Positions 1 through 64,000 of a DNA stretch of 64,000 nt are shown piece by piece; within the stretch, counting starts at the first letter, position 1, and each line of letters begins with the position of its first letter. The position numbers and the translations under genes were made by a program. The notes beneath the pieces were generated by a model that was given only the letters and a program-made list of their open reading frames with translations, had not been told where the DNA came from and made no database searches. The stretch comes from an uncultured Gammaproteobacteria bacterium (GTDB lineage Bacteria; Patescibacteriota; Patescibacteriia; SG8-24), in the NCBI GenBank assembly GCA_964407925.1, contig CAYOXM010000003.1, forward strand, positions 5,023 through 69,022, in the 5' to 3' direction.

Positions 1-167
1 TACTCCTCGGCATAGGCCAAAAACACGGGAGTGCGAGCGCGCACGTACGCGCCCCCCTCGCCGGCATTTACCGCTTCGACCGCGCTGTCGACGTCCTCGG
101 CGACGCCGGTGTAGAGCGTGCCGTCGCTGCAGCGGACGACATAGACGTGCCAATGTTGGATGCCCAT
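1..167 (-). CDS. GIY-YIG nuclease superfamily small protein (UPF0213-like), 3' end cut by window edge
   Basis: Reverse complement of 1-167 reads MGIQHWHVYVVRCSDGTLYTGVAEDVDSAVEAVNAGEGGAYVRARTPVFLAYAEE, with GIY...YIG-type spacing. It is absent from the ORF track because there is no stop codon inside the window. Confidence 0.55.
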   Translation of the reverse strand, partial: MGIQHWHVYVVRCSDGTLYTGVAEDVDSAVEAVNAGEGGAYVRARTPVFLAYAEE

Positions 168-398
168 ACGGGAATCGGCTGACCGCGACAGACGCTCGGC
201 GCTGATAAATCGAAACCGAACGGCGGCGGTCCCGCCAAGGAAATCGGGCAAAAGCGTACCGTCACGGTGTCCTGCCGTAAAGGCGGGGGTGTGTATAAGT
301 CCTACGACAGCGCGGGCGGGGTTGACGGACCGGCCCGTATGCCGTACCCTCGATATTCGTCACGCCTTTCTTGTCGGAACGCCATCAGGAGGTACGTC

Positions 399-767
399 AT
401 GGGAAGAAGCGACCGGTGCACCCGTCCACGCGAGAAGACACGACGCTTCGGTTTGAACCGCCATCGTCACGGCGACGAGGTCCGCGGCGAAACCGAACGC
501 GTACTCGCCGCACTACGCGAGCAGGAACGGATTTCGGAGTACGCTTGTCACCGCCCGCCCGTCACTGACGACGCGACGGCCGCGCGGTTCTCGGTAACGA
601 TGCGCGTGAACGGCGAAGACGTGACCGCGCGCTTCAGCGTCACGGTCTCGCGACGCGCGTGGCAACGCGCGCAATCGCGCGACGACGCCACCCCGACGTT
701 CTGCTTCCCGCTCGGGACGCGTCCCGAGACCATCCGCAAGCGCATCCTCGGCCTCTTCACCGCCTGA
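399..767 (+). CDS. hypothetical protein
   Basis: Internal ATG of track ORF 267..767, with AGGAGG 7 nt upstream. It is followed by a hairpin terminator. Confidence 0.4.
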   Translation: MGRSDRCTRPREKTRRFGLNRHRHGDEVRGETERVLAALREQERISEYACHRPPVTDDATAARFSVTMRVNGEDVTARFSVTVSRRAWQRAQSRDDATPTFCFPLGTRPETIRKRILGLFTA

Positions 768-780
768 CGACAAATAACAA

Positions 781-808
781 AAGCCCCGCGGCATGCGGGG
801 CTCTTTCA
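781..808. terminator. hairpin GCCCCGC-GGCAT-GCGGGGC with a T-rich tail, between convergent genes
   Basis: Inverted repeat read directly from the sequence. Confidence 0.45.
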
Positions 809-819
809 ATTCCGGCGTG

Positions 820-1389
820 TCACCGGTTGACGGTTGCGGTTTCCGCCGGCGCCTTTGGCTTCGGAAAAAACAGGTAGTCGAGGCGACTGCCCCAGCGGAG
901 CTCGGGACCGAAACGCGTTGGACGGTTCTGCCGCCAGCCGTTCAGGACCAGTCGGATCAACCCGCCCGTCGTCGTTTCGCCGACTTCGGACGCGGCGATG
1001 AGCGACACGCGCGACGGGGAGACGGACGCCTCCCCGAACGCCGCGGCGGCGGCCATGGCGTGGCAACAATCGTTCACGATCAGCACCGGCCGTTTCCCGA
1101 CGGTCAGGAGTTCGGCCAGGCGGCGGTAGGAAAACTCGCGCGTGTCGTCGAGTCCCCAGCCGGTCGTGCTCCCGTGCCCGCAATAGAGAATGACGAGCGG
1201 GGCCTTGGTCTTCTGGCCGATGGCCATCGCCAAGTATGTCCCGAGCACGTCCTCGTCGAGGTAGGCCGTGCGGCTGTCACGCACGCTCTTCGGTCCGATG
1301 CCCGCCTCGCGTATCAGATAGCGTTCGAAATCCTCGGCATCTTCGGAGAAACGGCGGGCGTTCCCCGCGATCACGAACCCTTGTGGCAT
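820..1389 (-). CDS. caspase/legumain-like (C13/C14-fold) cysteine peptidase-like protein
   Basis: YCGHGSTTGWG is followed about 39 aa later by LIVNDCCHA. This His...Cys spacing resembles the catalytic dyad of the C13/C14 fold. AAGGAGG precedes the ATG at 1389, so the track ORF 820..1572 was trimmed. Confidence 0.45.
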   Translation of the reverse strand: MPQGFVIAGNARRFSEDAEDFERYLIREAGIGPKSVRDSRTAYLDEDVLGTYLAMAIGQKTKAPLVILYCGHGSTTGWGLDDTREFSYRRLAELLTVGKRPVLIVNDCCHAMAAAAAFGEASVSPSRVSLIAASEVGETTTGGLIRLVLNGWRQNRPTRFGPELRWGSRLDYLFFPKPKAPAETATVNR

Positions 1390-1496
1390 CGTCCCCTCCT
1401 TCGGGAAAAAGAACGCTTCGACGCTAGCAGTCGGACGCTCAGCGGTCAATGCTGCGCCGTAACGAAAACCGCCCCGCGTTTGCGGGGCGGCGAAGG

Positions 1497-1985
1497 TTAC
1501 GCCGCGAGCTCGGAGGTGCAGAAGGCGCAGCGGGTCGCCGCCTTCTTCACCATCGACAGGCACTTCGGACATTCCTTTTGATCGGGCGCGGGCGGCGTCT
1601 CGCGGCGGAGGCGGTTGATGGAACGCACCGCGACGTAGACGACGAAGGTGACGATCAGGAAGTCGAGCGCGGTGTTCATGAACGCGCCGTAGTTCAGCGT
1701 GACCGCGCCGGCCTTCTTGGCCTCCTCGAGGGTGGCGTAGTTGCCGGCCGACAGCGTGATGAACAGGTTCGCGAAGTTCACCTTGCCCATCACCATCGAG
1801 ATGGGCGGCGTGAGGATGTCGTTCACGAGCGACGTGACGACGCGGCCGCCTGCGGCGCCGATGACGACGGCGATGGCGAGGTCGAGGACGTTGCCCTTGA
1901 TCGCGAAGATCTTGAACTCCTCCATGAACTTCGCGGTCGGCTTGATGACGGACTTGTTGAGGGTTGCTGGCGTCATAAACATCAT
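1497..1985 (-). CDS. mscL: large-conductance mechanosensitive channel MscL with a C-terminal CxxC...CxxC tail
   Basis: TM1 signature FAIKGNVLDLAIAVVIGAAGG. AGGAGG lies upstream of the MMFM start. The C-terminus reads CPKCLSMVKKAATRCAFC. Confidence 0.8.
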   Translation of the reverse strand: MMFMTPATLNKSVIKPTAKFMEEFKIFAIKGNVLDLAIAVVIGAAGGRVVTSLVNDILTPPISMVMGKVNFANLFITLSAGNYATLEEAKKAGAVTLNYGAFMNTALDFLIVTFVVYVAVRSINRLRRETPPAPDQKECPKCLSMVKKAATRCAFCTSELAA

Positions 1986-2038
1986 TCCTCCTGTGCCGAT
2001 TCTGCCATGAAAGGAGCGCTCCGGCAAGGGGGCCGCGG

Positions 2039-2401
2039 CTACGACTGTCCCAGCGCGGGCGAGGCGTGGTAAATCTCGTGCAGCGTCAGCGCCTCGTAGC
2101 GCCGCGGATGCTTACCCGCCATGCCGTCGACGCCCGATGGCGGATCGAACTTCACGCGGCCGAGTTTCGCCCTGTCGCGATGGACGATGACGTAGTCGAT
2201 GACCTCCTGCAGCGTACGCGCCCCGAACGGACGCGCGACGATCTGCCCGTCTTCGTCAAGGACGAGCAGGGCGTACCCCACCCTCCCGGTTTCGCTCATG
2301 TCGTGCCTGTTCAGGTACACGGCACGGACGATGACCGCTTTGTGCCGTTGGCTAGACATGACTTCCATCCGCTGCGGAAAGAGCTGGAGAAATTGAGTCA
2401 T
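2039..2401 (-). CDS. hypothetical protein
   Basis: ORF upstream of mscL on the same strand. No motif recognised. Confidence 0.35.
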   Translation of the reverse strand: MTQFLQLFPQRMEVMSSQRHKAVIVRAVYLNRHDMSETGRVGYALLVLDEDGQIVARPFGARTLQEVIDYVIVHRDRAKLGRVKFDPPSGVDGMAGKHPRRYEALTLHEIYHASPALGQS

Positions 2402-2480
2402 GGCGGCGTGGCGGGGTCAAGCGGCGCGACCCTCTCGACAAGGGAAATGACGTTTGCTACAGTGCCCAACGCAATAACGC

Positions 2481-2558
2481 GGTCCCATCGTCTAGCCCGG
2501 TCCAGGACGTCTCCCTCTCACGGAGAAAACAGGGGTTCGAATCCCCTTGGGACTACCA
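2481..2558 (+). tRNA. tRNA-Glu (anticodon CTC), CCA encoded
   Basis: Cloverleaf folded by hand: acceptor GGTCCCA/TGGGACT, anticodon stem TCTCC/GGAGA with loop CTCTCAC (CTC at positions 34-36), and T-arm AGGGG-TTCGAAT-CCCCT. The architecture is close to E. coli tRNA-Glu. Confidence 0.85.
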
Positions 2559-2560
2559 GC

Positions 2561-2590
2561 AAAACGGCCTCTCACTGAGAGGCCGTTTTG
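2561..2590. terminator. perfect 13-bp inverted repeat AAAACGGCCTCTC-ACT-GAGAGGCCGTTTT, bidirectional
   Basis: Read directly from the sequence, immediately 3' of tRNA-Glu. Confidence 0.6.
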
Positions 2591-2653
2591 CTGCGTACGG
2601 GGACCCAAGTTGATTCAAACGGGCAGCGGGCGAGGTGCTGAAAATTTTGCCGT

Positions 2654-3016
2654 TCACTTCTCGTCCCGCGCATCGTTCTTCTTCACCCGCGCCCTGATCA
2701 GCTTCTTGACCAACCCGAGGGGCAGCGGCTTGTCATTGGGGAAACGCACCGTCGCCATGGCAGTTTCGTATTTCTTCAGCTCCTTCTTATGCTCCGCCAC
2801 GACCGGCGGCGGCACGTACAGGCCGATGTGCCTTTTCGCGAAGGCGAAATACGCCAAACGGCCCTTGTAATGGTAGTACGGCATGCCGTAACTCAATCGC
2901 TCCTCCGCTTTCGGCGCGGCGGCCTTTATGGCCGCGCGAAGCTGGGCAAGTTTTCCCCGCACTCCTTTCGGCGCTCCTGCGATGTATGCCGTCACGCCTT
3001 CGGTCGGCTTCTTCAT
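2654..3016 (-). CDS. DUF1801 (YdhG-like) domain protein
   Basis: MKKPTEGVTAYIAGAPKGVRGKLAQLRAAI... has DUF1801-like length and pattern. Confidence 0.5.
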   Translation of the reverse strand: MKKPTEGVTAYIAGAPKGVRGKLAQLRAAIKAAAPKAEERLSYGMPYYHYKGRLAYFAFAKRHIGLYVPPPVVAEHKKELKKYETAMATVRFPNDKPLPLGLVKKLIRARVKKNDARDEK

Positions 3017-3125
3017 ACGACACCAGTATCGCGATTCGATTCACGTTTGGCAAACGCGCGCGTCTGGAGCATTCCCCTCCTTCACTCCGCCTGCTACGAT
3101 TGTTTTCGACAGTAATCCCAATCAT

Positions 3126-3554
3126 ATGCCGGAAGCCGCCAACCAGCTCACCGTCGAAACGGTCATCAACGCGCCGCTCGAAAAAATCTGGGAACTGTGG
3201 ACCGAGCCGCGGCACATCCAACAGTGGAACGCCGCCTCTCCCGACTGGCACTGCCCCTCCGCGACGAACGACCTGCGACCGGGCGGCAAATTCCTTTATC
3301 GCATGGAAGCGAAGGACAAGAGCGTCGGCTTCGACTTCGACGGGACCTACAGCGAGGTCGTTTCGCAGTCGCGCATCGCCTATGCCCTCGCCGACGGCCG
3401 AAAGGTGACTGTCACGTTCGCGAAAACCGCGCCGACGCGGGTGAAAGTCAGCGAGACGCTCGAAATGGAAAAGATCAATCCCGCGGAGATGCAGCGGCTC
3501 GGATGGCAGGCGATACTCAATCGGTTCCGGGAATACGTTGAGAACGGCAAATAG
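3126..3554 (+). CDS. SRPBCC/AHSA1-like (activator of Hsp90 ATPase homologue) domain protein
   Basis: ATG at 3126 is in frame with track ORF 2928..3554. The sequence LTVETVINAPLEKIWELWTEP...GGKF...DF is AHSA1-like. Confidence 0.6.
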   Translation: MPEAANQLTVETVINAPLEKIWELWTEPRHIQQWNAASPDWHCPSATNDLRPGGKFLYRMEAKDKSVGFDFDGTYSEVVSQSRIAYALADGRKVTVTFAKTAPTRVKVSETLEMEKINPAEMQRLGWQAILNRFREYVENGK

Positions 3555-3576
3555 CGCGACGAACGTGAAATGTAAA

Positions 3577-3600
3577 AACGCCCCTCATCGCGAGGGGCGT
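3577..3600. terminator. hairpin CGCCCCTC-ATCGC-GAGGGGCG flanked by A and T runs
   Basis: Read directly from the sequence, between convergent genes. Confidence 0.5.
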
Positions 3601-3615
3601 CGTCGTTTCACGGGA

Positions 3616-4899
3616 TCATTCCTCCACCGGAGCGACGAGCACGCGTGGCGCGGAGAGCGGATCGGCCATCAGCTCCTTCACGACCGCCTCCATCCGCATG
3701 CCGCGCGAACCCTTCACGAGCACGACGTCGCCTTGCCTCATCCTCTCCTGGACGAAACGGCCGGCCTCGGCGGGCGTGGAGAAACGGAAGATGCGGTCTT
3801 CGCCGACGCCGGCGGTGCGGGCGGCTTTCGCGGCATCAGCCATGCGTTCGCCGACGAAGACGAGGACGTCGGCGCATTCCGCCGCCTCGCGGCCGACCTG
3901 CGCATGCCCCTCTTCGGAGACGGACCCGAGCTCGAGCATGTCGCCGAGCACGGCGAATTTCTTCGCGGTCTCGGTCAGCGGGATGTCGCGCAGCACGTAC
4001 AGCGCGGCCAGGGCGGAACGCGGCGCGGCGTTGTACGTGTCGTCGATGAGCACCGACCGCTTGATGCCGGGGACGTAGCGCATCCTGCCCGGCGGGCCGG
4101 AATACTCACGCAGGCCGTCGGCGATCTCGACGAGATTCATGCCCTTGTGCAGGCCGACGACCGCCGCGGCGAGCGCGGCGTAAATCGCCGGCCGGCCCAG
4201 GACGCCGGGGACGAACACCGGCACCGTGGCGCCGTCCGCCTGGATCTTGAAGTGCATGCCGCACTCGCCGTCGTAGGTGCAGGCGTAGCCGATCGGCTCG
4301 ACCGCGCGCACGTCGGCGCTCTCGTGGAACCCGAAACTCCGGATGGGCGCCTTCGACGTCCTGGCCATGGACCAGACGCGGTCGTCATCGCGATTCAGCA
4401 CCGCGAGGCCGTCCTTCGGCAGGCGCTCAATGAGCGTACGTTTTTCCTTTTGGATCCCCTCGACCGTGCCGAACGACTCGAGGTGCGATTCCCCGACGGC
4501 GGTGACGACGCCGACCGTCGGCGGGGCGATGGCGCACAGCTCGGCGATGTCGCCCGCTTTCGCCGCGCCCATCTCGAGCACCAGCGTCTTCGGGTAGTCC
4601 TTCGTTCCGCCCGCGGCGGCCTTCCAGGCGCCCATGAGCGTGGCGAGCCACTTCATCGGCGAGCGGCCGTTCACCGCGGGAAGCCCGAGCACCGTGAGCG
4701 GCAGGCCGAACTCGGTGTTCATGTTTCCGGCATTGGCACGGACGGCGAATTTGCGCCGAAGGACGGCGGCGACGGCCTCCTTCGTCGAGCTCTTGCCGAC
4801 GGAGCCGGTGATGCCGATGATTTCGGGCTTTTCGCGTTCGATGACGCGTTTGGCGGAAGCGGCGAGCGACGTGCGCACGAAGGTCTTCATAGCGGTCAT
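3616..4899 (-). CDS. murF: UDP-N-acetylmuramoyl-tripeptide--D-alanyl-D-alanine ligase MurF
   Basis: GITGSVGKSSTKE P-loop and Mur-ligase domain order. It sits downstream of the PBP2 gene. Confidence 0.85.
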   Translation of the reverse strand: MTAMKTFVRTSLAASAKRVIEREKPEIIGITGSVGKSSTKEAVAAVLRRKFAVRANAGNMNTEFGLPLTVLGLPAVNGRSPMKWLATLMGAWKAAAGGTKDYPKTLVLEMGAAKAGDIAELCAIAPPTVGVVTAVGESHLESFGTVEGIQKEKRTLIERLPKDGLAVLNRDDDRVWSMARTSKAPIRSFGFHESADVRAVEPIGYACTYDGECGMHFKIQADGATVPVFVPGVLGRPAIYAALAAAVVGLHKGMNLVEIADGLREYSGPPGRMRYVPGIKRSVLIDDTYNAAPRSALAALYVLRDIPLTETAKKFAVLGDMLELGSVSEEGHAQVGREAAECADVLVFVGERMADAAKAARTAGVGEDRIFRFSTPAEAGRFVQERMRQGDVVLVKGSRGMRMEAVVKELMADPLSAPRVLVAPVEE

Positions 4900-4904
4900 T
4901 TCCT

Positions 4905-6671
4905 TTATTTCCGGTCAGGCGGGATCTCCAAATATTGTAACAGGAACTTCGCGATGTCGCCAAAGAGCGGGGCGGCGGACGATTCCGCCCAGTCGACGTC
5001 TCGCGGACGGTCGATCTTCACGAGCATAACGAACGCCGGATCGTCGACCGGCGCGTAGCCGACGAACGAGCCGATGAAGGCGTTCTTCTCGTACCCGAGG
5101 CCGTCGCCGCGGGACACCTGCGCCGTGCCGGTCTTGCCCGCGACGTAATATCCCGGCACGCCGGCGCGTTTGCCGTGGCCGCGCTCGACGACGTTCACGA
5201 GCATGCCGCCCATGAGTCCGGCGGCGCGCTTCGTGATGACCTGCCGTACCGCCTTCGGCTCGACCTTCTCGACCGTACCGTCGGCGCGCCGGATTTCCGA
5301 GACGACGTGCGGTGCCATCAGCTTGCCGCCGTTCGCGATCGCGCCGAACGCGGTGACGATCTGGATCGGCGTGGCGGTGATGCCCTGCCCGAACGACGCG
5401 GTCGCGCTCCAGATTTCGCCTTTCTTGCGCAGCGACTCGACGTCGCCCGCGGCTTCGGTGTCGAGCTCGATGCCGGTCGGACTGCCGAAGCCGAAATCCT
5501 CGACGTACCGGAGGAACGACTTCGGCCCGAGCTTGCGTACGGCGAAAATCGTTCCGGTATTGAGCGATTCCTCGAGCACCTGCGTCATCGTCTGAATGCC
5601 ATGCCCCTTGCCGTCGGAATTCTTGATGGTGTACGGACCGATAACCACGCTCCCCGTGTCCTCGTAGGTCGTGCCCGGAGAAATCTTCCCCGCGTCGAGC
5701 GCGGCGACGAGCGTGAACGGCTTGAAGATGGAACCGGGCTCGTATGCCGCGAAGATCGCGGGATCGTTGAACAACCGCAGGTCCTCGACCTTCGAAAAGT
5801 CGTTCGGATCGAAATCCGGAACGTTACAGAGCGCGAGGACCGCGCCCGTCTTCGGTTCCATGATGACGACCGAGCCGCCGTCGGCGCCGTGCTTCGCGAC
5901 CGCCGCGCGGAGCTTCTCGCATGCCGCATACTGGATGCTCCGATCGATCGTGAGCGTCAGCCGGTCGCCGTCCTGCGCGGGATGAAAGTCGCGGTCCGCC
6001 GCGCCGATCCACCGCCCTATGGGATCCTTTTCCGCCTCGAGATGTCCGGCGCGCCCGGCGAGACGGTCGTTCCAAAACCCCTCGATGCCGTAGCGGCCGA
6101 CGCGCTCGCCCTTGTCGTTCGAACCGAGGAAGCCGGTGACGTGCGAAAGCGACGGGCCTTCCGGATAGTAACGGTGCTGCTCACGCGCGAGGGCCACGCC
6201 CGCGATACCGAGCGCCTTCACCTGCGCGGCCCTCGCGTCGTCGAGGTTTTTGGCGAGCGGCTCGTACGGGTCGTCCTTGCGCGACAATTTCGCGAACAGC
6301 GCGGCCTCGTCCGTCCCGAGCACGGGCGACAGCTTCCGCGCGGCGTCGGCGGGATCCCCGATCAACCGTCCGTCCGCGTACGCGAGGTACGCGTTCTTGT
6401 TGATGATCGCGGGAAACACGCCCTCGGGCGATTTCGGGTCGCGCAAGTAGACCGAGCCGCGCTCGGGAAAAAGCTCTTCGAAAATGGAATGCTGGTTCGA
6501 AGCGAGGGCGGCGTAGAAGCGGTGCGAGAGCACCTGCAGGACGAACAGCCGCGCCGCGATCGCGCCCATGCCGACGACCACGACGCCCGCGAAAAGCAAA
6601 AGGCGGCGGTCCGTCGATGACGGCCGCGCCTTCGCGTGAGAACCCCAAAAACGGAATCGCGAGCCGGCCAT
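4905..6671 (-). CDS. penicillin-binding protein 2 / FtsI-type peptidoglycan D,D-transpeptidase
   Basis: N-terminal TM segment plus a transpeptidase domain (SIFKP ... KTGTA motifs). Confidence 0.85.
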   Translation of the reverse strand: MAGSRFRFWGSHAKARPSSTDRRLLLFAGVVVVGMGAIAARLFVLQVLSHRFYAALASNQHSIFEELFPERGSVYLRDPKSPEGVFPAIINKNAYLAYADGRLIGDPADAARKLSPVLGTDEAALFAKLSRKDDPYEPLAKNLDDARAAQVKALGIAGVALAREQHRYYPEGPSLSHVTGFLGSNDKGERVGRYGIEGFWNDRLAGRAGHLEAEKDPIGRWIGAADRDFHPAQDGDRLTLTIDRSIQYAACEKLRAAVAKHGADGGSVVIMEPKTGAVLALCNVPDFDPNDFSKVEDLRLFNDPAIFAAYEPGSIFKPFTLVAALDAGKISPGTTYEDTGSVVIGPYTIKNSDGKGHGIQTMTQVLEESLNTGTIFAVRKLGPKSFLRYVEDFGFGSPTGIELDTEAAGDVESLRKKGEIWSATASFGQGITATPIQIVTAFGAIANGGKLMAPHVVSEIRRADGTVEKVEPKAVRQVITKRAAGLMGGMLVNVVERGHGKRAGVPGYYVAGKTGTAQVSRGDGLGYEKNAFIGSFVGYAPVDDPAFVMLVKIDRPRDVDWAESSAAPLFGDIAKFLLQYLEIPPDRK

Positions 6672-6677
6672 ACGTCC

Positions 6678-7916
6678 CTAGTCGAACTGCCCCCCGAAAA
6701 AATCGAACAGTTTGCCCGGACCGGCGGGATTGCGGCCTTGGTCGACTTCCGCACCGTCCTTGACGCCGTCGGCGTCGGAATCGGGATTATTCGGATCGGA
6801 GCCGTAGAACTTTTCCAGCGCGTTCGTGAGCCCGTCCTCGTCGGTGTCTTCCTGGCCGGGATCGAAGATGTCGACGCCGAGTCCGCCCTCGTCGGCAGGC
6901 TTCTTGCCGACGCGCGCCGAACCGTCCTTCGCGAGCGGCAGGTGTTCCTTGAAGCTCGGCAAAAGCGATTCGACGACGGGCGTGACGTCGGTGAGGTCCT
7001 TCTCGGGCGTCTCGATGGAGAGCAGTTCGTTGAAGCGGGAGAAATTCAGCGTGAGCGACAGCGTTCCCTGCCGCACGCCGTCGTCGTAACGGAACCGGAA
7101 GCGCGCGCGGTAGAGAAGATAGTCGCCGCCGCCGATCCACATCTCGCCGTCCTCCGCGGCGACGTTGGCAAAAAAGGTGTCCGCGGCGGTACGTTCCTTG
7201 TTGGTGAGCTCCCGTCCCAGCCGCTTCGTCTCGGCGAGCACGAAGTAATCCTTGAAGAACAGGACTTCCGGCTCGACTTGGTAGTGATGGACGGCGACGC
7301 CGTTCAGTTTCTCGTTCTTGAGTTTTTCCTTCACGCGCACGAACGGCGTGGCGCGGAACTGTTCGCGCAGGTAATCGCGATCGGCCTTCTCGAGCGGCGG
7401 ATGGTCGCCGCCGACCGCCGGCAGATCGACGTCGGCGAACAGCTTGCGGAAACTGAGGCGCAACCATTTGCCGGAGAGCTCGTCGAGGTGCAGCGCGCCG
7501 ACGCGGCTCGGCAACGCGCTGAAATTGAAGTAGTGGGCGTCGCCGGCCTTGACGTACTCCCCGGCGACCTTGGTCGGTTCGCCCTCGCCGACGTCGAGCG
7601 CGAACTTCTGCCACGCGCCCGTCGACGCCTCGTCGGTCCGATTGACCCACCCGCTTCCCGCGAGCCTCAGCTCCTCGCGCGACTTGCGGACGTTGCCGTT
7701 CGCGTCCTTCGAGGCGACCCAGCCCGACCAGCGGGCGTCGGTTTCGAGATAGAACGTCTTGGCGTTGACCATCCGCCACTGCATGAACCGGACGATTTCG
7801 GTCGACTGCGGGATGAGCAGGAACAGCAGGCTCGACGTCGCGATGCCGAGCGTCGAGATGAAGATGACGATCCACGTCGAGACGTGCGCGTACCAGGGTT
7901 TCTGCGACATAGGCAT
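6678..7916 (-). CDS. membrane-anchored hypothetical protein with C-terminal Asp-rich TSP3-like Ca-binding repeats
   Basis: N-terminal TM helix. C-terminus reads DTDEDGLTNALEKFYGSDPNNPDSDADGVKDGAEVDQGRNPAG. Confidence 0.55.
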   Translation of the reverse strand: MPMSQKPWYAHVSTWIVIFISTLGIATSSLLFLLIPQSTEIVRFMQWRMVNAKTFYLETDARWSGWVASKDANGNVRKSREELRLAGSGWVNRTDEASTGAWQKFALDVGEGEPTKVAGEYVKAGDAHYFNFSALPSRVGALHLDELSGKWLRLSFRKLFADVDLPAVGGDHPPLEKADRDYLREQFRATPFVRVKEKLKNEKLNGVAVHHYQVEPEVLFFKDYFVLAETKRLGRELTNKERTAADTFFANVAAEDGEMWIGGGDYLLYRARFRFRYDDGVRQGTLSLTLNFSRFNELLSIETPEKDLTDVTPVVESLLPSFKEHLPLAKDGSARVGKKPADEGGLGVDIFDPGQEDTDEDGLTNALEKFYGSDPNNPDSDADGVKDGAEVDQGRNPAGPGKLFDFFGGQFD

Positions 7917-7917
7917 C

Positions 7918-8856
7918 CTACTTCTTCGATTTCTTGAGCCGCGCCGCGACGTCGGTGAACGGCTTCGCGTCCGCGGGCGCGTCGACCTCGGCCCGCTCGG
8001 TCACGGGCAAAAACTCGATCATCACCGACAAGTGACCGCCCTCCTCGCCGCCCGTCGCGGCGCTTTCGATGACGAACTTCTTGAATTCCCCCGAACGCTT
8101 GTCGATCCAGACGTCGACGCTTTCGGCGTTCCGCGCGAGGCCGGCGGAAATTTCGGCCTCCTCGTCGGGCGTAAGCGGACGTCCGAGCGCCAACTCGCGC
8201 ACGTCCTTGAGCATCCGCGCCGCGCCGTCGCGGTCGAGGAGCAGGGTGAACCGGCGCAACGGAACGCCGCCGACCACTTCGTTGGGAAGCTTGCCCCCGT
8301 ACGAGAACGCCTCGCCGCCGACGACGGCGGACCTGACGCGCGCCCACGCGACCTTGGCCTTCTCGTCGCCGAGGCCCGGACCCGCGTCGACGCCCGAAAG
8401 GGTGGCGCGGAGGTCATCGAGCCGGAGCGCGTACCACTGGCCGTTCAGATCGGCGAGCGAAAGCGCATCGCCCTCGCCCTTCGGCAGGCCGGCAAATCTG
8501 AGGAACGCATCGCCGTCCGGCCGCGCCTTGAGCTCGATCGAGATGTCGTCGTTCGAGGCGTCGCCGGTACCGAGCAGGCTGAAGGCGGCCTCGCCGTTCG
8601 GCAGGCCGTCCTCCGGGACGTTCGCGTGCACCGCGCCGCCGATGAGTACCGGCACGCGTTCGCCGCCGGAAAGCGCGGCCGGCGCGAGCGTTTCCGCGGT
8701 GACCTTCACATACACCGCATCGGCCTCGCCCAGCTTCCTGAACGCGCCGGCGAGCAGCGTCTCCGGCGACGGCTCGCGTACGACGTAGACGATGGCGACC
8801 GTCGCCGCGACGAGCGCGACGAAAGCGACGATGAGCGGCGTTCTGCGCATAGGCAA
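7918..8856 (-). CDS. membrane-anchored hypothetical protein
   Basis: N-terminal TM helix. It abuts the downstream gene, consistent with one operon. Confidence 0.5.
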   Translation of the reverse strand: MPMRRTPLIVAFVALVAATVAIVYVVREPSPETLLAGAFRKLGEADAVYVKVTAETLAPAALSGGERVPVLIGGAVHANVPEDGLPNGEAAFSLLGTGDASNDDISIELKARPDGDAFLRFAGLPKGEGDALSLADLNGQWYALRLDDLRATLSGVDAGPGLGDEKAKVAWARVRSAVVGGEAFSYGGKLPNEVVGGVPLRRFTLLLDRDGAARMLKDVRELALGRPLTPDEEAEISAGLARNAESVDVWIDKRSGEFKKFVIESAATGGEEGGHLSVMIEFLPVTERAEVDAPADAKPFTDVAARLKKSKK

Positions 8857-8858
8857 TC

Positions 8859-10130
8859 TTACCCTTCGAGATATTTCCTGCCGCGGAGGCGATCGGGGAG
8901 GTATTCCTGGTCGACCGGGCCCTCCGCGTCGGGATTATAGACGTACCCTTTTCCGTAACCGAGCTGTTTCATCAGCTTCGTCGGGGCATTTCGGATGTGG
9001 TGCGGCACGGGATCGTTCGGGGACTCGGCGATGTCGCGCCTCACTTCGCCGTATCCGGCGTACAACGCGTTCGATTTCGGCGCGTGGGCGAGGTAGACGA
9101 CGGCCTGCGCGAGGATGACGTCGCATTCGGGCATCCCGAGCAGGTGCGTCGCCTGGAATGCGGCCACGGCCTGCACCAGCGCCTGCGGATCGGCGAGACC
9201 GACGTCCTCGGACGCGAACCGCACGAGCCGCCGCGCGACGTAGAGCGGCTGCTCGCCCGCCTCGAGCATCCGCCCGAGCCAGTAGAGCGCCGCGTCGGCG
9301 TCGGAGCCGCGCATGCTCTTGTGCAGCGCGGAGATCGCGTTGAAATGCTCCTCACCGGACTTGTCGTAGAGGAGCGACGAACGCTTGAGCATTTTCGCGA
9401 CATCTTCGCGCCGCAAGTGTACCACGGGACCGGCGGCCCCGTCGACGCGGCCGGAGACCGCCTTCACGGCGAGTTCGAGCGCGTTAAGCGCCGCCCGCGC
9501 GTCCCCGTCGGCCGCCTCCGCCACGGCGCCGAGCGCGTCCCCGTCGGCCTCGACGCCGAACGAACCGAGCCCGCGCGTAACGTCGCCCATCGCCCTTGCC
9601 AGCACGACCGCGATCTCGGCCGCCTCGAGCTTCTTGAGCACGTAGACGCGGCTTCGGGAAAGAAGCGCCGAATTCACCTCGAACGACGGGTTCTCGGTCG
9701 TCGCGCCGATGAGCGTCACCGTCCCGTCCTCGACGTACGGCAGGAACGCGTCCTGCTGGGCCTTGTTCCAGCGGTGGATCTCGTCGACGAAGACGATCGT
9801 CCGCGTGGCATGGAGCTTGAGCCTGTCCTCGGCCTCTTTAACCGTCTCGCGCAGGTCCGCGACGCCGCTCGACACCGCGCTCAGCGCGACGAACCTCGAC
9901 CGCGTCATGCGCGCGACGATGCGCGCGAGCGTCGTTTTCCCGGTCCCCGGCGGACCCCAGAGGATCATCGACGGCACCTCGTCGCGCTCAAGCAGGCCGC
10001 GTAACATGCCGCCCGGACCGACGACGTCCGCCTGTCCCACGAACTCGTCGAGCGATTCCGGCCGCATCCGGTCGGCGAGCGGCGCTTCCTTCTTCAGCTG
10101 CTTTTCGGCCTTGTAGGCGAAGAGGTCCAT
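8859..10130 (-). CDS. rarA: replication-associated recombination protein A (RarA/MgsA AAA+ ATPase)
   Basis: RMRPESLDEFVGQ, GPPGTGKTTLA and FVDEIHRWNK motifs. Confidence 0.9.
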   Translation of the reverse strand: MDLFAYKAEKQLKKEAPLADRMRPESLDEFVGQADVVGPGGMLRGLLERDEVPSMILWGPPGTGKTTLARIVARMTRSRFVALSAVSSGVADLRETVKEAEDRLKLHATRTIVFVDEIHRWNKAQQDAFLPYVEDGTVTLIGATTENPSFEVNSALLSRSRVYVLKKLEAAEIAVVLARAMGDVTRGLGSFGVEADGDALGAVAEAADGDARAALNALELAVKAVSGRVDGAAGPVVHLRREDVAKMLKRSSLLYDKSGEEHFNAISALHKSMRGSDADAALYWLGRMLEAGEQPLYVARRLVRFASEDVGLADPQALVQAVAAFQATHLLGMPECDVILAQAVVYLAHAPKSNALYAGYGEVRRDIAESPNDPVPHHIRNAPTKLMKQLGYGKGYVYNPDAEGPVDQEYLPDRLRGRKYLEG

Positions 10131-10268
10131 ACGCCTTCACCCTACCGCTTCGGCCCTTTAAAATGAAGCCGCGTCTCGCGCTGTTGCGCCATCGCGTCCG
10201 ATGCCGTAGGCTCACGGCGTCCCTGAGGGGAAAACGATCATTTTTCACGCGCCACGGAGGGTGCGACG

Positions 10269-10559
10269 ATGACGACGGAAAACAGGCGCGACCGCATCGC
10301 GCGGCTCAAACGCAAGTTCCTTCCCTTGAGCAAGATCCGCAGGCTCTTGGAGTTCGTGCGCTACGACCGCGCGAAGAACGGCCAGCTGCCGCATCCTTTC
10401 CCTGACGAATACGTGGAAGACTGCCGACAGGCGCTCTGGGAGCTGCTGCTCGAGGACTACGAAAACGACAACGACCGGCTGAGCCGCGTCCTCAGGCTCG
10501 CGGAGAAACGTCCGTCGGACCCGTTCATCAAGGCCGAGGCGCAGACGCCCGCGAAATGA
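10269..10559 (+). CDS. hypothetical protein
   Basis: GGAGGG lies 7 nt upstream of the ATG. Confidence 0.4.
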   Translation: MTTENRRDRIARLKRKFLPLSKIRRLLEFVRYDRAKNGQLPHPFPDEYVEDCRQALWELLLEDYENDNDRLSRVLRLAEKRPSDPFIKAEAQTPAK

Positions 10560-10662
10560 CCCGCAATCGCGGGTTTTTTACATGGCCGACGGTTGACTTC
10601 CGGTCCGAAAAATGCTAGCTTCGTGCGGCCGACGCTGACGCGTCGCGTGAGGAGAAAATGCC

Positions 10663-11844
10663 ATGACCGATCGTCGTTCTTTGAAACGCCCTACGTCGCG
10701 CCTTCCCCTTCGGCAATGCCTGAACGCGGACGCGCGGCTCGCCCTGCTCCGCGAGGACGGCCATGACGCCGACCTGCCGGGACCGCTCGCGGGATGCGAC
10801 GCCGCCGAACGCTTCATCGAAAACGCCGTCGGCGCGTTCCCCGTGCCGCTCGGAATTGCCACGAACTTCGTCGTGAACGGCGAGGAACGTCTCGTCGCCA
10901 TGGCGACCGAGGAACGCTCGGTCGTCGCTGCCGCGTCGTACGCCGCGAAGCTCTGCAGGGACACCGGCGGTTTCACGGTCGAGGTCGGACCGAACGTCGC
11001 CCGCGGGCAAATCCTGTTCGTGTCGTCGTCGTTCGGCGACGGCAGGGACGACGAAATCACGCTCCAGTGCCGCCGGATCGCCGAGGCGCTCGACCGCGAG
11101 GAACGGGCGCGTCGGCCGTCGCACTGCTCGCTCGCTGCCGACCCGTTCGCCCACTCGGTGGGCGCGCGCTGGCTCGACGGCGGCGTCGGCAGGCCGCACA
11201 TGCTGGTCGTCGACTTCCAGATGGACGTCGCCGACGCGATGGGCGCGAACGTCGTCACGCGCTTCGGCGAAAAGCTCGCGGCGCGCCTCAGGTCGCTGCT
11301 CGGCCTCCGCCGGACGGCGGTCATCTGCTCGAACGACCTCGCGTACCTGAACGGATCGGCCGTCAAGGCGACGGCGACGTGGCCGGTCGCGGCCGTCGGC
11401 GAACGCATCGCGGAAACGGTGGTGCGGCTGCAGCGGTGGGCGGAAAGCGACGGCTTCCGCGCCGTGACGCACAACAAGGGCGTCATGAACGGGGTCAGCG
11501 CCGTCGCGCTCGCCACGGGACAGGACGTCCGCGCCATCGAGGCGGCGGCGCACGCGGCCGCGGCGCACGAGGCGATGCCCTACGCGCAAAGCAAACCGCT
11601 CACGAAGTACGCGCTCGTCGGCAACGGCCTCGTCGGGACGCTCGCGCTCCGCGTGCCGCTCGGCACGGTGGGCGGCGCGACCGCGCACCCGATGGCAGCA
11701 TGGTGCCGACGGCTCATGGGCATCGAAAACGCGCGCGACCTCGCCGCGACCATCGCGGCCGCAGGCCTCGCGCAAAACTTCGCGGCGCTGCGCACGCTCG
11801 CCGACGAAGGCATTCCCGAGGCCCACGAACGCCTCAAACGGTGA
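10663..11844 (+). CDS. hydroxymethylglutaryl-CoA reductase, class II-type catalytic domain
   Basis: ENAVGAFPVPLGIATNFVVNGEERLVAMATEE, DAMGANVVT and THNKGVMNGVSAVALATGQDVRA match the class II HMGR signatures. GAGGAG lies upstream of the ATG. Confidence 0.75.
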   Translation: MTDRRSLKRPTSRLPLRQCLNADARLALLREDGHDADLPGPLAGCDAAERFIENAVGAFPVPLGIATNFVVNGEERLVAMATEERSVVAAASYAAKLCRDTGGFTVEVGPNVARGQILFVSSSFGDGRDDEITLQCRRIAEALDREERARRPSHCSLAADPFAHSVGARWLDGGVGRPHMLVVDFQMDVADAMGANVVTRFGEKLAARLRSLLGLRRTAVICSNDLAYLNGSAVKATATWPVAAVGERIAETVVRLQRWAESDGFRAVTHNKGVMNGVSAVALATGQDVRAIEAAAHAAAAHEAMPYAQSKPLTKYALVGNGLVGTLALRVPLGTVGGATAHPMAAWCRRLMGIENARDLAATIAAAGLAQNFAALRTLADEGIPEAHERLKR

Positions 11845-11924
11845 ACGGCCCCGCTTCTCGCGGGGTTTTCTTTTTGCGGCGGTTACGGCAGGATGCTTTC
11901 GCCGCTCGACGGCACGGAGGAACG

Positions 11925-12470
11925 ATGACGACCGACACCGAGACGATCACGCGCCCTTTTCGCACCATCGGCTTCGTCGCCGCGCTCGCAGCCGCGGCCG
12001 CGGCAGGAGTGACCGCCGGCTGGCTGCTCAAACCCGACCGCGCGAGGACCGAAACCGTCGCCCCGACGCGCGACGGTTCGCCCGGGGCGATTGCCGAACG
12101 CAACGCCGTCTGGCGCGTCTTGAACGGCAAGGACGCCGACGTGCCCGACGGTCCGGCCAAATCGCTCGGCTTCGCGCTCAAGGCCGCGCTCGACAAGGAT
12201 TCGCCGGTGCCGCTCCGCGACCGCGCGATGGGCGCGCTCATGAACAAGAGCGTGCTCTACTTCACCCCGGACGAAATCGACGAGGTAATGGGCGTGATGG
12301 TCGAAGGCGCCCCCGATGACCGCGCCGACGTCCTCCGCCGCATCCTCGCCGCCGACGACCGCGCGTGCGCTTTCGTCCGCGGCATCCTCGCCGACAAGCG
12401 GCGCATCGCGCTGTTTGCGGCCGGAAAACAAATTCCGCTCGAGACGCTTCCCGACGGCACGACGCCCTGA
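11925..12470 (+). CDS. membrane-anchored hypothetical protein
   Basis: GGAGG precedes the ATG at 11925, which is in frame with track ORF 10794..12470. There is one N-terminal TM segment. Confidence 0.45.
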   Translation: MTTDTETITRPFRTIGFVAALAAAAAAGVTAGWLLKPDRARTETVAPTRDGSPGAIAERNAVWRVLNGKDADVPDGPAKSLGFALKAALDKDSPVPLRDRAMGALMNKSVLYFTPDEIDEVMGVMVEGAPDDRADVLRRILAADDRACAFVRGILADKRRIALFAAGKQIPLETLPDGTTP

Positions 12471-12471
12471 C

Positions 12472-12502
12472 CTCGCCGCCCCTTCCGGGCGGTTTTTTTA
12501 TG
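12472..12502 (+). terminator. rho-independent terminator GCCGCCCC-TTCC-GGGCGGT followed by T7
   Basis: Read directly from the sequence. Confidence 0.6.
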
Positions 12503-12534
12503 CAAAAACATCCGCTTTCGGCGGATGTTCCTGA

Positions 12535-12554
12535 TGGTCGGGGCGACAGGGATT
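12535..12554 (-). repeat. exact 20-bp direct duplicate of the tRNA-Pro 3' end (TGGTCGGGGCGACAGGGATT)
   Basis: Identical to 12731..12750. A rearranged inverted copy, CCCCGACCCAATCCCTGTCGC, lies at 12671..12691. Confidence 0.7.
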
Positions 12555-12730
12555 TCACTGCTCGCCTCCGCCTCCTCGCACTGGGCTGCGGGGCGGGCTG
12601 CGCTCGCGGGAACCTTCGGGTTCCCGCGGACCCTCCTCGAAATGCGGAAACCTCCCGGTTTCCGCCCCTTCCCCGACCCAATCCCTGTCGCAACAAAAAA
12701 AGTTCCCCACCATCGGTGAGAAACTTTTTT

Positions 12731-12805
12731 TGGTCGGGGCGACAGGGATTGAACCTGCGGCCTCTCGGTCCCGAACCGAGCGCACTACCACTGTGCTACG
12801 CCCCG
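12731..12805 (-). tRNA. tRNA-Pro (anticodon CGG), CCA encoded
   Basis: Reverse complement folds as acceptor CGGGGCG/CGCCCCG, D-arm GCAC-AGTGGTA-GTGC, anticodon stem CTCGG/CCGAG with loop TTCGGGA, and T-arm GCAGG-TTCAATC-CCTGT, ending ACCA. It closely resembles E. coli tRNA-Pro(CGG). Confidence 0.85.
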
Positions 12806-12877
12806 ATGAGCGAATACTGAACGCGGTTGAGGATAACGCATCCCCCGTTTTTCTTCAAGTGTCCCGCGCGAGGAAAG

Positions 12878-12904
12878 GAAAACCGCCCGAGAGGGGCGGT
12901 CAAA
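12878..12904 (-). terminator. hairpin ACCGCCCC-TCTC-GGGGCGGT with a T-run on the minus strand
   Basis: Read directly from the sequence, just 3' of the gene ending at 12908. Confidence 0.5.
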
Positions 12905-12907
12905 AGC

Positions 12908-13531
12908 TCACGCGACGATGGCGATCATCGTCTCCGGTTCCGCCTTGCGCCGTCCGAGGACGGCGGTCTTGGCGAAGAGGCGAAGGAGCGGGCGGAGTCG
13001 TTCGGCGTTCTCGGCGTCGCCGACGGCGACGAAACCGAGGAAATGCACCGAGGTCGCGAGGAGTCCCGCGCGGACGCTCAACCGCAGGCGCTGGCCGATG
13101 TCGTCCCAGCGGTTCTCCTCGAACGCGTGCCACAGCGGCTCGCCGAGCGTCTCCCAGAACACGGTCTGCATCCGGTCATATGCCGAAGCGCCCATGCGCG
13201 CGGAAAGCGCCCCGGAAAAACGGCCGCACACGGACGATCGGAGTTCCTCGCCGAGGTCGCCCTCGACCTGGCCCCAGTACGCGTCACGGTCGGCGGCGCC
13301 GTCCGCGAGCGAGACGAACGCGACGTCATCGGGCGCGCGTCCGACGGCGGCTCCCACGGCGGAACGGACGTCGTCCTTCCGCATGGCATTCGCGGGCGCG
13401 AGGTCGAAGAAGCCGTTATCGGCCTTCCGGCACAAGGGTTCGATCAGTTCGATTTCAGACCGCACCAGTTTGGCGCGGCTTCCGGACATGCCGATAAGGA
13501 AAGCCTTGAGCGAATGACGATCTGACAGCAT
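12908..13531 (-). CDS. hypothetical protein
   Basis: Internal Met (MLSDRHSLKAF...) of track ORF 12908..13615. AGGA lies upstream of the ATG. Confidence 0.45.
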   Translation of the reverse strand: MLSDRHSLKAFLIGMSGSRAKLVRSEIELIEPLCRKADNGFFDLAPANAMRKDDVRSAVGAAVGRAPDDVAFVSLADGAADRDAYWGQVEGDLGEELRSSVCGRFSGALSARMGASAYDRMQTVFWETLGEPLWHAFEENRWDDIGQRLRLSVRAGLLATSVHFLGFVAVGDAENAERLRPLLRLFAKTAVLGRRKAEPETMIAIVA

Positions 13532-13714
13532 GGGAAACCGTCCTTTCGGGCGAGGCGTCGCGAAAGCAAAAGAACGTAACCCCTTCGTTCTGCTCCTCTT
13601 CGCGCAGGCCGTCAATGCCGCTTGTGGATGGCCGCGTTACCTTTTCGCGCATGACCCGTACTATAGAGGTAAAGCGCTCGCCTGCCCTTCCGGCGTGCGG
13701 TATACTGTAAACCT

Positions 13715-14344
13715 ATGACTAACGACATCCATTCGTTCGTGCGGGAGTCGCTGTCGCGGAAAATTCCGCGCAACGACATCCGCAAGGCGCTCCACGACGC
13801 GAAGTGGCAGGACGACGAGATCGAGGCCGCGCTCGGCGCATACGCCGACGTCGATTTCCCCGTGCCCGTGCCGCGCCGCCGACCGTACCTGTCGGCGCGC
13901 GAGGCGTTCATCTACCTCGTGCTGTTCCTCTGCCTCTACATCAGCGCGTTCAGCTTCGGGAAACTGCTGTTCGACTTCATCAACCACTGGGTGCCTGACG
14001 CGCTCCAGAACTACGGCTACTCGGACGTCTCCGGCGTGCGCATGTCGGTCGCGTCGCTCATCGTCGCCTTCCCGGTCTACTTGTGGCTCACGTGGCTGAT
14101 GCTTTCGGAAATCCGCCGCGACTCGGACAAGAAAAGTTCGAAGATCCGCAAGTGGCTGACCTACATCACGCTCTTCGTCGCCGCCGGCGTCATCATCGGC
14201 GACCTCATCACCCTCTTGTTCAACCTGCTCGGCGGAGAACTGACCCTGCGCTTCCTGCTCAAGGTGCTCACGGTCCTCCTCATCGCCGGGCTCATCTTCG
14301 GTTACTACCTATGGGATCTCCGCAAGGAAGAAAAGGGCGCGTAA
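13715..14344 (+). CDS. polytopic membrane protein, DUF5671-like
   Basis: Soluble N-terminal region followed by four hydrophobic helices. A TATACT -10 box lies 12 nt upstream of the ATG. Confidence 0.5.
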   Translation: MTNDIHSFVRESLSRKIPRNDIRKALHDAKWQDDEIEAALGAYADVDFPVPVPRRRPYLSAREAFIYLVLFLCLYISAFSFGKLLFDFINHWVPDALQNYGYSDVSGVRMSVASLIVAFPVYLWLTWLMLSEIRRDSDKKSSKIRKWLTYITLFVAAGVIIGDLITLLFNLLGGELTLRFLLKVLTVLLIAGLIFGYYLWDLRKEEKGA

Positions 14345-15186
14345 ACGGCCTGACGATTTTCGTCGCCGCCGTCGTCCTGATGGTCGCCGCGACCGTGGGT
14401 ACCGGCCTGTACCTGGCGGGGTCGCCGAGCAAAGAGCGCGGCCGGCGCTTCGACGAACAGCGCGTGTCGAACCTGCAGTCGCTCGTGAACGCCGTCAACT
14501 CCCGCTTCGAACGCACGGGCGTCCTGCCGCAATCCATCGAGGAGCTCAGCGCGCCCGGCAGCGCGGAAAGCTACGTCGTCGGATCGACGAACGACCCTTC
14601 GACGCTCGAGCAGTACGAGTATCATGCGACCGGCGAATCGACGTATGAGGTCTGCGCCGCCTTCGACCTCGCGACGCCGGCATCGCCCGCAACGCCGGGG
14701 ATGAAACGGCCGTACGCGGCGACCGCGCCCGAAATGTACCCGATGGATCCGACGGTGAAGGACTGGAGCCATCCCGCGGGACGGCACTGCTTCCCGGTCG
14801 ACGCGTCGCTCATGTCCCCGCGCGTCGCCTGCAGCCTGACGAACCCCTGCGCCGCCGGGCAATCCTGCGTCACGCTTCCCGGAAAAAAGGGGTCGGTCTG
14901 CGTCCCGTCGGGCAAGGAGTGCCTCGCCGCGGGTTGCGAAGGCACCTGCGTCGTCGCGGAAAGCTACCCGGCCCAGATCAGCTGCGCTCCGACGGCCGGC
15001 AAACGGCCTCCGAACGCCGAGGGAAACGCCTGCGACCTGATGCGCAATAAGAAGACCGGCGCGATCGATTGCTACGGCATGGGAAAAAGCCTCGCTCCGG
15101 GGTGGGAACCGTATTCGACCACAGACGTCGGCATTCCCTATTCCTGCTACGTCGACGCGAACGGCGAGTGCGCGCTCGCGCAATGA
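14311..15186 (+). CDS. membrane-anchored Cys-rich secreted hypothetical protein (start uncertain)
   Basis: N-terminal TM segment LTIFVAAVVLMVAATVG, and a C-terminal half with about 16 Cys. The ATG at 14311 overlaps the upstream gene. Confidence 0.4.
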   Translation: MGSPQGRKGRVNGLTIFVAAVVLMVAATVGTGLYLAGSPSKERGRRFDEQRVSNLQSLVNAVNSRFERTGVLPQSIEELSAPGSAESYVVGSTNDPSTLEQYEYHATGESTYEVCAAFDLATPASPATPGMKRPYAATAPEMYPMDPTVKDWSHPAGRHCFPVDASLMSPRVACSLTNPCAAGQSCVTLPGKKGSVCVPSGKECLAAGCEGTCVVAESYPAQISCAPTAGKRPPNAEGNACDLMRNKKTGAIDCYGMGKSLAPGWEPYSTTDVGIPYSCYVDANGECALAQ

Positions 15187-15312
15187 CATGACCGGAAAGG
15201 CCCGCGTGCCGCGGGCCTTTTTCGTTCCGTGGCCACCGTTGACGCCGCGTCCCGCCCGGACTATGCTGCCTTGTCGCCCTTTCACTACGGCTCGCGTCGC
15301 AAGGAGTAGGCC

Positions 15313-16413
15313 ATGTTCAAGGCGCTCAATCGCAAGGCGTTCGGCGTCGTTTCGCCGCTCGAAGTCCTGCTGTTCCTGGCTTTTTTCGCCCTGCTGTCCA
15401 CGATTGCCCGCTGGCAATTCGCCGCCGCGCTTATCGCCGGACTGTTCGTCCACGAGATGGGCCACGTCGTCGCCATGCGCGCGTACGGCATGCGCATCAA
15501 GGGCGTGTACTTCGTCTTCCCGTTCGGCGCGGTGATTCCGCTCGTCGGCACGCCGCCGTCGCGCTTCTCGGAAGCGATCATCGGCCTCGCCGGACCGGCG
15601 GCGGGACTGCTCACCGCGATCGCCGCGTTTGCGGCTTACGCCGTCACGCACGAGACGGCCTTCGCCGGCGTCGCGGGAATCTACGCCTTCTTCAACTTGT
15701 TCAACCTCCTGCCGGCCCGTCCGCTCGACGGCGGCAGGGCGGCGAGCGCGCTCGCGTTCTCCCTCGGCGACACGGCAGGCCTCGTCCTTCAGGGCGCGGC
15801 CGTGGCGTTCTGCGCGTGGGCGGGATTGCGGCACGTCCCCATCCTGCTGCTCGTCGCGCTCGTCGGCTGGTCGGAGCTGCGCGGCGAATTGCGCCGCGCG
15901 CGCCGCGCCGAGGACCGCCGCCGAATCGTCGACGCGCTCGCGAAGGCGTTCGGTTGTCCGGCGTCGGCGCGGTCCGTCCGCGCGGCCGTCCGCCTGTACC
16001 AGACGAACGTCGTCGGGTTCGGCGACGAAGCGGCGCTCGTCGCCTGGATCAGGATGTTCCGCCGCGAGCCCGAACAGCCGCTCGGCGCCGACGAGGCGCG
16101 CCGCGAACTGCTCGCGGTTCCCGCCGCCATCGCGGCGTCGGCGCGCGTCGGCCGCATCCCCCTCTTCGCGACCGCGACGGAATTCGTCACGGGCCTCGAC
16201 GAGCTTCAGTCGTTCGCGCCGCCGATCCGCGAAGAGGATTCGCCGCTCGCCACGTTCCTCGCCGAGACGGAGCGCCCGCGCATGGGCGTCGGCAGCGGCC
16301 TCGCGGTCCTCGCCGCCTACGTCGGCCTCGCGGCGCTCCTGTGGCTCTGCATCGGACTGGCCGACGGCATCGCCGACCTCGACGCGTTCACGCGCTACGC
16401 CTTCCGGCGCTGA
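15313..16413 (+). CDS. site-2 protease family (M50) membrane zinc metalloprotease
   Basis: HEMGHVVAM (HExxH) and NLLPARPLDGGR (LDG) motifs. Polytopic. Confidence 0.75.
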   Translation: MFKALNRKAFGVVSPLEVLLFLAFFALLSTIARWQFAAALIAGLFVHEMGHVVAMRAYGMRIKGVYFVFPFGAVIPLVGTPPSRFSEAIIGLAGPAAGLLTAIAAFAAYAVTHETAFAGVAGIYAFFNLFNLLPARPLDGGRAASALAFSLGDTAGLVLQGAAVAFCAWAGLRHVPILLLVALVGWSELRGELRRARRAEDRRRIVDALAKAFGCPASARSVRAAVRLYQTNVVGFGDEAALVAWIRMFRREPEQPLGADEARRELLAVPAAIAASARVGRIPLFATATEFVTGLDELQSFAPPIREEDSPLATFLAETERPRMGVGSGLAVLAAYVGLAALLWLCIGLADGIADLDAFTRYAFRR

Positions 16414-16498
16414 CCGACGCCCGCATCCCGCGGGCGTTTTTCTTATGCCGCGGCATCGGTTACGATGACGCCGTCCTTTCGCCGCACGGAGGCAGTTC

Positions 16499-16825
16499 AT
16501 GGAGCGCGACTTCGTCATCGTCACCTTCGCCGACCTGGAACTCGCGACCGCGCTCGAAGCCGATCCCGGCGCGGCGCTCCGCTTCAAGGATCCCGAGCGT
16601 TGGCACGCATTCTGCCGGAACGTCCGCGCCGCGCTCGCGGAAGGCCTGCGCATCGACGTCCATTCCGCTTATGCCGACGCGCTGCCGGAACCGCAACGCT
16701 GGCGCGTACCGCTCGCGGAAGCGCCGGAACCGTGGCGGTCGCGGATAGCGCGGGCGCTCACGTCGCTCGCGCCGCCTGACGCGTCCCGCGCGGACGCGAC
16801 GCGAAACGCGAACTTCGTCTTCTGA
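16499..16825 (+). CDS. hypothetical protein
   Basis: GGAGG precedes the ATG. A hairpin terminator follows. Confidence 0.4.
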   Translation: MERDFVIVTFADLELATALEADPGAALRFKDPERWHAFCRNVRAALAEGLRIDVHSAYADALPEPQRWRVPLAEAPEPWRSRIARALTSLAPPDASRADATRNANFVF

Positions 16826-16853
16826 AAAACGGGACCCTCTCCGGCCCCGTTTT
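16826..16853. terminator. hairpin AAAACGGG...CCCCGTTTT between convergent genes
   Basis: Read directly from the sequence. Confidence 0.45.
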
Positions 16854-16871
16854 CCTTTTTCGCGCGGACGC

Positions 16872-17990
16872 CTAACCGAAAGTGAACGCGTATGCCTCGA
16901 CTCCTTCATCCAGGAAACGAATGCGCAACGTGTGCTCCTCGTACGCGCCCTTCCCGTCGACGAGCGAATACAGGCGCTCCTCGTCGACCGTCACCATCGT
17001 GTATCCGCCCTCATCCTTCACGTCGGCCCCGCGCATCGCTTGCGGCACGGGAGCGCCGTCGACCGTCACGATCGCGCGCTTCTTTCCGCCGATACCCGGC
17101 CCCATGACGAGGTTGGCGTTCGACGCCAAGTAACGGAAAACGATTTCCCCTGGCGCCTTGGCGAGCACCGCACGTTCGGCTTCCACGCGCCACGACCCCT
17201 CGAGGTAAAAAAGGTTGCGGTCGGGCGAGAGCGCCGACGTGTACTCTTGCGTCCTGTCGCGCAGGACCTCCTCCTCGCTCCCGAGGAACTCCTGCCGCCC
17301 GTACCCGATGTATGTCTCGGGCGTGCCGATTTTCGAAAAATCCGTCGTCGTCGGCATGTCCGTCACCGGCACGCTCGCGTCCGCGCCGGCCTCGGCGAGC
17401 AGGTCCTGGATGTGCTTTTCCGTCACGTCGTAATTGCCTTCACCGAAATGCGTGTAGCGGAGCCGCCCCTTGGCGTCGAACAGGTATTCGGCGGGCCAGT
17501 AACTATTGTCGTACGCGTCCCACGTGGCGTACTCGTTATCGAGCGCGACGGGATAGCCGATGCCGTGCCGTCGCGTCGCCTCGGCCACGTTCTTTTCGGA
17601 CTTCTCGAACGCGAACTCGGGCGTATGCACGCCGACGACGACGAGACCCTTGTCCTCGTACTTCCCGTACCACGACGTGACGTACGGCAGCGTGCGGATG
17701 CAATTGATGCAGGAGTAGGTCCAAAAATCCACGAGCACGACCTTTCCCTTCAACGACTCCGGCGTGAGCGGCGGCGAATTCAGCCATGACGTCACTCCTG
17801 CGAACGGCGGCATCGCCGCGGCGATGACCGGGAGTTCCGCCATTTTCGAAAGGTCGGCGACGGTGCCCGAGACGCGCGCGTCGGGCGCGGCCGGCATGTC
17901 TTCGCCCCCGAGGCGCACGTTCACGATCCACGCCATGAGCACGAGGGCTGTGAGCCCGGCAAGGGCGGCGACGGCGGCATTGCTTTTCAT
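16872..17990 (-). CDS. TlpA/ResA-like thioredoxin-fold thiol-disulfide oxidoreductase with C-terminal extension (DipZ C-domain-like)
   Basis: Signal/TM segment, then WTYSCINCIRTLP (a CxxC motif in a redoxin fold). Confidence 0.7.
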   Translation of the reverse strand: MKSNAAVAALAGLTALVLMAWIVNVRLGGEDMPAAPDARVSGTVADLSKMAELPVIAAAMPPFAGVTSWLNSPPLTPESLKGKVVLVDFWTYSCINCIRTLPYVTSWYGKYEDKGLVVVGVHTPEFAFEKSEKNVAEATRRHGIGYPVALDNEYATWDAYDNSYWPAEYLFDAKGRLRYTHFGEGNYDVTEKHIQDLLAEAGADASVPVTDMPTTTDFSKIGTPETYIGYGRQEFLGSEEEVLRDRTQEYTSALSPDRNLFYLEGSWRVEAERAVLAKAPGEIVFRYLASNANLVMGPGIGGKKRAIVTVDGAPVPQAMRGADVKDEGGYTMVTVDEERLYSLVDGKGAYEEHTLRIRFLDEGVEAYAFTFG

Positions 17991-17994
17991 ACGG

Positions 17995-18705
17995 TCACAG
18001 TTTCGACGTGAACGTCGACGGGTAGAATTGAATGAGCCACGTCTGGAACGCGAGATCGTAGCCGGTCAGGATGAGGAGGGCCATCGCGACGACCATGACG
18101 CCGAAAATCTTGTTCAGGACGTGTTGCCATCTTCCGATGCCGAGCAGCCGCTTCTGGATGACCTGCCCGCCGTAGGCGATGCCGCCCATGGGCACGCCGG
18201 CGCCGAGCGCGTAGGCGAACATGAGGAAGAGCGTCGTCACGTAGTCGTTCGTCCTTGTCGCGAGCGTCAGGATGGAACCGAGTATCGGTCCGGCGCACGG
18301 CGTCCAGACGAGCCCGAGGGAAACGCCGACGAGCAGGCCCGAGGCGGCGTCGGTCCTCGTCCGCGCGCCCCCGGAGACTTTTGCGCTAAGACGTGCGAGC
18401 ACCGGCTGGAGGCCGGCCATGGCGCGGTCATAGACGCTTTCAAACAGCAGTGCGAGACCGAACAGCAGCAGCAGCGCGACGGCGACGGTCCGGAACGCCT
18501 CGTTCGAGACGCCGAAAAACGTTCCCGCCGTCGCGAAGGCGGCGCCGAGGACGCTGAAGCTGCCGACGAAGCCGACGATCGTCATGAGCGGCCGCCACGG
18601 GGACTTGCCGCCGCTCGTGCCAAGCAGGAACGGGAGGAGCGGCAGGATGCACGGCGCGAGTATGGTGAGGAAACCGGCGGCGATGGCGAGAAAAAAGACG
18701 CCCAT
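17995..18705 (-). CDS. ccdA: cytochrome c-type biogenesis / thiol-disulfide transporter CcdA (DsbD family)
   Basis: ILAPCILPLLP and a second conserved Cys (WTPCAGP). Six TM segments. Confidence 0.8.
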   Translation of the reverse strand: MGVFFLAIAAGFLTILAPCILPLLPFLLGTSGGKSPWRPLMTIVGFVGSFSVLGAAFATAGTFFGVSNEAFRTVAVALLLLFGLALLFESVYDRAMAGLQPVLARLSAKVSGGARTRTDAASGLLVGVSLGLVWTPCAGPILGSILTLATRTNDYVTTLFLMFAYALGAGVPMGGIAYGGQVIQKRLLGIGRWQHVLNKIFGVMVVAMALLILTGYDLAFQTWLIQFYPSTFTSKL

Positions 18706-18706
18706 A

Positions 18707-19222
18707 TCACCTCGTTGCCGCGACGGCGAGCGCGGCCTGCAGGTCGGCGTCGCTCGTCGGACCCGTGAACCGCGCCGACTCGTTGCCGTGCGTGTCCAAG
18801 ATGACGGTCGTGTGCTGGTACGGCACGCGGAACGCCTTCTTCATGTCTTCCTGAACGTCGTAGTCGACGCGGAATCCCGCGACGGCCACCGCGCTCCCCT
18901 CGACGGACGCCTTCACTTTCGGTTCTTCGGCGCGGCAAATCGGACACCAGCCCGCCCAGAAATACAGCAGAACCGGCCGACCCTCGGCCTTCGCCTTGGC
19001 GTATCCTTCGGCGGAATACGCGACGTAATACGGTTTCCGCGCCGGGACCTCCGCGTCCGGTCCGCCGTCCGTCGCACCTGCGGGCGACGACACGTCGACC
19101 TCGGCGCGTTCGACGGGCGGAGCCGTCGGAAGTTCGAGTGCCGGCTGCACGGGCTTGCAGCCCGCACCGATGAGGAGGACGCCGACGAGCGCGGACGCGG
19201 CGAAAAGGGAGTTTACGGACAT
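18707..19222 (-). CDS. thioredoxin-like lipoprotein
   Basis: Lipobox LIGAGC. YFWAGWCPICR is a WCxxC motif. Confidence 0.65.
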   Translation of the reverse strand: MSVNSLFAASALVGVLLIGAGCKPVQPALELPTAPPVERAEVDVSSPAGATDGGPDAEVPARKPYYVAYSAEGYAKAKAEGRPVLLYFWAGWCPICRAEEPKVKASVEGSAVAVAGFRVDYDVQEDMKKAFRVPYQHTTVILDTHGNESARFTGPTSDADLQAALAVAATR

Positions 19223-19254
19223 AAGGCGGTTATAACTACGTGCGGAAGTATACC

Positions 19255-19284
19255 AAAAAAGGCGCCTAAGCGCCTTCGTTTCCC
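19255..19284. terminator. A6-GGCGCC-TAA-GCGCC-TTCGTTTCC hairpin, bidirectional
   Basis: Read directly from the sequence. It separates the VKOR gene from the thioredoxin gene. Confidence 0.5.
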
Positions 19285-19289
19285 GTACC

Positions 19290-19826
19290 CTATCGCTGCA
19301 GCAAGAAAGCGACGCCGGTGAAGGCCAGCCCCGCGCCGCCGGCGGCCGCCAACCATGCGGCCTTCGTGGGCGACTTCGCCTTCGCGAGCGCGGACGTCGA
19401 CAGGCCGAGCAGGACGAGCATCAGCACCTTTGAGAGCTCGCAGAAAAGGCACACCACTCCGAGCCACAGGTATTCTATGCCGGAAAGGTATGCGGAAAAG
19501 ACGAGCGACCCGAGCGTGAAGAGCTGTATCATGCGCCACGCGTCCTTCACGCGCAGGGCGATGAGCCCGGCAACCGCGAGGAAATACGTGAGTCCGAGGA
19601 CGGACACGGGGATGCCGGCGAGTTCGGAGAACACGCTCTGGTTGACGATCTGACACGAAAAACTGCCGCCGAAATCGCACAACGAGCTCCCGCCCTTGTG
19701 AAAATGCAGGTAGGTCAAGTACGACATGAACGCCGCGCCGAGCGTGGCGACGGTCATGGCGGCGTATTCGGCCTTGGCGTACGCGGCCGATTTCGCTTCG
19801 GACGCGATCGTTTCGTGAAACGGCAT
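19290..19826 (-). CDS. vitamin K epoxide reductase (VKOR) family membrane protein
   Basis: Loop Cys pair SLCDFGGSFSC and an in-membrane CLFC (CxxC) motif, with VKOR-like topology. Confidence 0.6.
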   Translation of the reverse strand: MPFHETIASEAKSAAYAKAEYAAMTVATLGAAFMSYLTYLHFHKGGSSLCDFGGSFSCQIVNQSVFSELAGIPVSVLGLTYFLAVAGLIALRVKDAWRMIQLFTLGSLVFSAYLSGIEYLWLGVVCLFCELSKVLMLVLLGLSTSALAKAKSPTKAAWLAAAGGAGLAFTGVAFLLQR

Positions 19827-19948
19827 ATCGGGTCGAGGATAGCGCGAAATCGGCCTTTTGTCGAGGACGCGGAGGGTTGCGTCGCCGCCTGACCGTGCTA
19901 CAGTGGCGGCGCTCCGCGTAACCGCGGGAAACGCACAAAGGAGGAGTC

Positions 19949-20662
19949 ATGGCGCGTACGTTGATTTTGGCTACGGGACGGGGCCTCGCGCCGCACTTGG
20001 CGGCGGAGTCCCTCGCGAGGGGCTTCCAGACCACCATCGTCGGCAACAACGCCGCCGACCTGCGGAGGGAACCCGCGCTCAAAGGCGCGATGTTTCGGTC
20101 GGCCGACTTGGCCGACCCCTACGCACTGCCGACGGTGATGTGCGGCTGCTGGGCTGAAATGACCCACGTCCTGTGGGAAGTCCCGGGCTTCGGCCCGAAA
20201 CCGCCGCTCGACCTCACGATCGAGGACGCCCGTTACATGGTGGACCTGGGACTCATCGGCGGCATGGGCGCGCTCACCGCGCTCCATCGCCTGAAGGCGG
20301 CATCGCGGCCGCTCGCCGAAAGGCCGGGATCCCCGATGCGCCTCGCGGTCATCGTACCGTCGTGCGGCTGGCAGGCAGAGGACGGGATGGCAATGCAGTC
20401 GGCGGTCGCCGCCGCAGCCGCGCATTTCGCGCGCGGGTATGCGGCAACGCTCGCCGCGAGCCTTCCGGGATCGGGCGTCGATCTCATTCACAAGGTCCCG
20501 CCGCGCGACGCCGAAGGGCACTCGCCCGCGGATGCCGCGAGGCACGTCTGGGACGGGTTCCTTTCGCACGTCGAAACGTTCCAAGAGCGCTACCTCATGA
20601 ACGACCCGAGGCACGGCCTGCACGTCCAGCATTTCCCGCGCCCGCCGGAGCTCGTCCGTTGA
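19949..20662 (+). CDS. hypothetical protein (possible Rossmann-type fold)
   Basis: AAGGAGGAG lies upstream of the ATG. The N-terminus reads LILATGRGLA. Confidence 0.4.
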   Translation: MARTLILATGRGLAPHLAAESLARGFQTTIVGNNAADLRREPALKGAMFRSADLADPYALPTVMCGCWAEMTHVLWEVPGFGPKPPLDLTIEDARYMVDLGLIGGMGALTALHRLKAASRPLAERPGSPMRLAVIVPSCGWQAEDGMAMQSAVAAAAAHFARGYAATLAASLPGSGVDLIHKVPPRDAEGHSPADAARHVWDGFLSHVETFQERYLMNDPRHGLHVQHFPRPPELVR

Positions 20663-20666
20663 ACTG

Positions 20667-20696
20667 CGCCCGCCTCATGCGGGCGTTTCTTTTTGC
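20667..20696 (+). terminator. CGCCCGC-CTCAT-GCGGGCG followed by TTTCTTTTTG
   Basis: Read directly from the sequence. Confidence 0.6.
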
Positions 20697-20698
20697 AT

Positions 20699-20730
20699 AA
20701 AAAAAAGGCCGACCTGCCGGCCGGCGCGCG
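20699..20730 (-). terminator. GGCCGACCTGCCGGCC hairpin with a T8 run on the minus strand
   Basis: Read directly from the sequence. It is 3' of the minus-strand gene ending at 20757. Confidence 0.5.
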
Positions 20731-20756
20731 TAGGATTGAGAACGGGACGGCAGGGG

Positions 20757-21134
20757 TCAGCCGCCCTTGGGCGTCACGGTCTTCTCGCGCGACACCTTGT
20801 CGCCGTCGACCTCGCCCTCGACCTTGATCTTGATCTTCTCGACCTTCGACTTGTCGGCGCCCTGCTTGGCCCCGTCCGCCACCTTCTCGGCGGCGTCGAG
20901 CTGCTTCTTGGCACCGCCGTCCTTGTTGGCGTCGAGCTGCCTCTTCACTTCCTTCTCGACCTTCTCCTTGACGGTGTCGGCGTACTCCTTGTTGTCCTTC
21001 TTCTCCTGCCGGCTGCTCCCGTCCTTCGGCGTCACGGTGACGTCGACTTTCGGGTTCTCGAGCGGCGGCTCGGGCTTCTTTTCGGCGGGTTTGGCGGACG
21101 AATTGTCGGGTTTGGCGGTCTGTGCGTCGCTCAC
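20757..21134 (-). CDS. lysine/glutamate-rich low-complexity hypothetical protein (GTG start)
   Basis: GGAGGA lies 9 nt upstream of a GTG. The protein reads VSDAQTAKPDNSSAKPAEKKPEPP...KEKVEKEVKRQLDANKD... The track ORF 20757..21440 was trimmed. Confidence 0.4.
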   Translation of the reverse strand: MSDAQTAKPDNSSAKPAEKKPEPPLENPKVDVTVTPKDGSSRQEKKDNKEYADTVKEKVEKEVKRQLDANKDGGAKKQLDAAEKVADGAKQGADKSKVEKIKIKVEGEVDGDKVSREKTVTPKGG

Positions 21135-21267
21135 GGCTCGTGCTCCTCCGTGGGAAAAGGTTCCTGCTCGGCGGCGTCGCCGGGCCGCATCATATTGACA
21201 GGAGCCGGTTTTCGTGGCAAGGTGTCCAGTTCCTTTGACCGTCAACCCGCCATCTTGGAGGTGTCCC

Positions 21268-21720
21268 ATGGACGCATTTCCCGATTCCTGTTTCTCCGCC
21301 GTCATCGCAGACCTCATCGCCGACGGGACGTCCGTCGTGCCGCATCGGCCGTGGAGCGTCCTCTCCGGCGGCGAACGCTTCGACGGCGAGACGTTGCGCA
21401 TCGACGACGCGCCGTCGGCGTACGCCGTGATGGATGCCATCGCCGCGACCGAGGACGAGGACTGCTACGCCATCTGGACGCCGATCGAGAAGCGGCAGCG
21501 CGGCCGCATCCCGCGCGCGCTGCGCTGCGGCTTCACGCTCGCGCTGAACCGCGACGGCGGCATCACGGTGTTCCAAAGCGTCGTCTTCGTCCCGCTCGAC
21601 GTCATCGACATCGTCGCGCACCTGCCTTCCGGACAGGTCGTGCTGGTGAAGAGCCAGAAGGTTTCCGCCTGGGACGGCACCTCGACCGACGGGGCCTGGC
21701 CCGCGCGCGCGACGTCATGA
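21268..21720 (+). CDS. hypothetical protein
   Basis: GGAGG lies 7 nt upstream of the ATG at 21268. Confidence 0.4.
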   Translation: MDAFPDSCFSAVIADLIADGTSVVPHRPWSVLSGGERFDGETLRIDDAPSAYAVMDAIAATEDEDCYAIWTPIEKRQRGRIPRALRCGFTLALNRDGGITVFQSVVFVPLDVIDIVAHLPSGQVVLVKSQKVSAWDGTSTDGAWPARATS

Positions 21721-21730
21721 AAGAAACGAA

Positions 21731-21765
21731 AGGCCCGCATCGTCCGATGCGGGCCTCTTTTTTTC
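21731..21765. terminator. AGGCCCGCATCG-TCC-GATGCGGGCCT followed by T9, bidirectional
   Basis: Read directly from the sequence. Confidence 0.6.
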
Positions 21766-21772
21766 GCGCGGC

Positions 21773-22243
21773 TCACTCCGCCGTCCACACGCCGTTCTCG
21801 GCGTGCGTGCTCGGCCAGAGGTATGACGACTCCGTGCCGTCGGCCATGAAGAGGCGCACGTTCACGTCCCGCGACGCGGGGTTCTTGCGCTCCACGAGGA
21901 CGGCCTTCAGCGTCTCGCCCATCGGGGCGTAATGCATGAGCAGCGGGACGACGAGGTTCATCTGGAGCGTCGCCTCCTCGCCCGGCCGATACTTCGCCAC
22001 GGACCACATCACGAGCGGCTGGGCAGCGGCCGGCGTCTCGACGGCCGGTTCCTGAACGGGCGACATGCGCCGACCGTAGTTCATCTGCAGCGACTGCAGC
22101 GAGGAGAGCGCGCCGGCCAGCGAACCGCTCCGATCGGTCATGTACCAGAGGTTGAGCGCCGACAGCCCCAGTCCGACGAGCAGGACCATCATCGAGAACG
22201 ACGCCGAGACGTCTTTGACTTCGTTTTTCTTCTTGGGTGGCAT
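21773..22243 (-). CDS. membrane-anchored hypothetical protein
   Basis: One TM segment (MMVLLVGLGLSALNLWY). Confidence 0.4.
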   Translation of the reverse strand: MPPKKKNEVKDVSASFSMMVLLVGLGLSALNLWYMTDRSGSLAGALSSLQSLQMNYGRRMSPVQEPAVETPAAAQPLVMWSVAKYRPGEEATLQMNLVVPLLMHYAPMGETLKAVLVERKNPASRDVNVRLFMADGTESSYLWPSTHAENGVWTAE

Positions 22244-22274
22244 ACGCGTTGTGCCCGGTCAGGGCGTTAAAGGC

Positions 22275-23486
22275 CTATTCGTTGAATAGCGAAGGAATGA
22301 CGCGGAGGATGCGATCGTCGCCGGCGCGGACCGTGCCGCGTCCGTCGTCGTTCGACGTCGAGACGTAGAGCGCGCCGTCCGGACCGCGTACCACGGCACG
22401 GAGCCGTCCGAACTCGTTCCGCAGGTGCGCGCGCAACGGTTTCACGCCGCCGTCATCGGCGATTTCCGCCTGGTACAGCGACGAGCCGCGCAAACCGGCG
22501 AACCAGAGGCTGCCGTCGGCGAATGCCATGCCGGACGGCGCCCACGTCTCCTTTTCCCCGGAATGCCTCACCGGAAGGATCATTCCTTCGCGCGCCTTGT
22601 CGCCCTCGATCACGGGCCAGCCGTAATTGCCGCCCTTCACGATCAGGTTCAGCTCGTCGAGGCCGCTCTTCGCGCCGGAACGGCCGTGTTCGGTAGCCCA
22701 GAGACGCCCGCGGTCGTCCCACGCGAGTCCCTGCGGATTGCGATGGCCGTATGACCACACAGCGTTGCCGAACGGATTGTCCTCGGGGACGGAGCCGTCG
22801 GGATTCACGCGGAGAATCTTGCCGGCGAGCGAGTTCTTGTCCTGGCTGCGGTTGCCGTCGCCGGCGTCGCCCGTCGTCACGTAGAGTTTTCCGTCCGGAC
22901 CGAACGCGATGCGTCCGCCGTCATGGTAGTTGCCGGCCGGAATGCCGTCGACGACGACGTTCTCGTCGGACAGCGCGCCGTCAGCGTACCGGAAGCTCGA
23001 AACGCGGTTCGTCGCCGCGCCCGACTTCGCGCGCGCGGTGTAGTACAGGTAGATGCGGTCCCCCGCGCCGCCCGGCGGGACGGCGAGACCGAGCAGTCCC
23101 CCCTCGCTGATTTCGACGACGCCGGGTACGGCGACTGAAGTCGGCGGATTACCGTCGCGCCAAAGGCGGCCGTCGCGCTCCGTCGCGATCATGCCGCCGT
23201 CCGCCAAGAACGCCACCTCCCACGGCACGTGCATCCCCTCGGCGACGGTAACAACGGGACGATCCCGTGACGGCGCGACAGCGGCCGAATCCGCGGAGGC
23301 GTCGTCCTCGAGGACGTACCCGAGGTCGAGATCGCTGTCCGTCGGCGCGAACGCATACCGCACGAGCGCCGCGCGCGTGGCGAAAAGCGTCGCGACGAGC
23401 ATGAGCAGAATCGCCGCGGCGACGGTACTGAAGGGGAATTTTTTCACGATGCGCTTCATCGCCTCCATTCTAACAGATTGAGGCAA
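22275..23486 (-). CDS. PQQ-dependent sugar (glucose/sorbosone) dehydrogenase, beta-propeller
   Basis: Soluble GDH-B-type repeats (GLLGLA, GPDGKLYV, HRNPQGLAWD, GPDGALYVS). Possible TTG start with an AAAGGTG Shine-Dalgarno. Confidence 0.7.
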   Translation of the reverse strand: MPQSVRMEAMKRIVKKFPFSTVAAAILLMLVATLFATRAALVRYAFAPTDSDLDLGYVLEDDASADSAAVAPSRDRPVVTVAEGMHVPWEVAFLADGGMIATERDGRLWRDGNPPTSVAVPGVVEISEGGLLGLAVPPGGAGDRIYLYYTARAKSGAATNRVSSFRYADGALSDENVVVDGIPAGNYHDGGRIAFGPDGKLYVTTGDAGDGNRSQDKNSLAGKILRVNPDGSVPEDNPFGNAVWSYGHRNPQGLAWDDRGRLWATEHGRSGAKSGLDELNLIVKGGNYGWPVIEGDKAREGMILPVRHSGEKETWAPSGMAFADGSLWFAGLRGSSLYQAEIADDGGVKPLRAHLRNEFGRLRAVVRGPDGALYVSTSNDDGRGTVRAGDDRILRVIPSLFNE

Positions 23487-23593
23487 GGGTCGTCACCTTT
23501 CCCGGCCGCGTGCGGCGCATCTCGGCCGGCCTGATTGACTCGGGTCCGCCTTAAGCGTATCGTGCCGCCGTCGCCCTTTCGCAAGGAGAAGTC

Positions 23594-24217
23594 ATGCCGT
23601 ACAAGGACAAGGTCACCGACCATTTCGAGAATCCGCGGAACGTCGGAACGCTCGACAAAACCGCCGCCGACGTCGGTACGGGGCTCGTCGGCGCGCCCGC
23701 CTGCGGCGACGTGATGCGGCTCCAACTCCGCATAGAAGAACGGATCGTCGGCGTCAGGTGCACGACCTGCCACGGCGAGACGCGTGTCGCGGGCGCGGTA
23801 CCGGCGTCGTTCTCGCTTCCGTGCGGGCACGGCGAATTCGTGATCACGCGCGGCGACGTGGTCGCCGACGCGAAATTCAAGACATTCGGCTGCGGCTCGG
23901 CGATCGCCAGCTCGTCGCTCGTCACCGAGTGGGTGAAGGGGCGGCGGATCGAGGACGCGGAGCGCATCACGAACCGCGACATCGCGGAGGAGCTGTCGCT
24001 GCCTCCCGTGAAAATCCACTGTTCGGTGCTCGCCGAGGACGCGGTGAAGGCGGCCATCGCGGACTACCGCGCCAAACGCAAAACGCGGCAGGCGGCCGCC
24101 GTCCCGAAGGGACCGGCCGCTCCCGATGCCGAACGCGCGCCGCTGCCGCCGGAATATCCCGCTACTCCCGTCGCCGAAGACGGGCATGCGCGGGCGCGCG
24201 ACCCGTTCGATACCTGA
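23594..24217 (+). CDS. iscU: Fe-S cluster assembly scaffold IscU/NifU-like, with an approximately 45-aa Cys/His insertion and a C-terminal extension
   Basis: VGAPACGDVMRLQ ... KFKTFGCGSAIASSSLVTEWVKG ... IHCSVLAEDAVKAA. AAGGAGAAG lies upstream of the ATG. Confidence 0.75.
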   Translation: MPYKDKVTDHFENPRNVGTLDKTAADVGTGLVGAPACGDVMRLQLRIEERIVGVRCTTCHGETRVAGAVPASFSLPCGHGEFVITRGDVVADAKFKTFGCGSAIASSSLVTEWVKGRRIEDAERITNRDIAEELSLPPVKIHCSVLAEDAVKAAIADYRAKRKTRQAAAVPKGPAAPDAERAPLPPEYPATPVAEDGHARARDPFDT

Positions 24218-24235
24218 CGAGCGCCACGAGGCCGA

Positions 24236-24260
24236 CCGCGCGGATCCGCGCGGTTTTTAT
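24236..24260 (+). terminator. CCGCGCGG-ATC-CGCGCGG followed by TTTTTATT
   Basis: Read directly from the sequence. Confidence 0.55.
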
Positions 24261-24331
24261 TGTCCGGATTGACGCGGCGGACGAATCGTTGTACGGTTCC
24301 GCGTCGTTCCTTCGAAAGGAGAACCGTACCG

Positions 24332-24871
24332 ATGAAACTCGCCCTCGCCGCGCCCACCGACGTCCGCTCCCACGTGGGAGACGGCTGGTTCGACCGACAC
24401 GACGCGTCGGTCGGCACCGCCGACGAACGCAACAGTTACCTCTTCCGGCGACGCGTCGCCCTTCAGCTGAAAATCGCGCAAGAATGGCCGAACGGGGACG
24501 GGTACTCCGGCCCGACGATCGACCGCATCATCGACGTCCGCTGCTACACGGCGAATGACGAAACCGGAGAGCTCGGCTGCCGTTCGCTGTCCGCGCTCGC
24601 CGCCAACGCGCTCGTCGGCAAGACCGCGGTGCAGGCGGCGGCAATGCGCGACGAGGCGTTCGTTGCCGCCGAGAAGGTTCCGTGGCAGCCGGGCTGCAAC
24701 GGCCTGCCGTTCCTGTTCGCGGATGCGGTCCGCGCCGCGCTGCTCGACTGGGCGACGAAGGCGAACGGCCGGCGCGACCGCCTGCCGTACGAACAGGCGC
24801 CGGCCGCGATGCCGCCCGATCCGAGCGTCCTCACGCCGTTCGGCAGGTTCCTCCGCGCCCTCGGCCTTTGA
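24332..24871 (+). CDS. hypothetical protein
   Basis: AAAGGAGAA lies 8 nt upstream of the ATG at 24332. Confidence 0.45.
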   Translation: MKLALAAPTDVRSHVGDGWFDRHDASVGTADERNSYLFRRRVALQLKIAQEWPNGDGYSGPTIDRIIDVRCYTANDETGELGCRSLSALAANALVGKTAVQAAAMRDEAFVAAEKVPWQPGCNGLPFLFADAVRAALLDWATKANGRRDRLPYEQAPAAMPPDPSVLTPFGRFLRALGL

Positions 24872-24874
24872 ACG

Positions 24875-24914
24875 AAAAACCGTCCCGCGATCACGCGGGA
24901 CGGTTTTCTTTTTC
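24875..24914. terminator. CCGTCCCGCG-ATCA-CGCGGGACGG flanked by A5 and T-run, bidirectional
   Basis: Read directly from the sequence. Confidence 0.6.
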
Positions 24915-26204
24915 CTACTTCCTTTCCGCAAGCGTGACGTCGACCGTTTTCTCCTTGCCCTTGTGCAGCACCTTGAGCGTCACTTTGTCACCGGGACCGT
25001 ATCCGCGAATCGCCACCGCGAGCGGATACTCCTCGGTGAGCTTCTTGCCGCCCGCCTCGAGGATGATGTCGTTCTCCTCGATGCCCGCGACGTCCGCCGG
25101 CGACCCCGGCGACACGGCGAGGTCGGTCTGCGTCTCGCCGCGCACGACGAGCGCGCCGTAATCGACGGAGAGTTGGTTCTGCTTCTTGATGTCCTTGCTG
25201 ACCATCACGTAGCGCACGCCGAGCCAGGCGCGGGTGATTTTTCCGCCGGTCTTCACCGTCTCGATGACGCGCTTCACGTCGTTCGCCGGCAGCGCGAAAC
25301 CGATGTTCTGCGACCCCTGGACGATGGCGACGTTCACGCCGATGACTTCGCCCTTCAGGTTGAGGAGCGGCCCGCCGGAGTTTCCCGGATTGATGGCGGT
25401 ATCGGTCTGGATGACGTCGTAGAGGTCCTCTGGTTTCGCCATGCCGTTCGAGGCCTGGATGGATCGCTTGAGGCCCGACACGACGCCGGTCGAGACCGTG
25501 TTGCCGAACTGGCCGAGTGCGTACCCGATGGCGATGACGCGCTGGCCCACCTTGATCGCGTCGGAGTCGCCAAAATCGAGGTGCGGCAGGCCGGTCGCCT
25601 CAATTTTCAGCACGGCGATGTCATTCGACGGATCGCGGCCGATGACTTTCGCGTCGTGCTTCGCCCCGTCCTGCAGGACGACGGTATATTCGGCGGTCTC
25701 ATCGAGCACGACATGCCGGTTCGTGACGATGTAGCCGTCATCCGTGACGATGAAACCGGTCCCCGCACCGATATCCTTCTTCTCCGTGCCCTTCTGCCGC
25801 ACCTGCGGCATCTGGAACGCGGGGTTGTCGCCGAAGAACTGCTGGAAGAAATCGTCGTTACCGAACGGATTGACGTTGTACTGCTCGTACACCGGCATGT
25901 CCTTCGCGACGACTATCGACACGACCGCCGGAGAAGATTTCGCGACCGTGGCGACCGTCATCTCCTCCTCCGATTCCCGCGCCGCGGCAGGCGGCTGCGC
26001 GGCGCGCGGCTCCTCCGGAGCGCCGACGCCGGCACGGTAACGTTCACCGAGCTGCGGAGAAAGCGAGGTCAACAACGAAGCGGAAAGCTCGCGGTTCGCG
26101 CCGACAATGCCGCCGAGGAAACCGAAAAGCGACGACACGCCGGCAGCGATGACGAGCGCGATGACGACGTAGGCTGTCGCCATCGGATTCTTATGCTCTG
26201 TCAT
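24915..26204 (-). CDS. htrA: HtrA/DegP-family serine protease (trypsin-like domain plus PDZ)
   Basis: TGFIVTDDGYIVTNRHV, DIAVLKI and GNSGGPL catalytic-triad motifs, plus a C-terminal PDZ domain. The start was trimmed to MTEHKNP. Confidence 0.85.
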   Translation of the reverse strand: MTEHKNPMATAYVVIALVIAAGVSSLFGFLGGIVGANRELSASLLTSLSPQLGERYRAGVGAPEEPRAAQPPAAARESEEEMTVATVAKSSPAVVSIVVAKDMPVYEQYNVNPFGNDDFFQQFFGDNPAFQMPQVRQKGTEKKDIGAGTGFIVTDDGYIVTNRHVVLDETAEYTVVLQDGAKHDAKVIGRDPSNDIAVLKIEATGLPHLDFGDSDAIKVGQRVIAIGYALGQFGNTVSTGVVSGLKRSIQASNGMAKPEDLYDVIQTDTAINPGNSGGPLLNLKGEVIGVNVAIVQGSQNIGFALPANDVKRVIETVKTGGKITRAWLGVRYVMVSKDIKKQNQLSVDYGALVVRGETQTDLAVSPGSPADVAGIEENDIILEAGGKKLTEEYPLAVAIRGYGPGDKVTLKVLHKGKEKTVDVTLAERK

Positions 26205-26277
26205 GGCAAATGGCGTTAAGAATTCATTGGCGAAAGTATACTCCCGATAGGACAAGTTGGCAAAGTGCCGAACATTA

Positions 26278-26299
26278 TTTTTGCTTATATAAGCAAAAA
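26278..26299. promoter_or_regulatory. 22-bp perfect palindrome TTTTTGCTTATATAAGCAAAAA in an AT-rich htrA upstream region
   Basis: Read directly from the sequence. It lies about 75-95 nt upstream of the htrA ATG, and a TTATCCACA box sits at 26332. Confidence 0.4.
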
Positions 26300-26372
26300 T
26301 AATGTCGTTCTTATCACTACATAACGTAGTTTTATCCACAACGAAAAACCCACCGGACACGGTGGGTCGAAT

Positions 26373-26582
26373 CTACTCCCGGCGCGGCGCGGGAAGAAGG
26401 CGCAAGCCGAGGATCGCGAGGAGCGGCAGGAGCATGCCGACGCCGATGACGAACGCGTTTTCTCCGGCGACGTCGCTCGGATCGCGGAGCAGTCGCAGGC
26501 CGCCGGACGCGGTAAGCGCCGCACCGAAGGCGAGCAGGACCGCGAGCAGGATGTCCGGCCACGAGGGCCGTTTACGGCGCAT
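26373..26582 (-). CDS. small membrane protein (2 TM)
   Basis: Hydrophobic. It overlaps the upstream gene by 11 nt. Confidence 0.35.
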   Translation of the reverse strand: MRRKRPSWPDILLAVLLAFGAALTASGGLRLLRDPSDVAGENAFVIGVGMLLPLLAILGLRLLPAPRRE

Positions 26583-27051
26583 GATCGTCCTCCATCGTCG
26601 CGACGAACGTTTCTTTTCTCGGTCGGCGCGGCCGGACGTACGGCAGGAGCGCCGTCGCGCCGCGATTCGAAACGACCCCGACGATCGTCACGACGAGCGG
26701 CATCATGCCGCTCTCCCCCGCATTCTCGAATGCGAGGAACAGGATGAGTCCCCACATCACGAGGAACACTCCGGCGAACTGCAGGAACGAAAGTACCGTG
26801 ACGGCCAGCGCGCGAAGCACCGAACGCGTCAGATTTTCCGTCCGGCCACCGCCGACCATCCTAATGACCGCGCCGATCGTCGACGCGAGCGCGAGAAGCG
26901 CGACACCGACGAGACCGACGACGACGGGATCCCAATCCCCTTCCCAACTGAGCGCGAAACCGTTCTTGACCGCGGAAGCGAACGCATACCCGAGGCAGGC
27001 GAAGCCGACGGCACCGACCAAAAAAATGACGGGACGCACTTTGCCGCTCAT
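26572..27051 (-). CDS. membrane protein (4 TM), hypothetical
   Basis: GGAG lies 7 nt upstream of the ATG. Four hydrophobic helices. Confidence 0.45.
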   Translation of the reverse strand: MSGKVRPVIFLVGAVGFACLGYAFASAVKNGFALSWEGDWDPVVVGLVGVALLALASTIGAVIRMVGGGRTENLTRSVLRALAVTVLSFLQFAGVFLVMWGLILFLAFENAGESGMMPLVVTIVGVVSNRGATALLPYVRPRRPRKETFVATMEDDHAP

Positions 27052-27109
27052 CGTTTTCTCCGTCGAAAAAGAGCTCCCCCTACCTTACGAGAAGCCCCTG
27101 AAAACGCAA

Positions 27110-27145
27110 CTTTATCCACAATGGGGACAGTCCCCGTTGTGGATA
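27110..27145. promoter_or_regulatory. near-perfect palindrome TTATCCACAATGGGGAC-A-GTCCCCGTTGTGGATAT (two inverted DnaA-box-like 9-mers)
   Basis: Read directly from the sequence. It lies about 55 nt upstream of the ATG at 27051. Confidence 0.45.
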
Positions 27146-27712
27146 TCAGTAGTCCAAACCGAACCGCGCCGGAACGCCGTGGTAAAAGTAATGTTTCACG
27201 AGCGACACGTCGCTCACGAGGTCGGCAAGTTCGCGGAAGGACTCGGGCGCGTCGCGTCCGGTCAGCACGAGTTCGGTCTCCGCGGGTTTCGATCGGATGA
27301 CGGCAAGCACGTCTTCCTCGGCCAGCATCCCGAGCGTCACCGTCGTGTTGATTTCGTCGAGGATGACGAGGCCGTGCTCCCCATTCGCGAAAATGCCGCG
27401 GACGATTCCGAGGCCGCGCTCGGCTTCGGCCTTATCCTCCGGCGTCACGCCGAAACGGAACCGGCCGGTCACGGGGTCGATGCGGTCGAGGCCCGTGGCA
27501 TGAAGCGCGATTTCGGGAAACCGCTCGGCGATAATCTTACGCTCGGCATAATGGTCGCCGCCCTTGTCGAAGTGGACGATGGCGACCTTCATCCCTTGCG
27601 AGACGGCGCGCAGCGCCATCCCGAGGCCCGCGGTCGTCTTGCCCTTCCCATTGCCAGTGTAGACCTGAATGAGACCCGTGGATTTCGGCGTCGCTGATGA
27701 CCTGCGTTCCAT
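27146..27712 (-). CDS. cobO: cob(I)yrinic acid a,c-diamide adenosyltransferase (CobA/CobO/BtuR family)
   Basis: IQVYTGNGKGKTTAGLGMALRAVSQGMKVAIVHFDKGG. The start was trimmed to MERR. It lies directly downstream of nrdJ. Confidence 0.8.
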   Translation of the reverse strand: MERRSSATPKSTGLIQVYTGNGKGKTTAGLGMALRAVSQGMKVAIVHFDKGGDHYAERKIIAERFPEIALHATGLDRIDPVTGRFRFGVTPEDKAEAERGLGIVRGIFANGEHGLVILDEINTTVTLGMLAEEDVLAVIRSKPAETELVLTGRDAPESFRELADLVSDVSLVKHYFYHGVPARFGLDY

Positions 27713-28046
27713 AAGCGCTGTGGACAACACGACGCCCGATCCTTGCGGACCGGGCGCCGTAGATGTGACCACCTCCTTTACGATGAATGAATCATACGCA
27801 TCGTGGAGGGCCCCGCGACCCCGACCTTTTGCCAGGGTGGCGCGGGGTCTCCCGCAGTAGTGCGGGAGACTCGCCGCCGTATCAGCTTTGCTGACGCACG
27901 GGATGGACTGACGGGAGGTACCGGGTCGCAGCTCTGGATGCACCGCTAGGCGCGGGGTGCAGTCGGGGCGCAGGCGTACTCGACGTACGCCGAGCCTCGA
28001 CGGGGACCCCGCAACGACGCGGTGCGCCAGAGATGCGGGCCGCCGT

Positions 28047-31253
<3,207 letters not shown>

Positions 31254-31430
31254 GGGTGAAAAATTTTTCGAAAAATTGCTGGTGTAGAGTAGCGCGGGTT
31301 CTCACCATGAGCAACCCTCCTTATCCACAACTAATTGTGTCTGTTAGTCCGAGTATACCACAAGATGTTGTGTTGCTTGTGGATAACCCTCCGTACAAAA
31401 AACGACACAAATTTACGCCTTCATCGAGCG
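31254..31430 (-). promoter_or_regulatory. nrdJ upstream region: DnaA-box-like 9-mers, extended -10, and an AT palindrome in the 5'UTR
   Basis: TTATCCACA at 31321 and TTGTGGATAA at 31377 are inverted. A degenerate TATACCACA sits at 31354. On the nrdJ sense strand this gives TG-G-TATACT (extended -10). AATTTTTCGAAAAATT lies at 31263-31278. Confidence 0.45.
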
Positions 31431-31435
31431 CAAAA

Positions 31436-31465
31436 AAGCCACCCGCGTCCGGGTGGCTTCTCTTG
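31436..31465 (-). terminator. GCCACCCG-GACGC-GGGTGGC followed by T6 on the minus strand
   Basis: Read directly from the sequence, 3' of the exonuclease gene. Confidence 0.5.
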
Positions 31466-31470
31466 TCACG

Positions 31471-32046
31471 CTAGAACGGCAGCGTGAGGCTGATCGGTTT
31501 TTTCTCCGCGAGCGGGTTGAAGTCGATCGGCACCTGCACCTGCTGGCCCATGCGATCCTTGTACCGCACGTGCTTGTTCGCGAGCCCGAATTCGTACACT
31601 TCCTTCGTGACTTTCACGTCCTGCAGGCAGTAGTCGCGCAGCTTGTCGATTTCGCCGCGGCGGAAAAACTCGATCGCCTGAAGGCCGTTCCCCGACTTGC
31701 CGACGCCGAGCGAGGCATGCGCGACGTCGTCGAGCTTCACGCGGAAGCCGATCTTCTTCTCGATCTCGGCCATGATGTCGAGCATCGGAAACTTCATCAG
31801 GTCGCCGGGATAGTAGGTATTCAGCACCGGAAAATCGAAACCGATGATGTTATACCCGATGATACGGTCGGCCGCTTCCATGGCGCGCCACAGTTTCGGC
31901 AGGTCCGGTTCCATGTACGACTCGTATTTGTCGGTCGCGTAATCGTACACGCCGACGAGCGAGACCTTGAGCAGCGTCGGGTCGTACTTGCCGACGTCGG
32001 CGAAACTATTGGCGGTCTCGATGTCGAGGACGAGTTCTTTTCCCAT
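31471..32046 (-). CDS. DEDDy-type 3'-5' exonuclease domain protein
   Basis: LVLDIETAN (ExoI motif) and YCLQDV (ExoIII YxxxD motif). Confidence 0.65.
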   Translation of the reverse strand: MGKELVLDIETANSFADVGKYDPTLLKVSLVGVYDYATDKYESYMEPDLPKLWRAMEAADRIIGYNIIGFDFPVLNTYYPGDLMKFPMLDIMAEIEKKIGFRVKLDDVAHASLGVGKSGNGLQAIEFFRRGEIDKLRDYCLQDVKVTKEVYEFGLANKHVRYKDRMGQQVQVPIDFNPLAEKKPISLTLPF

Positions 32047-32125
32047 ATATAGTTCAAAGGTCAGAGTATCAAAGCTTAAAGGTTAGAGCGCTCTAACCTC
32101 TGAAGCTCTCACCTCTAAACCTGTT

Positions 32126-32308
32126 TTATCCGGTACAGCCGCATTTGCAGGCGCGCTCAAAATGCTCGGCATGGCCGCAGTTCCAGCAGAACTGGCCGAC
32201 CTGCTGTTCGGCCTCGCAGCCGCAATCGCACGTACCGTCTTCCTTGTGCTCGTGGTCGCAAACCGAGCAATTCAACGACGCCGCCATACTGTTCGCGTGT
32301 CCGCTCAT
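32126..32308 (-). CDS. Cys/His-rich 60-aa protein (metallothionein-like?)
   Basis: CSVCDHEHKEDGTCDCGCEAEQQVGQFCWNCGHAEHFERACKCGC contains 10 Cys and 5 His. No clear Shine-Dalgarno. Confidence 0.4.
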   Translation of the reverse strand: MSGHANSMAASLNCSVCDHEHKEDGTCDCGCEAEQQVGQFCWNCGHAEHFERACKCGCTG

Positions 32309-32343
32309 GGGTTACGTGAGTGAAAGATGGGGGGAATTCGGGT

Positions 32344-32661
32344 TCACGCGCCGGCTGCGGCCTTGAGCTCGTCGAGACGCGCCCGCACCGTCGCCGCGGC
32401 CTCATGCTGGTTTTTGACGCTCGCGAGCCGTGCGCCGAGTTCGCTGTCGCCGACGACTTCGATGACCCATCGTGACAGGTCGTTCTTCTGACCGCTCACG
32501 TGGTAGGCGAAAACTTCGTCGCTGACGGTGCCGACGCCGACGCCGAATTCCTCGAGGTTCTTCGCCACGAGATGCATGTGGAACCAGAACGCGCGCCACA
32601 TCGGCTCGACGTCCTTCAGGTACTTGCGCGCTGTCTCGGCGCTGACGATGTCGGCTGCCAT
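32344..32661 (-). CDS. hypothetical protein
   Basis: Internal Met (MAADIVSAETARKY...) of the track ORF. No motif recognised. Confidence 0.35.
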   Translation of the reverse strand: MAADIVSAETARKYLKDVEPMWRAFWFHMHLVAKNLEEFGVGVGTVSDEVFAYHVSGQKNDLSRWVIEVVGDSELGARLASVKNQHEAAATVRARLDELKAAAGA

Positions 32662-32773
32662 AGGTCGACGGTAAGTATACCATCGGTCGTCGTAGCCGCA
32701 AGAAGCGGGCAGTTGCCTTTCCCCGCGCCCTCTGGAACGATGCATCCAAGCCCTTTTTTGGCCGAGGTGAACC

Positions 32774-33166
32774 GTGAAGAAGCGCTCCCCGCGGGCGCTC
32801 CGTGAGCGCCGCCTGCATTACCGCCTGCTCGGCAGGACATACGCCATCCTCCGATCCGACGAGTGGCGCGTCCGCCTCGTGCGGATGCACGGCAACGGCA
32901 AACTGTGCGGCGCGCTCGGCGTGCCCACGACCTCGATCGGCACGGTCGACGACGAGGCGCAGGTCATTACCATCGACCTGCGCAACGACATCCTTTCGAC
33001 CGCGCTTCACGAGTGCCTCCACGTCATCGTCGGCGACCGCTTCGGTCCCGGCCGCCACAAGACCGAAGAGCGCGAGGTGCTGCGACTCGAAAAACTGATG
33101 ATGCGGCATCTGTCGCATGCGCAGGCCACCCGCCTTTTCCGCCTCATCGCGGCCCGGCTCGAATGA
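32774..33166 (+). CDS. small HExxH-motif protein (putative metallopeptidase-like)
   Basis: GTG start with GAGGTGA upstream. ALHECLHVIVGD contains the HExxH motif. Confidence 0.4.
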   Translation: MKKRSPRALRERRLHYRLLGRTYAILRSDEWRVRLVRMHGNGKLCGALGVPTTSIGTVDDEAQVITIDLRNDILSTALHECLHVIVGDRFGPGRHKTEEREVLRLEKLMMRHLSHAQATRLFRLIAARLE

Positions 33167-33197
33167 AAAACCCCCGCTTCGTGCGGGGGCGTTTTAT
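33167..33197. terminator. A5-ACCCCCGC-TTCGT-GCGGGGGC followed by T4, bidirectional
   Basis: Read directly from the sequence. Confidence 0.55.
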
Positions 33198-34501
33198 GTT
33201 CCGCCCAGACGGGCGAGGACGCGCTCGAACGACGCGAGGTCCGGATCGATGACCACGGGCGCGTTCGCGCGAGAGGGCGGGATGCCGGGGAGCGCGCCCG
33301 AGTGATAGCCGACGGTCGCGTCGGGATCCTTGAGCATGTGCCCGGTGAGCACGGCGAGGACGGAATCCCCGCGGCGCACGAGGCCGACGTCGGCGAGCTT
33401 CTTGAGTCCCGCGGCCGCGGCGCACGAGGCCGGTTCCGCGCCGACGCCGTCGGCATCAAGGACGGCTTTCGCGTCCATGATTTCGCGGTCGTCGACCTGC
33501 ACCACGACGCCGTCGGTCTCGCGGATGGTGCGGACCGCCTTGTCGAAGTTGACCGGCGCGCCGATCTTGATCGCCGTCGCGATCGTCTCGGCGCGGACGA
33601 CCCGCTTCTTCCAGCCGTCGTGCATGTGCTGCGCGAGCCATAGCGGGTTCGCTCCGGCCGCCTGCACCATGGCGATGCGTGGAACGCGGGAGATGAGCCC
33701 GAGCTCGCGCGCTTCCTTCACCGCCTTCCCGAACGCCGCCGCGTTGCCGAGATTTCCGGCAGGAACGACGATCCAGTCGGGCGCGACCCATTTCATCTGC
33801 TCGAACGCCTCGAGCATCACGGTCTTCTGGCCTTCGAGCCGGACGGGATTCACGGAATTCATCACCGTGAGCCCGAACCGTTCCCGCGCCGAAAGCAGGA
33901 GCTTCAGCGCGTCGTCGAAGTCGCCGCGGACCTTCACCGTCGTGGCACCGTAGGCGAGCGATTGCGCGACCTTGCCGAGCGCCGTCCCCTTCTCGGAGAT
34001 GAGGATGACGGACGGGATGCCCGCGAGCGCCGCATAGGACGCGACGGACGCAGAGGTGTTGCCGGTCGAGGCGCACGCGACGATTTTCGCCCCGCACCGC
34101 TTCGCCCACGTCATCGCGACGGTCATGCCGCGGTCCTTGAAGGAGCCGGTCGGGTTCTCCCCCTCGTGCTTGAAGCGCGCGCCAGGGAGGCCGAGCCAGC
34201 GGTTGGTCCTCGCGAACTCATAGAACCGGGTGTTACCTTCCGCGCGCATGACGAGTTCGTCATCGGCGAGGCCGGGCATTACGAGGTCGCGGAAGCGCCA
34301 GACGCCGCTCTGGTCCGCCGGCGACTCGAGATGCCACCGACGGATGGCGAACATGGCGCGGAGCGAGTCTCCGCGGTAGCGCAGGGCGGACCAGTCATGA
34401 ACGACGTCGAGCAGGCCGCCGCAGTCGCAGGCGTAACGGTCGCCGTCGAGCGGATACGTGTCCGTGCAAAGAACGCACGCGAGGCGTGACGTCAGCTCCA
34501 T
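33194..34501 (-). CDS. thrC: threonine synthase
   Basis: FKDRGMTVAMTWA (PLP lysine) and an N-terminal Zn-ribbon-like CVLC...CDCGG. Confidence 0.9.
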   Translation of the reverse strand: MELTSRLACVLCTDTYPLDGDRYACDCGGLLDVVHDWSALRYRGDSLRAMFAIRRWHLESPADQSGVWRFRDLVMPGLADDELVMRAEGNTRFYEFARTNRWLGLPGARFKHEGENPTGSFKDRGMTVAMTWAKRCGAKIVACASTGNTSASVASYAALAGIPSVILISEKGTALGKVAQSLAYGATTVKVRGDFDDALKLLLSARERFGLTVMNSVNPVRLEGQKTVMLEAFEQMKWVAPDWIVVPAGNLGNAAAFGKAVKEARELGLISRVPRIAMVQAAGANPLWLAQHMHDGWKKRVVRAETIATAIKIGAPVNFDKAVRTIRETDGVVVQVDDREIMDAKAVLDADGVGAEPASCAAAAGLKKLADVGLVRRGDSVLAVLTGHMLKDPDATVGYHSGALPGIPPSRANAPVVIDPDLASFERVLARLGGT

Positions 34502-34503
34502 CG

Positions 34504-35472
34504 CTAACTCCTTTCAATCGTCCGAGCGCCACCGGCGCCGACTCGGCTCACGATGACATCGGAGGGGATGCCGGTTTTCCGCCAAGCGGCCCGCATCATC
34601 CTCGCGACGACCTTCGCACGGGCCGGCCCATCAGTCAAAGCGAAAAGCGCGGGACCGGCGCCGGAGACCGAGGCACAAGCGGCGCCGGCGGCGAGCGCGG
34701 CGCGGATGACCTCTGCGCCGCCGCGGATAAGACGAAGACGGACCGGCGCGGCAACGGCATCGGCCATGACCGCACGGCCGAATAAGGCCAAGTCCTTCCT
34801 ATATATGGCTGCGACGGCGGTGGCCGTGTTCGCGGCGGTCGCAGCCATGACGGCGAGCGGCACGGCTCTCGGGAGAGCCGCTCGCGAAGCCTTGGTTTCA
34901 AGCGTCAGCGCGGGGCTCACGACGACGACCTGCCACGTTTTCGGCGGCACGAGACGGACGACCTCGGGCGGATCCCCCGGACGGATGACGCAAAACCCGC
35001 CGAACAGCGCGGGCGCGACGTTGTCTGCATGCGCGACGCCGCAGGCGATACGCTCGCCCTCGCGAGCGAGGTCAAGAAGTCCGTCATCGTCGAACCGTCC
35101 GCCGAGGAGCGCGTTCGCGGCGACCGCGGCGGCGGCCGCTGAAGCGGATGAGGAGCCGAGCCCGCTCCCGAGGGGCAACCCCTTTGTCAAACGGACATCA
35201 GCGCCGAACCGCACGCCGGCGCGACGGAACGCGAGCGCGACGACCGCCGACGCGACGTTCTTGCGCGCGTCACGGGAAAGCTTTCCGCCGTCGCCCTCGA
35301 CGCCGACGAGCCGCACGCCCGGACGAGTCGAACGGGCCGCGGCCACGACGTCGCCACGGCCCTCCAGCGCGAACCCGAAAACGTCGAACCCCGGACCGAC
35401 GTTGGCGACGGTCGCCGGGGCGAACGCTGATACGTGATCAAGACGTCCTTTCATTCCCTTATGTATACCCAT
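34504..35472 (-). CDS. thrB: homoserine kinase
   Basis: GHMP kinase motifs NVGPGFDVFG and LPLGSGLGSSSASAAAA. Confidence 0.8.
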   Translation of the reverse strand: MGIHKGMKGRLDHVSAFAPATVANVGPGFDVFGFALEGRGDVVAAARSTRPGVRLVGVEGDGGKLSRDARKNVASAVVALAFRRAGVRFGADVRLTKGLPLGSGLGSSSASAAAAAVAANALLGGRFDDDGLLDLAREGERIACGVAHADNVAPALFGGFCVIRPGDPPEVVRLVPPKTWQVVVVSPALTLETKASRAALPRAVPLAVMAATAANTATAVAAIYRKDLALFGRAVMADAVAAPVRLRLIRGGAEVIRAALAAGAACASVSGAGPALFALTDGPARAKVVARMMRAAWRKTGIPSDVIVSRVGAGGARTIERS

Positions 35473-35753
35473 GCCTTCGTCCCGCTCGCGAGATGCACCC
35501 GCATGCGCTGGTACGTTTCCGACTCATACCCGTCGACGCGCCGCAGCGTCTCCTCGTCGACGTCGATGACGTCCCCCGCGACCGACATGCCGCCCGCGGG
35601 GGCGATGTTGGGATAGGCCATCCCCTGAATGGTCGTCGTCGTTTTCGCGTACCCCTCAAGGACGTCGGGAACGCGCTCCGGCCGCCCGCCGAAGAGCGCA
35701 CGTCCGATGTCTCCGTCGCGAAGCGTCCCGTAGGTGAACAGCTTTTCCTTGTG
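35451..35753 (-). CDS. gamma-glutamyl cyclotransferase-like (AIG2/GGCT family) protein
   Basis: Internal start MHKEKLFTYGTLRDGD..., with YGTL and E-containing core. It overlaps the thrB 5' end by about 20 nt. Confidence 0.5.
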   Translation of the reverse strand, partial: HKEKLFTYGTLRDGDIGRALFGGRPERVPDVLEGYAKTTTTIQGMAYPNIAPAGGMSVAGDVIDVDEETLRRVDGYESETYQRMRVHLASGTKAWVYIRE

Positions 35754-35909
35754 CATACGGAAAGGGTTAATGAGTATGCCTTCAGCGTGACGCCGTGGGG
35801 GAAGGCCGTCAACGCCCCTCAAAGCGGGGGGATTATTGACTTTTTCGGCGTAAACGCGCATACTCCTCGCGCCCGAAAGGGCACGTTCTCTGCAAAAAAG
35901 GAGCGCGCG

Positions 35910-36659
35910 ATGGACAGCCGAACGGCACTGGGAATCGACATGATCCGCACGATCGTCGGGTGGCGGCTCAAGGAAAGCCTGCTTTTCATCCCCTCGGACG
36001 ATTACGAGGACGAGCGGGAGGAGATCGACGAGGCGTGCACGGCGGCGCGCAAGGCCTTCGTCAGCCGACTGACCGACATCGCCGTCGCCGACGCCGCGGG
36101 AACGCGGTCGGCCGCCCTCCTCGTCACGCCGGACGAGGCGGAACGGCTCTTCGGCCCGCTCGCCGGACGCATCGCGGAAGCGATGAACGCGGGCAAGGAG
36201 GGCGAGGACGCCGCCCGGCGCCTGCGCATCGAACGCGCCGGACTCGTCGGTTTCGTGCGCGCCTGCGCTCCGGCCGCGGCGCGGTACTGCACGGAACCGA
36301 CGGCGGCGCTGCGCCGCGACGCCGAGGCGCTCGCCGGCTTCGTCGCGGAAAACGACCTGCTCCTCGAAGACCTCGACGAGAACGCCTGGCGCGCGTTCCT
36401 GCGCCGTACCACGACGCCGGAGGCGTTCCGGAACCGGATCACGAGCTACGTGAACCGCGTCACCGACGAGGAACCGCTGCTCGCGCAGTTCGTCCACGCG
36501 TTCCGGCGCGAGTTCCCCGATCCGGCCGAGTACCGTTCGGTCGAGGAGGAGCTTCGGCTGAACGACGCCGCGCAGATGGCCGCCGATCTCGAGGAGATCC
36601 GCGAAGACGTCGGCAACATCGTCAACGACGTCATCGGGGAGGTTTGGCCGCCGGGCTGA
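35910..36659 (+). CDS. hypothetical protein (opposite strand, embedded in the thr gene cluster)
   Basis: AAAGGAG lies 7 nt upstream of the ATG at 35910. Confidence 0.45.
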   Translation: MDSRTALGIDMIRTIVGWRLKESLLFIPSDDYEDEREEIDEACTAARKAFVSRLTDIAVADAAGTRSAALLVTPDEAERLFGPLAGRIAEAMNAGKEGEDAARRLRIERAGLVGFVRACAPAAARYCTEPTAALRRDAEALAGFVAENDLLLEDLDENAWRAFLRRTTTPEAFRNRITSYVNRVTDEEPLLAQFVHAFRREFPDPAEYRSVEEELRLNDAAQMAADLEEIREDVGNIVNDVIGEVWPPG

Positions 36660-36689
36660 CCGTCGCCGACGGCGATTCCGAGGACCGCT

Positions 36690-37034
36690 TCATGCGGTCC
36701 TTTTTTCTTCGTCCGTCACCTCACTGCCGGGCCGCCTACCGACGTACGCGAACGCGACCGTGCCGCTCGCGAGGACGAACGCCCGTCGCTCGTACGCCGA
36801 CGTCTCATACTCGTCCGCGCGCCGCAACTCGTCATCGGACACGTCGACGACGTCGCCCTTCACGGCCGCGTCTTCCTCGATGACGAGGTCGGGATAATTC
36901 CTGCCCTCGACCGTGATTTGCGTCAGGCCGTATCCGTCGAGATGGTCGGAACGGCTCTCGAGCCTGCGTCCGAACACTTCCTCCTGGACGGCCGGTTCGC
37001 GGAGCGTGCCGTAGATGAAAAGCGCGTGCGTCAT
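36690..37034 (-). CDS. gamma-glutamyl cyclotransferase-like (AIG2/GGCT family) protein, paralog of 35451..35753
   Basis: MTHALFIYGTLREPAVQEEVFGRR... aligns with the first copy. Confidence 0.55.
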   Translation of the reverse strand: MTHALFIYGTLREPAVQEEVFGRRLESRSDHLDGYGLTQITVEGRNYPDLVIEEDAAVKGDVVDVSDDELRRADEYETSAYERRAFVLASGTVAFAYVGRRPGSEVTDEEKRTA

Positions 37035-37041
37035 AATATTT

Positions 37042-38097
37042 TCAGAGCAGTCCCCGTGCCGCGAGCAACTCCGCGTCGGCAACGGCGGCACCGGCCGCGC
37101 CACGGACGGTATTATGCGACAGGACGACGAATTTCCACTGGAGTATCGGGCACTTGCGAAGCCGACCGACGCTCACCGCCATTCCCCTGCCCGCGTCGCG
37201 GTCGCGCCGCGGCTGCGGACGGTTTTCCTCCTCGCGCACGACGACGAACGGCGTCGGAAGGCTCGGCAATCCGAGCGCCGCGACGGACGGGACGTACGAG
37301 CGCCACGCCGCGAGGACGTCCTCGGCCGACGCCCGCGCGCCGAGTTCCACGGACACGCACTCGAGATGACCGTCGCGGACGTGCACGCGGTTGCAGTGCG
37401 CCGAGACGGCGATGTCCGCGTCCGCGAACCGTTCGCCGTCGTACCGCCCAAGGAGCTTTAGCGTCTCCGCCTGCATCTTTTCCTCCTCCCCCTTGATGAA
37501 CGGCACGACGTTGTCGAGGATGTCGAGCGACGGCACGCCCGGATAGCCCGCGCCGGAAATCGCCTGCATCGTAGTGACGAGGACTTTCGTCACGCCGAAC
37601 GCGTCTTGGAGCGGCTTGAGCGCGCAAACGAGACCGACGGTCGAACAGTTCGGGTTCGTGACGATGAATCCCCTGCGCCAGCCGCGATTCGCCTTCTGCC
37701 GCGCGACGGCGCCAAGATGGTCGGCGTTCACTTCGGGGATGACAAGCGGCACGTCTGGCTCCATCCGGTGATTCTTCGCGTTCGAGATGACGGGATACCC
37801 GGCTTCGGCGAAGGACGCTTCGATTTCCCCCGCGACCGCGTTATCGAGGCCCGAGAGCACGAAATCGCAATCGAGGCCGGGCGTGCACTCGCGTACCACC
37901 ATGCCTTTCGCCCAGTCGGGCATCGGCTGGTCGAGCTGCCAGGCCGCGGCCTCGGCGTACGGCTTGCCGGCGGACTGCTCGGATGCGGCGAGCGCGGTCA
38001 CCGAGAACCAAGGATGATTGTCGAGCAGCGCGAGCATCCTTTGTCCGACCGTGCCGGTCGCGCCGAGGATTCCCACGCGCCAATGTTTTTTTTCCAT
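37042..38097 (-). CDS. asd: aspartate-semialdehyde dehydrogenase
   Basis: VGILGATGTVGQ, plus an active-site Cys region. Confidence 0.9.
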   Translation of the reverse strand: MEKKHWRVGILGATGTVGQRMLALLDNHPWFSVTALAASEQSAGKPYAEAAAWQLDQPMPDWAKGMVVRECTPGLDCDFVLSGLDNAVAGEIEASFAEAGYPVISNAKNHRMEPDVPLVIPEVNADHLGAVARQKANRGWRRGFIVTNPNCSTVGLVCALKPLQDAFGVTKVLVTTMQAISGAGYPGVPSLDILDNVVPFIKGEEEKMQAETLKLLGRYDGERFADADIAVSAHCNRVHVRDGHLECVSVELGARASAEDVLAAWRSYVPSVAALGLPSLPTPFVVVREEENRPQPRRDRDAGRGMAVSVGRLRKCPILQWKFVVLSHNTVRGAAGAAVADAELLAARGLL

Positions 38098-38108
38098 AGG
38101 ATTGCCGG

Positions 38109-39194
38109 TCAGAATCCGCCGACGCGCAGCAGGTCCGAGAAGACGCCCGCAGCCGACACTTCCGCGCCCGCGCCCGGCCCCTTGATGACGAGCGGCAGCG
38201 CGTTGTACCGGCGACTGCGGATGACGAACATGTTTTCCGGCCCTTCGAGCGCGCCGAATCCGGAACCGCTCGGGACTTCCTCGATGCCGACACGGACGGC
38301 ATCCGGCGTGAGCGTGGCAAGGTAGCGCAGGGCATGCCCGCGCCTCGCCGCGGACTTCACGCGCTCGTCGAATTCGCGGCCGTGCTCGGAGAGGCCGTCG
38401 AGGAAGGCGTCCGCGCCGCCTTCGCGAAGCGCTTCGGGAACCAGGCTTTCTGCCGTAACGCTCTCAAGATCGATGCGGTGACCCAGCAAGCGCGCAAGGA
38501 TGAGCGCCTTGCGGCACACGTCCGCGCCGGACAGGTCCTCGCGCGGGTCAGGTTCGGTGTACCCGCGCGTCTTCGCGTCACGAACGGCGAGCGCGAACGG
38601 GACGCCCTTGCCGCACTCCGCGAAAAGGTGGCCGAGCGTCCCCGACATCGCCGCGCGGACCTCGATGACGGCGTCGCCGGAAAGGAGCATGTCACGGAGC
38701 GTGCTGACGACGGGGAGCCCCGCCCCGACGGTTGATTCGTAGCGGTAGGCGGGACCGTTCGGGTCGGCCTGCGCGGCCACGATGGCGTCGTACTGGATGA
38801 GCGGCGCGGTGAGCGGCTTCTTGTTCGCGCTGATCACGTGCCAGCCGCGGCGGAGCCAGGTCGCGTGCGCCTCGTGGTTCCTTTCGGCGGTCATGTCGAC
38901 GACGACCTGCCCCTCGGCATCCATGCCGGCGACGCTCGCGGTCACGTCGTCCCAACTGCCTGATCCGGCGCCGGCAGGACGGAGTTCGAACCGCGCTCGC
39001 CCCTCGGCGATGCCGTTCAGGTCGAACACGGGAATCCCCTGCGGGATGTAAATCGCGGTCGTCCTGCCGACGATGCCCGTGACGCGGATATCGACGCCGC
39101 GGCGCAGGAACGCCTCATGCGTTTCCGCGATCTGCCGGATGAACGCGCGACCGACGTTGCCTTTGCCGATGATGACGACGGGTATCACGCGCAT
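38109..39194 (-). CDS. hom: homoserine dehydrogenase
   Basis: VVIIGKGNVGRAF NAD-binding motif plus a catalytic domain. No ACT domain. Confidence 0.85.
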   Translation of the reverse strand: MRVIPVVIIGKGNVGRAFIRQIAETHEAFLRRGVDIRVTGIVGRTTAIYIPQGIPVFDLNGIAEGRARFELRPAGAGSGSWDDVTASVAGMDAEGQVVVDMTAERNHEAHATWLRRGWHVISANKKPLTAPLIQYDAIVAAQADPNGPAYRYESTVGAGLPVVSTLRDMLLSGDAVIEVRAAMSGTLGHLFAECGKGVPFALAVRDAKTRGYTEPDPREDLSGADVCRKALILARLLGHRIDLESVTAESLVPEALREGGADAFLDGLSEHGREFDERVKSAARRGHALRYLATLTPDAVRVGIEEVPSGSGFGALEGPENMFVIRSRRYNALPLVIKGPGAGAEVSAAGVFSDLLRVGGF

Positions 39195-40591
39195 ACGGGA
39201 AGGGATAATGCATGAAGGGCGAAGGCCTCGTGCGCGGCGCGCACGGCGGCGTCGGCTTGCGATTCGCGGACGACGAAGGAGATGTTGCGCTCAGACGACC
39301 CTTGGGCGATGGCCAGCACGTTCACGCCCGCGGCCGCGACTGCGGTGAACAGGCGTCCCGCGACGCCCGGCGAACCGCGCATCCCCTCGCCGACGATGGC
39401 GACCGCGGCGACGCGCCCCTCGACCGCGATGCGGTCGACGAGCCGCGCCTCGAGGTGCTCGCGCAAGTCGCGATCGAGCGCGGCGGCGAACGCGGCCGCG
39501 GAATCGCGCCCGACGAGGAGGCAGATGTTCTGCTCGGACGACGACTGACTGAACATCACGATGTTCACGCGCTCCCGACCGGCGACCCGGAAGACGTGCG
39601 CCGCGAAGCCGGCGATGCCGACCATCCCGCGCCCCTCGACCGTCACCATGGCGAGGCCTTTCGCCGCGGTGACGACCTTCACGCCATGCGGCGCGGTGGA
39701 CGTGCGGCTCCCGATCGCGGTGCCGGGGGCGTCGGGCCGGAAGGTGTTGCGCATCCTGATGGGAATGCCGGCCTCGACCGCGGGAATCATCGTCTTCGGG
39801 TGGAGCACCTTCGCGCCGAAGTAGGACATCTCGGCGGCTTCGTCGTAACTGATGTCAGAAATGAGCGCGGCGTTCGGGATTATGGCGGGGTCGGCGGTCA
39901 TCACGCCGTCGACCTCCTTCCATATCCAGATTTCCTTCGCGGCGAGGCCGGCCGCGACGATGGCGACGCTGTAGTCCGAACCGCCGCGACCCAGCGTCGT
40001 CGTGACGCCCTTGGGCGTGGCACCGATGAATCCGGTGACGACGGGAACGACGGCTTTCTCCACGAGCGGCGCGAGGACGTCGCGAACCTTGCCGTACGTC
40101 CGCTTGAAATCCACGTTCGCCGCGCCGAACCGGTCATCGGTCTCGATCAGGCCGCGACTGTCGACGGCGACAGCGGCGATGCCACGCGCCACGAGCGCCG
40201 CCGTGACGACGGGCGCGCTCATCCGCTCGCCGAAGGAGACGACGGCGTCCGACGCGCGGTCGTCGAGCGTTCCGGCTTCGGCGACGGCACGGAGCGTCGA
40301 CGCGAGTTCGCCCGCGAGCGTGCGGACCGCGTCGAGCGCAGAAACGTTTTCGCCGAATGCCGCGAGCGCCGACTCGTGCCGCGCAAGGATTGATGCGGCG
40401 CCCGCCTCCGCGCCAGCAGCGTCGCCCTTCGCGGCGAGCGCGGCGAGTCCGAGCAACTCGTCCGTCACGCCGCGTAGAGCGGACACGACGAGGACGGGGC
40501 GGACGTCACGGTACCGTGCGACGATGTCCGCGACCTGCGTGATGGCGTCGGCCGTGCCGACGGAGCTGCCGCCGAATTTCATGACGATCAT
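39185..40591 (-). CDS. lysC: aspartate kinase
   Basis: MKFGGSSV motif, followed by ACT domains. Confidence 0.9.
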   Translation of the reverse strand: MIVMKFGGSSVGTADAITQVADIVARYRDVRPVLVVSALRGVTDELLGLAALAAKGDAAGAEAGAASILARHESALAAFGENVSALDAVRTLAGELASTLRAVAEAGTLDDRASDAVVSFGERMSAPVVTAALVARGIAAVAVDSRGLIETDDRFGAANVDFKRTYGKVRDVLAPLVEKAVVPVVTGFIGATPKGVTTTLGRGGSDYSVAIVAAGLAAKEIWIWKEVDGVMTADPAIIPNAALISDISYDEAAEMSYFGAKVLHPKTMIPAVEAGIPIRMRNTFRPDAPGTAIGSRTSTAPHGVKVVTAAKGLAMVTVEGRGMVGIAGFAAHVFRVAGRERVNIVMFSQSSSEQNICLLVGRDSAAAFAAALDRDLREHLEARLVDRIAVEGRVAAVAIVGEGMRGSPGVAGRLFTAVAAAGVNVLAIAQGSSERNISFVVRESQADAAVRAAHEAFALHALSLPVCA

Positions 40592-40673
40592 ATGTCGAGA
40601 GTGTGAAAGGTTGGGAGGTCATGAGGCCGAGAGACGCTCTCAACCTTTAAACCTTTTGACCTCTCAACCTTTT

Positions 40674-40699
40674 AAAAAGCCCGCCTTCGCGTGGCGGGT
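40674..40699 (-). terminator. attenuator terminator CCCGCC-ACGCGAA-GGCGGGC followed by T5 (minus-strand sense) between the leader peptide and lysC
   Basis: Read directly from the sequence. Confidence 0.55.
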
Positions 40700-40734
40700 G
40701 TCTGTCTCGCGTGCGTGTTCTCGCAGCAGCGACC

Positions 40735-40800
40735 TACCCCGCCGAACAAGTCGTCGTGGTCGTGGTCGTCGTCGTCGTCGTGACAAACGCGGTGGCCATA
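40735..40800 (-). CDS. threonine-operon leader peptide MATAFVTTTTTTTTTTTCSAG (11 consecutive Thr codons)
   Basis: Minus-strand reading ATG GCC ACC GCG TTT GTC (ACG/ACC/ACT)x11 TGT TCG GCG GGG TAG. It is followed by a terminator hairpin upstream of lysC-hom-asd-thrB-thrC. Confidence 0.5.
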
Positions 40801-40848
40801 ATGATGGGAGATAGCGTAACACGCTTCCCCGTCGCGTCAAACGACAGA

Positions 40849-40885
40849 CTTATCCACACCGGGGACAGTCCCCCGGTGTGGATAA
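40849..40885. promoter_or_regulatory. near-perfect palindrome TTATCCACACCGGGGAC-A-GTCCCCCGGTGTGGATAA (second copy of the 27110 motif)
   Basis: Read directly from the sequence. It lies about 50 nt upstream of the thr leader ATG. Confidence 0.45.
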
Positions 40886-40915
40886 AAAATGACCCGCCGG
40901 ACAGGCGGGTCGTCG

Positions 40916-41575
40916 TCATTTCTTCGCCGCGTAGTCGGGGCGGACCATGACGTGGAAGCAGAGCGCTCCCCACTTCTCCTCGGTCGCCTGAATGAGGCCG
41001 CGCCGTTCCAAGTCGGCGAGCTTCCTGCGGAGCCACGCCTGGACCGCCGGTGGCATGTCCTTCGTCGAGATGTCGACGGTGGATCCGGTGAGGTGCGACG
41101 ACCGCTTCTGCGGCGTCACGCCGCTCGCCGCGACCGCGGTGCGCCTGCGGAGCTTCTTCTGATACTCCTCGGTACGCGAGAGCGAGGTGACGCGGAGTTT
41201 CGCCCCCGCCGGCATCGCCACGTCGGCCGCGAGGTCGTGGAGAAACTCCTTCACCCATGGACGGGCGTGCGCGTAGAGCGCCGCGTTGTCCGGATCGAGC
41301 TCGCCGAGCTGCGAGTCGACCGTGACGGGACCGTCGTCCTTGATCGGGACGAGACGCCCGTCCTTCATGTGGTCGCGAATCTCGTCGAGATTCCTGAAGC
41401 GCGCGAGGCCGAACTCGTCGGCGACGCGATTTTCCTCCGCGAGCGCTGACGGCGATCCCGCGAGGACCGAGGCGTCGCTTGCCGGAGCGGGCGGCCGTTT
41501 CTTCTTGGGGCGCGCGTCGGCATCGGGGGCGGCGAGGAGGACGATGACAAAGAACGCGTGTGCGGGAACGCGCAT
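40916..41575 (-). CDS. secreted peptidase M15 (VanY/LAS-like D-Ala-D-Ala carboxypeptidase fold) candidate
   Basis: Signal peptide. SSHLTGSTVD matches the HxxxxxxD Zn-site motif, and EEKWGALCFHV resembles the E.WH motif. Confidence 0.4.
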   Translation of the reverse strand: MRVPAHAFFVIVLLAAPDADARPKKKRPPAPASDASVLAGSPSALAEENRVADEFGLARFRNLDEIRDHMKDGRLVPIKDDGPVTVDSQLGELDPDNAALYAHARPWVKEFLHDLAADVAMPAGAKLRVTSLSRTEEYQKKLRRRTAVAASGVTPQKRSSHLTGSTVDISTKDMPPAVQAWLRRKLADLERRGLIQATEEKWGALCFHVMVRPDYAAKK

Positions 41576-41678
41576 GGCGGAAAATCCTTTCGCGCAGGGC
41601 GCACGGTCACGGTACGGCCGCGTCGACGGACCGTCAACGCCGTGCTATGCTCAAGCCGTACTCATCATCACTACGCCT

Positions 41679-42002
41679 ATGGGAACCAAAAAGAGTTTCG
41701 TCAAGGGCCTCGCTGCCGGCGCGGTGCTCGGCGCCGTGGCGGCGCTCCTGCACGGCATGCAAGACAAGGGCAAGAAGACGGCAGACATCGAACGTGCGGC
41801 GATGCGCATCAAGGACAAGGTCGCGGCGCACGCGAAGAAGCTCGGCAAACTCACGAAATCCGCCTACGGAACGATCGTCGACACCACGGTCGCGGAGTAC
41901 CGCGGCGTGAAAGCGCTTTCCGAATCCGAGCTCAAGGAGCTGAAGGCCGAACTCAAGGCAGGCTGGACCGACGTCCAAGCGATGCTCAAACGGAAAAAGT
42001 AA
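41679..42002 (+). CDS. hypothetical protein (one TM plus a Lys-rich amphipathic tail)
   Basis: ATG at 41679 is in frame with track ORF 41286..42002. Confidence 0.45.
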   Translation: MGTKKSFVKGLAAGAVLGAVAALLHGMQDKGKKTADIERAAMRIKDKVAAHAKKLGKLTKSAYGTIVDTTVAEYRGVKALSESELKELKAELKAGWTDVQAMLKRKK

Positions 42003-42004
42003 GA

Positions 42005-42036
42005 CGCAAAAAAAGCCCGCCGTTGCGGGCTTTTTT
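42005..42036. terminator. A7-GCCCGC-CGTT-GCGGGC followed by T6, bidirectional
   Basis: Read directly from the sequence. Confidence 0.55.
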
Positions 42037-43535
42037 CAATGCGCGCCCTTCAGGAAATCACGCGCCTCTTCCACTGACGTGACTTCGCCGCTCAGCTGCG
42101 CCTCCTTGAGCGCCTCGAGCAGCCGACCGACGTCGGGCCCGGCCTCCATGCCGGTGATGGCCATCACGTCCTGACCGGAGGCGAGCTTCGGCGGCGCGCC
42201 GCGGCCGCCGGTCTGCCGGTCGAGCGCGGCAAGCGCCGACAGGAGCCGGCGGAGGCCGGACAGGTCGGACGTGCCGTCCGGCCGCAGGCTCGCCACGGCA
42301 TCGGCATACGCGAGGTGCAGGAGCCGGCGGCCTGCGGCGCGATCGGAAAGGAAATGCTTCACGAGCGTGGTGCGGCGCACCTCGTGCACGTTCACCGAAT
42401 TGGGCAGGAGGTGCATCTTCACGAGCCAGGCGACCCGTTCGGGACTCACGCCGGCGCTGGCCAAATGCAGCCGTTCGGCGACCTGCCGCGCGACCAGCGC
42501 ACCGGCCTCGGCGTGACCGTAAAAAGTGATGCGATCCGCGCCGTGCGCGGCGGTTTGCGGTTTCGCGACGTCGTGCAGGAGCAGCGCGATCGCCGTTTCC
42601 GCGTCAGGCGTCTCGCCGGGAAAGAGTTCCCCGAACTCGGGGCCGGCGAGCTTGCCGAGAGCGAGGCGCGTGTGCGCCCAGACGTCGCCTTCCGAATGCT
42701 GCCCGGGCGACTGCGCGCACTTGGCGAGCGGAACCAGTTCGGGAACCAGCCGGAACAGCGCGCCGCTCCCCTCGAGAAGCTCGAGCGCGTGTGCAGGATC
42801 CGCGGCGAAAGCCTTCGTCACTTCCTTCGCCACCGTCTCGAACGGTACGACCCGCTCGTGCCCGCCGCCGTCGACGGGCCTCGTCTCGTCGAGGCGCGGC
42901 ATGAGCCGGAGCATCGCCTCCCACGTGTCATGCTCGATGCCGAAACCGAGCTGGCAGGCGAAACGGATGCCGCGAAGCATGCGCGAATAGTCCTCGGCGA
43001 ACCGCTCCGCCGGATTCCGTACGGCGCGCATCAGGCCGTCCCGAAGATCGCCGACGCCGCCGAACGGATCGAGCAACGTACCCGTCCCGAGATCGAGCGC
43101 AAGCGCGTTGACCGTGAAATCGCGGCGGGACAGGTCGGCTTCCATCGCCAGATCCGGATCCGCCTGCACCGTGAAATCGCGGTACCCGCCGCTGCCGCCC
43201 GCGCGCTCGGTGCGCGGCCAGGCGATGTCGACCTCCGCGGCGACGCCCTCCGGCCGGAACTTCAGCACGCCGAAATGCCGCCCGACGAAACTCACCTGCC
43301 CGCGCTCCCCGAGCGCCTCGGCTATCTCCCGGAGCGACGCCTTCCGCACCACGACGTCAAAATCCTTCACCGGCCGGCCGAGCAGCCCGTCACGCACCGC
43401 GCCGCCGACGACGTGCCACTCCGCGTCCGGAAACTCGTCACGCAGCTCGGCAACGAACGCGAGGGCGGGTTCCATGACGAACGCGTCGGCGAGCGCGGCG
43501 GCCTTCTTGGCCATGTCCCGAGTGATGACTGCCAT
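42036..43535 (-). CDS. cca: CCA-adding enzyme / tRNA nucleotidyltransferase with HD domain
   Basis: Pol-beta NTase head (GGAVRDGLLGRPVKDFDVVV) and an HD domain (LLHDVAKP). Confidence 0.8.
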   Translation of the reverse strand: MAVITRDMAKKAAALADAFVMEPALAFVAELRDEFPDAEWHVVGGAVRDGLLGRPVKDFDVVVRKASLREIAEALGERGQVSFVGRHFGVLKFRPEGVAAEVDIAWPRTERAGGSGGYRDFTVQADPDLAMEADLSRRDFTVNALALDLGTGTLLDPFGGVGDLRDGLMRAVRNPAERFAEDYSRMLRGIRFACQLGFGIEHDTWEAMLRLMPRLDETRPVDGGGHERVVPFETVAKEVTKAFAADPAHALELLEGSGALFRLVPELVPLAKCAQSPGQHSEGDVWAHTRLALGKLAGPEFGELFPGETPDAETAIALLLHDVAKPQTAAHGADRITFYGHAEAGALVARQVAERLHLASAGVSPERVAWLVKMHLLPNSVNVHEVRRTTLVKHFLSDRAAGRRLLHLAYADAVASLRPDGTSDLSGLRRLLSALAALDRQTGGRGAPPKLASGQDVMAITGMEAGPDVGRLLEALKEAQLSGEVTSVEEARDFLKGAH

Positions 43536-43577
43536 ACCGCGAAAGTGTAGCAGTTTTCGCGCGCATTGGTGAGATGT

Positions 43578-43607
43578 TTGACAATTTGCAAACGGATTTG
43601 CAATAAT
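43578..43607 (+). promoter_or_regulatory. zur promoter: TTGACA -35, 17-18 nt spacer, AATAAT -10, overlapping the tandem palindrome TTTGCAAA-cgga-TTTGCAA
   Basis: Read directly from the sequence. The predicted transcription start is within a few nt of the ATG, suggesting a leaderless mRNA. Confidence 0.45.
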
Positions 43608-43615
43608 CAACGCGT

Positions 43616-43978
43616 ATGCACGCCTGCCCCGCCGACGAACTCATCGCGAATAACGGCCTCCGGCGTACGAAGGACCGTCACGCGCTCCTCGCGCTCTTCA
43701 GCGAAGGCCGCGCTTGGACCGCCGCGCAACTGCATCGGAAAATCCGCTCGGCGGACCTCTCGACCGTGTACCGGAACGTGAACGCGCTCGTCGCCAAGGG
43801 GATTCTCATCGAAACGCACGTGCACGGGCACGAAGCGTATTTCGAACTTGCCTCTCTCCCCCATCACGACCACCGCGTCTGTCCGAGCTGCGACGCCGCC
43901 GAATGCGTCCCCTGCCCGGGAAACCTGCCGAAAGAGCACCGTCTTGAGCTGCTCGGTACCTGCGCCGCGTGCGCCTGA
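43616..43978 (+). CDS. zur: Fur-family metalloregulator, probably Zur
   Basis: Winged helix (RRTKDRHALLALF...STVYRNVNALV) and HHDHRVCPSCD metal sites. It is adjacent to znuACB. Confidence 0.8.
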   Translation: MHACPADELIANNGLRRTKDRHALLALFSEGRAWTAAQLHRKIRSADLSTVYRNVNALVAKGILIETHVHGHEAYFELASLPHHDHRVCPSCDAAECVPCPGNLPKEHRLELLGTCAACA

Positions 43979-43982
43979 CCCC

Positions 43983-44903
43983 ATGAACCGACAAACGAAA
44001 ACCCTCGCCGTTTTCATCACGTTGACTGCCGCCGCGGTCGCGCTCGTCGTCCTGTCGTCGCCGCGGACGCCGCCGCCCGCCGCGTCGCCGCGCCGCGTCG
44101 CCGCGACCGTCTTTCCGCTCTATGACATCGTCCGCAACGTCGCGGGCGACGGCGTAACCGTATCGCTCGTGCTCCCGCCGGGCGGCGAGCCGCACTCGTT
44201 CGAGCCGACGCCGTCGACCGTACGCGACGTCGCCGCCGCATCCGCCGTCTATGCCGTCGGCCACGGCATCGACGACTGGATCGACCGCGCGCTGACGGAG
44301 GGTTCGGCAGCAAAGGTCGTCGTCGACCGAGGCATCGCGTTGCGCGCCTCGCCCGAAACCGTCGCACTCGCCGAAGGAGAGGACGAGCACGGCCCGGAAC
44401 CGGAAGACCCGCATTATTGGCTGACCGTCCCGAACGCGATGATCATCGCCGAAACGGTGGCGGACGATCTCGCCGCACGTTTCCCCGCGGACGCGGACGT
44501 TTTCCGCGCGAACCTCGCGCGGTATCGGACCGAACTCTCCGCGCTCGACGCCGACGTCCGTGCCATGCTCGACGCGGCGAAGAACAAGAACATCGTCACC
44601 TTCCACGACGCGTGGTATTATTTCGCCGAAGAGTACGGCCTCCGGATCGCCGGCACGTTCGAACCGTCCCCGGGACGCGAACCGACGGCGCGCGGCCTCG
44701 CCACGCTCAAGGAAGCGATCGACCGCAACCGCGTCCGTGCGCTCTACACGGAACCGCTGTTCAGCGACGCGGCGGTGACCGCTTTCGCCCGCGACGAAGG
44801 CGTCGTCCTCGCCGCGATCGACGACATCGGCGGCGCGCCCGGCCGCGACACCTACGCGTCACTCATGCGCTACAATGCCGAAACCATCCGCGAAAACCAG
44901 TGA
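43983..44903 (+). CDS. znuA: zinc ABC transporter substrate-binding protein
   Basis: Signal/TM segment. Cluster-9 SBP motifs are present, with an acidic His/Asp/Glu loop (EGEDEHGPEPEDPHYW). Confidence 0.8.
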   Translation: MNRQTKTLAVFITLTAAAVALVVLSSPRTPPPAASPRRVAATVFPLYDIVRNVAGDGVTVSLVLPPGGEPHSFEPTPSTVRDVAAASAVYAVGHGIDDWIDRALTEGSAAKVVVDRGIALRASPETVALAEGEDEHGPEPEDPHYWLTVPNAMIIAETVADDLAARFPADADVFRANLARYRTELSALDADVRAMLDAAKNKNIVTFHDAWYYFAEEYGLRIAGTFEPSPGREPTARGLATLKEAIDRNRVRALYTEPLFSDAAVTAFARDEGVVLAAIDDIGGAPGRDTYASLMRYNAETIRENQ

Positions 44904-45681
44904 CCGCGCCGTGCCCGAACCGATTCCGGCGCTGTCCGTGAAGGACTGCACCGTGCGGTTCGGCGACGTGAACGTCCTCGACGGCGTCGGCTTTGACGTC
45001 GCGCAGGGAGAAATCGCCGCCATCATCGGTCCCAACGGCTCCGGAAAGACGACGCTCCTCAAGACCGTCCTCGGGCTGGTGCAGCCGTCGGGCGGCGAAA
45101 TCCGCGTATTCGGAAAGCACCTGCATGCAGTCCGCAACCTCATCGGCTACGTGCCGCAACGCTTCGACTTCGACCGCGACTTCCCGATCACCGTGCGCGA
45201 ATTCATGGACCTCGCGCGCCATCAGCACTGCCCCGCCTCGCGCATCCCCGAAAAAATCCGCGAAGTCGGCCTGCCCCACAAGGCGCTCGACGCGCGGCTG
45301 GGCTCGCTCTCGGGCGGACAACTCCAGCGCGTGCTCATCGCGCAGGCCATCCTCAACAACCCCGCGATGCTCTTCCTCGACGAACCGTCGAGCGGCATCG
45401 ACGTCGCGGGCGAAGCGACGTTCTACGAGCTCATCGAGCACCTGAACGTGGAGCACGACACCACAATCTTGCTCGTATCGCATGACATCGCGATGGTCGC
45501 GGGAATGGTCGACAACGTCATCTGCGTGAACAAGAAGCTGCTCTGCTACGGACCGCCGCAGGACGCGCTGACCGTGCGCAAGATCACGGAGCTCTTCGGG
45601 CCGCAGCGGCTCTACGATCACCCGCGGCACGAGGACCGGCACGACCACGGTTCGGGCCGCGCCCATGACCACGGCCACTGA
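44875..45681 (+). CDS. znuC: zinc ABC transporter ATP-binding protein (start uncertain; possibly GTG at 44911)
   Basis: Walker A GPNGSGKTT, signature LSGGQLQR, Walker B LFLDEP. Confidence 0.8.
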   Translation: MPKPSAKTSDRAVPEPIPALSVKDCTVRFGDVNVLDGVGFDVAQGEIAAIIGPNGSGKTTLLKTVLGLVQPSGGEIRVFGKHLHAVRNLIGYVPQRFDFDRDFPITVREFMDLARHQHCPASRIPEKIREVGLPHKALDARLGSLSGGQLQRVLIAQAILNNPAMLFLDEPSSGIDVAGEATFYELIEHLNVEHDTTILLVSHDIAMVAGMVDNVICVNKKLLCYGPPQDALTVRKITELFGPQRLYDHPRHEDRHDHGSGRAHDHGH

Positions 45682-46507
45682 TATGCCCCTCATCGCGATG
45701 TTCACCTACCCGTTCGTGCAGCGCGCCTTCGCGGCGGGGCTCATGCTCGCCGTACTGCTGGCAGCGCTCGGCATTTTCGTCACGCTGAGGAAAATGGCGT
45801 TTTTCGGCGACGGCATCGCGCACTCCTCGCTCGCCGGCATCGCCATCGCGTTGCTCCTCGGCCTCGCCCCGCTCCCCGTGGCGCTCCTCTGGGGGGTACT
45901 CGTCGCGCTGGCCATCTACGCGGTCGAACGGTCGACGCGCCTGCCCTCCGACACGCTCATCGGCATCTTTTTCACGGCGAGCATGGCGCTCGGCGTGGTG
46001 CTCATGAGCTTCACGAAGGGCTACCAGCCCGAACTCGTCACGTACCTTTTCGGGAGCATCCTCGGCGTGCGACAGGCCGACCTCGTGCTCATCGTCGCGG
46101 CCGCGGCGCCCACCCTCGCCTGGCTCATCGCCTCGTTCCGCGAACTCACCTACATGTCGCTCGCCGAGGAGAACGCGCGCGTCGCGGGCGTGCCCGTGTC
46201 GTTCCACACGCTCGCGCTGTACGTCGCGCTCGCGGTCGCGACCGTCCTCGGCGTGAAGGTGCTCGGCATCGTGCTGGTGTCGGCGCTCCTGGTTCTGCCG
46301 CCCGCGACGAGCAGGATGCTCACGACGTCGTTCCGCGGCTATCTCGCCGGTTCCGTCGCGCTCGCGGTCCTCATGACCGTCGTCGGCCTCGCCGCGTCGT
46401 TCCGGTACGACCTGCCGTCGGGCGCGACCATCATCCTGACCGGCGCCGCCGTCTTCTTCATCGCGGGCATCAGCACGCGCGTCGCCGGCGCGATGCGGCA
46501 TCCCTGA
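45665..46507 (+). CDS. znuB: zinc ABC transporter permease
   Basis: Eight TM segments and ABC-3 family character. Confidence 0.8.
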   Translation: MTTATDMPLIAMFTYPFVQRAFAAGLMLAVLLAALGIFVTLRKMAFFGDGIAHSSLAGIAIALLLGLAPLPVALLWGVLVALAIYAVERSTRLPSDTLIGIFFTASMALGVVLMSFTKGYQPELVTYLFGSILGVRQADLVLIVAAAAPTLAWLIASFRELTYMSLAEENARVAGVPVSFHTLALYVALAVATVLGVKVLGIVLVSALLVLPPATSRMLTTSFRGYLAGSVALAVLMTVVGLAASFRYDLPSGATIILTGAAVFFIAGISTRVAGAMRHP

Positions 46508-46512
46508 ATCCT

Positions 46513-47346
46513 ATGAAAATCAGGAAAGTCAGCGGCGAAAGCGTCGAGTTCCGTCCCGCGAAAGTCCGCGAGACGCTCAAGCGCATCGGAGCGAAGCCGG
46601 AGACGGTCGATCACGTCATCGCGAACGTCACCAGGGCCATCACCGAAGGGATGACGACCCGCGACGTGTTCGCCATCGTGCGGCGCGAGCTCAAGAAGGA
46701 GGACCGATGCCTCGCCCACCGGTACAACCTGCGCAAGGGACTGCTGAAGCTCGGTCCCGCGGGATTCAAGTTCGAAAAATACGTCGCGGCGATACTGCAG
46801 GCCTACGAATACGAGACGTCGCTGCCGCAGGACGAGCTCGCCGGCCTGTGCGTCCGCCACGAGGTCGACGTGATCGCGAAATCGCCGAGCCGCGTGATCA
46901 TGATCGAAGCGAAATTCAGGAACCGCTTCGACGACACCGTCACGCTCAAGGACGCGATGGCGACATGGGCGCGACTCATCGACCTGCGCGAAGGGTCGAA
47001 GGCGGGCAAGAAGACGCCCTACTTCGACGAGGCGTGGATCGTCACGAACGGCCGGTTTTCCGACCGCGCCCAGCAGTTCGGCGTCTGCAAGGGCATGCAG
47101 CTGATCGGCTGGAGCACGGAAGAGGCGTCGCTCGCCCGCATGGTCGACCATGCGGCGCTCTACCCCATCACGGTGATCGACGACGTGCGCCAGTGGGAGC
47201 TCGACGGCCTCGAAAAGAAGGGGTACGTCCTGTGCCGCGAAATCGCGGAGAAAAAACCGGACGCGCTCGCGAAGCAGACCGGCATGGCGCCGGACCGCGC
47301 GGCGAAAATCGTCGCCGACTGCAAGGAAATCGTGAACATCAGTTGA
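46513..47346 (+). CDS. ATP-cone domain fused to a PD-(D/E)xK (restriction-endonuclease-like, Mrr_cat-type) domain protein
   Basis: N-terminus MKIRKVSGESVEFRPAKVRETLKRIG... is ATP-cone-like. The core HEVDVIAKSPSRVIMIEAKF fits the D...E.K pattern. It starts 6 nt after znuB. Confidence 0.55.
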   Translation: MKIRKVSGESVEFRPAKVRETLKRIGAKPETVDHVIANVTRAITEGMTTRDVFAIVRRELKKEDRCLAHRYNLRKGLLKLGPAGFKFEKYVAAILQAYEYETSLPQDELAGLCVRHEVDVIAKSPSRVIMIEAKFRNRFDDTVTLKDAMATWARLIDLREGSKAGKKTPYFDEAWIVTNGRFSDRAQQFGVCKGMQLIGWSTEEASLARMVDHAALYPITVIDDVRQWELDGLEKKGYVLCREIAEKKPDALAKQTGMAPDRAAKIVADCKEIVNIS

Positions 47347-47367
47347 CCGGGTTCGCGTGCGAAGATT

Positions 47368-47397
47368 AGAAAACGGCCCGCACTCGCGGGCCGTTTT
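47368..47397. terminator. AAAACGGCCCGC-ACTC-GCGGGCCGTTTT, bidirectional
   Basis: Read directly from the sequence. Confidence 0.6.
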
Positions 47398-47410
47398 CTT
47401 TTCCCGCCGT

Positions 47411-49876
47411 TTACTGCGCCTTTTCGCCCTGCCCCTTCATGCGCGACATGAAGCGCCAGCCGAAACCGAGCGCGACGAGCACGAGGAACGCCGTTCCGTA
47501 CAGGTAGTACCGCGCCCAGCTCGAGATCGCCGCGTCGGGCCGGACGTCGACGTCGGGCCTCAGGAAGTCCTCTTCTGACGTCGCGGCGACGGCTCCCTTC
47601 ACGAAGAACGCGAGCGGTTCGCTCTTCTTCGTGATCTTGCCGGTATCGTCCGTGACCGCGACATAGACCTCGTGCCTGCCGTCGACGACGCTGTCGGCGA
47701 GGTCGTACGCGAAGTTGCCGTTGCCGTCGGTCGTCGTCGTGAGCACCATCGGCACGTAGCTGTAGACGTACAGCAGGACCGTGGTATCCGGGGTCGCCTT
47801 GCCCTTGAGGACGTTGCTCGGCTTCGGGGACGAATCCGCCTTATTGGCGACATCTTTGTTGTCGTCATTGACTTGGCGATACCCCACGGGCGCAGGGCTG
47901 TTCGCGTCCTGACCGTCGCCATAGCAATACCCGTCACGGCAGAAGGGGTATTCGGCCGGACAATCCTTTTCAGACCGACACCGGATGATCTCGCGGTCGG
48001 TCGCGACCGGACCGGACGCGAGCGTCAAGCCGAACGATGCGTCAATTTCGCCCGCCCCGCGCGGCTGGCCGATGGCGTTGCCGAGGATGAAGGCCCTGTC
48101 TACGGACGCGAGCGAATCGAGCATGGCGGCGAACTGCGGCTGCGTCGGCTTGTCGCCCTTTTCAAAGAAGGCCTTGAGCGCGTCCCGGACCTGTTCGCCG
48201 TCGGGCGTCCCGTCGCCGTCGGTATCGGCCTTGTTCGGGTCCGTGCCGAGCCGTTTCTCGACGTCGTCTGGCAGCCCGTCCTTGTCGGCATCGAACACGA
48301 TGACTCCGGGCGCGGTCTCCTGCCCCTCCTCCTTCGAGGACGGCCACCACTTGACCTCGTCTTTCTTCTCGACACGAACCGCGACGAGAAGCGGCGCGGC
48401 GTCGCCGAGTTCCGCGAACGCGTCGCCGACCTTCTTGGTCGTGATGATCTCATCGACCTTCTTCTTGTCTTCGGCGGGAAGGTAACCGAACGTCGCGCGC
48501 GCCTTCACCGCGTCGCACGCTTCGGGCGTCAGTCCCTCGCAGCCGGGGAAGACGCCTCCTGCCTTGTCGCTCAGGTATTTCTCGCACGCCTCTTTCGTCG
48601 TGATGCCGGCGCGCGTGCAGGCATCGTCGGCATATTTCGCCTCGAGCCAAGAGGCGCAGCGCTCGGGAAGGATGCCCGCCGCAGCGCACTCGGCATTAAG
48701 CGCGCTCGCGGGAACCGCAACCGAGCCCATGAGCCCGAATCCGCCGTTGACGCCTTCCGTATCCTTCTCGAAATCCGCGGCAGCCGCCGGCGGGGCAGGC
48801 GGTGACGTGCCGTCAGTGTCGTCATCCGTGTCCTCCGCGACCCCCGCGAGCTTCTCGGCCGGTTCGCGAGAATGCTGGAGTTCCTGGGCGTCCGCCAAGA
48901 GATCGGGCGGAGGAACGCACTCCTCCAGCTGGGCCGGCGCGGGCGTCTGGACCGTCGGGCAATCGTCGACGAGCGTGCATTTCCGTTCCCGCATGCCGCC
49001 CCGACCGCACTCGCCCCATTCGGCGCACGTCCATTTGTCGGCAGTGCACGCGACGCACGTCCGCGTCACCGCGGGCTTGGCCGTCGTGACCCCGGCGCAG
49101 TCGCTTTTCAGCGTGCACGTCCGCGACTGGGAGCCTCCGCGGCACTCGCCCCAATCCACGCATGACCACAAGTCCTCCTTGCATGCCGTCTGCGGCGTGC
49201 TGCACGAGCGGGTCTCGGGCGGCCTGGGATCGTCGAAACCCGGACAATCGACGGTGAGCGTGCAGGCGCGCGCCTGCTTGCCCTCGACGGAACAGGCGCC
49301 CCACTCGCCGCAGCTCCAGGTGTCCTTGTCGCATGCCGGAACGCACGCCCGCGATTCGGAGGGTTTGGGCGTTTCGACGCCGGCGCAATCGGACCGCATC
49401 GTGCACGTACGTGACTGCGCGTAGTTGCCTGCCGCATCCTTCAGACAAATTGCCCAGTCGCCGCACGCCCAGTCGTCCGCGGTGCAGGCCGCGGCCTTGG
49501 TCGTGAACTGCCGGACGTCGGACTGCGTCGTGAGCCCGCTGGCGGTTGAGCGGACCTGATAAAAATAGGTGGTTCCCGGCTCAAGGCCCCACAACGTCAT
49601 GGCATGGCTGATCTCGGTGGTCTCGGTCTCCTCGATGGGGACGATTTTCTTGAATTCCTGGCCGAGCGACGCGGTCTTGCCGAAATTGACGACCGACGTG
49701 CTCTCGACGTTCGTCTGCCACCTGACGACGGCCGACGTGTCCGTCGTCTCCGCCTCGGCAACCGTCGGGCCGGAAACGATCTGGGGCGCGACCTGCGCGA
49801 ACGCCGAAAACGCCGTCAGCCCGACGACTGCGGCGAGCGCGGCGACGATGCGCTTCGTGATGCGGAACGAGGTCAT
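47411..49876 (-). CDS. large secreted/cell-surface protein: FN3/PAP-N-like domain, 4 tandem Cys-rich W-x-C-G-x-W-G-x-C repeats, TSP3-like Ca-binding repeats, C-terminal TM anchor
   Basis: Signal peptide. GTTYFYQV. Four repeats of about 48 aa each. DKDGLPDD...DTDGDGTPDGEQ. A C-terminal hydrophobic helix followed by basic residues. Confidence 0.6.
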   Translation of the reverse strand: MTSFRITKRIVAALAAVVGLTAFSAFAQVAPQIVSGPTVAEAETTDTSAVVRWQTNVESTSVVNFGKTASLGQEFKKIVPIEETETTEISHAMTLWGLEPGTTYFYQVRSTASGLTTQSDVRQFTTKAAACTADDWACGDWAICLKDAAGNYAQSRTCTMRSDCAGVETPKPSESRACVPACDKDTWSCGEWGACSVEGKQARACTLTVDCPGFDDPRPPETRSCSTPQTACKEDLWSCVDWGECRGGSQSRTCTLKSDCAGVTTAKPAVTRTCVACTADKWTCAEWGECGRGGMRERKCTLVDDCPTVQTPAPAQLEECVPPPDLLADAQELQHSREPAEKLAGVAEDTDDDTDGTSPPAPPAAAADFEKDTEGVNGGFGLMGSVAVPASALNAECAAAGILPERCASWLEAKYADDACTRAGITTKEACEKYLSDKAGGVFPGCEGLTPEACDAVKARATFGYLPAEDKKKVDEIITTKKVGDAFAELGDAAPLLVAVRVEKKDEVKWWPSSKEEGQETAPGVIVFDADKDGLPDDVEKRLGTDPNKADTDGDGTPDGEQVRDALKAFFEKGDKPTQPQFAAMLDSLASVDRAFILGNAIGQPRGAGEIDASFGLTLASGPVATDREIIRCRSEKDCPAEYPFCRDGYCYGDGQDANSPAPVGYRQVNDDNKDVANKADSSPKPSNVLKGKATPDTTVLLYVYSYVPMVLTTTTDGNGNFAYDLADSVVDGRHEVYVAVTDDTGKITKKSEPLAFFVKGAVAATSEEDFLRPDVDVRPDAAISSWARYYLYGTAFLVLVALGFGWRFMSRMKGQGEKAQ
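48916..49495 (-). repeat. four tandem DNA repeats of about 145 bp each, encoding the Cys-rich modules of the surface protein
   Basis: Protein-level repeats of about 48 aa with conserved Cys spacing. Confidence 0.5.
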
Positions 49877-50055
49877 ACTTCCCGCGTTTTTTCCTCCGCG
49901 ATGCGGCGTACCTCGGGAGACTCCACTTGGTCCTTAGTCTGGCCATGCGACGCCATGCCGTGCTTCTTCGCCATTTCCAGCACTTCGTCGACGGTTTCGC
50001 CGCGGAACTCGGCCGGGCAGTCAAGGCCGAAATCCTTGCACATGAGCAGTTTCAT
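49873..50055 (-). CDS. DUF1059-like small protein
   Basis: MKLLMCKDFGLDCPAEFRGETVDEVLEMAKKHGMASHG. A 4-nt ATGA overlap with the downstream gene. Confidence 0.5.
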   Translation of the reverse strand: MKLLMCKDFGLDCPAEFRGETVDEVLEMAKKHGMASHGQTKDQVESPEVRRIAEEKTREV

Positions 50056-50116
50056 ACGTTGTCCCTGCGAATAATGAATCTTGCGGAAGTATAGCGTCTT
50101 TTCCCCCGTACCTCCA

Positions 50117-50692
50117 CTACGCGGCGCCAAGCGCGCTGCGGATGAATTCCACGCCGATGGCCACGATGATGAGCCCCATGACCTTGGCGAAAGCGAGCGC
50201 GCCCTTGTCGCCGAGCAGCCGCAGCACGAGATACGCGTAACGGAACAGCAGGCGCGTGACGATCAGGTTCGCGACGATGCCGGCAAGCGTCAGGACGTAC
50301 CCGTACTCTTTCGCAAGAATGACCGCCGACGTGATCATTCCCGGACCGGCGATGAGCGGCGTCGCGAGCGGAACGACGCTGATGTCGGCTCCGGCGCCGG
50401 GCGAAGCGTCATGCTCCTTGCCGAACAGGATCTGCAGGCCGAGGATGGCGAGGATGAGACCGCCCGCGATGCGGAAACTCTCGATGGAAATCTGGAAGGC
50501 GTGGAGGATCGCGGAACCGAGGAACACGAACACCACCAGGATGACGCCGGCGCGGACGACCGCCGCGGTCGCGAGCGACTGCTGGGTCTTGCGGTCCATC
50601 TTGCCGGTCAGCGACAAGAACATCGGCACGTTGCCGACGGGGTCCATGACGCCGAAAATGGCGAAAAATACCTGTGCGAAGGCGAGTCCCAT
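50117..50692 (-). CDS. marC: MarC-family (UPF0056) integral membrane protein
   Basis: Six TM segments and MarC-like motifs (GVMDPVGNVPMFLSL). Confidence 0.75.
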   Translation of the reverse strand: MGLAFAQVFFAIFGVMDPVGNVPMFLSLTGKMDRKTQQSLATAAVVRAGVILVVFVFLGSAILHAFQISIESFRIAGGLILAILGLQILFGKEHDASPGAGADISVVPLATPLIAGPGMITSAVILAKEYGYVLTLAGIVANLIVTRLLFRYAYLVLRLLGDKGALAFAKVMGLIIVAIGVEFIRSALGAA

Positions 50693-50820
50693 ACGTGCTC
50701 AGCATACCATATTTGCCGCATATTTGACGCGTTTTCGCCCCCTGTTATAGTGCTCGGGTGTTCATTTCAATCGTCGGACCTTCTTTTTAAGGTTCCGCCG
50801 AGAAGGAAAAGGCATCTCTC

Positions 50821-51744
50821 ATGATTCACCGGACCGCACGGAGCCTCCCGATCCTCCTTTCCGTCCTGGCGTTCGGCTGCGCGGGTCCGATGACTCCGCG
50901 CACGGCCCTCGCCGACACGACCGCCTCGCACGGCGCGTCGATCACCGACCTCGAGACGAGGTTCAGGAGCGCCACGGCGCTGCTGTACGCGCAGACCGAC
51001 GACGGCGGCTTCAAGATGATGTGCACCGCCACGGCGTTCGAGAAGAAAGGTAAGATGACCCGCTTCGTCACCGCCGCGCACTGCGTGGCGTCCGACGACA
51101 CGCAGCACGACCGCGTGGACGTCGAGAAGACGAACTGGTTCATCACCTTCGACGAGCCGCACAACAAGAACATGATGGAAGCGCAGGTCGTCGCGGCCGG
51201 CTACCAGCATCGCGGCGACGACTTCGCGGTCGTCGAAGTGGAACTCGCGAAGGACGTGCCGCTCATGCCGCTCGCGGCGAACGACCCGTCGCTCGGCGAG
51301 AACATCTCCAACTTCGCGTCCCCCCTCGGCCTCGGCAAGCAGCTGTTCCGCGGGCACGTGAGCATGGAGGCGCTCGACCGGCCGGTCATCTCCGGCGACA
51401 TCAACTGGAAGGGCGCGACGCTCCTCCAGATGAGTTCCGGTCCCGGTTCGTCCGGATCGTCGATCGTGAGCCAGAACCAGCAGGGCATCGTCGCCTTCCT
51501 GGTCGGCAACATCACGTTCCGCGGTTCGCCGAACATCGTGGCCATCCCGGTCGGCAAGTTCAAGAAGTTCTGGTCCGAAGTCCAAGTCGGCAAGTACAAG
51601 TGGTACAAGGCCGACGACGAGACCGCGTCCGCCGAAGCCAAGTCCGGCAAGGGCAAGGGCGTGAAGAAACTCTGGGAGCGGATCCACGTGAACGGCATCA
51701 CGTACAAGCTCGAGGGCGACGAGGAGTCGTCCGAGGCGAAGTGA
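50821..51744 (+). CDS. secreted trypsin-like (S1) serine protease
   Basis: Lipobox/signal AFGCAG, with TAAHC (His), D and GPGSSGS (Ser) triad motifs. GAAGGAAAAGG Shine-Dalgarno. Confidence 0.7.
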   Translation: MIHRTARSLPILLSVLAFGCAGPMTPRTALADTTASHGASITDLETRFRSATALLYAQTDDGGFKMMCTATAFEKKGKMTRFVTAAHCVASDDTQHDRVDVEKTNWFITFDEPHNKNMMEAQVVAAGYQHRGDDFAVVEVELAKDVPLMPLAANDPSLGENISNFASPLGLGKQLFRGHVSMEALDRPVISGDINWKGATLLQMSSGPGSSGSSIVSQNQQGIVAFLVGNITFRGSPNIVAIPVGKFKKFWSEVQVGKYKWYKADDETASAEAKSGKGKGVKKLWERIHVNGITYKLEGDEESSEAK

Positions 51745-51749
51745 TGCGC

Positions 51750-51782
51750 ATCCCCCTCGCCGAAGGCGAGGGGTTTTTTCCG
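51750..51782 (+). terminator. CCCCCTCGCC-GAAG-GCGAGGGG followed by T6
   Basis: Read directly from the sequence. Confidence 0.6.
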
Positions 51783-51855
51783 CCTTCGGGCGGAACCCCG
51801 CCCTTCTTTGAAGAAACGTCAGTGTGGCGGGGCTTCCAGCGAAAGGAGCGGCGTC

Positions 51856-52197
51856 ATGCGCCTGACCGTTTCGAAAGTTCCCGCCGAGGGAATCCTCATC
51901 ACGCGGTGGCGGCGCGGCGCGTGCGTCGGCCGCGCGTACCTCTACCTCATGCGGAACAAGCTGCACGACGAACCGTTCGGCTTCATGGAAGACGTGTTCG
52001 TCGACGAATCCTGTCGCGGCAAGGGCGTCGGCGAGGCGCTCGTGAAACGCGTCATTGCCGAGGCGAAGAAGCGCGGCTGCTACAAGCTCGTCGCGACGAG
52101 CAGGCACGAACGTCCCCGCGTCCACGACCTGTACCTGAAACTCGGTTTCAAGGAACGCGGCAAGGAATTCCGCGTCGATTTCGAAAAGACCCCTTGA
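51856..52197 (+). CDS. GNAT-family N-acetyltransferase
   Basis: AAAGGAG precedes the ATG at 51856. The acetyl-CoA motif RGKGVGEALVKRVIAEAKKRG is present. Confidence 0.7.
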   Translation: MRLTVSKVPAEGILITRWRRGACVGRAYLYLMRNKLHDEPFGFMEDVFVDESCRGKGVGEALVKRVIAEAKKRGCYKLVATSRHERPRVHDLYLKLGFKERGKEFRVDFEKTP

Positions 52198-52212
52198 GCG
52201 GGGTCTTTTTTC
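52187..52212. terminator. GACCCC-TTGAGC-GGGGTC followed by T6
   Basis: Read directly from the sequence. Confidence 0.5.
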
Positions 52213-52833
52213 CTAAAGGGAGTGTCCCATCCGTTTCTTTTTCACGTCGAGATATTTCCGATTGTACCGGTTCGGCCGCGTCCGAACGGGGATGACGCCG
52301 GTAACGGCGACACCCTCGGCCTCGAGCCCCTTCTTCTTGAGCGGGTTGTTGGTCATGAGGCGGATCGACGCGACGCCGAGCTTCCGCAACACGGCGGCGG
52401 CCGGACAATATTCGCGCGAATCCTGAGGAAGGCCGAGCTTGGCGTTCGCCTCGACGGTATCGAGGCCGTGATCCTGCAGGTGGTAGGCGCGGATCTTGTT
52501 GAAGATGCCGATGCCGCGCCCCTCCTGACGGAGATAGATGATAGCGCCCTTCTTCCGCTTGGCGACGTAACGCATGGCGAGTTTCAGCTGGCCGTCGCAG
52601 TCGCACTTGAGCGAATCGAACACCTCGCTCGTCATGCATTCGGATTGGACGCGCACCGGCAGGTCACGCGCGCCCGCGACGTCGCCCATCACGAAAACGA
52701 GATGGGTGTTTCCGGCCTTGCGGTCGGCGGCGTCATAAAACGCGATCGCCTTCCACATGCCGTGCGGCGTCGGGATGTTCGCCGGCTCCGTGCAGACGAG
52801 CCGTGCTGACTTGCGGTGACGTTTCACGGGCAT
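52213..52833 (-). CDS. ribA: GTP cyclohydrolase II
   Basis: RVQSECMTSEVFDSLKCDCDGQL (Zn-binding Cys triad) and the RibA catalytic motifs. The start was trimmed to MPVKRH. Confidence 0.8.
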   Translation of the reverse strand: MPVKRHRKSARLVCTEPANIPTPHGMWKAIAFYDAADRKAGNTHLVFVMGDVAGARDLPVRVQSECMTSEVFDSLKCDCDGQLKLAMRYVAKRKKGAIIYLRQEGRGIGIFNKIRAYHLQDHGLDTVEANAKLGLPQDSREYCPAAAVLRKLGVASIRLMTNNPLKKKGLEAEGVAVTGVIPVRTRPNRYNRKYLDVKKKRMGHSL

Positions 52834-52945
52834 GAGCGCATCGTACCACCGCCGCCCGCGACGGAGAAGCACGGTTGACACTGAGCGAAAAACATGGCAA
52901 GCTGTCCGGTCGTTCCTTGTCTGCAACCGCAACCGCGGAGGGGTC

Positions 52946-53440
52946 ATGAGCGCCTTCATCGTCATTCTCGGCACGATCGCCTATCTTCAGGCGGGGTACT
53001 TCCTGGGACGCATCGGCTGGTCCGTCTGGAAACGGCGGGACAACCTGTCGTTCCGCTCGTACCTGTTCTTCCCCTCGAGCCATCTCCGCCGACGCGTCGG
53101 AGCGGGAACGATGTCGCTCTTCCAAGGGGTCAACCCTGAGGAAGGCGCGTATCGGGCGGCGATGCTGCTCTTCTGGCCCGTCGCTGCCGTTCTCAGCCTC
53201 GCCGTCGTCGCCGTGACGCTGCCGGGCTGGATGGCGTCGCGGCCCGAACGGATCCGCGCGGCGAACGTGCGGAAGCTCCACCTCCTCGAGACGCAGAACC
53301 GCGCGCTCGACGCGTACATCCGCCGCCTCGAAACGGGTGACGTGACCACGCACGCCGCGCCGGTCACCCGGATCGTCGAAATCAGCGACGACGAGGGCGA
53401 GGAGGAAGAAACGGCTGCCGCCCGGCGCACCGCCGGCTGA
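52946..53440 (+). CDS. membrane hypothetical protein
   Basis: GGAGGGG precedes the ATG at 52946. Two TM segments and an acidic C-terminus. Confidence 0.45.
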   Translation: MSAFIVILGTIAYLQAGYFLGRIGWSVWKRRDNLSFRSYLFFPSSHLRRRVGAGTMSLFQGVNPEEGAYRAAMLLFWPVAAVLSLAVVAVTLPGWMASRPERIRAANVRKLHLLETQNRALDAYIRRLETGDVTTHAAPVTRIVEISDDEGEEEETAAARRTAG

Positions 53441-53465
53441 CCGCCCTCTCGGGCGGTTTTTTCAT
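53441..53465 (+). terminator. ACCGCCC-TCTC-GGGCGGT followed by T6
   Basis: Read directly from the sequence. Confidence 0.6.
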
Positions 53466-53546
53466 TGCCGGTTGACGCGAAACCCGACGGCGCATACGCT
53501 CGAAGCAGTACCGTCCTTTCTTCATTTTTCCCAAAGGAGGCCGTCG

Positions 53547-54257
53547 ATGGATGCCGATGACCGCTCGTCCGTGGAATCCTTCCGCGCGGCGAGGATAGCC
53601 GCGCTCCCCCGCTGGTACTCGCCGCTGGCGCATCTTGCGGGAACGCTGTCCGTCGGCGTTCTCGCGCTCGGCCTGGCGCTCTGGGTCATCAAGGATCCGT
53701 GCTGGCAGGACTTCCTGATCGTCCCAGCAATGCTCGTCTTCGCGAACTTCTTCGAGTGGTGGGCGCACAAGAACGTGTTGCACCGCCCGCGGAGATTCTT
53801 CCGCGACCTGTACGAGCAGCACACGCCCCTCCACCATCGCACCTACCGGTGGGAGGACATGGCGATTCGCGACCGTCGCGAGCTGCGCTTCGTGCTGATG
53901 CCCGCGTCTGGCGTGCTCGGCATCGTGCTCACGGCGACGCCCGTCGCCGTGGCGATCGGCCTCGCGCTCGGCACGAACGTCGGCTGCATCGCGCTCATGG
54001 CGATGGCGTCCTACGTCATCCTCTACGAGCTCACGCACCTCACCTACCACCTGCCGGCGGAACACCCGCTCCACCGCCTGCCGTTCGTTGCGAGGCTCGC
54101 GGAGCATCACGCCCGCCACCACGACCCGGCGATGATGGCGAAGTGGAACTTCAACGTGAGCTTCCCTCTCGCGGACTTCGTCCTTCGGACCTGCGCCCCG
54201 AAGGCTCTCGTCGAGGAACGCCGCGCCGCAATCGCCGCGCGCCGCAAGAACCGCTGA
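53547..54257 (+). CDS. fatty acid hydroxylase superfamily (sterol desaturase-like) membrane protein
   Basis: His boxes HKNVLH, HHRTY and HHARHH. AAAGGAGG Shine-Dalgarno. Confidence 0.6.
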   Translation: MDADDRSSVESFRAARIAALPRWYSPLAHLAGTLSVGVLALGLALWVIKDPCWQDFLIVPAMLVFANFFEWWAHKNVLHRPRRFFRDLYEQHTPLHHRTYRWEDMAIRDRRELRFVLMPASGVLGIVLTATPVAVAIGLALGTNVGCIALMAMASYVILYELTHLTYHLPAEHPLHRLPFVARLAEHHARHHDPAMMAKWNFNVSFPLADFVLRTCAPKALVEERRAAIAARRKNR

Positions 54258-54261
54258 AAAC

Positions 54262-54295
54262 GAAAACCGCCCCTTTTCGGGGGGCGGCATTTTTT
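54262..54295. terminator. ACCGCCCC-TTTTCG-GGGGGCGGCA followed by T6
   Basis: Read directly from the sequence. Confidence 0.55.
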
Positions 54296-54366
54296 ATCGC
54301 TAGATCCCGCGTCGGCCGTCGCCGCGCGACGCCCGCACGGGATGATCCGCGCAAAAGTATTGCGGA

Positions 54367-54936
54367 TCAGTTCGCGGGAACGAGCGACGTGACCATGTCG
54401 GTAAGCTCCTGCCATGAAGCGACGCGCACGGCGACGCCTTCGGCATCCACGTGGCTGTTGTAGCCCCACGAAAACAACGCGCGATGCGGCACGACGCCGA
54501 CGAGCGGCTCGAGCTTGTCGATGTCGTCATCGACGTAGAAATCCAGTCCTGCCGCCGCATCCGCCTTGCTCGCGCCGTGGCCCACGCCGGTGAAATCGAT
54601 GGCGAGCCCGCGGCGGTCCGCCCATGCCCGCGCGACCTCGAGCGTTTCGCCATCGCGCGACGTGATGACGCGCACCTCGTGGCCGGCGCCGCGCAAACGC
54701 GCGATCCCCTCGAGGACGCCGGGAACCGGCTCCATCAGCTCGCCGTATTCGTGCGTGCCGTAAATCACCTGCTGAAGATGCCGGTACTGGTCATGCGTCA
54801 GGATGCCACCGCCGACGACGAGTTCCTTCTTGAACCGCTCCGGCGGGATGTCCACGCCGAAGAGCCGCTTGGCTGCCTTGCATTTGAGGTCGCCGCAGTC
54901 GGAGATGACGCCGTCGAAATCGAGGCCGATGCGCAT
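54367..54936 (-). CDS. HAD-superfamily hydrolase, NT5C (5'(3')-deoxyribonucleotidase)-like
   Basis: N-terminal DFDGVI catalytic motif, plus HAD motifs downstream. Confidence 0.5.
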   Translation of the reverse strand: MRIGLDFDGVISDCGDLKCKAAKRLFGVDIPPERFKKELVVGGGILTHDQYRHLQQVIYGTHEYGELMEPVPGVLEGIARLRGAGHEVRVITSRDGETLEVARAWADRRGLAIDFTGVGHGASKADAAAGLDFYVDDDIDKLEPLVGVVPHRALFSWGYNSHVDAEGVAVRVASWQELTDMVTSLVPAN

Positions 54937-54991
54937 AGTCGGATCATGCCGGAATATGGGCGTACGTTAGCAGTCGCGGACCGTCCAGTCA

Positions 54992-55007
54992 ACGCGCGTT
55001 GACACTA
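54992..55007. promoter_or_regulatory. 16-bp perfect palindrome GTCAACGCGCGTTGAC between divergent genes (it carries TTGAC in both orientations)
   Basis: Read directly from the sequence. TTGACA, a 17-nt spacer and TACCAT are upstream of the 55065 gene. Confidence 0.35.
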
Positions 55008-55064
55008 CTGCGCCCCGTGCCTACCATTGCCGCAGGCATGCCCGATTCATGAAAGGAGGCCGGC

Positions 55065-55604
55065 ATGACGACGCGACTACTCATCGGCGGCCCGAGCAAC
55101 TCGGGCAAGAGCACCTTCGTCCTTTCCCTCGTGGAATACCTGCGGAGCGCGGGACTCACCGCGAACGCGCACGAGCTCGACGTCTGGTCGAACTCGTACG
55201 TCGCCTTCCGCGGCGAAATCCCGTTCGAGGGCAGGCCGAAACGGCAGGGCCTCGACTGGGACTGGCAGACGCCGCTCAAGGAGCGCATCGACGCGTTCGC
55301 GACGGACCCGTCCGACTTCGTTTTCGGCGACCTGCCCGGCAAACTCGACGAGGCGATTACGCACGTCTGCGCGAACGCACCCGCGAACGCCGCGCTCGTC
55401 ATCAGCCGCAAGCTCGATGCCATCACGGAATGGGAGTCGTTCTTCGAAGAGAGCGGCGTGCCTGTCCTGCAGTCGTTCCTGACCTTCCAGGACCGCCCGC
55501 CGGTGATTCTCGTCGGGATGAACCGCAACCTGGAGCCGGGCCACCCGCACGTAAAGGCGTTCGGCGACATGCTCCTCTTCGGGAGAAGGCTCGCGAGGCG
55601 TTAA
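55065..55604 (+). CDS. P-loop NTPase, hypothetical (AAA_28-like)
   Basis: AAAGGAGG precedes the ATG. LLIGGPSNSGKST is a Walker A motif. Confidence 0.5.
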   Translation: MTTRLLIGGPSNSGKSTFVLSLVEYLRSAGLTANAHELDVWSNSYVAFRGEIPFEGRPKRQGLDWDWQTPLKERIDAFATDPSDFVFGDLPGKLDEAITHVCANAPANAALVISRKLDAITEWESFFEESGVPVLQSFLTFQDRPPVILVGMNRNLEPGHPHVKAFGDMLLFGRRLARR

Positions 55605-55743
55605 GAGGCAGTCCTCATGACCGCCTCTTTTTCTATGCTGAACCGGTTGACGGCCGCGGATTTTCGCGCTAGCGTCCCCAGTCGGGCGGCCGCGGCGCGG
55701 CCACCGATCACGTTCTTTCCGCAGCACCGACCGGAGGTCCGCA

Positions 55744-56859
55744 ATGGCGAAAGACAAGTCGAAAAAAAAGACGCCCGTCGAGGACGAGCCCGAGTACGAG
55801 CGCCGCTGGGTGGTCAGGTCGATCGACCCCGACATCCGCCGCGCACCTTCGCAGCTCATTGAGCAGGGGTACTTCGACCGGACGCGCGACCTGCGCATCC
55901 GCATCATCGACGGCAAGATGTCGATCCTCGCCTGCAAGCTGGGCCGAGGCAGGGCACGGACGGAACGGCCGAAACGCACGCCGCTGTCGGTCGGGCGGTT
56001 CCTGCTCGAGTCGACGCCGTACGTGGTACGCAAACGCCGCCACGTCCGGGACGGCTGGGAAATCGATTTCTTCGAGGGACCGCTCGCGGGCCTCGTCATC
56101 GCCGAAATCGAAAAAAGGTCGCTCGCCGCGCTCGAAAAGGTGACGCTGCCGCCGTGGATTCACGACGCGGTCGAGGTGACGGAGACGCTGTCGAACCGCC
56201 TGCTCGCGCGCGTCGCCTACGACCTCGCCGGCGAGGAAGGCCCCGACCGCCCCATCCGCGAATTCCTGCCGAAGCGCGTCCCGAGCGTCGTGCTCACGGG
56301 CGGACCCTGCTCCGGCAAAAGCACGCTGATGGCCCTCTTCCGTCAGGAATACGGCGGCATCCTGCATTGCGTTCCGGAAACCGCGACCATCGTCATCGAC
56401 CAGGTCGGCGCGAAGCCGCCCGTCAACGACCCCGAGGGAATGCGGACGTTCCAGCGCGTCATCTACCGCGTGCAGAACAGCTTCGAGAAGGTCGCACACC
56501 GGCAGGCGTTCAAGGACGGCAAGAAGGCGCTCCTGCTCGACCGCGGGACCGCCGACGCCGCTGCCTACATGACAAAGGGCGTCGCCGATCTCGAACGCGT
56601 CTGCGAGACGAGGATGGACGACGAGTACGCGCGCTATGACGGCGTCATCTGCCTCGACGTTCCGCCGAAGGACGTCTACGACGCCAACAAGGCGAACAAC
56701 CCGGCGCGATCGGAAACGCACGCGCAGGCGGCGAAGCTCGGCGACCGCATCGTGAGCGCATGGGGAGACCATCCCCGCTTCCGCTTCATCCGCGGCAGCT
56801 GGGAAGAGAAGGTCGCCGGCGCCCGCGCGGCGCTCGAGGAAATCGTCGGCATCCGCTGA
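55744..56859 (+). CDS. CYTH-like (triphosphate tunnel) domain fused to a P-loop ATPase (AAA_28-like)
   Basis: N-terminus EPEYERRWVV is ExExK-like. Walker A motif VVLTGGPCSGKSTL. GGAGG Shine-Dalgarno. Confidence 0.5.
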   Translation: MAKDKSKKKTPVEDEPEYERRWVVRSIDPDIRRAPSQLIEQGYFDRTRDLRIRIIDGKMSILACKLGRGRARTERPKRTPLSVGRFLLESTPYVVRKRRHVRDGWEIDFFEGPLAGLVIAEIEKRSLAALEKVTLPPWIHDAVEVTETLSNRLLARVAYDLAGEEGPDRPIREFLPKRVPSVVLTGGPCSGKSTLMALFRQEYGGILHCVPETATIVIDQVGAKPPVNDPEGMRTFQRVIYRVQNSFEKVAHRQAFKDGKKALLLDRGTADAAAYMTKGVADLERVCETRMDDEYARYDGVICLDVPPKDVYDANKANNPARSETHAQAAKLGDRIVSAWGDHPRFRFIRGSWEEKVAGARAALEEIVGIR

Positions 56860-56861
56860 CC

Positions 56862-56890
56862 AGGCCCCGCTTCCCGCGGGGTTTTTCTTT
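56862..56890 (+). terminator. CCCCGC-TTCC-GCGGGG followed by T5
   Basis: Read directly from the sequence. Confidence 0.5.
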
Positions 56891-56962
56891 ATGTCCGAAC
56901 GTTGACGAAAGGCGCGCCGGCGCGTTCAATGGGGGCTCACGTCCTTTTCCCAGGAGGCAAAG

Positions 56963-57562
56963 ATGCACGAATTGCATAACGACCTTGACCGGTTGCTCGG
57001 ACGGAAGTACCGCAAACGCGCCGAGCGCGACACGGCGATGCTGCCGCTCCTGCCGCTCTACGCGGCGCTGACGGACGGCGAATTCCGCCTGGTTTCCGCG
57101 TCAGCAGTCGACGCGCATGACGCCGGCCTGGCGATCGCGCTCGCCACGGGAATCCGCGACGCCGCGGTCGAGCTCGTCACGGCAGTCGCCGCAGAAGACG
57201 CGCTCGCCGCCGGTCTCGCCACCTCGCGTCTCGGCGACACGCTCCGCGACCGGCTCTGGACCGGACTGCAGCCGGTCCTCGGCGAGAGCGTCGCCGAGGA
57301 CCTCGACCGGCACGTCGACCTCTTCGACGGCCTGCTCGAAGAAGCGGTCGCGGAACGCATCCCCGACGCCTTCAGGGGCAGAAAGTACGTCGACGTGCTC
57401 TACGGCATCCGCATGGCCGTCCGCGTCTACCTCGGACGCTCACTCGCTGCCGACGACTCGTCGGCACGACGCCTCGTCCCGCTGCTCCGCCTGATCACCG
57501 GCACCCTGCCGCTCGGCGAGACGACGTCGCCACCCTGCCGCTGGATCCTGCTCGCGGCCTGA
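56963..57562 (+). CDS. hypothetical protein
   Basis: AGGAGG precedes the ATG. No motif recognised. Confidence 0.4.
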   Translation: MHELHNDLDRLLGRKYRKRAERDTAMLPLLPLYAALTDGEFRLVSASAVDAHDAGLAIALATGIRDAAVELVTAVAAEDALAAGLATSRLGDTLRDRLWTGLQPVLGESVAEDLDRHVDLFDGLLEEAVAERIPDAFRGRKYVDVLYGIRMAVRVYLGRSLAADDSSARRLVPLLRLITGTLPLGETTSPPCRWILLAA

Positions 57563-57564
57563 AT

Positions 57565-57597
57565 GCCGCCCCCTTGCTCGGGGGCGGTTTTTTTAAA
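57565..57597 (+). terminator. GCCGCCCCC-TTGCTC-GGGGGCGGT followed by T8
   Basis: Read directly from the sequence. Confidence 0.6.
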
Positions 57598-57658
57598 AAA
57601 AGCCCGCCACGACGAACTTTACTAAAAACGGCGTTCCCGTCCGACGGCAAAAAAAATC

Positions 57659-57685
57659 CGTCCCGCGAGCGTGCGGGACGGCGTA
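57659..57685 (-). terminator. CCGTCCCGC-ACGCTC-GCGGGACGG followed by T8 on the minus strand, 3' of the Ubl gene
   Basis: Read directly from the sequence. Confidence 0.5.
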
Positions 57686-57700
57686 GCATGCGGTTCCGTC

Positions 57701-57961
57701 TCAGGAACCTTGCGGTCGCTCGGCGATGCCGATCTTGTCGCCGGCCTTGAGGCTGACGCCGTAGTCGGTCGCCGGCGTGCCGTTGACGGTGATGTCCTTA
57801 CGGTCCGGCGTGACGCCGCAGGCCTGGAGCGCGCCCTCGAGGGTCGCGCACTGGGCGAGGTCGAGCGTCTTCTCGGTCGGAGACCCCTGGGTGGGAGTGA
57901 CGGTGACGGTCACCGTGCCGGCAGCCTTCTTGGTCCTCGAACTGCGATTCTTCTTGCTCAT
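57701..57961 (-). CDS. small ubiquitin-like beta-grasp protein (MoaD/ThiS-like) with a Lys/Arg-rich N-terminal tail, ending QGS
   Basis: GGAGGA lies 7 nt upstream of the ATG. TVTVTVTP...ITVNG...LKAGDKIGIAE has a beta-grasp-like pattern. The gene starts 19 nt after the E1 gene stop. Confidence 0.45.
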   Translation of the reverse strand: MSKKNRSSRTKKAAGTVTVTVTPTQGSPTEKTLDLAQCATLEGALQACGVTPDRKDITVNGTPATDYGVSLKAGDKIGIAERPQGS

Positions 57962-57980
57962 GGAACGTTCCTCCGTGGCA

Positions 57981-58637
57981 CTAGGCCGTTACCTGCTTGA
58001 GGTCGCGGACCAACTTCTTGTAGTGCCGCTCCTTTCTACCGTTCGACCACCAGTTCGTCAAGTTGGCGTTGACCGCGGCGGCGGCGACCGCGGCGACGTG
58101 GTAGATGCCGTGATAGCCGCACATCGGCTTCACGGCCTCGTCGTATCCGTAGCGGAGAAAGTACTCGTAGTACGCGATGTCGTCGGGGTCCGACGGGTTC
58201 ACCGCGAACACCGAGACGTACTCCGAGGCGATGCGCGTGTCGATCAGGATGTCGACGAGGCTGGCCTTCGCCGTCTCCCAGATCTTCTTGCGCGCCTCCA
58301 TCCGGTCGACGCAGGCGACGACGGCGCCGCGGAGCGGTTCGCCGGCGTACATCCGCGGGACTGGCGTAATCGTCACGCCCGCCTGCTCGGCGACGATGTC
58401 GGCGAGCGCGCGCACCTTCACGACCCCGAGGTCCTTCAGGCGGTAGGCGCTCACCGGGATGTTGTGGCTCTCGATGTCGTCGCCGTCCCAGACCGTGAGG
58501 TCCGTGACGCCGATCTTCGCGAGTGCCACCGCCACCTGGCTCCCGACGGAACCGGCGCCGATGAGCGTCACCGGCATGGCGTGGCTGGCCGTGAACAGCT
58601 CGTGCTGCTGGCCGTGGTTCATCGCCGTTCCGGTCAT
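57981..58637 (-). CDS. compact ThiF/MoeB/E1-like adenylyltransferase
   Basis: AAGGAGGAA Shine-Dalgarno. Motifs LIGAGSVGSQVAVALAKIGV (GxGxxGS), DGDDIESHNI and VVACVDRMEARKKI (CxD..xxxR). A translationally coupled ATGA overlap with the upstream gene. Confidence 0.7.
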   Translation of the reverse strand: MTGTAMNHGQQHELFTASHAMPVTLIGAGSVGSQVAVALAKIGVTDLTVWDGDDIESHNIPVSAYRLKDLGVVKVRALADIVAEQAGVTITPVPRMYAGEPLRGAVVACVDRMEARKKIWETAKASLVDILIDTRIASEYVSVFAVNPSDPDDIAYYEYFLRYGYDEAVKPMCGYHGIYHVAAVAAAAVNANLTNWWSNGRKERHYKKLVRDLKQVTA

Positions 58638-60175
58638 TGCATTCCTCCTTCTTTTTCCTTGACGGTGACGTCGACGGCGCGCCGGGACAGCGCGGCCGCT
58701 TCCTCGCCCGGATTCCGCTGCGAACGCAACGTATCGGGCGGCTTGTCGGGGTCGTGCGGTTCCGCCGCCGCGACCGTCGCGGGCGCGGGCGTCCCGACGG
58801 CGGCCTCCGGCCACTCCTCGATCTTCACGTTGGCGAGGATCGGCGTGTAGCCCTTGGCAAGCCAACGGATCACGAGCGTGACGGTGTCGAAGTAGCGGTG
58901 ATACGCCGCGTTCTTCGCGATCGCCTCGACCGCGTTGCCGAAGCAGGCATTGCCGTCGAGATGAATGTGGGGATGCGGCACGCGCCGCGGATGCTTCGTC
59001 TCCTCGCACCAGACCGAGACGCCGCCGACCGACGAGATGCGGATGACGTACCGCCCGAGGGCGTACCGTTTTCCGCCGTACTCCGCGTGGATGAGCTTCG
59101 TTTCCACGTGGACCCCGTTCTCGACGAGCGACACGCGCCGCACCTCGGGAATCCGTCGGATGGCGGCGAAGTCGCGCGGCGCGCGCTCGAGAGCCTCCTT
59201 CACGAACGGCGCGTCGTTGAAAGACGACAGCTGCGCCTCGAGCTCCCTTCTGAAGCGGAGCGCGTCGGCGAGCTGCTTTTGCAGGGTCTGGATCGTCCCG
59301 TCGTTCTTGACGATGGTCTTCTTGAGACCTCCGCCGACCGACGTGATCCACTCCTCGCTCGCCTTGACGAAAGCGTCGCGCGTCGCCGCGGGCGCGGCGT
59401 CGACGCCCTCCTTCAGCTGGCGATACCGTTCGTTCCACGAGAGCGCGAGCGTCCGCTGGAAAATCAGCGGGCTCGACGACTTGTGGAACGAGGACACCAT
59501 CGGCAGGAGGAAGTAGAAGTTCGCGCCGAGCACCTGCGCGACCGCGGTCTCCTTGTCCTTGAGGACCGTTCCCCGCCCCTTCGACGCCGTGCGCCGGAGG
59601 ACCGCGAGGTTGTCCTGATTGACCGAGACTCCGAACGCGACGGCGACGTACTCCGTGCCGAAGTCGCCCGGCGGACCGCCGTTCGAGAAGACGTGGATGG
59701 TCTTCCCGTCGTCGGCGTACGGGTCGCGGACGTGTCCGCCCCCATGGTGGAAGACGATCTCCGCGCCGACGAGGCGCGAGAGGAGCATCAGGGAAGGACG
59801 GTACGCGTTGCAGGCGGTTTCCCGCCGCACCATGTCGTCCTGGTCCTTGTTCTCCCTGTCCTCGTCCGCGAACGTGACCGTCCCCTTCCTGGGAAGGAGC
59901 ATCGGCACGCCGGCGAGATCGCCGATGGCGCAGAAGGACCATTCGAAGTCCTCCTCCTTTCGGCCGACGGCCTGGTAGAACGCCGCGAGCTCCGCGTCGC
60001 TCAGGCCGACCGTGCCGCGTCCGTTGACGCGGATGACGTCGATGACGAAGTCGCCGGCGACCGCCTTCTCGCGGCCGATCCGGAGCTTCTTGCGCCGAAG
60101 CGCCTTCCTCGCCGCCGACTCGACGGCGTACGCGGGAACGGCAAACGGGAGCGATGCCGATTTTTCGGGTTCCAT
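58634..60175 (-). CDS. 513-aa protein with unknown N-terminal region and a C-terminal UBC/E2-like domain
   Basis: GGAGG lies 5 nt upstream of the ATG at 60175. The C-terminal ...RYVIRISSVGGVSVWCEETKHPRRVPHPHIHLDGNACFGNAV... matches the E2 HPN-x(4-6)-G-x-[IA]-C-[LF] core. Confidence 0.5.
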   Translation of the reverse strand: MEPEKSASLPFAVPAYAVESAARKALRRKKLRIGREKAVAGDFVIDVIRVNGRGTVGLSDAELAAFYQAVGRKEEDFEWSFCAIGDLAGVPMLLPRKGTVTFADEDRENKDQDDMVRRETACNAYRPSLMLLSRLVGAEIVFHHGGGHVRDPYADDGKTIHVFSNGGPPGDFGTEYVAVAFGVSVNQDNLAVLRRTASKGRGTVLKDKETAVAQVLGANFYFLLPMVSSFHKSSSPLIFQRTLALSWNERYRQLKEGVDAAPAATRDAFVKASEEWITSVGGGLKKTIVKNDGTIQTLQKQLADALRFRRELEAQLSSFNDAPFVKEALERAPRDFAAIRRIPEVRRVSLVENGVHVETKLIHAEYGGKRYALGRYVIRISSVGGVSVWCEETKHPRRVPHPHIHLDGNACFGNAVEAIAKNAAYHRYFDTVTLVIRWLAKGYTPILANVKIEEWPEAAVGTPAPATVAAAEPHDPDKPPDTLRSQRNPGEEAAALSRRAVDVTVKEKEGGMQ

Positions 60176-60238
60176 CGTGCCTCCATGGTCGGTGGTGAAC
60201 GTCCGATCCCCCTTCGCCGAAGCTTGAGGGGACGGGCA

Positions 60239-60267
60239 AAAATAGCACGCGTCACGAACGCGGTCAA
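60239..60267 (-). promoter_or_regulatory. sigma70-like promoter of the E2-E1-Ubl operon: TTGACC -35, 17 nt spacer, TATTTT -10 (minus-strand sense)
   Basis: Read directly from the sequence. About 55 nt of 5'UTR follow, containing a small hairpin. Confidence 0.45.
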
Positions 60268-60281
60268 CTGCGTGCATGACG

Positions 60282-60310
60282 AAAAAACCGGCCCCGAAGG
60301 GGGCCGGCCG
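60282..60310 (-). terminator. CCGGCCCC-CTTC-GGGGCCGG followed by T6 on the minus strand, 3' of the EEP gene
   Basis: Read directly from the sequence. Confidence 0.5.
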
Positions 60311-60315
60311 CGGCG

Positions 60316-61524
60316 TCAGCGGTACGAAAGCCGCACGCGGATGCCATAGTGGTCGGACAGGTACGTGGTCGCGGAATTGCCCGCGGCGTCCGTGACGACG
60401 ATCGTCCGGTCGAAGAGGCGCTGCGTTTCGCACGCGACGACGCGGGGACCGGTCGGCGGGTTGCGCAGCAGCACGTGATCGATGAACTGGTTCATGCGGT
60501 TGTCGCGGAGAGCATTCTCCGCGCAGACGCTGCACATCGGCGGTTCGACGAACGCCGCGGGGCTTTCGAAGCCGAGACGGTTCGCGAGGAGCCAGACGTC
60601 GCGCGACATCGCGACGATATCGGGACCGTGCTCCTGGCCGAAGTTCATGTCGCCGAGAAAAACGACGGGACGTCCCGCGGAACGGAGCGCGAGGCGTTCC
60701 GACGCGAGCGCGATCTGTGCCGCCTGCTCCTCCTCCCAGGTCGCGTAGCCGGTATGCATCGGCGGGACGCGCTGGGGCGACGAGAGGTGAGTGCATGCGA
60801 CTTCGACGGGAGGACGACCGGGCACGTCCATCGACGCGATGAGCACGGGACGGTTCGCGCCGCTCGAGGGCAGCGCGAGCGTCTCGCGGTCATGGAGCGG
60901 GAACCGCGACAGCAGGATGAGGCCGTTCTGCCCGCCGTAGACGCGCGACGCGTGCCTCCCCTCGGTGCATGACGCCATGATGGCGTCGAGCGGCTTGCCG
61001 ACGCCGGCGGCAAGGCAGTTGAGGCACTGCTTATGGCGGAGGTACAGCCCGAGCAGGTCGGAACCGCATTCCGCCATGGCGCAGAGCGTCGCGTCCTCGC
61101 CGGCGTCCGCGCACTTCTGGCGCGAACATTCGGCGAGCGATCCGAGATCGTCCGCGTCGCAAGCGTCGGCCGGATCCTCCCCCGTCCCGGACGTATCCGA
61201 GAAGAAGGCATGCGGCAGGCGCGGCGCGAGCGCGTCGACGATGCGGCGCTTGTCCTCGGCGAGCCACGCTTCCTCGATGCAGACGACGTCGGCGTCGAGA
61301 TCGCGAAGCGCCTCAGCGACGGGCACGGCGCGCGGCGTGGCGAGGCGGTTCATGCCGGGGGCGAGCGCGACGTTCCACGTGACGGCGTTGAACGACGGGC
61401 TGGTCTCGCAGGTTCCCTCGGGCGGGGGCGGGGGCGGCGGAATCGGCGGCGGGGGCGGCGGCCGCATGTCGCTCGTGACGAGCAGTGCCGCGGCGAGCGC
61501 CAGCGCTACGATTTTCTTGTCCAT
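60316..61524 (-). CDS. endonuclease/exonuclease/phosphatase (EEP) family secreted protein with an N-terminal poly-proline tract
   Basis: Signal peptide, then PPPPPPIPPPPPPPEG. EEP motifs VVCIEEAW and SDHYG. It is the C-terminal part of track ORF 60316..62874. Confidence 0.65.
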   Translation of the reverse strand: MDKKIVALALAAALLVTSDMRPPPPPPIPPPPPPPEGTCETSPSFNAVTWNVALAPGMNRLATPRAVPVAEALRDLDADVVCIEEAWLAEDKRRIVDALAPRLPHAFFSDTSGTGEDPADACDADDLGSLAECSRQKCADAGEDATLCAMAECGSDLLGLYLRHKQCLNCLAAGVGKPLDAIMASCTEGRHASRVYGGQNGLILLSRFPLHDRETLALPSSGANRPVLIASMDVPGRPPVEVACTHLSSPQRVPPMHTGYATWEEEQAAQIALASERLALRSAGRPVVFLGDMNFGQEHGPDIVAMSRDVWLLANRLGFESPAAFVEPPMCSVCAENALRDNRMNQFIDHVLLRNPPTGPRVVACETQRLFDRTIVVTDAAGNSATTYLSDHYGIRVRLSYR

Positions 61525-61616
61525 CGGTCCCTCCGTCGCAATGCGAAAAAAAAGGGCTTTCCTGATGGTAACCCACGCTCGGGCAAAAGAAAAAGGCGCG
61601 GAAAACCGCGCCTGAG

Positions 61617-62822
61617 TCAAGGTACTTTGAGCCGGAATTTCACTCGGGTCCCGTAGTGGTCGGAAAGGTCGGTGAGTACCGTGCCGCCCGAGTACCCGAT
61701 GACGTTCACCGGGGCGTCGAACATCCGGTCCGCGCAGGCGGGAACGAGGTCCGTTCCGCCGACGGGGTCGCGCACGAGCACGTGGTCGATGAGGTTGCCC
61801 GCGCCGCCGGGCTTTCCGCGCAACGTGTTCTCGCCGCAGATGGTGCACCACGGCGACGGAATCGACGCCGCGGGACTGACGTATCCGTACTTCATCACGT
61901 CGCCCCAGACGGCGGGAGCCTCGGCATCGAGCGTGCCGACCTTCGGGCCCGTGTTGACGTCGCCGATGAGGAGCGTGGGACGCGTCCCCGCGCGCAGCCG
62001 CAGCCGATCGTCGATCATCTTCAGCTGAGCGCGCTGTTCCTCGATCCACGTCGCGTAGCCGGAGTGCGCGGGAGGAATCTGCGCGTCCGACGACAGGTGG
62101 GTGCAGGCCAGCTCGACCGGTTCGGTCGCGCCGGGCACCGCAATGCGCGCGAGGAGCGCCACGCGGTTCGCGCCGCTCGCCGGAAGATTGATCACTTCGC
62201 GGTCGATGAGCGGCCAGCGCGACGCCAGGATGACGCCGTTCCTGCCGCCCTGGATGCGCGACGCGCCGCCGTGCGTGCAGACGTCGGCGATGGCGAGCGA
62301 GGACTTCCCCGCCATGGCGGCGAGGCAGTTCACGCAGTTCTTGCCGTTCATGTAGACGGCGGCGAGCTCGAACGCGCACTTGTCCATCGCGCAGAGCGTC
62401 AGGCTCTCCGACGGCACGCCCTTGCACTGCGTGTCCGTGCAGGACAGCAGGAAGTCGACTTGGCTGCCGGAACAGGTATCCGTCCCGGTCTCGCCGAGCC
62501 CGGCGGTCTCCGTGACGAACACGTTCTGCGGGGGCAGGCCGAGCGCGGCGACGATCGCGTCCTGGTCGCGCTTGACCCATGCTTCCTGCAGACAGAGGAC
62601 GTCGTACTGCGTGCGTCCGAGCGCGGCCGCGACTTGCGGCGCACGCGGCGACGAGTACTCGATCATCCCCGGGCCGAGCCCGGTATTGAACGTGACCGCC
62701 GTGAGCGCGGCGTCGGTTCGGTCGCACGTCTGGCCGACCGTACCTTCGGGAACGAGCGGCTTCGGACCGTCGGCGCAAGAGGCGCCGATGAACAGGGTCG
62801 AAATGACGATGACAGCCATCGT
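61617..62822 (-). CDS. endonuclease/exonuclease/phosphatase (EEP) family secreted lipoprotein, paralog of 60316..61524
   Basis: Lipobox FIGASC. Motifs VLCLQEAW and SDHYG. Internal Met of track ORF 61617..62918. Confidence 0.65.
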   Translation of the reverse strand, partial: TMAVIVISTLFIGASCADGPKPLVPEGTVGQTCDRTDAALTAVTFNTGLGPGMIEYSSPRAPQVAAALGRTQYDVLCLQEAWVKRDQDAIVAALGLPPQNVFVTETAGLGETGTDTCSGSQVDFLLSCTDTQCKGVPSESLTLCAMDKCAFELAAVYMNGKNCVNCLAAMAGKSSLAIADVCTHGGASRIQGGRNGVILASRWPLIDREVINLPASGANRVALLARIAVPGATEPVELACTHLSSDAQIPPAHSGYATWIEEQRAQLKMIDDRLRLRAGTRPTLLIGDVNTGPKVGTLDAEAPAVWGDVMKYGYVSPAASIPSPWCTICGENTLRGKPGGAGNLIDHVLVRDPVGGTDLVPACADRMFDAPVNVIGYSGGTVLTDLSDHYGTRVKFRLKVP

Positions 62823-62924
62823 CCACAGGAAGGAGTGCTTCACGCCAACCTCCGTCGCATGAGACAGGGAACAAAAAAGGACTTTAACCGATGGTAGCCG
62901 ACGCCTGCGCAAAAGCAAACCTGC

Positions 62925-62965
62925 GGAGACGCGACGAAAAAAAACGAGGCCTTGCGGGCCCCGCT
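62925..62965 (-). terminator. GC-rich hairpin followed by T8 on the minus strand, 3' of the aldehyde dehydrogenase gene
   Basis: Read directly from the sequence. Confidence 0.45.
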
Positions 62966-62968
62966 CGG

Positions 62969-64000
62969 TCAGGCGACCCTGACCGTCTTGACGTTCACGA
63001 ATTCCTTCTGCCCGTAGTGCGACAGCTCGCGGCCGAAACCGGACTTGCCGACGCCGCCGAACGGCAGCATCACGTCCGATTTCACCATCGAGTTCACGCC
63101 GACGAAACCGGCGTTCAGCTTCGCCGCGATCCGCTTGGCTCGGGCGACGTCGGCGGTCCAGACGGACGCGCCGAGGCCGAACTCGGTGTCGTTCGCGACG
63201 AACAGCGCTTCCGCCTCGTCCGCCACCTCGATGATCGCCGCGACCGGGCCGAACGTCTCCTCGTCGTAGGCCGGCATCCCCTTTTTCACGCCGGTAAGGA
63301 TGGTCGGCTCGTAGAACCAGCCCGGACCGTCGCCGCGCCTGCCGCCCGCGACGATCTTCGCGCCCTTGGCGACGGACTCGTCGACCTGCCGTTCGATGTC
63401 CTTGCGGCCGTTCTCGGTCGCGAGCGGGCCCATCGTCGTCTTCTCGTCGAGCGGGTCGCCCATGATAACGGTATCGAACCCCTCGCGGAGGAGAGCGACG
63501 AACCGGTCATGGACGGCGCGAACGACGACGAAGCGCTTCGCCGCTATGCAGCTCTGACCGGCGTTCTGGAGGCGCGCCTCGACGGCGACTTTCGCGCACG
63601 CTTCGAGATCGGCGTCCTCGAGCACGATGAACGGGTCGCTGCCGCCGAGCTCGAGCACGACCGGCTTGATCTCCTCGCCGCAGATGCGGGCGACGGACGC
63701 GCCGGCCTTTTCGCTGCCGGTGAGCGTCGCGGCCTTCACGCGCCTGTCGCGGAGCACGGCCTCGACGTCGGCCGCGGGAATCGCGAGATTCTGGAAGCAC
63801 CCGTTCGGGAACCCCGCGGAGCGGAACATTTCCTCGAGCGCGATGGCGCATCCCTGCACGTTGGACGCGTGCTTGAGCAGGCCGACGTTTCCCGCCATGA
63901 GCGCGGGCGCGGCGAAACGCATCACCTGCCAATACGCGAAATTCCACGGCATCACGGCGACGACGATGCCGAGCGGGTCGAAGCGGACGAACGCCTCGCT
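62969..64000 (-). CDS. NAD(P)-dependent aldehyde dehydrogenase (SSADH/GabD-like), 5' end beyond the window
   Basis: PWNFAYW, ELGGSDP and catalytic Cys (QSCIAAKRF) motifs. The ORF continues to the window edge. Confidence 0.85.
   Translation of the reverse strand, partial: SEAFVRFDPLGIVVAVMPWNFAYWQVMRFAAPALMAGNVGLLKHASNVQGCAIALEEMFRSAGFPNGCFQNLAIPAADVEAVLRDRRVKAATLTGSEKAGASVARICGEEIKPVVLELGGSDPFIVLEDADLEACAKVAVEARLQNAGQSCIAAKRFVVVRAVHDRFVALLREGFDTVIMGDPLDEKTTMGPLATENGRKDIERQVDESVAKGAKIVAGGRRGDGPGWFYEPTILTGVKKGMPAYDEETFGPVAAIIEVADEAEALFVANDTEFGLGASVWTADVARAKRIAAKLNAGFVGVNSMVKSDVMLPFGGVGKSGFGRELSHYGQKEFVNVKTVRVA

Follow-up and report, generated by a model that had tools for sequence, protein, structure and literature searches.

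The window, that is, the whole 64-kb stretch of DNA analysed here, contains an intact tRNA-Pro(CGG) gene with an encoded CCA on the minus strand (12731–12805). ARAGORN and Rfam (tRNA, 68.1 bits) both identify the gene and agree that its 3' end is at 12731. This tRNA is almost invariant across the compared lineages (related loci are numbered with L), and the copy in the window is 100% identical to the tRNA of L082 and L087. The neighbouring genes encode a 181-aa protein, a 207-aa protein, and HMG-CoA reductase; no Pfam family is found for the 181-aa and 207-aa proteins. An earlier note on this DNA had described an exact 20-bp duplicate of the tRNA 3' end, and the duplicate is indeed there. The sequence TGGTCGGGGCGACAGGGATT, the plus-strand form of the last 20 nt of the tRNA, is present at 12731–12750 and again at 12535–12554, on the same strand. 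The proximal, attL-like copy is inside the tRNA and the other is the distal, attR-like copy, both in the minus-strand sense of the gene. Their spacing is 196 bp from start to start, with 176 bp between the copies. The block of identity, in direct orientation, extends from AATC in the T-loop (TTCAATC) through CCA. A third copy is not found in the 64-kb window even at 3 mismatches, and the chance expectation of the 20-mer is 0 (100 shuffles). The 20-mer is seen in 2 copies in the window, at 7 loci in the metagenome collection and in 0 viral contigs, and the concern that it might be simple GC-rich repetition common throughout the genome does not apply.

The whole insertion, here called E1, corresponds to 12555–12750. 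Its removal recreates the arrangement of a related locus, L099, and the cut may be placed anywhere within the 20-bp repeat with the same result. In the tRNA-sense direction, the insert opens with an A-run, a 17-bp hairpin and a U-run (12692–12730, minus strand, inverted repeat I2), seen in the folds, with G-U pairs solely on the tRNA-sense strand. This hairpin is the predicted new intrinsic terminator of tRNA-Pro(CGG). GTT follows on the minus strand, between the hairpin and 12691. Next comes an inverted copy, X, on the minus strand (12680–12691, inverted repeats I4 and I6), which is GCGACAGGGATT on the tRNA-sense strand and AATCCCTGTCGC as listed. X is the reverse complement of tRNA positions 56–67. 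A second inverted piece, Y (12671–12678, minus strand, I14), is GGTCGGGG on the tRNA-sense strand and CCCCGACC as listed, and is complementary to CCCCGACC of the acceptor/CCA end of the tRNA. One G separates X and Y, and their order is swapped relative to the tRNA end; the rearranged inverted copy pointed out previously is real. X can pair with the distal repeat in a 12-bp closing stem, 12543–12554 with 12680–12691 (I6, I11), in agreement with the proposed pairing of the ends. Alternatively, X can pair with the tRNA's own 3' part over 13 bp (12739–12751). Y is confined to the window, directly beside X, and is not conserved in L095, the locus with a homologous element. The region of Y (12671–12679) offers an alternative 8-bp closing stem, which is used by the minimum-energy fold of the antisense strand. 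An H-type pseudoknot formed by both inverted pieces was considered and dropped, being sterically implausible, with the second piece unconserved.

The interior of E1 (12555–12670) consists of three hairpin arms in the folds: arm 1 at about 12639–12671, supported also by pair counts, arm 2 at 12605–12628, and arm 3 at about 12560–12600. Both perfect hairpins listed in the earlier note exist, CGCGGGAACC-TTCG-GGTTCCCGCG at 12605–12628 and GCGGAAACC-TCCC-GGTTTCCGC at 12644–12665, the latter within arm 1. The insert is gene-less as described, with no ORF in the 176 bp and no ORF content in the interior. On the other side of the distal repeat, the original tRNA trailer is found on the minus strand (12504–12534). 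It is composed of TCAGG, the hairpin CATCCGC-CGAAA-GCGGATG and a T-run, and is 85–90% identical to the trailers of relatives. Beyond this second hairpin/T-run lies the terminator of the convergent 181-aa gene (12475–12493). Only this last one was called by the terminator scan; the structures at 12692–12730 and 12504–12530 were identified from folds. E1 is bracketed in both directions by terminator-like structures of a hairpin and a T-run. The minus-strand position of the tRNA, the hairpin at 12692–12730, and the hairpin/T-run at 12504–12530 had all been missing from the earlier description.

The segment is far more stable than shuffled sequences, with z = −8.3 for the tRNA-sense strand and −7.8 for its complement. 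Both known E1 copies, in the window and in L095, fold as a four-way junction, made of three arms and the 12-bp closing stem, with a tail of 8 nt, CCCGACCA. In the two copies, the fold energies of the tRNA-sense and the opposite strand are −127.7 versus −117.7 and −140.3 versus −121.5 kcal/mol; for the cores alone, they are −87.3 versus −83.0 and −92.3 versus −83.4. For arm 3 of the window, pairing is better on the strand opposite to the tRNA sense. The motif GSGGRAAC is seen at 12606, 12620, 12644, and 12658, or 4 times in 60 bp, versus 30 times in the whole 64 kb. In L095 there are 3 in 58 bp versus 5 in 11 kb. Because one of the L095 copies sits in a loop, the motif itself appears to be conserved, beyond hairpin pairing alone. 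A promoter scan found no sigma-70-like promoter for E1.

Contigs of relatives were fetched via protein homologues of both neighbour genes. L099 encodes a 180-aa protein 78% identical to the 181-aa protein of the window. The order and orientation of the genes are as in the window: HMG-CoA reductase, the 180-aa gene, the opposite-strand tRNA-Pro, and the 207-aa gene. L099 has one 20-mer, and exactly 196 bp of the window are missing from it. To the right, 58 of 60 nt match the window beyond 12750, and in a global alignment the left flank of L099 aligns with the window left of 12535, including the trailer hairpin. The alternative pairings of the L099 and window flanks fail. Judged by these alignments, L099 is a clean and exact empty site, and the window carries 196 bp more than it does. 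Other relatives give independent evidence. Positions 12503–12554 of the window are 85–90% identical to the tRNA trailer and 3' end of L089 and L081, and no counterpart of 12555–12730 is found in L081, L082, L088, or L089. As the left flank of the distal 20-mer matches the trailers of relatives while 12555–12730 lacks a counterpart, the distal copy with its hairpin and T-run (12504–12554) is, on this comparison, the ancestral tRNA end and terminator, displaced from its original place. The attL/attR-type integration signature recognised earlier is strongly supported by the L099 empty site and by the ancestral trailer left of the distal copy. The converse expectation, that all relatives would show the same arrangement with no variation, does not hold, since they differ at this site. 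E1 is present at 2 of 11 distinct tRNA-Pro(CGG) loci (the window and L095) and absent from the other nine. Among 43 tRNAs checked, partial direct copies outside tRNA arrays are seen solely at tRNA-Pro(CGG) of the window, L094, and L095.

Relatives fall into two gene layouts at this locus. The tRNA is antiparallel to the HMG-CoA reductase gene in the window, L099, and L095. In L081, L089, L082, and L088, the segment with the tRNA has the reverse orientation, and a small gene separates the tRNA 3' end from the 207-aa gene. In the window, the terminators of the 181-aa gene (12476–12496) and of the 207-aa gene (12879–12899) are mutual 21-bp inverted repeats, 90% complementary, and the two layouts suggest a possible inversion between these terminator repeats. 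In the closest relative, L090 (95% amino acid identity for the 207-aa protein), the small gene adjoins the 207-aa gene and the contig ends before any tRNA. This variable small gene (72–114 aa) has no Pfam match and differs in orientation beside the tRNA-Pro of relatives (L081:10866–11180; L089:2531–2875; L088:5175–5453; L082:11602–11820 and 10711–11454; L094:620–940; L090:760–1011). It is missing in the window, L099, and L095. L082 additionally has a 247-aa gene next to tRNA-Pro. The class II ribonucleotide reductase of L082 (L082:1–4251) carries an intein with Intein_splicing and LAGLIDADG domains; a Pfam scan finds no intein domain in that of the window (28047–31301, 1084 aa). L093 is a 1.5-kb metagenome contig with 12 tRNA genes (L093:1–1552), and its tRNA-Pro(TGG) has at its end the 20-mer of the window's tRNA-Pro(CGG).

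L095, a 67.7-kb metagenome contig located by a scan with the 20-mer, carries E1 at the same tRNA-Pro. After the tRNA come a 40-nt spacer, a 37-nt tRNA 3' fragment, and an element collinear with E1. The element is composed of a terminator-like hairpin, GTT, an identical GCGACAGGGATT, three arms, GTGA, a 20-nt fragment, and a terminator. The boundaries are common to the window and L095: CCA/hairpin on one side and GTGA/AATCC on the other. The flanking proteins are only 19% and 34% identical between the two loci, and the flanking non-coding DNA is unalignable (z 0.5 and −0.6). The two hosts are very distant. The terminator hairpin, by comparison, is identical at 32 of 40 nt (z 7.4) and the interior at 81 of 125 nt (z 4.2).

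Arm 1 has the same offset and the same geometry in both copies: 4 bp, an internal loop, 9 bp, and a tetraloop. Compared position by position, its 13 pairs include 6 with double changes, 2 with single changes and 0 broken, values reached by 6 of 500 shuffles, in a comparison of two sequences from which the structure itself was derived. Under a sequence-based shift of 1 nt, the double changes drop to about 3. G-U pairs of arm 1 are found on the tRNA-sense strand only. MAFFT with RNAalifold applied to the two elements mis-registered arms 2 and 3.

The tRNA of L095 is surrounded by a tandem array (L095:9371–9447 and 9523–9760). On the 3' side are the 37-nt 3' fragment, which extends from the anticodon stem to CCA, and the 40-nt spacer. 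On the 5' side are a displaced 5' fragment (positions 1–32) and about 100 nt, behind an apparent promoter, which puts the intact tRNA about 220 nt downstream of the likely transcription start. The 37-nt fragment followed by E1 with its 20-nt fragment is what repeated integration would give. The displaced 5' fragment bears a second small structured element of about 85–90 nt, E2, related to but distinct from E1. E2 is found at L094:1436–1523 and 1215–1298, L095:9655–9745 (minus strand), and L096:880–960. Its three hairpins retain their pairing despite sequence changes, and it contains a CTTAG loop and a conserved block, TCGYCGAG. It is located in the 5' part or leader of tRNA-Pro(CGG) copies, with partial 5' tRNA duplications, and is always preceded by GTA (tRNA position 9 or 20) and followed by GTAG. 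Rfam contains no match to E2, and the window lacks the element. In L094, 1.7 kb of whose 19-kb contig was seen, a second tRNA-Pro-like copy (L094:1417–1610) follows downstream, past the native tRNA and the terminator of that tRNA. This copy is degenerate, with two mismatches in the acceptor stem and E2 in the D-loop. It is followed by a hairpin closely resembling 12692–12730 of the window, without the remaining E1 in the 1.7 kb.

Further copies of E1, a parent element, and a recombinase were searched for. There is no other E1 copy in the 64 kb, and the homologue at the same tRNA in L095 is the answer to the suggestion in the earlier note that further copies be looked for. The Rfam comparison suggested there leaves E1 without an Rfam family. 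Only the tRNA is credible, in 12300–13000 at E values up to 10 and across the window at the gathering score. Weak Rfam lines (miRNA, CRISPR-DR, permuted-tmRNA) merely reflect the long hairpin made of the tRNA end, the terminator and the inverted copy. Viral, phage, and plasmid collections gave 0 matches to the 20-mer, the swapped junction, or the whole element, and no larger parent element carrying E1 arms was found in viral contigs, phages, or plasmids. Two viral matches, L100 and L101, are regarded as chance, being situated in coding DNA away from any tRNA. No integrase, transposase, or reverse transcriptase is found among the 30 largest ORFs of the window. These ORFs are housekeeping genes, such as MscL, Mur ligase, PBP, MgsA, HMG-CoA reductase, M50 protease, DsbD, VKOR, NifU, HtrA, class II ribonucleotide reductase, aspartate kinase, CCA-adding enzyme, and ZnuABC. 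Mur ligase, PBP, and MscL mark the DNA as bacterial. Five proteins of the window (four translated ORFs and the identical protein P0007) had no hit in exact-protein comparisons. A box-II regular expression, a weak test, detected no integrase in any examined locus. Searching genome contigs with HMG-CoA reductase yielded homologues of about 40% identity in unrelated phyla and no gain in synteny. Several known kinds of element were dropped as candidates: a retron (no reverse transcriptase), IS200/IS605 or TnpB (no hairpin-end/guide layout and no gene), a homing spacer of CAST (no Tn7 or Cas genes), and a split or permuted tRNA (the tRNA is intact).

Our best explanation, to which we would give an even chance, is that E1 is a miniature, gene-less, non-autonomous integrative element flanked by att sites, effectively a bare attP, which is moved in trans. 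Within this explanation, the comparison of loci establishes the insertion, its exact boundaries, and the presence of a homologue elsewhere. E1 would have recombined site-specifically with tRNA-Pro(CGG) between the T-loop and CCA. The tRNA would have been rebuilt by the 20-nt end that E1 brought along, and the first 39 bp of E1 would have become the new terminator, while the original 3' end and terminator were displaced 196 bp downstream. A tyrosine-type integrase encoded elsewhere, by a parent element or by the host, might move it. Such an integrase could bind at the 20-bp core, at the inverted core copy inside E1, and at the clustered GSGGRAAC motifs. Spread by a second route can also be speculated, namely DNA uptake followed by homologous recombination, because the near-invariant tRNA and the 20-mer provide flanking homology and could serve as the arms. 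What the internal inverted copy might do, and any gain for the host, are conjecture. A clean site-specific polymorphism, identical boundaries in two very distant hosts, and much better conservation than in the non-coding DNA around it suggest that E1 as a unit has been gained, or precisely lost, repeatedly.

Mobility is argued here from presence and absence and from relative conservation, in two copies, and slippage between the 20-bp repeats could also produce empty sites by loss. The same observations might be explained by an inert scar, in which a prophage or island of normal size at tRNA-Pro was mostly deleted and two arm ends remain, immobile and doing nothing except terminating the tRNA. 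The att-type repeat and the empty site would fit any integrase-mediated event, no genes are left, no integrase is nearby, and the 40-nt spacer of L095 with its 37-nt fragment does resemble a plain scar. Independent decay, however, predicts different breakpoints, and in the window and L095 the two boundaries coincide, as does the whole internal architecture. At 19–34% identity of flanking proteins, neutral DNA would be randomised, as the flanks are (z about 0), whereas E1 retains z of 4–7, and its hairpin pairing is kept through double changes. Vertical descent of a scar would demand repeated precise losses in the closer relatives L099, L081, L089, L082, and L088. We consider the inert scar unlikely. 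Of the three options left by the earlier note, the remnant of an integrative element stands in its integration part; random decay is the least likely of the three, because the homologue in a very distant genome has the same boundaries and architecture. The MITE-like option describes correctly something small, gene-less, and present or absent among relatives, and E1 is also rich in hairpins with a perfect 12-bp inverted repeat. Its mechanism, a transposase acting on tRNA-derived inverted repeats as in MITEs or REP-type repeats, does not suit the locus. On the tRNA side, the inverted repeat stops short of the end, with 39 bp of hairpin beyond it, and the duplication is 20 bp of one specific site rather than a short target-site duplication. 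E1 occurs once in the 64 kb, its two known copies occupy the same tRNA, and the 30 largest ORFs of the window contain no transposase; such an origin is highly improbable. An artefact of assembly or chance is practically negligible. Short repeats can mislead assemblers, yet the 20-mer has a chance expectation of zero, the 176 bp between the copies are unique, and the diverged homologue comes from an independent assembly of another sample.

The third option, a small structured RNA, could coexist with mobility. Here, E1 would be primarily a structured non-coding RNA gene on the tRNA-sense strand, delivered by integration, with a cloverleaf-like four-way junction, the 12-bp stem, and the tRNA-identical tail CCCGACCA. 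Read-through from the tRNA promoter would produce it, and its 3' end would mature as that of the tRNA does. The strong fold speaks for this, with a very low energy in both copies that is lower still on the tRNA-sense strand, as do the exclusively tRNA-sense G-U pairs of arm 1, its identical geometry and offset with 6 of 13 pairs doubly changed, 2 singly and none broken, and the terminator after the tail. The location between terminators and the promoter-less state speak against it: the RNA would start 3 nt past a strong terminator hairpin, and the promoter scan detected no promoter-like site. Rfam yields no match up to E = 10, the better pairing of arm 3 in the window is on the opposite strand, and in L095 one conserved motif copy is in a loop. 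The covariation count is weak, coming from two sequences with the structure derived from them, and is about 3 double changes if the copies are aligned by sequence. Taken together, the bracketing terminators, the promoter-less state, and the GSGGRAAC clusters lean toward sites acting at the DNA level, and the stability of the tRNA-sense fold and the strand-specific G-U pairs of arm 1 lean toward an expressed RNA. We regard the RNA gene as quite unlikely. Even so, the arm pairing kept through double changes, together with the tRNA-sense G-U pairs of arm 1, would fit a role as RNA or single strand no worse than one as binding sites for proteins, which counts against our preferred reading. A further idea, which we consider very unlikely, is a new class of protein-less tRNA-homing elements. 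The inverted target copy GCGACAGGGATT would act as a guide or fold-back, and a host enzyme would insert the element. A single-stranded DNA or RNA would then rebuild a duplex image of the T-arm/acceptor site, with no dedicated integrase ever involved, and E2 (L094–L096) would be a second member of a wider set of structured elements in tRNA genes.

If E1 is truly mobile, it would be the smallest parasite of an integrase system, one that is nothing other than its attachment site, and the counterpart of a MITE in the integrase world. Under the miniature attP model, a larger helper element might carry the junction ...GTGA-AATCCCTGTCGCCCCGACCA-AAAAAAGTT... beside an integrase gene. The pair of the window and L095 also provides a concrete test of whether conserved hairpins of attP arms act as DNA sites or as RNA. 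Att-flanked units of 0.2 kb, such as E1, are invisible to finders of tRNA islands, because these require an integrase gene and a minimum length, as in the filters of Islander (PMC4383910). Such units can rewire the 3' flanks of tRNA genes, with new terminators and with displaced fragments that are mis-called as tRNA genes (PMC9897764). With E1, tRNA-Pro(CGG) stands out as a recombination hot spot in an uncultured, high-GC lineage about which little is known.

Islands and prophages that target tRNA genes, with att sites of tyrosine integrases, were reportedly treated by Williams in 2002. In islands of tRNA genes, the regenerated gene and the displaced 3' fragment as direct repeats are the standard signature of integration (PMC4383910; PMC9897764), and the attP site is in the T-stem region in 1836 of 3919 listed islands (PMC4383910). 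Similar to these islands, E1 splits the 3' part of the tRNA and restores the gene, direct repeats mark its ends, and its identity block begins at the canonical T-loop/T-stem sublocation. L095 shows a tandem array at one tRNA, and also a 37-nt block from the anticodon stem. Unlike the islands, E1 has 176 bp between the repeats, no integrase, and no gene at all, and it contains an internal inverted copy of the core and conserved hairpin arms; its parent element was not found in the collections searched. In its att repeats, its empty site, and its sublocation, E1 agrees with a tRNA island, and it lacks the integrase that defines one. MITEs and REP-type miniature repeats have been reviewed (PMC10969869). 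E1 resembles them in being miniature, non-coding, strongly folding, and non-autonomous, and is different in its site specificity for one tRNA, its 20-bp duplication, its non-terminal inverted repeat, and its single copy in the available DNA.

Two further systems share the use of folded nucleic acid. Integron attC sites and the attP of CTX phage, which integrates at dif, are integrated as folded single strands or via host recombinases. A single-stranded E1 would likewise fold back into a duplex attachment site, and it is recombinase-less. Its target is a tRNA gene, not attI or dif, and Xer, IntI, or a single-strand stage is without support here. The bridge RNA of IS110 is a structured non-coding segment of about 180 nt with stretches complementary to its own target, which has a 2-nt core. 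E1 is also structured, of similar size, and carries target-complementary stretches; unlike IS110, it has a 20-bp duplication, no Rfam match, and no adjacent DEDD/RuvC-like recombinase.

Cis-mobilizable elements (CIMEs) are kilobase-scale elements with cargo genes, described mainly in streptococci. They derive from ICEs or IMEs, are flanked by att sites without recombination genes, and are thought to be mobilised by an integrase in trans (PMC5704250). E1 similarly has two perfect 20-bp att repeats and no genes for recombination or transfer. Going by this size of CIMEs, E1, at about 0.2 kb, would be an order of magnitude smaller; it is free of cargo, and it resides in a high-GC bacterium known only from metagenomes. 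In concept, the CIME is the nearest known relation of E1.

Follow-up and report, generated by a model that had tools for sequence, protein, structure and literature searches.

Probable DnaA-box modules near promoters of an uncultivated bacterial lineage, newly arranged as palindromes and with a predicted regulatory role

The window analyzed here, a stretch of 64,000 nucleotides with a GC content of 66% from an uncultivated lineage, contains four intergenic regions in which a recurring 9-mer is found, two of them with a pair of 9-mers built into a larger palindrome. All genes flanking the sites lie on the minus strand, and, viewed on that coding strand, every site falls in the gap separating one unit's end from the promoter that follows. 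Genes and features are listed below by window position.

26204, minus: start of htrA
26235..26263, minus: htrA promoter TTGCCA-17-TATACT, 10/12 matches in the promoter scan, conserved in relatives
26316..26330, no strand: small inverted repeat ACTAC-N5-GTAGT beside box A, with invariant arms and a variable center in the alignment
26332..26340, plus: box A, the single box upstream of htrA, reading TGTGGATAA on the coding strand
26347..26368, minus: intrinsic terminator behind the 69-aa gene, with a T-run that stops 2-3 nt before box A
between htrA and the membrane-protein gene, minus: the 69-aa gene
27051, minus: start of the 159-aa membrane-protein gene, 61 nt from the edge of palindrome B
27082..27109, minus: inferred promoter of the membrane-protein operon, -35 TTGCGT (27104-27109), 16-nt spacer, -10 TAAGGT (27082-27087)
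27112-27146, no strand: palindrome B, 35 bp, TTATCCACAATGGGGACAGTCCCCGTTGTGGATAT, made up of box TTATCCACA (27112-27120), linker AT, core GGGGACAGTCCCC (27123-27135), linker GT and box TGTGGATAT (27138-27146), the latter with one mismatch to the box
27146-27148, minus: stop codon of cobO, overlapping palindrome B
31244, minus: start of nrdJ
31321..31329, plus: promoter-proximal box of nrdJ, placed at about +16 to +24 and reading TGTGGATAA along the coding strand
31326..31373, minus: span of two NrdR-box-like palindromes, CACAACATCTTGTG at 31360-31373 and CACAATTAGTTGTG at 31326-31339
31352-31360, minus: extended -10 of nrdJ, TGGTATACT, flanked by the NrdR-like palindromes
31378..31386, minus: promoter-distal box of nrdJ, occupying the -35 position (about -41 to -33) and reading TTATCCACA along the coding strand
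between nrdJ and the thr operon, minus: RNase-H-like gene
minus: thr operon (aspartate kinase, homoserine dehydrogenase, asd, thrB, thrC)
40799, minus: ATG of the thr leader MATAFVTTTTTTTTTTCSAG, which precedes the thr operon, 50 nt from palindrome D
40813..40840, minus: inferred thr promoter, -35 TTGACG (40835-40840), 16-nt spacer, -10 TACGCT (40813-40818)
40850-40885, no strand: palindrome D, 36 bp, TTATCCACACCGGGGACAGTCCCCCGGTGTGGATAA, made up of a box (40850-40858), core (40861-40873) and box (40877-40885)
40891..40911, minus: intrinsic terminator behind the DUF5715 gene, with a T-run that leads straight into box D
after the thr operon and last in this order, minus: DUF5715 gene

Exact copies of the 9-mer TTATCCACA occur six times in the window (26332+, 27112+, 31321+, 31378-, 40850+ and 40877-), against 0.05 expected from dinucleotide shuffles, none of 100 of which reached that number. 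Since just 2.4% of the 40-nt pieces of the window fall below 50% GC, the excess also holds on the AT-rich intergenic background, for which we estimate approximately 0.06 boxes. These six copies match the 9-bp DnaA-box consensus TTATNCACA, of which TTATCCACA is the strongest form, and the right arm of palindrome B adds ATATCCACA. The 9-mers are non-random and promoter-proximal, in support of the view advanced in a first-pass annotation of this DNA, and the sequences and coordinates it had given for palindromes and boxes are confirmed. As to their context, the cobO stop codon overlaps one palindrome rather than lying directly before it, the distance to the membrane-protein gene is 61 nt rather than about 55 nt, and the other palindrome lies 50 nt before the thr leader. 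Where boxes are paired, the relative orientation is the same in all 12 pairs (TTATCCACA...TGTGGATAA), always inverted and with the TTAT ends facing outward, at a spacing of 17, 18, 40 or 48 bp; no pair takes the form of a tandem double box with 2-3 bp spacing. By our own reading, a weak tandem neighbor box lies 2 bp away in one related contig (L003), the sole such case.

The 13-mer core GGGGACAGTCCCC, a mini-palindrome of the type G4-N5-C4, is present in exactly two copies in the window, each inside a box pair. Palindrome D has perfect arms of 15 nt each around a center of 6 nt, and is predicted to fold with -17.6 to -18.3 kcal/mol (z about -7); the predicted DNA hairpin of palindrome B has -14.9 kcal/mol (z -6.8). 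In these predicted hairpins, whose z values range overall from -6 to -8, the box is carried in the stem. The box of B nearest the promoter stops 2 nt upstream of the -35 element TTGCGT, and that of D stops 8 nt upstream of TTGACG. Both of these promoters were read directly from the sequence, neither the membrane-protein operon promoter nor the thr promoter having been scored by the promoter scan. As to the palindromes themselves, neither consists of a GC-rich stem-loop with an immediate U-run as in an intrinsic terminator: B was unscored as a terminator on either strand, and the minus strand of D obtained a terminator score through a loose T-count only. From the window as a whole, Rfam searches returned two tRNAs only; at the sites no family was matched, and relaxing the threshold to E<=10 for 26100-27300 did not change this.

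At the two remaining loci the boxes occur without the core. Box A is situated approximately 108 nt upstream of the inferred htrA transcription start, and approximately 75 nt upstream of its -35 element. Both NrdR-like palindromes of the nrdJ region lie between its two boxes, 33 bp apart, with the proximal box overlapping the 3' end of NrdR-like box 2. NrdR boxes are 16-bp palindromes of the form acaCwAtATaTwGtgt, present in nrd promoters as two copies with a distance of about 31-32 bp, and CACAACATCTTGTG and CACAATTAGTTGTG fit this published consensus; the two inner nrdJ sites have the form of an NrdR box, and the 35-bp composite and the single boxes do not. Such boxes are described in PMC12176259. 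Signatures of dnaA were not found in the window or in the related loci that were fetched, nor was an oriC present in either; the window and related loci also lacked an nrdR gene and showed no candidate regulator gene linked to the sites.

Syntenic contigs from uncultivated bacteria (L001, L002, L003, L048-L051, L053 and L054), reached through the aspartate kinase and the membrane protein at protein identities of 54-80%, allowed the sites to be followed among relatives. The labels given to these contigs by their submitters vary, being Eisenbacteria, Binatia or Parcubacteria. In the approximately 150 kb made up by the nine contigs and the window there are 18 perfect boxes, with about 0.26 expected from base composition, and all 18 are located in four orthologous intergenic regions, those of htrA, the membrane-protein operon, nrdJ and the thr operon. 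This confinement argues that the 9-mer is a selected cis-element, and most plausibly it is a DnaA box; to our knowledge DnaA is the sole known reader of TTATCCACA. The promoter-proximal set proposed earlier for nrdJ, thr and htrA is accordingly conserved at orthologous promoters, and is enlarged by the membrane-protein operon. Upstream of nrdJ, GTTATCCACAA shows no change among the four sequences compared (window, L001, L048 and the distant L002), and is retained in L002 although the upstream DNA there cannot be aligned. The proximal nrdJ box reads TGTGTATAA in L002, where it forms the end of the NrdR-type box ACACTATATGTTGTGT, and its conservation may be owed in part to this overlap. At htrA, TTGTGGATAAAACTAC-N5-GTAGTG is kept in 5/5 relatives. 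A box adjoins the -35 element of the thr promoter, whose TTTGAC is invariant in four relatives, in each of five lineages, with differing orientation and spacing: TGTGGATAA lies 8 nt upstream in the window and L001, TTATCCCCA lies 5 nt upstream in L002 and L003, and L054 has a single perfect TTATCCACA that faces the other way, 6 nt upstream. In front of the membrane-protein operon, where the -35, -10 and leader are invariant in five relatives, the proximal box is kept in three of five. The conservation extends no further than a 9-10-mer, in keeping with a reader that acts as a monomer, DnaA domain IV being an example.

The palindromes have fared differently. At locus B the most distant relative there (L048) keeps the palindrome with a symmetric double substitution in its core (GGGGTCAGACCCC), L049 has only a degenerate proximal box left, and from the closest relative (L050) 34 nt of the palindrome are precisely missing while the promoter is intact. 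In the thr spacer of L001 the outer boxes are kept around an unrelated interior of 40 nt, and in L002, L003 and L054 long inverted repeats of unrelated sequence abut the box, with arms of 47, 46 and 32 nt, respectively. Judged from these comparisons, palindromic potential is what persists in the thr spacer while the sequence turns over, and the palindrome itself is not the conserved unit. The first-pass proposal of a dimeric-regulator site, defined by strict palindromy and a conserved GC core, is not supported, given the absence of the palindrome in L050, the altered core in L048, the unrelated inverted repeats at thr and the single reversed box of L054. Within this lineage every G4-xy-N-y'x'-C4 palindrome lies inside a box pair, and no core was found outside box pairs in approximately 135 kb of unselected lineage DNA.

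A scan of metagenomes for TTATCCACA-N2-3-GGGGACNGTCCCC, a biased search, returned six loci. Four of them derive from Hainich groundwater; in these the palindrome is complete and its 24-nt left half identical. Two of these (L046 and L047) carry proteins of a single MAG classified at NCBI as "Patescibacteria group", and the left half, TTATCCACAATGGGGACAGTCCCC, is identical between palindrome B of the window and three loci of this distantly related MAG. The first is positioned between a divergent guanylate-kinase-like gene (gmk) and thyX-tmk, with dcd nearby; the second comes after the terminator of iscU and precedes a PRTase-prs pair by 19 nt. A further copy of this MAG (L045) follows the terminator of Ham1/rdgB, and the gene to its right is convergent and bears a coding signature (GC1 0.64, GC2 0.39, GC3 0.80); this gene being truly coding, no promoter is left for the copy to act on. 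The stop codon of the gene overlaps the box as TGATATCCACA, in exactly the arrangement seen for the unrelated gene cobO in the window. Overall, four of the composites are in tandem, one in divergent and one in convergent placement, as expected of any intergenic element. Equal occurrence inside genes and 3' of genes across the genome had been named in the first-pass annotation as an argument against a regulatory site, and the one convergent copy goes part of the way toward it. When six composites are compared, three pairs are changed on both sides, and 4/500 shuffles reach the covariation score; with so small a sample, covariation is at most suggestive, and the linker dinucleotides are frequently unpaired. 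At locus L043 the elements are arranged as box-core-box-core-box, in direct repeat.

These observations are most readily reconciled with the notion that the 9-mers may be high-affinity DnaA boxes kept by selection beside the nrdJ, thr, htrA and membrane-protein promoters, a reading in which we have moderate confidence. The 35/36-bp palindrome would then represent a lineage-specific packaging of two boxes, partly dispensable, in a module that sits tightly between the stop codon or terminator T-run closing the upstream gene and, 2 or 8 bp away, the -35 element. DnaA bound at the promoter-proximal box would touch or occlude RNA polymerase at the -35 element, and oligomers of DnaA-ATP would extend outward from the TTAT end across the promoter, away from the core. 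In the oriC of E. coli, DnaA oligomers grow from the TTAT end of R1 and R4, and it is by analogy with these boxes that we propose an outward spread over the -35 element. The distal box, together with the stable GC core, could be a roadblock or insulator that keeps polymerases of the upstream unit from reading through. DnaA is reported to block elongating polymerase, according to work cited in PMC11317965, and such blocking would be in keeping with an insulator located just behind a terminator. The predicted outcome is that expression, most clearly of the genes for dNTP supply, would be coupled to the state of the replication initiator. The sequences of the sites, their enrichment, position and orientation, and their conservation or turnover among relatives are observed directly, whereas it is inferred that DnaA is what binds, whether it would activate or repress, and what the core does. 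All told, the elements are probably DnaA-box modules placed close to promoters, in a palindromic arrangement that is new; the sites are real, and the regulatory role is a predicted one.

Precedents for such a role come from the few model organisms in which DnaA is established as a regulator of transcription. Both nrdAB and gua are under DnaA control, so that its link to ribonucleotide reductase genes has precedent, and ChIP-seq in E. coli has revealed a compact DnaA regulon concerned with nucleotide synthesis, replication and repair; DnaA-box operators have also been proposed for the ribonucleotide reductase genes of B. subtilis and Caulobacter (PMC8203912, PMC11317965). The E. coli operators of nrdAB, dnaA and guaBA likewise place TTATCCACA near or over the promoters of a ribonucleotide reductase gene and of other genes, and share the theme of nucleotide supply (PMC8203912, PMC11317965), a theme that the nucleotide-metabolism neighbors of the composites in the groundwater MAG also fit. 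In other respects the architecture is different. The known operators are tandem with 2-3 bp between boxes, whereas those described here are inverted and 17-48 bp apart, have a GC-rich mini-palindrome between the boxes at two sites, and include thr and htrA among their putative targets. In E. coli, only 13/32 consensus boxes are bound in vivo, single ones frequently staying free of DnaA, and tandem boxes 2-3 bp apart are preferred (PMC11317965), and the inverted boxes of the composites, 17-18 bp apart, depart from this rule. Against the DnaA-operator interpretation stand also the dispensability of the palindrome in L050 and the single composite between convergent genes. In addition, the G4-N5-C4 core is left unexplained by DnaA, and we know of no classical DnaA regulation of thr or htrA.

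The turnover of the palindrome invites an alternative, namely that the composite is a small non-autonomous REP- or MITE-like intergenic repeat, spread or lost as a unit and having no dedicated regulatory role, with the DnaA-box-like arms being either incidental or a hitch-hiking device. It resembles REP/BIME elements in being an imperfect palindrome, approximately 35 bp long, that is confined to intergenic DNA, often follows gene ends and varies among relatives; the precise presence or absence of 34 nt between L050 and the window plus L048 is what such an element would leave, as is the identity of the 24-nt left half of palindrome B with three loci of a distant MAG. Its copies lie tight on the 3' ends of genes, to the point of the same stop overlap in two unrelated ones, one copy lies between convergent genes, and unrelated genomes hold repeat families around the same 13-mer. 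Yet the copies seen here are few, two in the 64 kb of the window, with no core outside box pairs in the larger sample of lineage DNA; no convincing target-site duplication was seen, the only flanking repeats being a TA that belongs to the box; no recurring transposase or RAYT-like gene is in view nearby; the GTAG/CTAC motif of REP/BIME is missing; and viral contigs and phage records are without copies. The arms, unlike those of REP/BIME, constitute a known protein-binding consensus that is conserved alone as well, in core-free boxes at htrA, nrdJ and thr, and the outer thr boxes of L001 have outlived the replacement of their interior. We consider this alternative unlikely, but a serious rival for the composite. 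The boxes might instead be bound by a different sequence-specific factor of this lineage, for example a dimeric nucleotide-metabolism regulator or an NrdR-related protein recognizing CCACAA/TTGTGG half-sites, so that the match to the DnaA box would be coincidental. Palindromes are typical of dimeric regulators, a symmetric core substitution such as that in L048 would suit a symmetric reader, and the neighbors in the groundwater MAG are dNTP-related; CCACAA/TTGTGG occurs both in the arms and in the NrdR-type boxes of nrdJ, two CACAA/TTGTG palindromes in that promoter overlapping one DnaA-type box. The invariant part, however, is the whole 9-mer, beyond CCACA, and equals the strongest DnaA box; lone boxes appear to suffice in either orientation (htrA, and thr in L054), the spacing of pairs varies from 17 to 48 bp, the half-site spacing is incompatible with a 16-bp NrdR box, a paired 16-bp palindrome which the 35-bp composite does not resemble, and the sites have no linked gene that would be a candidate for the regulator. 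A factor of this kind seems to us quite unlikely.

It is also conceivable, if improbable, that the palindromes matter as structures only, either as RNA hairpins that end or stabilize the upstream transcript, or as DNA cruciforms that insulate a promoter or sense supercoiling. The predicted hairpins are strong (z -6 to -8), the minus strand of D scored as terminator-like, symmetry is kept at variable positions (the covariation score, on n=6 sequences, is that reached by 4/500 shuffles), each relative has a palindrome of unrelated sequence at the same thr position, and a look-alike terminator is found in Collinsella. Copy B, however, is not followed by a U-run, copies D, L045 and L047 are already preceded by canonical terminators, linker positions are often unpaired, and the invariant 9-mer and the unpaired boxes at htrA and in L054 are left unexplained. 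Two further possibilities assign the sites to replication. In one, the composite would be a small, occasionally mobile DnaA-box hairpin common to CPR-related lineages, on which DnaA could land on the chromosome: in cruciform state, or on single strands such as the lagging-strand template or R-loops at active promoters, it would show a duplex box on a G4/C4-clamped stem, and would serve helicase loading or restart (A-site-like) or head-to-head nucleotide exchange (DARS-like), with effects on transcription being secondary. This we regard as highly improbable. The other, in which the inverted boxes are a replication-control site rather than a transcriptional one, either a DARS-like site for nucleotide exchange on DnaA or an A-site-like hairpin loading helicase on single strands, we consider the most improbable of all. 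DARS1 and DARS2 of E. coli are likewise intergenic and promoter-associated, and two opposite DnaA boxes are the essential feature of their core (PMC6868365); the A-site used by the ABC primosome is likewise a hairpin with a duplex consensus DnaA box in its stem (PMC6127211), and the palindromes are predicted to fold in that manner. But boxes I and II of DARS are 5 bp apart and accompanied by a third, direct box, whereas the present boxes are separated by 17-18 bp taken up by a palindrome, and a third box is missing; A-sites are known from the single-strand origins of plasmids and phages, acting on single-stranded DNA, and not from chromosomal promoters such as those adjoining the present sites, where the hairpin is a predicted one; and the module is dispensable in the close relative L050.

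Should the DnaA-operator interpretation be correct, the link between DnaA and precursor supply would reach into uncultivated CPR-related lineages, through nrdJ, thr and htrA in the window, and thyX-tmk, gmk and prs in the groundwater MAG. It would do so with a different site architecture, one of outward-facing inverted boxes around a GC clamp at the boundary between terminator and promoter. From a practical perspective, the sites offer a concrete, testable regulon for organisms without culture, with the 35-bp palindrome as a probe for binding work.

The core motif is also encountered beyond this lineage. A scan of a genome collection for TCCACA-N2-3-GGGGACNGTCCCC gave 38 matches in unrelated phyla, approximately the number expected by chance, with A, T, C and G at the center in 25, 6, 3 and 4 cases, respectively. 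Of a recurrent transposase or regulator beside the core there was no trace in 31 loci, the neighbors being ordinary housekeeping genes. A full DnaA box was considered as the basis of these matches and set aside: approximately 4/22 were within one mismatch of TTW, as against 5.5 expected, and this lack of enrichment means that the cross-phylum motif is not explained by DnaA. A coding origin for TCCACA-NN-GGGGACAGTCCCC, as GDCPxCG of a zinc knuckle on the reverse strand, fits 2/14 of the matches with a two-nucleotide linker, and is incompatible with the matches having a three-nucleotide linker and with the intergenic arrays. Other sources were equally unproductive: a full-text literature search for the 13-mer core retrieved unrelated eukaryotic primers only, Rfam had no match in eight core-bearing loci, BLAST of the 35-mer against phage records gave no match, and a scan of viral contigs for the generalized composite found none. 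Against a plasmid collection, BLAST of the 35-mer yielded the terminator-like hairpin ACCACAATGGGGACAGGCCCCTTTGTGGTGGTTTT of Collinsella and a weak match in Marinobacter. Local arrays or repeat families built on GGGGACWGTCCCC are present in Bacillus kwashiorkori, in Pseudoduganella umbonata, and in MAGs of Verrucomicrobia, Steroidobacter and Gaiellales. At one Paenibacillus locus, the core directly follows a tandem cluster of DnaA boxes.

The promoter and 5' leader (CGTAAGGTAGGGGGAGCCCTTTTTT...) of the gene for the 159-aa membrane protein, at 27052-27103 of the window and in the orthologous regions aligned with it (alignment A1), are nearly invariant among five relatives, despite a protein identity of merely 54-72% among these same genomes, a disparity which suggests, from sequence comparison, that this gene carries a regulatory leader. 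In the composite palindromes, where two inverted DnaA-box-like 9-mers flank a GC-rich core, a gene stop codon forms part of the outer box, as TGATATCCACA, in three instances:

Window 27146-27148, stop codon within the outer box
L045 (a Hainich groundwater contig) 606-608, stop codon within the outer box
L048 (a syntenic contig of a relative) about 9546-9548, stop codon within the outer box

Among the genes contributing such codons are two with no relation to each other, cobO and an unknown gene of 265 aa, and the box reads ATATCCACA only where this overlap occurs.

In this uncultivated lineage (66% GC), the leader and terminator region of the thr operon occupies 40680-40799 of the window on the minus strand. 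The leader peptide, kept in the syntenic contigs L001, L002, L003 and L054, did not match the Rfam Thr_leader model. All these relatives also have, in the stretch that separates the terminator of the DUF5715 gene from the thr promoter box, a long inverted repeat with arms of 24 to 47 nt; the repeats are unrelated in sequence among relatives, such that structure is conserved and sequence is not.

Window 40734-40799, minus strand, thr-operon leader peptide MATAFVTTTTTTTTTTCSAG
Window 40680-40698, minus strand, attenuator-like terminator 3' of the leader peptide
L054 7324-7460, inverted repeat at the thr locus
L002 9693-9811, inverted repeat at the thr locus
L003 9720-9817, inverted repeat at the thr locus
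L001 9755-9812, inverted repeat at the thr locus

A perfect, AT-rich 34-bp palindrome (ACATTATTTTTGCTTATATAAGCAAAAATAATGT, window 26272-26305) lies immediately 5' of the htrA -35 element; relatives retain a palindrome at this position, differing in sequence. The nrdJ promoter (window 31326-31373) places an extended -10 between two NrdR-box-like palindromes, 33 bp apart centre to centre and invariant across four relatives; no nrdR gene occurs within the window. Upstream of nrdJ in L002 (18120-18250), a canonical terminator is nested inside a long inverted repeat with one purine-rich and one pyrimidine-rich arm, a layout like the one this genome has at its thr locus.

Outside the lineage, the oriented motif TCCACA-N2-3-GGGGACAGTCCCC was found in genome-collection contigs from unrelated phyla (L004-L041), its total match number being at chance level and its centre base A in 25 of 38 matches. 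GGGGACWGTCCCC recurs, either in local arrays or as a repeat family, in Bacillus kwashiorkori (36% GC), Pseudoduganella umbonata, and Verrucomicrobia, Gaiellales and Steroidobacter MAGs, the last array flanked by response-regulator and kinase genes. Genes adjoining either kind of site are housekeeping genes, and neither the cross-phylum motif nor the arrays matched anything in the literature or Rfam. Example loci are:

L023 4216-4267 and 7721-7831, core motif
L032 6303-6487, core motif
L026 1774-1895, core motif

In Paenibacillus sp. J31TS4 (L034 6734-6920, minus strand), DnaA boxes form a tandem cluster, TTATTCACA...TTATTCACAaagTTATGCACAtTATCCACA, with GGGGACAGTCCCC and an inverted, degenerate box coming directly after it; the whole lies 5' of a cold-shock protein gene. 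A metagenome contig of 53% GC (L043 1606-1668) bears two direct repeats of TTAYCCACA-AG-GGGGGACTGTCCCCC and then TTATCCACA, about 15 nt 5' of a minus-strand ATG.

Follow-up and report, generated by a model that had tools for sequence, protein, structure and literature searches.

A candidate clade-restricted intercistronic leader with a masked, apparently non-initiating Shine-Dalgarno-like sequence between nrdJ and cobO of Patescibacteria

In the Patescibacteria genome studied here, the gene of a B12-dependent ribonucleotide reductase is followed by that of the enzyme that activates its cofactor, and the two are separated by a long spacer. The question raised by this locus is what the spacer does: whether it senses the cofactor, controls the downstream gene in some other way, or has no function. 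Genomes of Patescibacteria are tiny and encode few known regulators, and post-transcriptional control in this group is almost unstudied. The whole stretch of DNA that was analysed, 64 kb in length, is referred to as the window. The two genes were located in it as follows.

28047-31253, minus strand: nrdJ, class II (B12-dependent) ribonucleotide reductase, the upstream gene of the operon, identified by Pfam and translation.
27146-27712, minus strand: cobO, ATP:cob(I)alamin adenosyltransferase, the downstream gene (PF02572, E = 8e-51).

The domains ATP-cone, Ribonuc_red_2_N, Ribonuc_red_lgC and TSCPD were found in the nrdJ product (PF02867, PF08471, PF12637, PF03477). The gene ends with the stop codon TAG at 28049-28047, and the position of the cobO AUG was agreed on by the N-termini of all homologues. 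The spacer between them comprises 334 bases (27713-28046). A first-pass annotation had described it as about 330 bp of structured, GC-rich intergenic DNA between two minus-strand genes, with correct coordinates, and folding bore the description out. The minimum free energy of a 361-nt stretch was -199.5 kcal/mol on the minus strand and -201.7 kcal/mol on the plus strand. Dinucleotide shuffles of the same stretch gave -156 +/- 6 kcal/mol (z = -7.6 and -8.6), and none of 100 shuffles folded as well. In a GC-corrected sliding scan, segments of the spacer ranked among the most structured of the window.

Known RNA families were searched for at the spacer. No match was obtained with Rfam at the gathering threshold, and a scan of 27500-28250 at E <= 10 returned chance-level matches only (E >= 0.56, far under the gathering scores). 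The same was true of a permissive scan of seven homologous loci and of an 83-nt piece of one of them (L168). One weak match, to CC2171, recurred and reflects merely AAAGGAGGUGAUC plus a hairpin. The region, left unassigned by the annotation, therefore matched no family. Likewise, the annotation had seen no signature of RNase P, tmRNA or SRP, and this was confirmed at the spacer: ARAGORN reported neither tRNA nor tmRNA, and no model of RNase P, SRP or any other Rfam RNA gene matched. Nothing relevant was found there among tandem repeats. Models of cobalamin riboswitches gave no match at E <= 10 on 27500-28250 of the window and at E <= 5 in the seven homologous loci. The B12 box (GCCACTG) matched three times in the 64-kb window, in no case in or near 27713-28046, and in this respect too the annotation was right. 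Nothing in the spacer points to a vitamin B12 riboswitch.

For comparison, relatives of CobO were collected. Among species-representative genomes the best matches came from Patescibacteria (Uhrbacteria-like) with no more than 61% identity; a large protein collection contained many closer relatives, one of them 100% identical to the CobO of the window. The comparison set consisted of eight distinct nrdJ-cobO spacers (the window and seven fetched loci, with CobO 76-100% identical), corresponding to about six independent lineages. In all seven fetched loci nrdJ lies directly upstream of cobO.

L161: CobO 92% identical to that of the window, the closest relative.
L165: CobO 82% identical to that of the window.
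L162: CobO 81% identical to that of the window.
L166: CobO 80% identical to that of the window.
L081: CobO 79% identical to that of the window.
L168: CobO 77% identical to that of the window.
L167: CobO 76% identical to that of the window.

Alignment with L161 divided the spacer into four parts which are, in order from nrdJ, an insertion (A), a conserved block of 36 nt, a second insertion (B) and a conserved core of 96 nt. The conserved part (27868-27903 plus 27713-27808, about 130 nt) was found in 8/8 nrdJ-cobO spacers. The core of the window shares 91% of its positions with L161 (90/99) and the upstream block 94% (34/36), whereas the third codon positions of cobO share 68%. To judge from these identities, the conserved part is under selection. 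The spacer as a whole is, as the alignment indicates, a composite of one old element of about 130 nt and two young insertions of about 200 nt together.

The distribution of the element is narrow. A covariance model built from the eight spacers was run on the window and the other loci (176 loci, 840 kb) and detected no further copy; a weak match in L045 was an unrelated terminator. The core is absent from L169-L176 (CobO 70-77% identical), in which other genes precede cobO. Since these relatives are equally close and lack nrdJ directly upstream, cobO does not need the element. Below about 76% CobO identity the element was absent from the more distant CobO loci of the genome and metagenome collections. 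Viral contigs were scanned as well: a motif pattern gave unspecific matches to strong Shine-Dalgarno (SD) sequences only, and a CobO query gave distant relatives only.

The two insertions have the following positions and properties.

27904-28046, minus strand: insertion A, 143 nt, 73% GC, located immediately after the nrdJ stop codon and forming a long imperfect hairpin.
27809-27867, minus strand: insertion B, 59 nt, 75% GC, two near-perfect hairpins, separating the conserved block from the hairpin P1 of the core.

Insertions A and B make up about 60% of the spacer and are not conserved. L161 has just 12 nt in place of the 143 nt of insertion A, and insertion B is missing in L161 and in all other homologues; the entire spacer measures 143 nt in L161 and 100 nt in L162. 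Insertion A folds with -93.7 kcal/mol. Its closing stem is formed by CGGGAUG (28054-28060) and CAUCCCG (27898-27904), so that the nrdJ stop codon is enclosed, and its apex reads GGCGUAC-GUCGA-GUACGCC. The hairpins of insertion B are GUCUCCCGCA-CUAC-UGCGGGAGAC and CCCCGCG..CGCGGGG. Three hairpins had been quoted in the first-pass annotation, and all are present: GTCTCCCGCA-GTAG-TGCGGGAGAC at 27847-27870, GGCGTAC-TCGAC-GTACGCC at 27973-27991, and GGGGACCCCG near 28002. The conserved element is not the 330-bp structure of the annotation; because all three hairpins are sited in insertions A and B, which are lacking in L161, they form no conserved aptamer.

A second copy of insertion A or B was found neither in the 64-kb window nor in the 176 fetched loci, and the search for a transposase or a clear target duplication was negative for both. 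In L081 a different long palindrome occupies the same place as insertion A. Palindromes of a comparable, GC-rich kind are scattered through L169 and L171 in inverted copies (84% identity over 159 nt, 91% over 98 nt). From these palindromes it appears that the clade accumulates such GC-rich elements in intergenic DNA, repeatedly right behind nrdJ. The insertions resemble the palindromes of the REP, BIME and MITE types in being long, imperfect, GC-rich and placed between operon genes, and in being present in one genome and absent from a close relative. They differ in copy number, as REP, BIME and MITE palindromes occur in multiple copies, whereas A and B are single in the 64-kb window and the fetched loci. 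We regard A and B as palindromic, GC-rich DNA specific to the lineage and as no part of any sensor; at most they would serve as 3' protective hairpins for the nrdJ segment. Caution is advised by this result: conspicuous intergenic structure in these GC-rich genomes can consist mostly of young palindromic insertions, and such hairpins say little about function before the homologous spacers of close relatives have been compared.

Coding capacity and promoters of the spacer were also considered. An open reading frame at 27146-27943, an in-frame upstream extension of cobO, is non-coding because indels between close relatives break its frame (in comparison with L161, the 59 nt of insertion B and an indel of 1 nt). 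The other open reading frames of the spacer were rejected in the same way, their frames being disrupted by indels between relatives. No sigma-70-type promoter was detected on either strand of the spacers scanned (window, L165 and L168), and a conserved TATGNN was discarded as a -10 element since these scans were negative. Because no promoter was detected in the spacer, nrdJ and cobO are taken to be probably co-transcribed. Upstream of nrdJ, NrdR-box-like repeats and a TATACT hexamer were found; this promoter-like site is probably the operon promoter. The annotation had left open an unclassified regulatory element or a small RNA. The former proposal stands in that a conserved cis-element precedes cobO; a free-standing small RNA is unlikely, given the lack of a sigma-70-type promoter.

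The conserved element itself contains the following features, listed from nrdJ towards cobO.

27868-27903, minus strand: conserved upstream block UCCCGUGCGUCAGCAAAGCUGAUACGGCGGCGAGUC, a small hairpin GUCAGC-AAA-GCUGAU plus a GCGAG motif.
27772-27809, minus strand: P1 hairpin, in which a pyrimidine "anti-SD" arm, CCUCC (27805-27809), pairs with GGAGG (27772-27776).
27778-27795, minus strand: putative mini-ORF AUG AUU CAU UCA UCG UAA inside P1, read from the sequence.
27767-27779, minus strand: SD-like sequence AAAGGAGGUGGUC, of which 12 of 13 bases complement the 16S 3' end GAUCACCUCCUUU.
27728-27761, minus strand: P2 hairpin UACGGCGCCCGGUCC-GCAA-GGAUCGGGCGUCGUG, 15 bp with a GNRA loop.
27713-27727, minus strand: GU-rich tail UUGUCCACAGCGCUU between P2 and the cobO AUG, containing no Shine-Dalgarno sequence.

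The GCGAG motif of the upstream block was found in 8/8 homologues, and GCGGCGAG(Y)CC of the same block is conserved in the eight-sequence alignment. In the minimum free energy structures of all eight sequences the GGAGG is paired with an upstream pyrimidine run, which reads CCUCC, CCUUCCUC, CCCUC or CACCUUCCUU according to the sequence (z from -0.2 to -4.3). P1 is a case of conservation rather than of strict covariation, and its stability in L162 and L167 is no better than that of shuffles. Its apical part is AU-rich (42% GC in a window of 66% GC) and holds an invariant UAUG. The putative mini-ORF has a further in-frame AUG at 27801; its UAA abuts the SD-like sequence, and no SD precedes it. 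In 8/8 sequences an AUG is followed by 3-7 further sense codons and by a stop at or within the SD-like sequence. A pseudoknot of the P1 loop with the AUCU linker described below was sought by eye and was not consistent between the homologues.

The consensus of the SD-like sequence is AAAGGAGGUG(A/G/U)UC. GGAGGUG is invariant in 8/8, and the complementarity extends over 12-13 nt, measured against a sequence which we take to be the universal 16S 3' end and which may not be this host's own. The window contains one such site in its 64 kb. It lies about 58-59 nt upstream of the cobO AUG; the spacing from GGAGG to AUG is 54-62 nt in seven of the eight sequences and 82 nt in L167, despite turnover of the sequence in between. 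At this distance it is too far away to be a normal Shine-Dalgarno sequence of cobO. Neither AUG, GUG nor UUG occurs 3-12 nt after it in any of the eight; the codons found there are near-cognate only (AUC, ACG, CUG or AUA). Elsewhere in the genome GGAGG stands 4-8 nt before the AUG of many genes, which is why a perfect SD placed 59 nt from an SD-less start stands out.

Between the SD-like sequence and P2 there is a short linker, AUCU in seven of the eight sequences. P2 comprises 11-15 bp in the homologues; in some relatives its sequence is wholly different and the pairing is kept. On the eight-sequence alignment, 91.7% of the cells were paired, compared with about 43% when the partners were slid. 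Compensatory changes were found at 8 of 14 pairs, a number reached by none of 500 shuffles, and the same helix was predicted by RNAalifold. The conservation and covariation by which the annotation had proposed to judge the region were thus obtained for the core, conserved in 8/8, and for P2, and not for the large hairpins. The GU-rich tail carries TTGTCCACA, one mismatch off TTATCCACA; most relatives have a U- or GU-rich tail of 15-25 nt. The cobO AUG has a weak SD of its own or none, with a purine match of 3-4 nt at best in the homologues.

Taken together, the element is, as far as the eight sequences indicate, a clade-restricted intercistronic leader of about 130 nt with a very strong SD that is masked and non-initiating. 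Its design is unusual in that an invariant complement of 12-13 nt to the 16S 3' end is kept in a hairpin and is seemingly unused for normal initiation. The leader presumably sets the expression of cobO. From the invariance of the complementarity it follows that the conserved partner should be the 30S subunit.

Among known devices, the STAB-SD or polypurine 5' stabilisers are closest in design. Examples are B. thuringiensis cryIIIA, leaders of B. subtilis and the mycobacterial furA-katG, where the stabilised mRNA is a processing product of a bicistronic transcript (PMC2358910). They share with the core an extended, 16S-complementary SD located far upstream and not used for initiation, and a stable stem-loop in the leader alongside it. 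Extended complementarity to 16S rRNA and the lack of a start codon at initiation distance were both found in the core. The core differs in that an anti-SD arm keeps its SD masked within a hairpin, that the complementarity is longer (12-13 nt), and that it is located between two genes of a Patescibacteria operon. The likeness is one of sequence; stabilisation and a processed 5' end are presumed by analogy.

On the strength of this likeness a capture-and-shield sequence of events is proposed. The core is tentatively regarded as a post-transcriptional control module of the nrdJ-cobO operon which acts as a masked, non-initiating ribosome-capture site. In the primary transcript P1 would hold the SD-like site closed. 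Breathing of the helix, or cleavage of the AU-rich loop by an endonuclease, would open P1 and expose the SD-like sequence. A 30S subunit could then bind there without initiating translation, and the bound subunit and the very stable P2 would jointly block the 5' side of the cobO segment. In the manner of STAB-SD, this block would stabilise the cobO part of the mRNA and set the output of cobO relative to nrdJ. The captured subunit may also cross the folded P2 and reach the weak start of cobO, in the manner of a split ribosome-binding site. The 3' end of the nrdJ segment would be protected by the hairpins that follow the nrdJ stop, among them A and B, in line with the general role of protective RNA structures in shaping operon stoichiometry (PMC5927463). 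Co-transcription, processing and 30S binding are steps that we infer. If processing and stabilisation take place, a 5' end is expected a few nt upstream of AAAGGAGG. If the proposal is true, the element would show by what means such cells adjust the products of two genes in the same operon to each other.

Two observations sit uneasily with the capture site. The masking of the SD in P1, as modelled, does not fit well with a simple STAB-SD, which needs exposure, and neither the invariant UAUG nor the GCGAG block is accounted for. Hairpins that sequester an SD are known from riboswitch platforms, RNA thermometers and coupling hairpins, and P1 shares with them the pairing of a CCUCC-type arm with GGAGG. 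It differs from them in that the masked SD does not adjoin a start codon and that neither an aptamer nor a ligand can be recognised. Between the nrdJ stop and P1 there are as few as 8 and as many as about 245 nt, and simple unmasking by the terminating ribosome can therefore not be general. To judge from the eight sequences, the leader is a putative variant of known post-transcriptional devices.

Several other explanations were weighed against the capture site. The distal SD might be the real SD of cobO, with P2 and its flanks folding the spacer of about 58 nt to initiation distance and P1 keeping cobO translation low or conditional. Such split ribosome-binding sites are known from genes 38 and 25 of T4, in which spacings of 22 and 27 nt are reduced to 5 and 11 nt, in one case at an intercistronic junction (PMC3014915). 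The core shares with them a supra-optimal spacing of SD and AUG, a conserved hairpin between the two, and restriction to a clade. This reading is also favoured by the weak or missing SD of the cobO AUG in a genome that uses SDs, by the covariation of P2 at this very place, and by the near-constant length of the spacer. The folded distances speak with two voices. The numbers of unpaired exterior nucleotides between SD and AUG in the eight sequences were 8, 15, 8, 10, 16, 6, 30 and 1; the structures of the window, L162, L081 and L166 leave 6-10 nt between GGAGG and AUG, whereas 15, 16 and 30 nt are left in L161, L165 and L167, and 1 nt in L168. Moreover, compaction was not better than that of shuffled spacers, the closing helices lie at non-homologous positions, and the known cases span 22-27 nt and not 58 nt (54-82 nt over the eight sequences). 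A split ribosome-binding site is considered unlikely.

P2, perhaps with P1, could instead be a leaky intrinsic terminator or a 3'-end module of nrdJ that terminates transcription or protects the message, so that nrdJ is expressed far above cobO. The SD-like sequence would then be the relic of the ribosome-binding site of a gene once located between the two. A U- or GU-rich tail follows P2 in 8/8 sequences, and it is U-rich in L162 and L168. In the AT-richer L165, P2 qualifies as a terminator, the only P2 to do so in the scans of the window, L165 and L168. Extra genes are present between nrdJ and cobO in the relatives L038, L169 and L171, and L171 has an SD-like GUGGAGGGAUC with an AUG 9 nt after it. 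The more distant L004 likewise shows the order nrdJ, hairpin, cobO. On the other side, P2 of the window has no U tract and fails the terminator scan, and L168 likewise has no terminator-like site; a clear U tract marks the true terminators of this genome (family D11). A promoter downstream of P2 and ahead of cobO is also lacking. With P2 turning over beside it, a relic would not have kept 12 nt unchanged, and it would not show 91% identity where synonymous sites reach 68%. We regard the terminator, with its relic, as quite unlikely.

A small chance is given to the idea that the core is a new class of ribosome-responsive switch or, alternatively, a very small riboswitch for an unknown ligand. 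P1 would in the former case be an intramolecular copy of the mRNA-16S duplex, and its mimic arm would be in competition for the SD with free 30S subunits or with a factor that recognises the 16S 3' end. In L168, L166 and L081 the likeness of the 5' side of P1 to the 16S 3' end continues past the anti-SD (p <= 0.01 against shuffles), the extended mimic being GAACCUGCGGC..CACCU.CCUU; such mimicry beyond the anti-SD is not significant in the window. If such a switch exists, ribosome availability, and hence growth, would govern in these reduced-genome Patescibacteria how much AdoCbl-making enzyme is provided for the only ribonucleotide reductase.

Coupling through an upstream reading frame is very unlikely. 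Ribosomes would start at the mini-ORF AUG or at a near-cognate AUC 7-8 nt after the SD, cross P2, and reach the SD-less cobO AUG by termination and reinitiation. The invariant UAUG and the end of the mini-ORF at or in the SD-like sequence in 8/8 are in line with this, as is the AUC 7-8 nt after GGAGG in 7/8. The AUC frame stops at -8, -6 and +1 from the cobO AUG in L166, L081 and L168, and it is the frame of cobO in L161 and L167. However, the mini-ORF is not preceded by an SD, and AUC is a very poor start codon. In addition, the AUC frame enters cobO by 173 nt in the window and by 43 nt in L162, L165 has no such codon, and the frame relations are inconsistent between homologues.

The B12-responsive RNA suggested in the first-pass annotation, in the form of a riboswitch for AdoCbl or another metabolite controlling cobO, is highly improbable. 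The order of a B12-dependent enzyme and an adenosyltransferase suits it, the masking of an SD by P1 recalls riboswitch expression platforms, and the element is absent from Rfam. With the cobalamin riboswitches (Rfam RF00174, RF01482, RF01689), however, only this gene context is shared. Model match and B12 box are lacking, the former even at permissive thresholds in the window and its seven homologues; the conserved core consists of two plain hairpins and has no multi-helix junction; the large structures are the non-conserved insertions; and the masked SD lies away from the start codon.

That the spacer is neutral filler with chance hairpins, as its roughly 60% of non-conserved sequence and the ease with which GC-rich DNA folds would allow, can hardly be credited, and for the core this is already contradicted by conservation well above that of synonymous sites, by its recurrence in 8/8 nrdJ-cobO spacers, by the compensatory changes in P2 and by fold z-scores below -7.

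The DnaA-box consensus TTATCCACA was present in six perfect copies in the window, and 11 sites were counted when up to one mismatch was accepted, versus 2.1 expected. The sites were located as follows.

27112-27146: two TTATCCACA copies paired as a hairpin, immediately 3' of the cobO stop codon
40850-40885: a second such pair
26332-26340: TTATCCACA site
31321-31329: TTATCCACA site
31378-31386: TTATCCACA site

The two pairs build near-identical 36-nt hairpins, TTATCCACAnCGGGGACnGTCCCCnnTGTGGATAA. No dnaA gene was found near the hairpins, and the adjacent 468-aa gene encodes an aspartokinase. The TTATCCACA repeats have the appearance of a small REP-like repeat, or else of a target site for some regulator. 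Between P2, the covarying hairpin of the nrdJ-cobO spacer, and the cobO AUG, the sequence TTGTCCACA (27719-27727, minus strand) differs from TTATCCACA by one mismatch; it is kept only in L161, the closest relative.

Perfect TTATCCACA and TGTGGATAA copies also flank a pair of NrdR-box-like elements upstream of nrdJ.

31254-31400, minus strand: NrdR-box-like 16-mers ACACAACATCTTGTGG and ACACAATTAGTTGTGG (n=2), 5' of nrdJ

The first 16-mer is overlapped by the -10-like hexamer TATACT. On the same strand, a strong SD sequence, UAAGGAGGG, and an AUG near 31306 start a 48-codon ORF in a frame different from that of nrdJ, and the nrdJ AUG (31244) is without an SD of its own. The region is the operon's second example of a strong SD distant from the annotated start.

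The nrdJ product of the window (1068 aa) is without an intein. In L162/L163 and in L169, a relative with extra genes between nrdJ and cobO, nrdJ encodes about 1427 aa and, according to precomputed Pfam matches, includes an intein that carries a LAGLIDADG endonuclease domain. Long GC-rich palindromic repeats were detected as dispersed copies in L169 and in L171, the latter also with extra genes between nrdJ and cobO.

L169, 502-658 and 1368-1525: long GC-rich palindromic repeat
L171, 334-430 and 910-1007: long GC-rich palindromic repeat

In both loci, inverted copies flank the small genes that separate nrdJ from cobO. Near-identical 19-mers, GAAAAAATAGGAGGCGGCC and GAAAAAGTAGGAGGCGGCC, border the first L169 copy and look like a target duplication. 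In the more distant relatives L038 (about 2420-2450) and L082 (about 150-185), a terminator lies ahead of cobO, together with an extended -10-like element, TGTTAGAAT or TGCAATAAT. This element is positioned just 7-8 nt 5' of the AUG, which suggests that the cobO mRNA is leaderless there.

The block 5' of P1, the predicted SD-masking hairpin, resembles the 16S rRNA 3' end beyond the anti-SD in L168 (1386-1412), L166 and L081, all with nrdJ directly upstream of cobO (p <= 0.01 against shuffles). In L168 the sequence is GAACCUGCGGCGAGCCCACCUUCCUU, where the universal 16S 3' end has GAACCUGCGGCUGGAUCACCUCCUU. The resemblance 5' of P1 was without significance in the window, L161, L162 and L165.

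Strong structure was also observed in the 320-nt intergenic region between the DUF5715 and aspartokinase genes (40592-40915; z down to -4.8), whose features include several hairpins, a pair of terminator-like stems and, at about 40750-40785, a GTC/GTG triplet run; Rfam searches of this region at E <= 1 returned chance miRNA matches only. A low-GC island occupies 26150-26400 (GC 0.36-0.45 versus 66% GC in the window), with a trypsin/PDZ (HtrA-like) protease gene downstream. Within the island lie a 34-nt perfect palindrome (26272-26305), a hairpin resembling a terminator, and a promoter-like sequence, TTGCCA-17-TATACT. Strong structure was likewise found on the minus strand at 12576-12730 (z down to -5.0), adjoining the tRNA at 12734-12805.
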